Virus record (IMG/VR): IMGVR_UViG_3300045988_041365
Direction: 5' to 3' (one strand)
From: a virus
Length of the DNA stretch: 5,066 nucleotides
Shown here: positions 1 to 5,066 of the stretch, one piece after another
Numbering within the stretch: position 1 is the stretch's first letter
Layout of the letters: every line of letters begins with the position of its first letter
Notes under the pieces: model-generated
Database searches by the model: none
Told to the model about the DNA's origin: nothing
The model's input: only the letters and a program-made list of their open reading frames with translations
Program-made: the position numbers and the translations under genes

Positions 1-212
1 CGCTGATGAGCAGTATTAGACATCATCGCCTGCCAGTTTCGATTATTAGCGGCCTCATTTTGATTAAACATCATCGCTTTAGCATTTTGCTGCTCTTGCC
101 AATCACGCTGTATAGTAGCCTGCTGAGCAGACCAAGCATTATTTGCCTGAGCAACGCCCTGCATAGATGCAATCTGATCAGAAGCAGAATGAAGAGCCGA
201 GTTAATATCCAT
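1..212 (-). CDS. VP2: VP2 minor capsid / DNA pilot protein, N-terminal portion. It continues from the window end across the circular junction; 1..95 duplicates 4972..5066.
   Basis: The frame is continuous with ORF 4260..5045 through the terminal redundancy. Upstream of the track's ATG at 74 (=5045) the frame stays open to an ATG at 212..210. That ATG has AAGGAG 7 nt upstream (minus strand gaAAGGAGtgtatttATG). The ATG at 74 has no SD. The extended N-terminus reads MDINSALHSASDQIASMQGVAQANNAWSAQQATIQRDWQEQQNAKAMMFNQ... The full CDS is about 307 aa (4260..5183 in circular coordinates). Confidence 0.6.
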   Translation of the reverse strand, partial: MDINSALHSASDQIASMQGVAQANNAWSAQQATIQRDWQEQQNAKAMMFNQNEAANNRNWQAMMSNTAHQ

Positions 213-230
213 AAATACACTCCTTTCAAA

Positions 231-254
231 ATAGGGGGGCAACTGCCCCCCTAT
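231..254 (-). terminator. Intercistronic stem-loop between the VP1 stop and the VP2 start; possible partial terminator or attenuator.
   Basis: A 9-bp perfect stem atagggggg / cccccctat with loop caactg sits 3 nt after the VP1 TAA. On the mRNA strand it is followed by UUUUG and then the VP2 SD. Confidence 0.4.
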
Positions 255-257
255 AGA

Positions 258-1934
258 TTAGTGATGATCAATAAGACCGGGAATAGAATACATCGGCATA
301 GGCCGCGTTGCACGATTCTTGATGTAAATATCAGCAAAAAGCTGATTAGAGACAGTAGACTTAACAGCAAGGACACGGTCTACAGTATTCTTATCTTCAC
401 GAATCCAAGAAGCAGACAGAGCAGGGAGTTTGTCATAATCATCAGCAAGATGCCAAACATCGAGAGACTGAGCATAGGAAGAACGCATTTCACCGGTGAC
501 GCGGTTTGGCTTATATCGATAATCAGACCAAGCTTCCTGATAACCAAAAACCTCATCGTCAGCTTTAGTACCCTGAGCAAAAATTTCCTTGTTCTTGACA
601 GCCTGCTCACCAATATTAGCAAAAACAGGCCAGTAGAAATCAAAGCGCGTCTTACGCGACCAATGACGCTCAATACCCTGCTGGTAAGTATGATCATAAC
701 GGGCAACCATGACACCGATAATATAACCGTGCTCCGTAAAGCTCTTGATGAAATCAGCGTGAGAATCAGTGGTTTGAGACATACCAACAACAGTACCCTG
801 AGGAGTATCAGCACCAGCACCAGTACCAGACTGCTGTATAACCTGATTCACATTGATAGGAATACGATTGCCTCCAAGATATTCGGGACGCTGCAGACGG
901 GCGTCAGGAGAAGTAACGCCAAAATGAGACTTGAGAATCTCAATATAACGGGTACCACCGCGAGCATCACGCTCGTAAAGCTTCTGAATCTGAAAAGCCA
1001 TTCGCAGCTGGTTAATAGTAGCGACAATAGCATTACCAGAATTCAAAGCAAAAAGATTGGACGGAATTCCAGCGATAGAATTGTCAGTAGCAGGAGAAGT
1101 ACCATCGGCATAAAGGGCAGTAGAACCGCCAGACGAACCAGCACCATAACCAGCTTTCAACTGACCCTGAAAAATAGCATTACCAACACCTTTCCAACGT
1201 AAGGGAGTATTCAAATCCTGTCCAGTCAGAGCATATCCATCGAGCGGAACAACAGGAAGATTGCCCTGAGCGGCAACAGAAAGAGTTACATCAGGGCCTT
1301 TCTGAGGGCTGGGAAGACAGCTCGTGAAATAATCATGATACTTAGCAGCAATATAAGGCTTACCGCCTTTTGCAACATCTGAAATAAAAGTACCAGAATT
1401 AACACCCTGAACAGTAGCATCATCGACAGGAACAACGAGAGGATCCTGCAGATTCTGATCACGGAACCACTCATTCATGACGAGCGCATAAGCTCGAAAC
1501 GGAAGAGCACTAACAGAAATACCCTCAACACCAGTCGGAAGACCGAAATAATCAGCCAAAGTACCAACAGACCAGCCACCGGAAGGAGAAGTAATCTGCG
1601 GAATACTATACTCAGTTTGCGGAAGCCAAGCAGATTCCGTATTTTCTCCGTTAAACTCTTTCCAATGATTCCAAACAAGTCGATTCGGAACAAAGAAATA
1701 ATACGTATCCAGATAAACGTTATCCATCATAGGAGTAAGCAAAGTCTGCATACGTACTACTTTCGAAGAGGTAACATTGAAAGTGTCTCCGGGAAGGACT
1801 TCTTCGAGAAAGAAAGGGATAATGTCACCGACATTAAACGAAGTTTTAATAGAAGCCGAACGATCAAAAGTAGATCGACTCATATCAATTCGAGTCGGAT
1901 TTAAAGCAAAATGAGATTCAACATTACGATTCAC
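258..1934 (-). CDS. VP1: Major capsid protein VP1 (Microviridae F-protein family), 558 aa, GTG start.
   Basis: The N-terminus MNRNVESHFALNPTRIDMSRSTFDRSASIKTSFNVGDIIPFFLEEVLPGDTF matches the conserved gokushovirus VP1 start (..RS.FDRS..K..F..G.L.P....EVLPGDTF). The first in-frame start after a TAA is a GTG at 1934..1932, with GGAGG 9 nt upstream. This is the largest ORF in the window and ends at a TAA at 258..260. Confidence 0.9.
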   Translation of the reverse strand: MNRNVESHFALNPTRIDMSRSTFDRSASIKTSFNVGDIIPFFLEEVLPGDTFNVTSSKVVRMQTLLTPMMDNVYLDTYYFFVPNRLVWNHWKEFNGENTESAWLPQTEYSIPQITSPSGGWSVGTLADYFGLPTGVEGISVSALPFRAYALVMNEWFRDQNLQDPLVVPVDDATVQGVNSGTFISDVAKGGKPYIAAKYHDYFTSCLPSPQKGPDVTLSVAAQGNLPVVPLDGYALTGQDLNTPLRWKGVGNAIFQGQLKAGYGAGSSGGSTALYADGTSPATDNSIAGIPSNLFALNSGNAIVATINQLRMAFQIQKLYERDARGGTRYIEILKSHFGVTSPDARLQRPEYLGGNRIPINVNQVIQQSGTGAGADTPQGTVVGMSQTTDSHADFIKSFTEHGYIIGVMVARYDHTYQQGIERHWSRKTRFDFYWPVFANIGEQAVKNKEIFAQGTKADDEVFGYQEAWSDYRYKPNRVTGEMRSSYAQSLDVWHLADDYDKLPALSASWIREDKNTVDRVLAVKSTVSNQLFADIYIKNRATRPMPMYSIPGLIDHH

Positions 1935-2421
1935 TTACATTCACCTCCTGTTTCATTTCATGAACAACGGGCGCATCAACCTGCGGAGCATCGACCACAG
2001 AATGTTCGACCATGCCCAACTTCTCCAGCCAATCGTTAGATCCGGACTGGGATAGGAACTGCTCGAACGAACAATCAAACTTCTGCCGAACTTCCAGCGG
2101 CAACGACTTGAACATCTCTTCACATTCATTAATCCTATTAAGCGCATCGGCCATATTGGTCGGAAAATCGGTTACATCTGCATAAAAGCCCTGAGCACGG
2201 GAAAGGGCTTCAGTATCGCCATTGGCAAAACGGGCGAGAATAACGTTGATATCGACACTATCAGCAAAGGACTGAATATAAGCATAAAGATCTTCAGTGC
2301 CTTTTTCCTCAAGAACAACACGTCCATTTGCATCATAGCGACCGGAGTACAGCTGCTTAACGCGAGAACCAGAGCAAGGATGAATACGTTCACGCGGGGA
2401 ATACTGGGTTTTAAACTCCAT
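1924..2421 (-). CDS. VP3: Internal scaffolding protein VP3-like, 165 aa.
   Basis: The ATG at 2421 has AAGGAGG upstream. The protein MEFKTQYSPRERIHP...YSGRYDANGRVVLEEKG...LPLEVRQKFDCSFEQF resembles gokushovirus VP3 scaffold proteins, and its position immediately upstream of VP1 fits. Its stop overlaps the VP1 start by 11 nt. Confidence 0.7.
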   Translation of the reverse strand: MEFKTQYSPRERIHPCSGSRVKQLYSGRYDANGRVVLEEKGTEDLYAYIQSFADSVDINVILARFANGDTEALSRAQGFYADVTDFPTNMADALNRINECEEMFKSLPLEVRQKFDCSFEQFLSQSGSNDWLEKLGMVEHSVVDAPQVDAPVVHEMKQEVNVSES

Positions 2422-2620
2422 CTTTCAAATTAGCCTCCTTTAATTTAACATCATCAAAAGCAAAAGACTGATCGAGCATACGCTCATCAACGCTTCCATC
2501 CGGACGAGCAAAACGATCATAGACAATATCAAGGAGATCATCAATCAGATCAAGAAGCCGATCCTTGGAAAAAGTCTTGCGAACGAAAGCCACAAAAATA
2601 ACAAGAAGTTTATCCTTCAC
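2411..2620 (-). CDS. Small acidic hypothetical protein, about 69 aa, GTG start.
   Basis: A GTG at 2620..2618 is preceded by GGAGG with 9-nt spacing (tgcttcGGAGGtgttgcgccGTG). The product VKDKLLVIFVAFVRKTFSKDRLLDLIDDLLDIVYDRFARPDGSVDERMLDQSFAFDDVKLKEANLKDGV has mixed, non-repetitive composition, unlike the L-rich frame artefacts elsewhere. It fills an otherwise 190-nt gap in a compact genome. It overlaps the upstream ORF by 11 nt and VP3 by 11 nt, the same geometry as the VP3/VP1 junction. Confidence 0.5.
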   Translation of the reverse strand: MKDKLLVIFVAFVRKTFSKDRLLDLIDDLLDIVYDRFARPDGSVDERMLDQSFAFDDVKLKEANLKDGV

Positions 2621-2864
2621 GGCGCAACACCTCCGAAGCATCAGCAACAACAAAAGGAACAGGCAACACCTCACAGACACCAGAATCGGTATCAAACGAG
2701 GCCAACTTGAAGAGGGAAAAATCATTGGGATGAGAATTGAGCAAGGAATCAGGCTGATTAACAGCATGTTCGAAATTACGGAGAGCAGACGCATCATTAG
2801 CGTCAACAGTCGGGGTCATAAAACCAGTCTTTGCGTCCTTGATAGCATACATACCCAATTTCAT
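2610..2864 (-). CDS. Conserved-looking small protein, 84 aa; possibly the VP5-like nonstructural protein of gokushoviruses.
   Basis: The ATG at 2864 has GGAGG 9 nt upstream. Its ATGA start/stop overlap with the upstream J-like ORF indicates translational coupling. The protein is MKLGMYAIKDAKTGFMTPTVDANDASALRNFEHAVNQPDSLLNSHPNDFSLFKLASFDTDSG... No homology search was possible. Confidence 0.6.
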   Translation of the reverse strand: MKLGMYAIKDAKTGFMTPTVDANDASALRNFEHAVNQPDSLLNSHPNDFSLFKLASFDTDSGVCEVLPVPFVVADASEVLRREG

Positions 2865-2974
2865 AGTCTAATACCTCCACGAAAAATTTTAGGTGCAATG
2901 TTAATCTTTTTCGATTTTGCCGCAGTACGGCGGAAAATCTTGTTGTCAAGCTTGGGTGGATTTCTACGTCTCAT
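2861..2974 (-). CDS. Small basic DNA-binding protein, 37 aa; analogue of phiX174 J and of gokushovirus ORF8.
   Basis: Not in the supplied ORF track because it is under 60 aa. The ATG at 2974..2972 lies 1 nt after the Rep TGA and has AAGGAAG 7 nt upstream. Translation is MRRRNPPKLDNKIFRRTAAKSKKINIAPKIFRGGIRL. It is strongly basic (13 of 37 residues are K or R), and its hydrophobic C-terminal RGGIRL resembles the ...RGGIRF ending of Chlamydia-phage ORF8 (recalled, not searched). Its stop TGA overlaps the ATG of the next ORF as ATGA. Confidence 0.6.
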   Translation of the reverse strand: MRRRNPPKLDNKIFRRTAAKSKKINIAPKIFRGGIRL

Positions 2975-2975
2975 G

Positions 2976-3944
2976 TCACAACTTCCTTTCAAGAGATTTT
3001 ATCTTATCAGTCAAGGCTTGTTCCTCGACGGCAAGACGATCATATCTGTCCAAAGATGTACGAAAATCCTTGGCTTCCTCAGCAGCAGCAGCTAAACGAT
3101 GACGAACGGCTTTAGCCTGCTTCATCTCATCGGGATGATCAATGTCAAATAAACGATCATAATAACGAGGAGGACGAAACTTCAAACCACCAACATCAGT
3201 GCCAAGATTGATGTATTCATGCTGATACAAATCTGGATGATCATCATAATACTGACGAGCGATTCCGGGTTTCCGGGACATACGAACAAATTCCGGTACA
3301 AGATTCAAATCCGAATACAGAGAAGCATCCTGACCTTTAAGCTTTTTCATAACATATCGAGCAGTATAAGCGCAAGATTCCCAAGTTACGGCGCCGACCA
3401 CAACAAAGCCGAGACCCCAACACTCAGTAAGAGAATCACTAATGAAATAATCATAACCTTGGGGGGAACGTTTGTAGGGTCGCAGATCATCGAGAGACAA
3501 TCCAAAAATAATTGAGTGATAATGAGGGCGAGCAGTAGTAGAGCCATACTCGCCACAGGCAAAGTACCGAATGTGATCATCTGGGTGAGCCTTTCTTAAG
3601 CGTTTCCAAAACAATTCCAAATCACGAGGTCTTAGCGTCAAAGCAGGAGCAGCCTCCCCATCATCATTGATAGCATAAGCAGTACGAGGCACGTGATCGT
3701 CATCATAAGTCAACGTCACAAACCAAGATTCCTTATGATACTGTAGCTCAAGCATACAGCGGTTAGCCCATTGACGGCTATACTCGAGCCGGCAACCAAT
3801 ACATTGACCGCAGGGGAGCTGCAAGCGCTGCCACGAGGGATAGACCTCGCTGGCATGCTGGCCAGACAATATTTTGATATTGCGTTTTCCATTAGCTGTC
3901 CTTCCAGGGAGAATAACAGCTTCCAAAGGATGATAGCACGGCAT
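2976..3944 (-). CDS. VP4: Rolling-circle replication initiation protein VP4 (HUH endonuclease superfamily I; phiX174 gene A family), 322 aa.
   Basis: The protein starts MPCYHPLEAV. Motif I is FVTLTYD, the HUH motif is PHYHSIIFG, and the catalytic double tyrosine is AYTARYVMKK (YxxxY). The ATG at 3944 has an AGGTGAT SD. The stop is a TGA at 2978..2976. Confidence 0.9.
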   Translation of the reverse strand: MPCYHPLEAVILPGRTANGKRNIKILSGQHASEVYPSWQRLQLPCGQCIGCRLEYSRQWANRCMLELQYHKESWFVTLTYDDDHVPRTAYAINDDGEAAPALTLRPRDLELFWKRLRKAHPDDHIRYFACGEYGSTTARPHYHSIIFGLSLDDLRPYKRSPQGYDYFISDSLTECWGLGFVVVGAVTWESCAYTARYVMKKLKGQDASLYSDLNLVPEFVRMSRKPGIARQYYDDHPDLYQHEYINLGTDVGGLKFRPPRYYDRLFDIDHPDEMKQAKAVRHRLAAAAEEAKDFRTSLDRYDRLAVEEQALTDKIKSLERKL

Positions 3945-3949
3945 AACAT

Positions 3950-4070
3950 CACCTACTTTATTTATACTATATAGTATTTTTTATTTTTTTCAAGTATATA
4001 TTATATTTTTTATTATATTTTTTTTATTATTATACTAATCTATACTACTACAAGATAGGTATAGTTAGCG
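3950..4070 (-). promoter_or_regulatory. AT-rich putative promoter/operator region upstream of rep.
   Basis: About 85% A+T. On the mRNA strand TTGAAA lies at plus 3988..3993, followed 16-18 nt later by TATAGT/TAGTAT and then about 20 nt to the rep ATG. A 12-bp perfect palindrome TACTATATAGTA at 3965..3976 overlaps the -10 region. Three TATACTA copies lie at 3963, 4031 and 4041. The promoter assignment is inferential. Confidence 0.3.
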
Positions 4071-4090
4071 TGCTAATCTCCATCTTTGGT

Positions 4091-4154
4091 GTCACTCAGC
4101 ACAGTTACATCAAGAGAGTAACTGTGCTGAGTGACCGGCCGCGATACGCGGCCG
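4091..4154. repeat. Two adjacent stem-loops: an 18-bp perfect inverted repeat (4091..4108 / 4118..4135, loop 4109..4117) and an 8-bp all-GC hairpin (4136..4143 / 4147..4154, loop ata). Candidate replication-origin or primosome-assembly structures.
   Basis: gtcactcagcacagttac-atcaagaga-gtaactgtgctgagtgac is a perfect 18-bp stem. cggccgcg-ata-cgcggccg is an 8-bp GC stem. Both lie in the only sizeable non-coding region. Confidence 0.45.
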
Positions 4155-4195
4155 AGGTGATCAACGAAACTGCATACCATTTTGGCAAGGAGTGC

Positions 4196-4241
4196 AAAAA
4201 AGAAGCGGAGCTTGGCGCAGGGGCGCGACTCGCTTCGCTTC
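4196..4241 (-). terminator. Rho-independent terminator downstream of VP2, at the end of the polycistronic unit. It also reads as a hairpin plus T5 on the plus strand.
   Basis: The mRNA strand reads GAAGCG(aagc)GAG-tcGCGCccctGCGCcaag-CTCCGCTTC followed by TTTTTT, about 20 nt after the VP2 TAA. On the plus strand the same hairpin is followed by cctttttaaaaaag. Confidence 0.6.
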
Positions 4242-4259
4242 CTTTTTAAAAAAGAATTT

Positions 4260-5066
4260 TTACTTTTTGTAAAGACGGAACGTACCAGAAAAATCCTTGA
4301 AATACGTACGACCGTCAGAACCACGATACAAAACATCCTTATTACGACCAACACCAGAACCATATGCACCAGCAATAGGCGTAAAAGTCTTACGGCCTTG
4401 ATACTCACGATCATAACCAAAAGACCGACTACCAGACGAACCAGAAGACGAACCACCATAATTATTGTTGGTGGTAGTACCACCATTATAATTAAAAACA
4501 TCAGGCCGCCGAGCAGCAGCAGCGGCTACCATAGCAGCATCACGACCGGAAGCAATACCACGATCAGTAGCCATCTGGGCAACAGCAGTCGCAGCACGCT
4601 CAGCAATACCCGCCATATCAGACACAAAGCGTTTATCGCTGCCATAGCGAGAGGCTTCAGAAGACTTATCTGCACCATAGCGCGAGGCCTCAGCCTGAAT
4701 ATCGGCAACAATCCGAGACATAGCAGTATACTTGTCAGCGACAGCTTCCTGAGTACGAGCATTGATATTAGCGGCCTCAATCTGAGTATTGGCAGCAAGG
4801 ATAGAACCAAGCAAGTTTGCAATAGCACCGTTGGCAGACATATCAGTTTCACCTTTGGCACCTTGAGAGGTCACACCTTGAGCAGTTGCACCGGAACCGA
4901 CAGAAGCGCCGTTTCCATTCATAGCAGAAAGCACAGGGTTCAAACCAGCCGCCATCAAATCACGAACTTCACGCTGATGAGCAGTATTAGACATCATCGC
5001 CTGCCAGTTTCGATTATTAGCGGCCTCATTTTGATTAAACATCATCGCTTTAGCATTTTGCTGCTC
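4260..5066 (-). CDS. VP2: VP2 minor capsid / DNA pilot protein, C-terminal portion including the stop. It is truncated by the window edge and continues circularly into 1..212.
   Basis: The protein is Gly/Ser/Ala-rich, with a ...REVRDLMAAGLNPVLS... motif typical of gokushovirus VP2 and the C-terminal end ...GRTYFKDFSGTFRLYKK. The stop is a TAA at 4262..4260. It follows VP1 in the canonical order. An internal 33-nt imperfect tandem duplication encodes EASRYGADKSS / EASRYGSDKRF. Confidence 0.85.
   Translation of the reverse strand, partial: EQQNAKAMMFNQNEAANNRNWQAMMSNTAHQREVRDLMAAGLNPVLSAMNGNGASVGSGATAQGVTSQGAKGETDMSANGAIANLLGSILAANTQIEAANINARTQEAVADKYTAMSRIVADIQAEASRYGADKSSEASRYGSDKRFVSDMAGIAERAATAVAQMATDRGIASGRDAAMVAAAAARRPDVFNYNGGTTTNNNYGGSSSGSSGSRSFGYDREYQGRKTFTPIAGAYGSGVGRNKDVLYRGSDGRTYFKDFSGTFRLYKK
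4972..5066. repeat. Terminal redundancy: a 95-nt exact copy of positions 1..95. It marks linearisation of a circular 4,971-nt genome.
   Basis: Direct base-by-base comparison of the window start and end: cgctgatgagcagtattagacatcatcgcctgccagtttcg...ttgctgctc is identical at both ends. Confidence 0.95.

Follow-up and report, generated by a model that had tools for sequence, protein, structure and literature searches.

Gene content and organization

The window, by which we mean the whole 5,066-nt stretch of DNA that was analysed, contains seven genes in the order VP4 (Rep), ORF8, VP5, orfX, VP3, VP1, and VP2. The initial annotation had placed all genes on one strand; this held, and we add that it is the minus strand of the window. 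Its gene list (Rep/VP4, a J-like peptide, two small ORFs, VP3, VP1, and VP2) is confirmed, the two small ORFs being VP5 and a clade-specific 69-aa ORF, orfX; the Pfam and PHROG matches listed below are unambiguous.

2976..3944, minus strand: VP4, rolling-circle replication initiator, 322 aa (Pfam REP_ORF2-G2P, 4e-18; phrog_942, 6.8e-131)
2861..2974, minus strand: ORF8, basic peptide of 37 aa, 13 of them K or R (phrog_10695, 6e-7)
2610..2864, minus strand: VP5 (ORF5 family), 84 aa (Pfam Phage_ORF5, 5.6e-26; phrog_1670, 7.5e-27)
2411..2620, minus strand: orfX, conserved 69-aa protein with no assigned function (GTG start at 2620, GGAGG 9 nt upstream)
1924..2421, minus strand: VP3, internal scaffolding protein, 165 aa (Pfam Chlamy_scaf, 1.1e-38; phrog_1642, 4.8e-42)
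258..1934, minus strand: VP1, major capsid protein, 558 aa (Pfam Phage_F, 7.8e-167; phrog_514, 4.5e-230, residues 1-558)
1043..1248, minus strand: VP1 hypervariable segment, approximately codons 229-297 (gap from 1248 to 1043 in the blastn alignment with MG945586)
1..212 (5' part) and 4260..5066 (3' part), minus strand: VP2, DNA pilot/minor capsid protein, 307 aa

The coding fraction is 93%, the coding strand is T-rich (32.8% T), and a ribosome binding motif precedes every chosen start codon, including the GTG start of VP1 at 1934, which has AGGAGG 9 nt upstream. Neighbouring genes are tightly packed with overlaps of 4-11 nt, suggesting coupled translation; orfX overlaps both VP5 and VP3 by 11 nt, as VP3 does the start of VP1. 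A small ORF at 2803-2949 and the 5' part of a 131-aa ORF were rejected as genes because stop codons interrupt both in relatives.

VP4 carries an HUH motif (PHYHSIIF) and a two-tyrosine motif (YTARYVMKK), and BLASTP aligned its TLT, HUH, and YxxxY motifs with those of phiX174 (Bullavirinae) protein A (E 1e-5), so that VP4 would be an HUH endonuclease of the Y-x-x-x-Y type found in protein A. ORF8, which was present in 79 of 81 related loci, has the sequence IFRRTA and the C-terminal sequence FRGGIRL in common with ORF8 of Chp1, Chp2, and phiMH2K, and the phiMH2K homologue is annotated as J-like. In gokushoviruses, ORF8 corresponds to the DNA-packaging protein J of phiX174, and this basic peptide would enter VP1/VP3 procapsids together with the DNA.

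The orfX frame is intact in 19 related genomes, with ATG at the corresponding codon in relatives, and dN/dS is 0.10-0.31 in its own frame versus 0.6-4 in the other two. Other assemblies also call orfX as a 69-aa gene. It matches 110 protein clusters, nearly all unnamed (three are called only "hypothetical protein"); we found no Pfam domain in these 110 clusters and no PHROG family match.

VP2 starts at an ATG (212-210) preceded by AAGGAG, runs off the beginning of the window, resumes in frame at 4971 past the junction, and stops at TAA (4262-4260). As the initial annotation had warned, a linear annotation truncates the protein, to 261 aa instead of the true 307 aa that other assemblies call. 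VP2 matches phrog_5158 (5e-83) and several "pilot protein for DNA ejection" PHROGs, and its residues 1-304 are 85.5% identical to VP2 of MG945586. The earlier statement that an H gene is missing is correct in that phiX H gave no significant match, but the matter is one of naming, as VP2 belongs with the PHROG DNA pilot families, which is the role of H; VP2 would pilot DNA delivery. The 3' part of VP2 carries two copies of an 11-aa motif, (E)ASRYG(A/S)DK, which in one relative (L079) has grown to some 10 tandem copies of 33 nt.

Circularity of the genome

The first and last 95 nt of the window are identical and define a circular unit of 4,971 nt.

1..95, no strand: terminal overlap, copy 1, within the VP2 coding sequence
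4972..5066, no strand: terminal overlap, copy 2, 100% identical to 1-95

The initial annotation had read this exact repeat as the mark of a circular replicon of about 4,971 nt, and support now extends beyond the repeat itself. An identical VP4 protein was found on three further public contigs of 5,219, 5,026, and 5,001 nt, each of which comprises the same 4,971-nt unit with 0-1 mismatch, opened at differing points and with its own closing overlap (248, 55, and 30 nt, respectively). The genome is also colinear with MG945586.1 across the junction and over the whole circle. The repeat falls within the coding frame of VP2 and represents an artefact of assembling a circular molecule rather than an att duplication. 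Terminal repeats can also be att duplications, as illustrated by a relative (L082) whose 19-nt "terminal repeat" is an att core, but the notion that a linear or integrated element has a true direct repeat here, or that the contig is a chimeric misassembly, is extremely improbable and is already refuted at the assembly level by the full-length VP2 read through the junction, colinear with relatives, by the four different overlaps at different positions closing on one unit, and by the colinearity of the whole circle with MG945586. We are therefore highly confident that the window holds a complete, closed-circle gokushovirus genome (Microviridae; Gokushovirinae, broadly defined) from a gut metagenome. 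Judging by its sequence, the genome would be single-stranded DNA.

Relationship to known microviruses

Among GenBank records, Microviridae sp. isolate 4051-1801 (MG945586.1), obtained from pig faeces in China, comes closest: it is 89.3% identical to the window at the nucleotide level over 95% of the genome and has the same annotated order, VP4-VP5-VP3-VP1-VP2. Together with MG945570.1 and MG945407.1, the range is 87.6-89.3% over 89-95% of the genome, with like gene set and order; these genomes are 39-107 nt shorter than the window. An identity of 95% is often used as a virus species boundary, and the window falls below it with respect to all of these pig-faeces relatives. Protein identities to MG945586 are 93% for VP4, 97% for ORF8, 93% for VP5, 92% for VP3, and 86% for both VP1 and VP2, and its orfX has a 12-codon deletion. 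The only part of the genome that lacks a nucleotide match in this nearest relative is the hypervariable segment of VP1 (1043-1248), which we take to be the surface insertion loop of gokushovirus capsids. At about 89% identity to GenBank phages, the phage is an ordinary member of a kind already known.

VP1, which matches 3,623 phage records, is 39-46% identical over its full length to VP1 of the ICTV gokushoviruses Chp1, Chp2, phiMH2K, and SpV4, the same range as seen among those genera themselves. VP3, VP5, and ORF8 are homologous as well, the last through its FRGGIR(L/F) signature, and VP4 is 34% identical to Chp2 ORF4. In contrast, VP1 can barely be aligned with phiX174 F (25% over 72 aa only), and phiX D, G, E, J, C, K, and H gave no significant tblastn hit in the genome. 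Like the window, the ICTV gokushoviruses lack D, G, and E genes, which bears out the earlier description of the phage as gokushovirus-like rather than phiX-like; apart from the motifs of the replication protein, the capsid and accessory genes of phiX174 are very different. The window departs from the Chp2 order (VP1-VP2-VP3-ORF8-ORF4-ORF5) in having VP3 between VP5 and VP1 and ORF8 after VP4, and orfX is an addition relative to the ICTV gokushoviruses.

Integration, lifestyle, and host

The initial annotation had left open whether the sequence came from a free phage or a prophage. As far as sequence allows an answer, the assembled form appears to be the non-integrated one, and nothing in it points to lysogeny: all four assemblies are closed circles without host DNA, and the closest relatives, the pig-faeces genomes, were likewise deposited as complete circular genomes. 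Pfam and PHROG searches of the window found no integrase. Enterogokushovirus EC6098, which we compared by its description, also has no integrase and has a non-coding region adjoining VP4, between VP2 and VP5; it carries a 28-bp dif-like motif and integrates via XerC/XerD at dif (Kirchberger and Ochman 2020, PMC7062461). The window differs from EC6098 here: dif-like motifs match at 16-17 of 28 positions, the same as in shuffles, and so do not exceed chance.

The circle could still represent a temperate gokushovirus, usually resident in a bacterial chromosome, in its excised or induced state, so that the contig would be prophage-derived and the phage not strictly lytic. Some relatives of the window are indeed integrated without an integrase of their own, as is EC6098. 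In two of them, L160 (GCA_963622645.1, a 94-kb contig) and L162, the same seven genes, orfX among them, have an SLH-protein gene on one side and ychF on the other. The L160 prophage is flanked by a 19-bp repeat, GGATATCGCATCCCCTTAG, that occurs as a single copy in circular relatives, and this core beside the SLH-protein gene differs from the dif-type site of EC6098. In five further relatives (L079, L123, L120, L106, and L149), one phage copy is bordered by bacterial sequence, and in an Oscillibacter MAG (L005) a fragment encoding a VP1 N-terminus 87% identical to that of the window lies beside a tyrosine recombinase gene. However, the att core of the integrated relatives had no match in the window even with 3 mismatches allowed, and every contig with the identical VP4 is about 5 kb and circular. 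Taken with the chance-level dif score and the lack of an integrase, this makes a temperate origin of the circle unlikely.

The same relatives point to the host. Those that are integrated are located in Bacillota MAGs beside SLH-protein genes, the orfX-carrying prophages adjoining such genes in MAG contigs, and the 87% identity to the Oscillibacter prophage fragment covers VP1 residues 1-216; the VP4 of that prophage is just 55% identical to VP4 of the window. The hosts are thus likely gut Bacillota of the Oscillospiraceae type, an assignment that rests on MAG bins and mosaic relatives; those of the ICTV gokushoviruses are obligate intracellular bacteria and Spiroplasma.

A conserved hairpin in the VP2-VP4 spacer

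The sole non-coding spacer of the genome measures 315 nt and extends from VP2 to VP4. Its elements, from 5' to 3', are a terminator-like stem and its T-run, then a small GC hairpin, then the conserved hairpin with its 18-bp stem, and lastly a promoter-like, AT-rich region that includes the ribosome binding site of VP4.

4196..4246, minus strand: terminator-like stem followed by T6, directly after the VP2 stop (from fold and sequence)
4136..4154, minus strand: putative second small hairpin, CGGCCGCG-TAT-CGCGGCCG, adjoining the 5' side of the origin-like hairpin (from sequence and fold)
4082..4136, minus strand: origin-like element with an 18-bp perfect stem, loop TCTCTTGAT, and tail GAGTGACACC ending at 4088
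3966..3993, minus strand: promoter-like site TTGAAA-16 nt-TATAGT, the best consensus match in the window (10/12)

The promoter-like site lies in an AT-rich stretch (about 3945-4070) upstream of VP4, and relatives have the same terminator-like sequence after VP2; transcription would begin in the AT-rich region and stop at the stem after VP2. Relatives too have a GC-rich hairpin at the site of the second small hairpin, often with a GTA or GAA triloop.

The stem of the origin-like element is a perfect 18-bp inverted repeat pairing 4135-4118 with 4108-4091 around the loop at 4117-4109, and the DNA fold of the spacer has a z score of -8.2. An 81-nt hairpin query matched 268 phage records, nearly always in unannotated DNA, and the exact hairpin core is present in 65 IMG/VR contigs. 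Among 80 relatives picked by VP1 alone, 64 have the hairpin on the VP1 strand; the remaining 16 are contigs broken within the spacer. Across 44 distinct hairpin sequences, 99.6% of cells are paired and compensatory changes occur at 9 of 12 pairs; double-change cells number 83, whereas shuffles give 20 ± 3 and slid controls no more than 18. The pig-faeces relatives share the hairpin, the terminator-like stem, and the AT-rich region, and they differ from the window in the outer stem by compensatory changes. The hairpin is therefore conserved in hundreds of gokushoviruses with compensatory changes in its stem, and what is invariant is the CTTGAT end of the loop and the tail GTGACACC. By eye or by a simple hairpin scan, the same plan is visible in Chp2, Chp1, and SpV4, with a CTTG-loop hairpin upstream of the ORF8/VP4 block as in the window. 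A covariance model did not detect the element in Chp1, Chp2, SpV4, phiMH2K, or phiX174, and phiMH2K has no convincing counterpart.

The hairpin as a candidate replication origin

The phiX174 origin (rep_origin annotated at 4306) reads CAACTTG followed, across the nick, by ATATTAATAACACTATAGACCACC, so the hairpin has ACTTGAT and a GAC box at equal offset in common with it. Its loop sequence, (A/C)CTTGAT, equals the phiX174 nick site ACTTGAT, and in each case the GAC box follows 16-18 nt to the 3' side. The likeness is short, comprising a 6-7-mer and a box of 3-4 nt, and was seen only in hindsight. The settings differ: in phiX174 the origin falls within gene A and is not depicted as a hairpin, whereas the site in the window is part of a hairpin loop, on a covarying stem of 12-20 bp, in a non-coding region. 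From these sequence features we infer that the conserved hairpin is probably the plus-strand origin, with VP4 predicted to nick the minus (coding) strand between G4111 and A4110.

Alternatively, the hairpin may be a minus-strand (complementary-strand) origin that the primase or primosome of the host recognises, or it may signal packaging or transcription. Single-stranded DNA phages require a structured site for complementary-strand priming, and the element is strongly structured as single-stranded DNA and has the convergent end of the transcription unit on one side and its start on the other. A role in minus-strand priming has been proposed for hairpins of other microvirus clades (PMC9865509). 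Nevertheless, it is the unpaired end of the loop, CTTGAT, and the tail on the 3' side that are invariant rather than the stem sequence, and this fits sequence-specific cleavage; CTTGAT also equals the annotated phiX174 nick site. Priming could instead take place at the adjoining small GC hairpin. The conserved hairpin also lacks a T-run after it, and VP2 already has a separate stem and T6 behind it. We consider these alternatives possible but somewhat less than likely, and plus-strand and minus-strand origin roles are not mutually exclusive.

If the hairpin is the plus-strand origin, VP4 would nick the plus strand in the loop, between the G and the A of CTTGAT, and thereby start rolling-circle replication. 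A by-product of the analysis is of more interest than the genome itself: a widely conserved, origin-like hairpin in its sole non-coding spacer.

A complete circular genome with seven genes on one strand

The first and last 95 nt of the window are an exact repeat (1-95 and 4972-5066), so that the non-redundant unit is 4,971 nt; we rebuilt the circle from the window and listed open reading frames (ORFs) across the junction. A 322-aa VP4 of identical sequence is also encoded on three other public contigs, namely ENA ERZ28575432 'FENG15-1_SAMEA3136658' (5,219 nt), ENA ERZ1742825 (5,026 nt) and Logan ERR688565 (5,001 nt), each of which matches this unit with 0-1 mismatch and is cut open at a point of its own, with an overlap of 248, 55 or 30 nt. 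Judged by the record names, the sequence probably derives from the human gut cohort of Feng et al. 2015 (PRJEB7774, listed in PMC7062461). The circular replicon proposed in the initial annotation is thus borne out by the exact overlap and by four assemblies that resolve to one unit, whose size falls within the ~4.2-6.5 kb of Microviridae circles. The alternative that the repeat is a genuine direct repeat with host DNA on both sides is refuted at the assembly level, since it lies inside the VP2 reading frame, which is continuous through the junction, and the full circle is colinear with the nearest GenBank relative, MG945586.1 (Microviridae sp. from pig faeces).

Every credible gene lies on one strand, as had been claimed, namely the minus strand of the window, and VP2 does cross the artificial junction. 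Read from the spacer between VP2 and VP4, the order is VP4, ORF8, VP5, orfX, VP3, VP1, VP2.

Genes of the 4,971-nt circle, in window coordinates
3944-2976, minus: VP4/Rep, 322 aa; Pfam REP_ORF2-G2P (4e-18), phrog_942 (7e-131)
2974-2861, minus: ORF8, J-like basic peptide, 37 aa with 13 K+R; phrog_10695
2864-2610, minus: VP5, 84 aa; Phage_ORF5 (6e-26)
2620-2411, minus: orfX, 69 aa; conservation and dN/dS
2421-1924, minus: VP3, 165 aa; Chlamy_scaf (1e-38)
1934-258, minus: VP1, 558 aa; Pfam Phage_F (7.8e-167), phrog_514 (4.5e-230)
212 through the junction to 4260, minus: VP2, 307 aa; phrog_5158 (5e-83) and pilot-protein PHROGs

Coding density was 93%, and T made up 32.8% of the coding strand; the packaged plus strand of phiX174 is likewise T-rich. 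A Shine-Dalgarno-like motif was present 4-12 nt before every chosen start, including the GTG starts of VP1 and orfX, and none was present at the neighbouring ATGs 1883 and 2641. We rejected ATG 1883 as the VP1 start because homology and the ribosome-binding site support GTG 1934. ATG 2641 was ruled out for orfX; GTG 2620 has a GGAGG site and is replaced by ATG in relatives. A 48-aa ORF (2803-2949) and the 5' two-thirds of a 131-aa ORF (2411-2806) are interrupted by stop codons in relatives and are therefore not genes. A plus-strand ORF of 398 aa (6-1202) was discarded as a shadow ORF, as were further long antisense ORFs, whose breaks differ between relatives. Antisense ORFs of 200-430 aa occur in every genome of the window's gut clade, broken at differing places, and Chp1, Chp2 and phiMH2K have none longer than 110 aa; this looks like an effect of codon usage (few TTA, CTA or TCA codons) and not like a gene.

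When VP4 is aligned with phiX174 protein A (E 1e-5), PHYHSIIF pairs with HFHAVHF and YTARYVMKK with YVAKYVNKK; the alignment takes in TLT, the HUH motif (HYH versus HFH) and the two-tyrosine motif. VP4 carries the HUH initiator with Y-x-x-x-Y typical of Microviridae, as its phrog_942 match also indicates, and VP1 is a major capsid protein of the F/VP1 family (Phage_F, phrog_514), so that both proteins fell in Microviridae families as anticipated. ORF8 has IFRRTA and a C-terminal FRGGIR(L/F) in common with the ORF8 of Chp1, Chp2 and phiMH2K, the last of which is J-like according to its record. In VP2, an 11-aa motif, (A/E)ASRYG(A/S)D, is present in two copies (window 4620-4690), and one relative (locus L079, 7724-8101) has about ten tandem 33-nt copies, from which we conclude that VP2 length in this clade varies by repeat number.

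Placement among the Gokushovirinae

Pfam and PHROG matches accounted for the predicted set of Rep/VP4, J-like peptide, VP3, VP1 and VP2, and the Chlamy_scaf VP3, VP5/ORF5, basic ORF8 and VP2 pilot protein are those of Gokushovirinae. The predicted lack of D, G and H also held: phiX174 D, G, E, J, C, K and H gave no significant tblastn match in the genome, and no Pfam or PHROG match to an external scaffold D or spike G was found in it, as in other Gokushovirinae. VP1 was 39-46% identical over its full length to VP1 of Chp1, Chp2, phiMH2K and SpV4, which is the range among these genera themselves, whereas its match to phiX174 F was 25% over 72 aa. By pairwise identity, VP1 is nearer to the Chlamydia, Bdellovibrio and Spiroplasma phages than to Bullavirinae F, and the genome is gokushovirus-like and not phiX-like.

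Nucleotide identity to MG945586.1 was 89.3% over 95% of the genome, and two further pig genomes were 87.6-88.9% identical to the window. The annotated order of MG945586.1 (VP4-VP5-VP3-VP1-VP2) is that of the window, in contrast to the order of Chp2 (VP1-VP2-VP3-ORF8-ORF4-ORF5). Only the hypervariable VP1 codons ~229-297 lacked any nucleotide similarity to MG945586.1; this segment may be the surface loop of gokushovirus capsids, a large VP1 insertion that in Gokushovirinae forms threefold protrusions. A VP1 search matched 3,623 phage records. Describing the window as a complete circular gokushovirus genome is correct and ordinary, this kind being already well populated. The genome itself adds little, given that thousands of gut gokushoviruses are deposited, that it is 89% identical to pig-gut phages and that public assemblies already contain it without annotation; it is useful as a clean, fully circular reference for its gut clade, with corrected starts, a seventh conserved gene and a parsed control region.

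A conserved seventh gene

The ORF between VP5 and VP3, orfX, had no Pfam or PHROG family match. It is kept in 19 related genomes, its substitutions fall mostly at third codon positions, and over the part free of gene overlap dN/dS against ten relatives was 0.10-0.31 in frame and 0.6-4 in the other two frames. The 69-aa product is also predicted by independent gene callers and combines a short hydrophobic stretch at the N-terminus with an acidic segment resembling an amphipathic helix and an acidic tail. Among 5.8 billion proteins searched, orfX-like proteins formed 110 clusters (46-75 aa), almost none of them named and nearly all from ~5-kb contigs. Judged by these comparisons, orfX is a real, conserved seventh gene under purifying selection.

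A covarying hairpin in the VP2-VP4 spacer

As single-stranded DNA, the 315-nt spacer folds far better than shuffled sequences (-52 kcal/mol, z = -8.2). Neither strand of the window gave an Rfam match at E <= 1.

Features of the VP2-VP4 spacer, 5' to 3' on the minus strand
4246-4196, minus: stem followed by T6, directly after the VP2 stop codon
4154-4136, minus: GC mini-hairpin of 8 bp with loop TAT, immediately 5' of the larger hairpin
4135-4091, minus: perfect 18-bp hairpin with loop TCTCTTGAT
minus: AT-rich region with TTGAAA-16-TATAGT, the best sigma-70-like match in the window
minus: VP4 ribosome-binding site, 3'-most of these features

The 18-bp hairpin is the core of a 55-nt element (4082-4136) whose stem covaries, whose loop ends in CTTGAT and whose 3' tail is GTGACACC. 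With an 81-nt query, the hairpin turned up in 268 phage records, whose sources were mammals, birds, insects and a tunicate; the site was nearly always unannotated. The exact core was present in 65 IMG/VR contigs. In 30 distinct core-selected sequences, five outer stem pairs covary, with 44 double-change cells compared to 11 +/- 3 after shuffling and 4-13 with slid partners. Because circularity was to be avoided, we then gathered 80 IMG/VR relatives by VP1 alone, most of them from one IMG dataset (3300045988) and 12 with terminal repeats, and searched these with a covariance model. The element was present in 64 of the 80, always on the VP1 strand and downstream of VP2; the remaining 16 are linear contigs broken within the spacer. 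Among 44 distinct sequences, in an alignment fitted to the model and so favouring pairing, 99.6% of cells were paired, 9 of 12 pairs showed compensatory change (for example, CAGTTAC/GTAACTG to CCATTAC/GTAATGG) and double-change cells numbered 83 versus 20 +/- 3. Invariant throughout were CTTGAT, with which the loop ends on its 3' side, and the A(G/C)TGACACC tail.

Three contigs start (L073, L095 and L103) and one ends (L091) exactly within the hairpin, and many more break elsewhere in the spacer, marking it as a recurrent assembly break point. In most genomes a GC-rich mini-hairpin precedes the larger one on its 5' side, within a few bases (upstream flanks of L007-L071), often with a GTA, GAA or TAT triloop, and could be a priming or termination signal. 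In a prophage on a Christensenella MAG contig (L003, 10170-10226), the best hairpin score was on the strand opposite VP1, with loop CTTGTT; the prophage may be defective and its copy of the element inverted or decayed.

The covariance model (R1) missed the element in all four ICTV type phages; a plain hairpin scan recovered it in three of them, with no convincing counterpart in phiMH2K.

Counterparts of the hairpin in type phages
2904-2950, Chp2 (L153): CTAGCGTATAACAG-TCTACTTGAT-CTGTTATACGCTAG-GTGATAGC, same hairpin plan
2750-2790, Chp1 (L156): loop CCTCTTGGCT, tail GAGCGACACA
512-560, SpV4 (L155): loop ATTACTTGTTATA, tail TTGACGACAG

Across hundreds of gokushoviruses and these three phages, the plan comprises a loop ending in CTTG(A/G/T)(T/C) and a tail G.GAC.AC. 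In Chp1 and Chp2 the element occupies the non-coding DNA that separates VP3 from the ORF8/Rep block. Whatever the gene order, it is found where the structural genes end and before the ORF8/Rep block begins, the SpV4 context aside, as that record annotates VP1 only.

The hairpin as a candidate replication origin

On the coding strand, the loop TCTCTTGAT precedes VP4 by 165 nt and places CTTG↓AT(A) near rep on the plus strand, as at phiX174/pC194-type nick sites. The phiX174 origin of viral-strand synthesis is annotated at 4306 (NC_001422), in CAACTTG↓ATATTAATAACACTATAGACCACC. This site and the gokushovirus loop have (A)CTTGAT in common, and in a gapless overlay both have GAC 16-18 nt after CTTGAT. 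The invariant positions of the hairpin are the unpaired ones. From these positions and from homologous Reps with the same catalytic motif, we infer CTTG↓AT to be the position at which VP4 cuts the plus strand. The hairpin would be a candidate for the nicked site, on a similarity that is short and was noticed post hoc, and VP4 would cut between G4111 and A4110 (minus strand), starting and ending rolling-circle synthesis.

The main rival is that the hairpin serves in priming of the complementary strand, as has been proposed for hairpins of other microvirus clades (PMC9865509); such a role may coexist with nicking. In its broadest form, the nicking proposal would have the element act as plus-strand origin in nearly every gokushovirus, the Chp2, Chp1 and SpV4 lineages among them, share ancestry with the phiX174 nick site and be previously undescribed in that role; we consider this possible but on balance doubtful. 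The searchable literature yielded no description of the element in gokushoviruses, and exact-sequence searches returned nothing relevant; older subscription papers may differ.

Integrated relatives in Bacillota

The initial annotation had allowed for either a free phage or a prophage-derived contig. The window encodes no integrase, and its best matches to a 28-bp dif-like motif (16/28 for E. coli dif, 17/28 for B. subtilis dif) were at the level of block-shuffled sequence; the host's own dif may differ. A 19-bp att core, GGATATCGCATCCCCTTAG, found in 12 related loci, had no match in the window at up to 3 mismatches. The window itself thus bears no mark of integration among the three sought, and the prophage possibility draws its support from integrated relatives.

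The clearest of these is on a 94-kb contig (L160, GCA_963622645.1), where VP4-ORF8-VP5-orfX-VP3-VP1-VP2-hairpin lies between an SLH-protein gene and ychF, bounded by GGATATCGCATCCCCTTAG as a direct repeat (7649-7667 and 12723-12741). Two other loci (L162 and L079) have the same left context. Circular relatives carry the core once, just upstream of VP4 (one copy each in L076, L080 and L084), and the empty attB of integrated relatives has the putative form …TTCGGTGGATATCGCATCCCCTTAGGATTTTC…. In L082, the 19-nt 'terminal repeat' at both contig ends is the att core and not an assembly overlap, a caution that terminal repeats of microvirus contigs may be either, the window's being an overlap. The integrated sister gokushoviruses, on Bacillota MAG contigs, have VP1 81-83% identical where measured, possess orfX and lack an integrase of their own.

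Members of a clade with 73% VP1 identity (L123, L120, L106, L149 and others) lie between SLH-protein genes and other bacterial genes. The L123 prophage is enclosed by two copies of an SLH-domain protein gene that are ~86% identical and inverted relative to each other (1-2419 and 8858-10613). In many of the 80 IMG/VR relatives, the contig extends a few hundred bases into SLH-type bacterial flank. A prophage fragment on an Oscillibacter MAG contig (L005) shares 87% identity with the window over the N-terminus of VP1. Directly upstream of this prophage's VP4, and divergent from it, is a tyrosine recombinase gene of full length (4742-5749, minus), with an IS3 transposase and an SLH/GH18 gene beyond. 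This recombinase may or may not be part of the microvirus.

These contexts suggest that the hosts of the wider group are SLH-bearing gut Bacillota, Oscillospiraceae-like; for the window itself, the evidence from relatives on host and temperate lifestyle is circumstantial. Enterogokushoviruses integrate by a XerCD/dif route (PMC7062461), and the relatives show that some sister lineages are temperate by another. Lysogeny of SLH-bearing gut Bacillota through a 19-bp core, without an integrase of the phage's own, broadens the range of hosts and mechanisms known for temperate microviruses.

Three results merit specialist attention: the subfamily-wide hairpin that resembles an origin, orfX as a conserved seventh gene, and the Bacillota prophages delimited by att. 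The candidate origin, conserved across the subfamily, is directly testable in Chp2 or EC6098. If the proposal is true, the element would be a universal handle for orienting, circularising and engineering gokushovirus genomes, and its constant position where structural and replication modules meet, kept through rearrangements of gene order, would make it the anchor of gokushovirus genome organisation.

Follow-up and report, generated by a model that had tools for sequence, protein, structure and literature searches.

Microviruses carry small, lineage-specific open reading frames (ORFs) of ~65 aa on average, few of which have an assignable function (Kirchberger et al. 2022, PMC9239249). The window considered here, by which we mean the whole 5,066-nt stretch of DNA that was analysed, is the genome, complete or nearly so, of a gokushovirus, a small gut phage with single-stranded DNA, and has the same VP4-VP5-VP3-VP1-VP2 gene order as gokushoviruses of the human gut (PMC3394797). 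Every gene of the window is carried on the minus strand. The replication initiator, VP4 (3944..2976), is followed by VP8 (2974..2861), a basic, J-like protein of 37 aa (MRRRNPPKLDNKIFRRTAAKSKKINIAPKIFRGGIRL) with a close likeness to a GenBank protein annotated as DNA-binding, and then by VP5 (2864..2610), which matches the Phage_ORF5 family (Pfam PF20577, E = 5.6e-26; PHROG 1670, E = 7.5e-27), the PF20577 profile being matched from end to end. VP5, which appears as the 84-aa ORF in a first-pass annotation of this DNA, is C-like (compare protein C of phiX174). Further along the strand lie VP3, the internal scaffolding protein (2421..1924; Pfam PF09675 Chlamy_scaf, E = 1.1e-38), which is complete in the window and matches the family over residues 28-143, and VP1 (1934..258), a Phage_F protein; the pilot protein VP2 is found at 5045..4260. 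A hydrophobic ORF of 142 aa (4501..4073), overprinted on the 3' end of VP2, was considered and rejected, since relatives do not keep its frame open.

VP4, VP8, VP5, an ORF of 69 aa, VP3 and VP1 form a chain of overlapping genes. The best sigma-70-like promoter of the coding strand lies immediately upstream of VP4, and a terminator-like hairpin is found 3' of VP1. Our subject is the 69-aa ORF, which lies at the junction of VP5 and VP3 and was put forward in the first-pass annotation as a novel acidic protein. Comparison with related sequences indicates that it is very probably a real protein-coding gene under selection. It is a clade-restricted accessory gene, fixed inside one gokushovirus clade and absent from the neighbouring clades, and its products constitute an orphan family that we found nowhere named or described in the literature.

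Coding evidence at the VP5-VP3 junction

The coding sequence occupies 2411..2620 on the minus strand, with a GTG start (2620-2618), 69 codons and a TAA stop (2413-2411). Its Shine-Dalgarno sequence, GGAGG (2630..2634, minus strand), lies within the 3' end of VP5 and is separated from the GTG by a 9-nt spacer; the same GGAGG-N9 layout precedes VP1 (GGAGG-tgaatgtaa-GTG at 1934) and VP5 (GGAGG-tattagact-ATG at 2864), as the first-pass annotation had described and the minus-strand sequence confirms. The 11-nt overlaps that it had given for both neighbours are also present. At 2610..2620 the end of VP5 (stop TAA, 2612-2610) overlaps the start of the ORF, and at 2411..2421 the stop of the ORF overlaps the start of VP3 (ATG, 2421-2419), VP3's own GGAGG (2438-2434) being situated within the tail-coding part of the ORF. 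Were the ORF to be discounted, 188 nt (2422-2609) would be non-coding, in agreement with the 190 nt or so originally estimated. The encoded peptide, MKDKLLVIFVAFVRKTFSKDRLLDLIDDLLDIVYDRFARPDGSVDERMLDQSFAFDDVKLKEANLKDGV with GTG read as Met, contains DLIDDLLDIVYDRF and has a pI of 4.7 and a net charge of about -3.5, so that its description as acidic stands, although the acidity is only mild to moderate. In all, 37 ORFs in the window reach a length of 30 aa or more, and many of these are long and lie in wrong frames, so that the length of this ORF is not significant by itself; judged across related sequences, it is conservation that lifts it above chance.

The closest GenBank genomes (MG945586, MG945407 and MG945570), which come from pig faeces and share ~88% nucleotide identity with the window, all keep the frame without annotating it; ATG replaces the window's GTG in two of the three, and one has a clean in-frame deletion of 36 nt. 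When VP3 was used as bait, 22 IMG/VR genomes with VP3 identities of 66-82% were recovered, and a homologous ORF occurs at the same position in every one of the 25 relatives first fetched (3 GenBank and 22 IMG/VR). Five further copies, predicted by independent gene callers, come from MAG and Logan/ENA contigs, and a profile (HMM) of the family matches all of the close relatives that were fetched (31/31). The relatives are all metagenomic.

Initiation signals and junctions were compared in a detailed set of 28 sequences, comprising the window and 27 relatives at a VP3 identity of 66% or more. The start codon is ATG in 25 and GTG in three, GGAGG-N9 is retained in 22, and the overlap with the VP5 stop measures 8 or 11 nt in 24, the other four, in which VP5 ends earlier, having an AGGAG-type site of their own. 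L007 is the one relative in which the stop does not overlap the start of VP3. Seven intact length classes occur, of 43, 51, 53, 57, 66, 67 and 69 aa, all of them in frame, and every indel among the relatives preserves the frame. Stops or frameshifts in relatives had been named in the first-pass annotation as evidence that would count against a gene; no frameshift was found, and the only premature stop in the detailed set is a single CAA-to-TAA nonsense change at codon 51 of L007, beyond which the frame runs unaltered to the usual stop and before which the core is intact.

Selection was assessed by Nei-Gojobori pairwise estimates over the non-overlapping codons 5-37. Pairwise differences at codon positions 1, 2 and 3 number 3567, 2076 and 5502 respectively, so that third positions dominate. 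The median dN/dS is 0.15 in the frame of the ORF, below 1 as a coding region would have it, against 1.3 and 1.5 in the two alternative frames, with the caveat for these pairwise estimates that the pairs are not phylogenetically independent and that pS, at 0.5-0.65, is near saturation. The other two frames contain stops in 23/26 and 26/26 sequences. The constraint is comparable to that on the neighbouring genes, for which the same genomes give medians of 0.13 (VP5) and 0.12 (VP3).

Two of the closest GenBank records, MG945407 and MG945570, begin VP3 within the region of the ORF, which raises the possibility of an N-terminal extension of VP3, of a non-coding spacer, or of an ORF that only ferries ribosomes from VP5 to VP3 and makes a peptide without function. 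The overlaps with both neighbours would fit such translational coupling, and the tail is weakly constrained. Nevertheless, these readings are scarcely plausible and have largely been refuted already. Codons 5-37 have a median dN/dS of 0.08-0.15, depending on the forms compared, and include most of the 10 residues that are invariant among 120 sequences. The frame of VP3, from which that of the ORF is offset by 1 nt, is broken by stops 5' of the VP3 start in 23/26 sequences, which disposes of the N-terminal extension that the first-pass annotation had raised as an objection, and the stretched VP3 N-termini of MG945407 and MG945570 are without counterpart in other VP3 proteins.

Distribution of the family

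The wider distribution was examined in 17 more distant gokushoviruses, of which 16 were obtained through a broader VP3 alignment (VP3 40-50% identical) and the other is Dulem virus 147. The family profile matched none of these 17 genomes, although VP5, VP3 and VP1 are homologous there. VP5 directly adjoins or overlaps VP3 in 16/17, and the remaining genome (L116) has a gap of ~300 nt between VP5 and VP3 with no homologous ORF inside it. In many of the distant genomes VP8 and VP5 are separated by an ORF of 45-127 aa that is unrelated to the family, and in one case this ORF is a Peptidase_M15_3. Homology to the 50-aa hypothetical ORF that occupies this VP8-VP5 slot in Dulem virus 147 was rejected (hhalign probability 0.5%).

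Among predicted proteins, the family is already well populated. A public protein catalogue contains ~185 clusters (at 90% identity) of homologues of 43-75 aa, mostly from contigs of ~5 kb and named no further than 'hypothetical protein', and one catalogue protein, P0001, is identical to the 69-aa protein of the window. The claim of novelty holds with respect to curated families and to the three closest GenBank genomes, in which the gene is unannotated, but not with respect to prediction as such. When 1.84 billion representatives (at 50% identity) were searched exhaustively with HMMER, only six real clusters and four spurious repeat proteins were returned; in 50,697 phage records, tblastn at E values up to 10 found nothing beyond the three relatives from pig faeces, and no confirmed locus emerged when the GTDB representative genomes were scanned for the family. 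The 69-aa protein has no match in Pfam or PHROGs (at E up to 1) or in NCBIfam, a longer version of the ORF of 131 aa has none in PHROGs, and the 43- and 51-aa variants have none in NCBIfam. A sequence-profile search of the PDB gave a best E value of 0.81, which is not significant. Foldseek searches with an AlphaFold2 model gave a best E value of 1.9 in BFVD and no match in the PDB; an empty fold search is to be expected, because the model is a two-helix hairpin.

The clade appears to lysogenise Oscillospiraceae, which are major and poorly tractable gut bacteria. An integrated relative carrying the gene is present in three independent assemblies. In one of them, both junctions are marked by a 19-bp direct repeat, and the cultured relative Hominicoprocola fusiformis CLA-AA-H269 carries the empty site in single copy. 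As a 5-kb element without an integrase, a phage of this clade might depend on a small protein that directs or activates a host recombinase. The chance that the 69-aa protein is such a lysogeny cofactor is slim, since the window carries the gene yet lacks the 19-bp core, even with up to 3 mismatches allowed, and the protein matches no helix-turn-helix or recombinase-related family. The cultured relative with an empty attachment site and the apparent lysogeny in Oscillospiraceae nonetheless make the gene experimentally approachable, and it could throw light on the adaptation of microviruses to Gram-positive hosts.

Core, tail and candidate functions

The protein comprises a conserved core (codons 1-37; 2510..2620, minus strand) and a variable, mildly acidic tail (codons 38-69; 2414..2509, minus strand). 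An AlphaFold2 model based on 120 sequences places helices at residues 2-16 and 19-37 with pLDDT values of 82-91 (a range that applies over residues 1-30), and a third helix at residues 44-66 of the tail with low confidence (pLDDT ~54). All 10 columns that are invariant among the 120 sequences (M1, K2, F12, V13, K15, T16, F17, D28, L29 and D31) fall within residues 1-37, as do 13 near-invariant columns, and the median dN/dS of the core is 0.08 in the long forms and 0.15 overall. Helix 1 is hydrophobic (LLVIFVAFV) and aromatic with basic residues at both ends; helix 2 is of the classic amphipathic type and has one acidic face. By this prediction the core folds into a hairpin whose two helices are amphipathic and rich in aromatic residues. 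On its own, such a hairpin would expose a hydrophobic surface, and we infer from this that it oligomerises or binds a partner.

To our knowledge, no lysis gene has been described in gokushoviruses, and a small protein with a hydrophobic first helix, in a phage without a recognisable lysis gene, might be supposed to act as a single-gene lysis factor like phiX174 E. We consider this highly unlikely. Averaged over 19 residues, Kyte-Doolittle hydropathy peaks at 1.09, where 1.6 is the usual threshold for a transmembrane helix, and no such helix is therefore expected; the hydrophobic run extends over 9 residues and has charges on either side. Moreover, a separate, strongly hydrophobic ORF of 36 aa found after VP2 in some relatives is a better candidate for a membrane-acting peptide.

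The tail behaves quite differently from the core. Its median dN/dS is 0.43 and its pN/pS 0.60, it is absent from the 43-aa forms and shortened in L007, and it is apparently dispensable. In comparisons of genomes with ~90% identity elsewhere, the sequence encoding the tail retains 17-35% identity, and from VP4 to the middle of VP1 there are only two such hypervariable patches, the tail and a surface loop of VP1 known to be hypervariable (residues about 231-290). Tail divergence tracks that of VP3 (Mantel r = 0.28, p = 0.0015; partial r given VP5 = 0.26, p = 0.0045); in the same Mantel framework it does not track the divergence of VP5. The possibility that the tail is coupled to this VP1 loop was rejected, with a Mantel r of 0.04 and a partial r of -0.04.

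Our best explanation, which we offer tentatively, is that the 69-aa protein assists the assembly of particles or the packaging of the genome as an accessory cofactor, acting alongside VP5, VP3 or VP1. The layout, overlapping both the VP5 stop and the VP3 start, suggests translational coupling, whereby ribosomes would pass from VP5 through the 69-aa ORF to VP3 and the product would be co-translated with VP5, VP3 and VP1; the helical hairpin may serve as a protein-binding or oligomerising module. This role is weakly favoured by the position of the gene between the C-like VP5 and the scaffold VP3, both of which it overlaps, by its presence throughout the clade under a constraint equal to that on core genes, and by the correlation of tail with VP3 divergence, which can also be explained by the physical adjacency of the tail and VP3. 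Scaffolding proteins that are small, helical and partly acidic offer a generic likeness. Against it, the absence of the gene from 17 distant gokushoviruses that possess VP5, VP3 and VP1 means that the conserved pathway of assembly is able to proceed without it, and position says little about function in a 5-kb genome with a single operon. No likeness to any scaffolding or packaging protein was detected in sequence, profile or fold, and the second scaffolding or packaging factor proposed in the first-pass annotation was a guess from position that these comparisons do not bear out. Finally, the tail is one of two hypervariable patches, and patches of this kind between near-identical genomes are also typical of host-interaction genes.

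Possible too, and nearly as likely as a role in assembly or packaging, is that the gene encodes a host-directed accessory protein, the hairpin binding a host protein in the service of takeover, superinfection exclusion or counter-defence, and the tail reflecting adaptation to the host. Genes that are orphan, confined to a clade and placed in variable slots are frequently aimed at the host. The family is distributed in one clade, with no relatives outside it among the 1.84 billion representative proteins; sister clades take unrelated small ORFs, including the Peptidase_M15_3, at the neighbouring VP8-VP5 slot, and this part of the genome therefore takes up accessory genes; and the tail varies as much as the VP1 surface loop between near-identical genomes. 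However, the core matches the structural genes in its degree of conservation, and no loss of the gene is seen within the clade, in contrast to typical counter-defence genes with their patchy distribution, and the type of the candidate protein is independent of the type of VP1 loop. The 43-aa forms, being balanced in acidic and basic residues, also speak against a mechanism of DNA mimicry. An anti-restriction protein of the DNA-mimic type (Ocr, ArdA or T7 gp5.9) was specifically rejected on the grounds that the core (residues 1-37) carries a net charge of only -0.5 and that acidic and basic residues are about equal in number in the 43-aa family members.

A composite reading, which we regard as rather unlikely, makes the protein a hitherto unrecognised, clade-specific cofactor of the life cycle in Gram-positive Oscillospiraceae, either as a second, mini-scaffolding or packaging protein with a hypervariable, acidic and assembly-tuning tail or as a factor recruiting a host recombinase for lysogeny of a microvirus that has no integrase.

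Whatever the function, the ORF becomes the seventh real gene, beside VP1-VP5 and VP8, in the annotation that is standard for this clade of gut gokushoviruses, and it corrects GenBank records in which the region is blank or VP3 has been stretched across it. It also defines an orphan family by a conserved helical hairpin of 37 residues and a hypervariable tail. By itself, a small, conserved hypothetical protein of a microvirus will not surprise a specialist, small orphan genes being common in such phages.

Comparison with known systems

The 69-aa protein shares with the lysis proteins of phiX174 E type its small size and hydrophobic N-terminal helix, but it has no segment of transmembrane length, it is not overprinted within another gene, and it matches no family. 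Like phiX174 J and VP8, it is a small protein encoded in the same operon; unlike them it is acidic, and VP8 is present as a separate, basic gene at 2974..2861, so that the first-pass annotation was right to distinguish it from the J-like protein. With phiX174 C and VP5 (Phage_ORF5) the resemblance is one of setting, in that VP5 is a small non-structural protein of the same cluster, encoded directly upstream, and its stop overlaps the start of the 69-aa ORF. VP5 is, however, separately present at 2864..2610, and the 69-aa protein has no similarity to it.

The scaffolding proteins, VP3 (Chlamy_scaf) and phiX174 protein B, offer another parallel. The 69-aa ORF has the scaffold and coat genes as neighbours and overlaps the start of the scaffold gene, and the 69-aa protein is likewise predicted to consist of helices and has an acidic region and aromatic residues that are conserved. 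Unlike these proteins, it is much smaller and is absent from sister clades, and in searches at E values up to 1 it matched neither PF09675 nor PHROG 1642.

The remaining comparison is with the lineage-specific ORFs of microviruses at large. The 69-aa ORF departs from these in that it lies at the VP5-VP3 junction, whereas the variable ORFs of the sister clades lie between VP8 and VP5, and in that it is never lost within its clade and is constrained like a core gene. In its size, its orphan status, its restriction to a sub-lineage and its place among core genes on a single coding strand, it corresponds to them more closely than to any other known category; the family that it represents is an orphan without a name, real, cleanly defined and of a sort already familiar.

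Genes around the candidate gene and a variable slot upstream

The 84-aa open reading frame (ORF) that the first-pass annotation had left unnamed, at 2610-2864 on the minus strand, can now be identified as VP5 through its match to Pfam Phage_ORF5 (E = 5.6e-26); it also matches PHROG 1670 'DNA binding protein'. Upstream lies VP8, a J-like basic protein of 37 aa (MRRRNPPKLDNKIFRRTAAKSKKINIAPKIFRGGIRL; 2861-2974, minus strand), which begins 1 nt past the stop of VP4 and shares 4 nt with the start of VP5. A protein annotated 'DNA binding protein' in Dulem virus 147 closely resembles VP8 of the window. In sister gokushovirus clades the VP8-VP5 interval is a variable accessory slot holding unrelated ORFs of 45-127 aa (L109 852-1235, L112 1114-1251, L114 991-1247, L115 615-785, L117 815-1045, L118-L124 at about 990-1200, and L026 4205-4357, where L-numbers denote sequences of relatives). 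The slot ORF of L109 is a Peptidase_M15_3 (E = 4e-25) and probably represents a lysis enzyme.

The candidate gene, the 69-codon ORF between VP5 and VP3, is truncated in one relative, in which codon 51 is a TAA nonsense codon instead of CAA (L007 1458-1460), costing the protein its variable tail only. In two GenBank relatives, MG945407 and MG945570, the features deposited as 'similar to VP3' (L002 1457-1999 and L003 1425-1967 respectively) were given the start of the longest ORF, which lies too far upstream, and extend over the candidate gene's 3' portion; they are homologous to other VP3 proteins from MFDTQY onward.

VP1 variation and sequences around VP2

Across the clade, conservation of VP1 exceeds 90%, the exception being a single hypervariable loop some 60 residues long (residues about 231-290; window about 1065-1240, minus strand). 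Identical loop types are found with different types of candidate protein (43 aa and 66 aa), and these combinations indicate mosaic recombination.

Between VP2 and VP4 we located an inverted repeat with perfectly matching 18-nt arms and a 9-nt loop (GTCACTCAGCACAGTTAC / GTAACTGTGCTGAGTGAC; window 4091-4135) and, adjacent to it, a perfect 8-nt hairpin (CGGCCGCG / CGCGGCCG; window 4136-4154), followed by an AT-rich promoter region. They may represent structures of an origin or of a recombination site. In the hairpin, the loop is similar to a portion of the att core found in the integrated relatives.

Several relatives have a strongly hydrophobic ORF of 36 aa (MSSDLVMVFLLLAALVVPAVSFVAVVIAVIRWLNRH) overlapping the VP2 stop (L027 11286-11396, L028 4799-4909, L127 4699-4809 and L125 about 11346-11444), which could be a membrane or lysis peptide; the window contains no separate copy. 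A very hydrophobic 142-aa ORF in the window (4073-4501, minus strand) overprints the VP2 3' end and extends into the intergenic region; because stops interrupt this frame in relatives, the ORF probably arose as a by-product of sequence composition.

Integrated relatives in Oscillospiraceae

Oscillospiraceae chromosomes carry an integrated close relative of the window phage. In the metagenome-assembled genome (MAG) contig CAVFIC010000006.1, a 5,074-bp phage element, which lacks an integrase, is flanked on both sides by a 19-bp direct repeat, GGATATCGCATCCCCTTAG (L027 6649-6667 and 11723-11741). The cultured Hominicoprocola fusiformis CLA-AA-H269 has the uninterrupted site with one copy of this repeat (L029), and the YchF flanking that empty site is 99% identical. 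In a second MAG, GCA_021636575.1, the phage adjoins a similar SLH-domain gene; L125 and L127 belong to the same set of loci. Microvirus prophages have only rarely been reported in Gram-positive bacteria (PMC9239249).

Follow-up and report, generated by a model that had tools for sequence, protein, structure and literature searches.

The small basic protein VP8 (ORF8) of gokushoviruses has been placed by cryo-EM of SpV4 and phiEC6098 within the virion, with its C-terminus on the capsid protein VP1 and its N-terminus on the single-stranded DNA (PMC11281519). In SpV4, the last residue of VP8 sits buried in a hydrophobic part of VP1 close to the two-fold axis, hydrogen bonds and salt bridges link the C-terminal and middle stretches of the protein to VP1, and the N-terminal residues are ordered in DNA-filled particles only; in phiEC6098, the last 10 residues alone are ordered (PMC11281519). 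The four C-terminal residues are structurally conserved between VP8 and phiX174 J, and in both they occupy an equivalent buried capsid pocket (PMC11281519). As SpV4 VP8 is found in empty capsids too (PMC11281519), its packaging role may differ from that of phiX174 J. VP8 has been treated as a conserved gokushovirus gene (PMC7062461, PMC9239249), and the record of the phiMH2K protein describes it as a "putative DNA binding protein ... similar to phiX174 J".

The locus considered here, a frame of 37 codons at 2861..2974 in a stretch of viral DNA of 5,066 nt (IMG/VR record IMGVR_UViG_3300045988_041365; hereafter the window, meaning the whole stretch that was analysed), is best read as the VP8 (ORF8) gene of a gut-type gokushovirus, whose product would have the DNA-binding, capsid-anchored role suggested by its homologues and by the J analogue; a probability of about 0.92 is given to this reading. 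Nucleotides 1..95 of the window are identical to 4972..5066; the assembly is therefore circular with redundant termini, and the true length of the genome is 4971 nt. All recognisable genes, as judged by PHROG and Pfam matches, lie on the minus strand, and the features of the window are as follows:

4260..5045 and beyond, minus strand: VP2-like pilot protein (matches to pilot-protein PHROGs)
3945..4259: intergenic region of 315 nt between VP2 and rep
2976..3944, minus strand: VP4 replication initiator (rep), 322 aa (phrog_942, E 6.8e-131; Pfam REP_ORF2-G2P, E 4.2e-18)
2982..2988, minus strand: Shine-Dalgarno-like AAGGAAG, ending 7 nt upstream of the VP8 ATG
2861..2974, minus strand: VP8/ORF8, 37 codons and stop (phrog_10695, E 5.8e-7)
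2610..2864, minus strand: VP5 (Phage_ORF5), 84 aa (Pfam PF20577, E 5.6e-26; phrog_1670, E 7.5e-27)
2411..2621, minus strand: ORF of 69 codons, with no Pfam or PHROG match
1924..2421, minus strand: VP3 scaffold (Chlamy_scaf)
258..1934, minus strand: VP1 capsid protein (Phage_F)

A VP4-VP5-VP3-VP1-VP2 arrangement has been described for gut gokushoviruses, and the order in the window agrees with it (PMC3394797); besides VP8, the genes of the window are those of gokushovirus VP1-VP5 on one strand, and VP8 shares this common coding strand. The intergenic region contains a perfect 18-bp inverted repeat (4091-4108 / 4118-4135), directly adjoined by a GC-rich 8-bp hairpin (4136-4143 / 4147-4154), and these hairpins could be candidate origin or priming signals. 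It also holds an imperfect 23-nt inverted repeat (4196-4218 / 4225-4247), which, followed by a T-run (minus strand) just after the VP2 stop, looks like a terminator, and an AT-rich block (3960-4040) with a promoter-like TTGAAA-16-TATAGT on the minus strand at 3993..3966, just upstream of rep. The 69-codon ORF at 2411..2621 starts with GTG and shares sequence with the 3' end of VP5 as well as with the 5' end of VP3. Close relatives (L029, L009, L008, L003, L028, L007, and L030) conserve ~45 residues at its N-terminus (KDKLLxIFVAFVRKTFxKxRLLDLIDDLLDIVYDRF), and L032, L035, and L036 have a gene call of 69 aa for it; the MG945xxx records carry it without annotation.

The VP8 frame opens with an ATG at 2974..2972 of the minus strand, is translated as MRRRNPPKLDNKIFRRTAAKSKKINIAPKIFRGGIRL, and closes with a stop at 2863..2861. 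The stop codon of rep, a TGA, occupies 2978..2976, so that a single base (2975) separates it from the VP8 ATG, and the 30 nt upstream of that ATG end in cttgAAAGGAAGttgtgac. The Shine-Dalgarno-like AAGGAAG sits within the codons that close rep (E R K L stop), and nearly all relatives carry AAAGGAAG, AAAGGAG, or an AGGAG motif at an equal distance from the VP8 ATG. At its 3' end, CTATGA, the VP8 stop overlaps the ATG of VP5 (2864..2862) as ATGA, and the GGAGG of the VP5 ribosome-binding site falls in the VP8 codons for R-G-G. These signals, including the ATG preceded by AAGGAAG, the 1-nt distance from the rep stop, and the ATGA overlap with the following gene, had been described in an earlier note made from the sequence, and they can be read directly from the window; so can the basic peptide with an RGGIR(F/L) ending that the same note reported, given that the 37 residues of MRRRNPPKLDNKIFRRTAAKSKKINIAPKIFRGGIRL include 13 K+R and one acidic residue (D), for a net charge of +12, and close with RGGIRL. 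Among all ATG-initiated ORFs of at least 30 aa in the six frames of the window, VP8 is by far the most basic. The program-made ORF list gives a 43-aa version of the frame that begins at a TTG at 2992, but this longer version was rejected: the upstream in-frame residues vary freely, and a stop lies 1-2 codons upstream in relatives (L001, L007). Because the stretch upstream is non-conserved and interrupted by stops, ATG 2974 is taken as the start of VP8. The gene forms a cistron of its own, served by a separate Shine-Dalgarno site and tightly packed between rep (VP4) and VP5. Given this packing, translation of VP8 is probably coupled to that of both neighbours, as the 1-nt gap, the ATGA overlap, and the location of Shine-Dalgarno sites inside the preceding genes suggest.

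The family to which the peptide belongs was established by comparison with PHROGs, with reference phages, and with solved structures. The window peptide matches phrog_10695 (E 5.8e-7), which is likewise the sole PHROG match of Chp2 ORF8 (5.8e-19), the phiMH2K protein (8e-8), and phiEC6098 VP8 (1.9e-10). When a profile built from the clade only (A2) was aligned with a profile of reference VP8 proteins (A3), hhalign returned 97.9% with an E of 3.4e-13 and all 38 columns aligned; judged by these profile comparisons, the window VP8 is homologous over its full length to VP8/ORF8 of Chp2, phiMH2K, and phiEC6098. A profile that includes intermediate relatives (A1) matches PDB 8DES chain E, the phiEC6098 "Putative DNA binding protein", at E 4.3e-9, whereas the same chain is reached marginally by the single peptide (phmmer against PDB sequences, E 0.47) and by the clade-only profile (E 0.15); given these marginal direct scores, it is through intermediate sequences and profile-profile comparison that the link to a structure is made. 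Across 15 aligned sequences that run from the window clade through intermediates to type phages, R2, F14, and R32-G-G-I-R36 are invariant. The C-termini are RGGIRL in the window, phiMH2K, and phiEC6098 and RGGIRF in Chp2, in keeping with the conservation of RGGIR(F/L) for which the earlier note had proposed to look; under genetic code 4, the ending of SpV4 VP8 reads RGGRRF. A Pfam-A scan of the VP8 peptide returned no family at E <= 1, the phiX174 J family (Microvir_J) included, and among NCBIfam models none matched the peptide. The proposal of a J/ORF8-like packaging protein therefore stands for its VP8/ORF8 half, through phrog_10695 and hhalign, and is not borne out as to kinship with J, for which Pfam gave no hit at E <= 1.

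By analogy with these homologues, and given the identical C-terminal motif, the VP8 of the window is most likely present in the virion, where it would bind both VP1 and single-stranded DNA. The K/R-rich N-terminal and central two thirds of the peptide (residues ~1-25, with 10 K/R) would bind the phosphate backbone of the genomic single-stranded DNA and neutralise it while the DNA is being packaged into the procapsid. At the other end, the invariant RGGIRL would anchor VP8 to the inner face of VP1, with the terminal L37 buried in the hydrophobic pocket of VP1 near the two-fold axis, and such anchoring, presumably with a single VP8 for each VP1, would tether the DNA to the shell. The best-surviving alternative accepts the peptide as a real member of the VP8 family and assigns it in this clade a main role other than structural DNA binding, either as a regulatory nucleic-acid-binding peptide expressed with rep or as a host-acting factor. 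Such a role would suit the position of VP8, which is flanked by the replication genes VP4 and VP5 and does not adjoin the structural genes, the PHROGs label of "unknown function" for phrog_10695, and the occurrence of SpV4 VP8 in empty capsids as well (PMC11281519); it is nevertheless improbable, as every clade member has RGGIRL, the very tail of phiEC6098 VP8 that is seen bound to the capsid, and as the window holds no other small basic candidate, VP8 exceeding every other ORF in basicity by a wide margin. The structural, DNA-binding reading of VP8 is accordingly preferred.

The relatives used for these comparisons were gathered in three ways, namely by rep homology in IMG/VR, from GenBank phage records, and by look-up of the exact peptide. 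In distant relatives whose rep is 34-40% identical, VP8 lies directly upstream of rep (L021 127-243, L024 2877-2999, L025 775-897, L026 702-818, and L027 2881-2997), and phiMH2K and Chp2 (L004 3516-3632, L005 3010-3144) also have it directly upstream of rep. Since VP8 is upstream of rep in these distant relatives and downstream of it in the window clade, the gene has changed sides of rep during gokushovirus evolution. The junction between rep and VP8 is itself variable: in L001/L002 the two genes overlap by 4 nt, in the window 1 nt separates them, and L008-L016 have longer gaps. A more far-reaching proposal, which is tentative and on the whole doubtful, holds that VP8 moved into the rep-VP5 slot, that termination-reinitiation would couple its synthesis there to the translation of Rep, in place of a late structural-gene programme as for phiX174 J, and that the clade core DxKxFRRTAAKSKKIN may line the capsid interior like the mid-section of SpV4 VP8. 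If true, Rep-coupled synthesis of VP8 would amount to a different timing or dosage logic for a DNA-packaging peptide.

The close abutment of the two genes, with only 1 nt between the rep stop and the VP8 ATG, would also be compatible with a peptide made as a C-terminal extension of Rep, via frameshifting or readthrough at the rep stop. The chance of this is very slight: in nearly all relatives a separate ATG serves VP8, preceded at canonical spacing by a Shine-Dalgarno site, the junction differs among relatives such that no fixed frame relation to rep is conserved, and VP8 is found upstream of rep in Chp2, phiMH2K, L021, and L024-L027.

Evidence that this separate frame is coding comes from the relatives. 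Every collected locus spanning the region contains, on the rep strand, an ORF of 37-44 codons that ends in RGGIR(L/F/M) followed by a stop, and within the clade the length and the RGGIRL-stop ending are the same. The 23 members of the clade carry 21 distinct nucleotide sequences and only 10 distinct peptides, and the variable columns at codon positions 1/2/3 number 16/11/34 in these 23 related genomes. Nei-Gojobori-type counts against the window give pN/pS values of 0-0.33 in the VP8 frame and of more than 1 in the two other sense frames. Pairwise, the window differs from L003 by eight synonymous and no non-synonymous changes in VP8, and from L008 by 17 synonymous and two non-synonymous changes (binomial 1.7e-9). 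Both L008 and L009 lack the ATGA overlap as well as the GGAGG and still encode RGGIRL; as the tail is kept despite the loss of both elements, the constraint acts on the protein and not on the VP5 ribosome site. The VP8 frame is therefore coding and under strong purifying selection. Conservation of the frame in relatives, which the earlier note had proposed as a check, is borne out, and neither loss of the frame nor a non-coding substitution pattern, the two outcomes that were to count against the claim, was found among them. The reading of 2861..2974 as a non-coding spacer, conserved on account of the VP5 ribosome-binding site and start and of the rep end, with an incidental frame, would draw on the shortness of the ORF, the VP5 GGAGG within the RGG codons, and the overlap of the VP8 stop with the VP5 ATG, but it is already refuted by the substitution pattern, given that 34 of 36 third-codon positions vary versus 11 second positions, that pN/pS is 0-0.33 in the VP8 frame only, that L008 and L009 keep the peptide after losing both GGAGG and overlap, and that distant relatives encode the same peptide elsewhere, upstream of rep.

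An antisense ORF of 176 codons (2565..3095, plus strand) spans VP8 and parts of rep and VP5, and over the 114 nt of VP8 no clade member has a stop in this antisense frame. As a candidate for the gene at this site, the 176-aa plus-strand ORF was rejected, since the substitutions fit the minus-strand frame only and all recognised genes are on the minus strand; most likely it arises as a side effect of codon usage in the sense genes.

With respect to annotation, VP8 is a known core gokushovirus gene, and its recognition here is correct but ordinary. A tblastn search with the VP8 peptide matched 896 phage records, 572 of them at a coverage of at least 80%, and nearly all of these are faecal or gut microviruses. 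In 60 matching records sampled across this spread, ~33 have no feature at the locus, 14 carry a "DNA binding protein", and ~13 a hypothetical or nonstructural protein. The nearest genomes, MG945407, MG945570, and MG945586 (97-100% peptide identity), contain the ORF without annotation, and in MG945407 and MG945570 the unannotated ORF encodes the exact 37-aa sequence; gene calls for this exact sequence already exist on many public contigs of ~5 kb, from the pig gut and from other metagenomes. In the Dulem, bajarodmic, and Sigmofec records, a 114-nt CDS labelled "DNA binding protein" is preceded by the "replication initiator protein" and followed by the "nonstructural protein" (VP5), and hundreds of GenBank microvirus records annotate VP8 as a "DNA binding protein". 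The earlier remark that such genes are routinely missed is thus about half right, being apt for the ~33 of 60 sampled records that lack a feature, and too sweeping for the Dulem, bajarodmic, and Sigmofec viruses, in which the gene is annotated.

The label itself has been applied to two different proteins. In phrog_1670, in Roux et al. 2012, and in the OP97193x records (e.g., OP971937), "DNA binding protein" denotes VP5; in the Dulem/bajarodmic records (e.g., PP511358), it denotes the 37-aa VP8, and VP5 is there the "nonstructural protein". VP5 is unrelated to VP8 though it is often given VP8's name. The value of the finding lies mainly in annotation hygiene, as a core structural gene is missing from the MG945xxx and KT264xxx feature tables, and a reliable rule for its recovery can be stated: a basic ORF of 35-45 codons that ends in RGGIR(L/F/M), on the coding strand and next to rep. 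The finding raises no new biological question.

Among the known systems compared with the window VP8 are the J proteins of phiX174, G4, and alpha3, which, like it, are small and very basic with a hydrophobic C-terminus and which are packaged with the single-stranded DNA. Sequence similarity between phiX174 J and the window VP8 was not detected (Pfam, E <= 1), and the path of the J N-terminus inside the capsid differs from that of VP8 (PMC11281519). What is J-like in the window peptide is its composition and its hydrophobic C-terminal residue, and the structural equivalence has been reported for other VP8 proteins only (PMC11281519); phiX174 J is an analogue of the window VP8 and not a demonstrated relative.

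The likeness to the VP8 proteins of Chp2, phiMH2K, phiEC6098, and SpV4 is closer. All are extremely basic and of similar size (37 aa in the window, 38-44 aa in the references), the reference gokushovirus proteins have F14 and a T-A motif in common with the window peptide, and they carry RGGIR and a hydrophobic residue right before the stop, as the window does; they also share its PHROG family and are encoded on the same strand as the other genes of a VP1-VP5 genome. Outside the tail, type VP8 proteins have just 30-42% identity to the window peptide, and a strongly conserved core, D-x-K-x-FRRTAAKSKKIN, sets the window clade apart from them. The nearest annotated counterparts are the 37-aa "DNA binding proteins" of the Dulem, bajarodmic, and Sigmofec viruses (e.g., XCD03442.1 in PP511358 and XCD07165.1 in PP511760), which are of equal length and 75-81% peptide identity, with minor changes mostly at residues 3-9 and 27-29; their gene occupies the same slot, after the replication initiator and before the ORF5-type "nonstructural protein", and its junctions overlap likewise. 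In Chp2 and phiMH2K, VP8 is directly upstream of VP4, a position that is typical of the family without strictly defining it, whereas in the window and its clade it lies between VP4 and VP5, directly downstream of VP4, and this gene order is the sole structural departure, and a mild one, from the type gokushoviruses.

Follow-up and report, generated by a model that had tools for sequence, protein, structure and literature searches.

The large hairpin in the main intergenic region of this gokushovirus genome is the phage's copy of an element common to nearly all gokushoviruses. Together with the TGACACC box on its 3' side, the 18-bp hairpin is probably the viral-strand origin of replication, with a predicted Rep nick at CTTG^AT in the loop.

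Genome context

The window analysed here is the whole 5,066-nt stretch (IMG/VR record IMGVR_UViG_3300045988_041365), which comes from a gokushovirus with all genes on the minus strand. Bases 1–94 repeat 4973–5066; the genome is thus circular with a length of 4,972 nt, and VP2 spans the circle junction. The features referred to below are as follows.

5045–4260, minus strand: VP2 (pilot protein)
4196–4247, minus strand: terminator-like hairpin with T6, an inverted repeat directly after the VP2 stop codon (4260)
4136–4154, minus strand: GC hairpin, 8 bp all-GC with a 3-nt loop, directly abutting the putative origin hairpin
4085–4135, minus strand: whole element (hairpin and 3' box), putative viral-strand (+) origin; covariance model R1, 64.2 bits, E about 2e-16
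4118–4135, minus strand: 5' arm on the viral strand, GTCACTCAGCACAGTTAC, from an inverted-repeat scan
4109–4117, minus strand: loop, TCTCTTGAT in the coding-strand reading, with CTTGAT at 4114 to 4109
4091–4108, minus strand: 3' arm, GTAACTGTGCTGAGTGAC, conserved in sequence as well as in pairing
4088–4094, minus strand: box TGACACC, comprising the stem base and 3' flank, 14 nt after CTTGAT; putative Rep-binding "key" sequence
3945–4084, minus strand: AT-rich spacer between the putative origin and rep, about 28% GC
3993 to 3966, minus strand: promoter-like TTGAAA-16-TATAGT within the AT-rich spacer
3944–2976, minus strand: rep (VP4), HUH rolling-circle initiator and presumed nickase
2806–2411, minus strand: 131-aa open reading frame without assignment
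2421–1924, minus strand: VP3 (scaffold)
1934–258, minus strand: VP1 (capsid)

The region from the VP2 stop to the rep start (3945–4259) is the sole large non-coding region and contains both hairpins. Read 5' to 3' on the coding strand, the VP2 stop is followed by the T6 hairpin (4247–4196), a spacer of about 40 nt, the GC hairpin and the 18-bp hairpin; then come ACC, which completes the TGACACC box, a 140-nt stretch of 28% GC carrying the promoter-like site, and the rep ATG. With the VP2 terminator on one side and the rep promoter on the other, the large hairpin occupies a gap free of transcription. Folding the minus strand of the intergenic region gave the terminator-like stem followed by TTTTTTG, and this hairpin (4196–4247) is unchanged in five related genomes; the sole listing of a simple terminator scan here was a plus-strand terminator-like site at 4220–4236. 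A coding reading of the hairpin region was rejected: the open reading frames that cross the hairpins (4070–4249, plus strand; 4073–4501, minus strand) match no family, and relatives differ by 1-nt indels across the region.

The large hairpin in this genome

The original prediction had placed a pair of hairpins at 4091–4154, and these coordinates are exact to the base. The larger is a perfect 18-bp hairpin whose arms (4091–4108 and 4118–4135) are 100% complementary, with 9 nt between them. Its length had been judged unlikely by chance, which agrees with a longest perfect inverted repeat of only 6–11 bp in 100 shuffles of the window (perfect arms, loop 3–20). Folded as ssDNA, the 81 nt from 4080 to 4160 gave −34.9 kcal/mol, against −9.7 ± 2.2 kcal/mol for shuffled sequences (z = −11.7), and none of 200 shuffles folded as well.

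The predicted nick lies between G (4111) and A (4110) of the minus strand, a position assigned by homology. A second copy of CTTGATGTAA occurs in the window at 318–327, on the non-coding strand inside VP1, and no other phiX-like site in a hairpin context was found within the window. The sequence AGTGACACC has one site only in the window, the box at 4088–4094. No Rfam family matched anywhere in the window at E ≤ 1. Two properties of the hairpin had gone unmentioned in the original prediction: sequence conservation extends to the 3' arm and to the TGACACC box downstream, and with 18 bp the stem is at the upper end of a family in which 10–12 bp is usual.

Distribution across gokushoviruses

A blastn search with 4070–4170 matched 388 Microviridae records, from the guts of pigs, humans, lemurs and rodents, from honey bees and Ciona, and from peat, methane-seep sediment and rivers; beyond the closest relatives, the match was limited to about 45 nt around the hairpin. 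A 15-mer from the hairpin was found in more than 100 IMG/VR microvirus genomes, whose VP1 and Rep proteins are 41–56% and 33–44% identical, respectively, to those of the window. We used a covariance model built from 17 hairpins, because the variable loop length kept MAFFT alone from aligning the 5' arms. To avoid circularity, 80 IMG/VR contigs were picked solely by Rep homology; the model detected the element in 76 and gave none in the other four.

The element is also present in classic gokushoviruses, in versions whose stems differ widely from that of the window. Scanning these phages with the 15-mer, allowing up to three mismatches, found nothing real, and their versions surfaced only through CTTGAT-type loops within hairpins. 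Written as 5' arm, loop and 3' arm, Chp2 has CTAGCGTATAACAG-TCTACTTGAT-CTGTTATACGCTAG upstream of rep (model E 7e-4) and phiMH2K has AGTTCGGCTAC-GGACCCTACTTGTTGTAA-GTAGCCGAACT. SpV4 has TGGGGCATAT-ATTACTTGTTATA-ATATGCCCCA, then TTGACGACA, and Chp1 has GGGCTATAT-CCTCTTGGCT-ATATAGCCC, then GAGCGACAC; both were recognised by pattern only, not by the covariance model. The Chp1 hairpin is intergenic (L131 2750–2789), and the Chp1 record annotates four other hairpins, not this origin-like one. An E. coli enterogokushovirus prophage carries CCTGGCACAGT-GCCTTACTTGATGTA-ACTGTGCCAGG, then TGACACC, between VP3 and VP1, and its stretch across hairpin and box reads CCTGGCACAGTGCCTTACTTGATGTAACTGTGCCAGGTGACACC. 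In bacterial genomes a 15-mer scan gave mostly chance matches, with 3 of 120 hits being real elements. At least one pequenovirus also has the element. Across phages of Chlamydia, Bdellovibrio, Spiroplasma and E. coli and those from gut, marine and peat sources, conservation of the element tracks the phage and not the host.

Stem covariation and sequence-conserved positions

A comparative test of the large hairpin showed that across Gokushovirinae the stem is kept by compensatory changes and the loop motif is nearly invariant. In the model alignment (67 rows), 95.9% of stem cells could pair (Watson–Crick or G–T) versus 72.7% after shuffling; changes on both sides were seen in 11 of the 12 stem pairs, compensatory cells numbered 157 versus 41 expected, and the covariation score of 0.534 (0.130 when shuffled) was reached by none of 500 shuffles, figures that are somewhat generous because the alignment was fitted to the structure and includes two reverse-strand echo rows. 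Pairing fell to 18–42% when partners were slid by 1–3 columns. G–T pairs are scarce in the stem (nine cells), as expected for a structure formed at the DNA level.

The same behaviour is visible without any model among close relatives, which swap CTCAGCACA/TGTGCTGAG for GTGGGCACA/TGTGCCCAC or GTGGTTACA/TGTAACCAC. Genomes about 89% identical to the window retain a stem of 17–18 bp through four to six double changes, and in relatives a change in the 5' arm is always matched by one in the 3' arm. Within the family, stems range from 6 to 18 bp (mode 11–12) and loops from 8 to 18 nt.

Certain positions are fixed in sequence as well. In 70 distinct elements from Rep-selected genomes, the loop core at the 3' end of the loop is CT(T61/A9)G(A66/T4)T and the box has the consensus (A/G)(G/C)TGACAC(C), but this set was pattern-filtered, which imposes part of the CTTGAT and GACA invariance. 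Positions free of the filter (G7, T8, the T before GACA and the C after it) are equally constant: after the loop core, G7 is found in 65 of 70, T8 in all 70 and A10 in 68, and in the box the T before GACA is kept in 70 of 70, the C after it in 67 and the next C in 60. The spacer between CTTGAT and the box is 14 nt in 55 elements and 15 nt in 15. GT(A/T)A was retained in 21 of the 24 elements where it is unpaired. The model-based alignment also contains rare loop variants such as CTCGTT. The element is therefore a structure-constrained stem combined with sequence-specific positions in the 3' half of the loop and on the 3' side.

An inverted partner of the TGACAC box was found nearby in only 6 of 162 elements, and we dropped the idea of a paired box serving as a dimer binding site. 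No iterons (adjacent repeated Rep-binding sites) were found; the TGACACC box is single.

Rep and the phiX174 origin

The phiX174 origin had been given correctly in the original prediction: NC_001422 4299–4328 reads CAACTTGATATTAATAACACTATAGACCAC, with rep_origin annotated at 4306. The phiX174 origin is divided into recognition, spacer and key parts, as worked out in the 1980s literature. The window shares CTTGAT with the phiX174 site CAACTTG^ATA (6/10) and has the TCTTGAT variant, as do about a third of elements. Most relatives share ACTTGAT with it on the coding strand (7/10, or 8/10 counting the first C): the commonest gokushovirus form, CTACTTGATGTAACTGTGCTAGGTGACACC, shares C-ACTTGAT at the phiX174 cut site, and the common form CTACTTGAT has ACTTGAT as in the annotated phiX174 origin. 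In an ungapped comparison of the gokushovirus element with the phiX174 origin, GAC falls at the same offset. A blastn search with the phiX174 origin itself returned Bullavirinae only.

The Rep of the window matches Pfam PF23343 (4e-18) and PHROG 942 (7e-131) and carries the motifs FVTLTY, PHYHSII and YTARYVMKK. A profile of ten VP4 sequences aligned to phiX174 gpA with hhalign at a probability of 92% (E 5e-7), over FxTLT, EYG..RxHxH and the two-tyrosine motif YVA(R/K)YxxKK. No sequence relative of this Rep family was found in the PDB.

Both systems have a homologous two-tyrosine HUH initiator and a core (A)CTTG^AT on the coding strand, and in both, conservation reaches some 25 nt beyond the known or predicted cut on its 3' side. 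They differ in architecture. The 30-nt gpA site of phiX174, CAACTTG^ATATTAATAACACTATAGACCAC, is part of gene A, lacks an inverted repeat and contains an AT-rich spacer, whereas the gokushovirus site is intergenic, presents its putative cut site in a hairpin loop and has the stem arm GTAACTGTGC in place of the spacer. The AT-rich flank comes directly after the cut in phiX174 but just 3' of the whole element in gokushoviruses.

Cleavage by Rep at CTTG^AT is inferred, most strongly from the pairing of a near-identical catalytic motif with a near-identical target heptamer. The position of the nick is predicted from 6–7 nt of identity with phiX174 and from Rep homology. The earlier proposal that an HUH Rep nicks the loop gains in silico support from the covarying stem, the near-invariant loop and the coding-strand match to the gpA site; the nick itself keeps the status of a prediction. 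The TGACACC box is likewise a putative Rep-binding site.

Position, orientation and flanks

Of 162 near-complete genomes, 135 have rep as the next gene that can be recognised downstream on the motif strand, at a median distance of 197 nt, and 16 have VP1 there. Because its neighbour varies in this way, the element is a self-contained module that occupies whichever large non-coding region a genome has. In ten genomes (about 6%) from at least five lineages (L150, L039, L075, L101 and the L175 group), the whole module, box included, is inverted relative to all genes, still between the structural genes and rep; contigs from IMG sample 3300045988 are among the natural examples. A loop-flip assembly artefact was excluded as the source of the inversion, since the box lies outside the palindrome.

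The two flanks differ in composition: over 151 elements, mean GC was 51% for the 100 nt before the element and 40% for the 100 nt after it, with genomes averaging 44.5%, and in 117 elements the downstream stretch fell below genome GC. The replication fork would pass into this AT-rich side first; the low GC there may make unwinding easier, or may reflect nothing more than the rep promoter.

The companion GC hairpin

Immediately beside the large hairpin, the second predicted hairpin was confirmed as CGGCCGCG (4136–4143), ATA and CGCGGCCG (4147–4154). The 8-bp length of this stem is unexceptional in itself, as shuffles often give 7–8 bp. However, the 45 nt 5' of the origin-like hairpin have a median folding energy of −7.8 kcal/mol over 161 elements versus −3.1 kcal/mol in random windows of the same genomes (Mann–Whitney p 1e-49), and 83% versus 27% fold at or below −5 kcal/mol. 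A counterpart of the GC hairpin is present in most genomes, with its structure kept and its sequence free; within lineages the small stem shows compensatory changes (CGGCT/AGCCG, CGGCC/GGCCG, CGGTC/GACCG, GCCCTCA/TGAGGGC, GACCTCA/TGAGGTC). The loops are often GAA, GAAT(A) or GTAA, reminiscent of the GNA mini-hairpins of DNA, which are unusually stable. Some lineages have the small hairpin nested within the long stem to give a three-way junction in which GTCACCTA still pairs with TAGGTGAC. The GC hairpin has no following T-run and is distinct from the upstream terminator hairpin.

The companion hairpin is a real, structure-selected part of the same module and is likely to act as a stable ssDNA structure on the packaged strand. 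A host factor could recognise such an element, given its free sequence and kept structure. The f1 intergenic region has its hairpins in a comparable order, and on this analogy the GC hairpin might prime the complementary strand, which is our first guess although at less than even odds. Of the earlier view that the GC hairpin is a candidate origin, its reality and its structural counterpart in most genomes hold up; the origin role is a guess.

Proposed mechanism

If the large hairpin is the viral-strand origin, replication might proceed as follows. The inverted repeat would extrude as a cruciform in the supercoiled RF, or would be melted by Rep bound at the box, leaving the loop single-stranded. 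Rep (VP4) would then cut the coding strand at CTTG^AT (4111/4110, minus strand) and stay on the 5' A, and the 3'-OH would prime synthesis into the AT-rich flank and rep. One round later, the hairpin would re-form on the displaced strand and re-present the site for cleavage and ligation, and the released circle would be packaged.

Alternative functions

The large hairpin alone could instead be a complementary-strand (minus) origin that recruits host primase, RNA polymerase or PriA on the SSB-coated packaged strand, a reading that we consider unlikely. Minus-origin hairpins are known from G4 oric, the phiX174 n' site and the f1 minus origin. Here, the packaged strand has both stable hairpins in its main intergenic region, the covariation shows that structure matters, and conservation of a structure on that strand would suit complementary-strand synthesis, or both functions, equally well. 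Minus-strand initiation has tentatively been proposed for cap–rep hairpins of other Microviridae clades (PMC9865509). However, the sequence conservation of loop, 3' arm and box across phages of unrelated hosts is unexpected for host-factor sites, the loop matches the gpA cleavage site, and GT(A/T)A is kept even where unpaired. Orientation also argues for the viral-strand origin: an element that defines the displaced and packaged strand tolerates inversion, whereas a complementary-strand origin inverted alone would lose its function, yet the module is inverted in several lineages. The PriA/primosome assembly site offered as an alternative in the original prediction is disfavoured for the large hairpin, since its sequence follows the phage Rep and not the host (Chlamydia, Bdellovibrio, Spiroplasma or E. 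coli).

It is quite improbable that the element serves only as a Rep operator or regulatory site controlling rep transcription, with the origin elsewhere, for example inside rep as in phiX174. Its usual place about 200 nt upstream of rep, beside the promoter-like site, would suit such a role, but 16 genomes and the E. coli prophage have the element upstream of VP1, at a distance from rep; its loop is asymmetric, invariant and matched to the cleavage site, and the window holds no second phiX-like hairpin site.

The idea that either hairpin acts as an intrinsic transcription terminator or attenuator has very little in its favour beyond GC-rich stems downstream of structural genes: neither hairpin has a T-run on the coding strand, a separate T6 hairpin lies 40–60 nt upstream (4247–4196), and the conserved loop sequence, the few G–T pairs and the inverted copies misfit an RNA terminator. 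We give practically no weight to a XerCD/dif-type recombination site or an attP for lysogeny, although enterogokushoviruses carry a dif-like site in their non-coding region (PMC7062461), because the geometry is 18-9-18 and not the 28-bp 11-6-11, the E. coli prophage has its copy inside, between VP3 and VP1, instead of at its ends, and almost all gokushoviruses have the element whereas dif motifs are rare (PMC7062461).

Relation to known origins

As an element, the proposed viral-strand origin belongs to a kind already known: a rolling-circle origin with its nick site in a hairpin loop, served by an HUH Rep. The hairpins of circoviruses and geminiviruses and the dso of pT181-type plasmids likewise have an invariant nick motif in the loop, a co-varying stem, an adjacent rep and a Rep-binding sequence nearby. 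The gokushovirus element differs from these in loop motif and Rep lineage, in its single box, and in its loop of 8–18 nt with the motif at the 3' end. In the Ff phages (f1/M13), a terminator/packaging hairpin is followed by minus-origin hairpins and then by the plus-origin hairpin. The gokushovirus region has the same packaged-strand order of terminator, small stable hairpin(s) and putative nick hairpin as the Ff intergenic region, with initiators unrelated in sequence.

Reekeekee- and roodoodooviruses have conserved hairpins between cap and rep with compensatory substitutions (PMC9865509), and these are likened here to the gokushovirus element by their published description. Their 2022 description left the function open, leaning to minus-strand initiation, and made no link to the gpA cleavage motif (PMC9865509). 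The eLife paper on EC6098 discusses dif motifs only (PMC7062461). We found no description of the element or of a gokushovirus origin in the searchable literature, and an older mention is possible, for example in the Chp2 or phiMH2K genome papers. What appears to be new is a phiX-type cleavage motif in the hairpin loop of an intergenic module in almost all gokushoviruses and at least one pequenovirus.

As a tentative extension, which we would not put forward as the likely course of events, the module might be a portable, orientation-defining origin cassette. The phages with inverted modules (about 6%) would then be nicked on the non-coding strand and package antisense DNA, making them negative-sense Microviridae, and the hairpin origin would be ancestral, the intragenic phiX174 origin derived.

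Implications

Gokushoviruses are among the most abundant ssDNA phages of gut, marine and soil viromes. Our analysis yields a specific site of about 50 nt, with a predicted cut position, in nearly every gokushovirus. Since the site is also present in the culturable Chp2, phiMH2K and SpV4 and in the revivable E. coli phage EC6098, the question of the gokushovirus origin is directly testable. If the origin reading is true, the phiX174 origin and the stem-loop origins of other HUH replicons would be connected, annotators would gain a marker of genome start and strand, and a flip of the packaged strand within one virus family would become conceivable.

Variant folds and loop motif of the putative origin module

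The origin module, a putative viral-strand origin comprising an 18-bp hairpin (4091-4135) and a 3' TGACACC box, was compared among related genomes and contigs (L-numbers), and its fold varied in two ways. In L021, L033, L037, L055, L068, L081, L090 and similar genomes, the GC hairpin, the small companion stem that adjoins the origin hairpin in the window, was nested within the long stem. A three-way junction is predicted for these genomes, with GTCACCTA still paired with TAGGTGAC and enclosing both hairpins. In L010, L062, L072, L075, L101, L105, L119 and L150, the TGACA(C/G) box, the putative Rep-binding sequence, was not paired to the 5' arm and instead paired with a complementary copy located 3' of it, forming a small hairpin of its own. 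Such self-pairing was not general: a strict 6-mer test detected it in 6 of 162 elements.

The loop motif CTTGAT, in which a nick by Rep (VP4) is predicted by homology to the phiX174 origin, was replaced by CTAGAT in L158, L159, L160, L166, L174, L176, L185, L190 and L194. These genomes were otherwise nearly identical around the element to carriers of CTTGAT (for example, L160 versus L161), indicating that the T/A change is tolerated at position 3 of the motif.

Genome termini and other features of the window

Sequence comparison of the window termini showed that positions 1-94 were identical to 4973-5066, and the genome is therefore a circle of 4,972 nt. VP2 starts at an ATG at position 211 on the minus strand and crosses the circle junction, so that the 261-aa VP2 ORF as listed is N-terminally truncated. 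Further features of the window were as follows.

231-254, minus strand: perfect 10-bp hairpin ATAGGGGGGC-AGTT-GCCCCCCTAT followed by TTTTG, directly 3' of the VP1 stop codon and 5' of the VP2 ribosome-binding site
2411-2806, minus strand: 131-aa ORF, the next after the rep gap, at the usual place of VP5
2807-2975, minus strand: gap of 170 nt after rep
About 4160-4250, minus strand: block of ~85 nt with a terminator-like hairpin and GCACTCCTTGCCAAAATGGTATGCAGT

The hairpin at 231-254, lying between VP1 and VP2, has the appearance of a terminator or an attenuator. The 131-aa ORF matched no family in Pfam or PHROG. In the 4160-4250 block, the terminator-like hairpin and its T6 showed no variation among the five related genomes from pig faeces, with few variable positions in the remainder. 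MG945333 is one of these five, and its origin hairpin and GC hairpin are different. The block is more strongly conserved than a plain terminator would be expected to be.

The element in named phages, a prophage and bacterial bins

In the chromosome of E. coli strain E9, near hipBA, an enterogokushovirus prophage (L203) carried the element at 4990-5090 between VP3 and VP1. The element was thus internal, the prophage ends being occupied instead by dif sites, and ~50 nt downstream of it the box recurred in inverted form (GGTGTCA). In Chp1 (L131), a hairpin at 2750-2789 resembled the element by its loop CCTCTTGGCT and 3' GAGCGACAC; this hairpin is not among the four "hairpin-like structures" (h1-h4) annotated in the GenBank entry.

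The 8.1-kb contig L183 contained two full copies of the element (653-702 and 5119-5168) ~4.5 kb apart, possibly reflecting a concatemer or an assembly longer than one genome unit. Full elements also occurred in bacterial genome bins, namely a 20-kb contig of a Phascolarctobacterium MAG (L214), which also encoded gokushovirus VP1, VP2, VP3 and VP4, and a 424-kb contig of an alphaproteobacterial MAG (L268). Both could represent prophages or binning carry-over.

Inverted putative origin modules

The entire origin module, including the box, was reversed relative to all genes in L039, L075, L101, L150, L175, L184, L186, L191, L193 and L198, which represent five or more lineages. Should the nick model be correct, phages with an inverted module would package the antisense strand.
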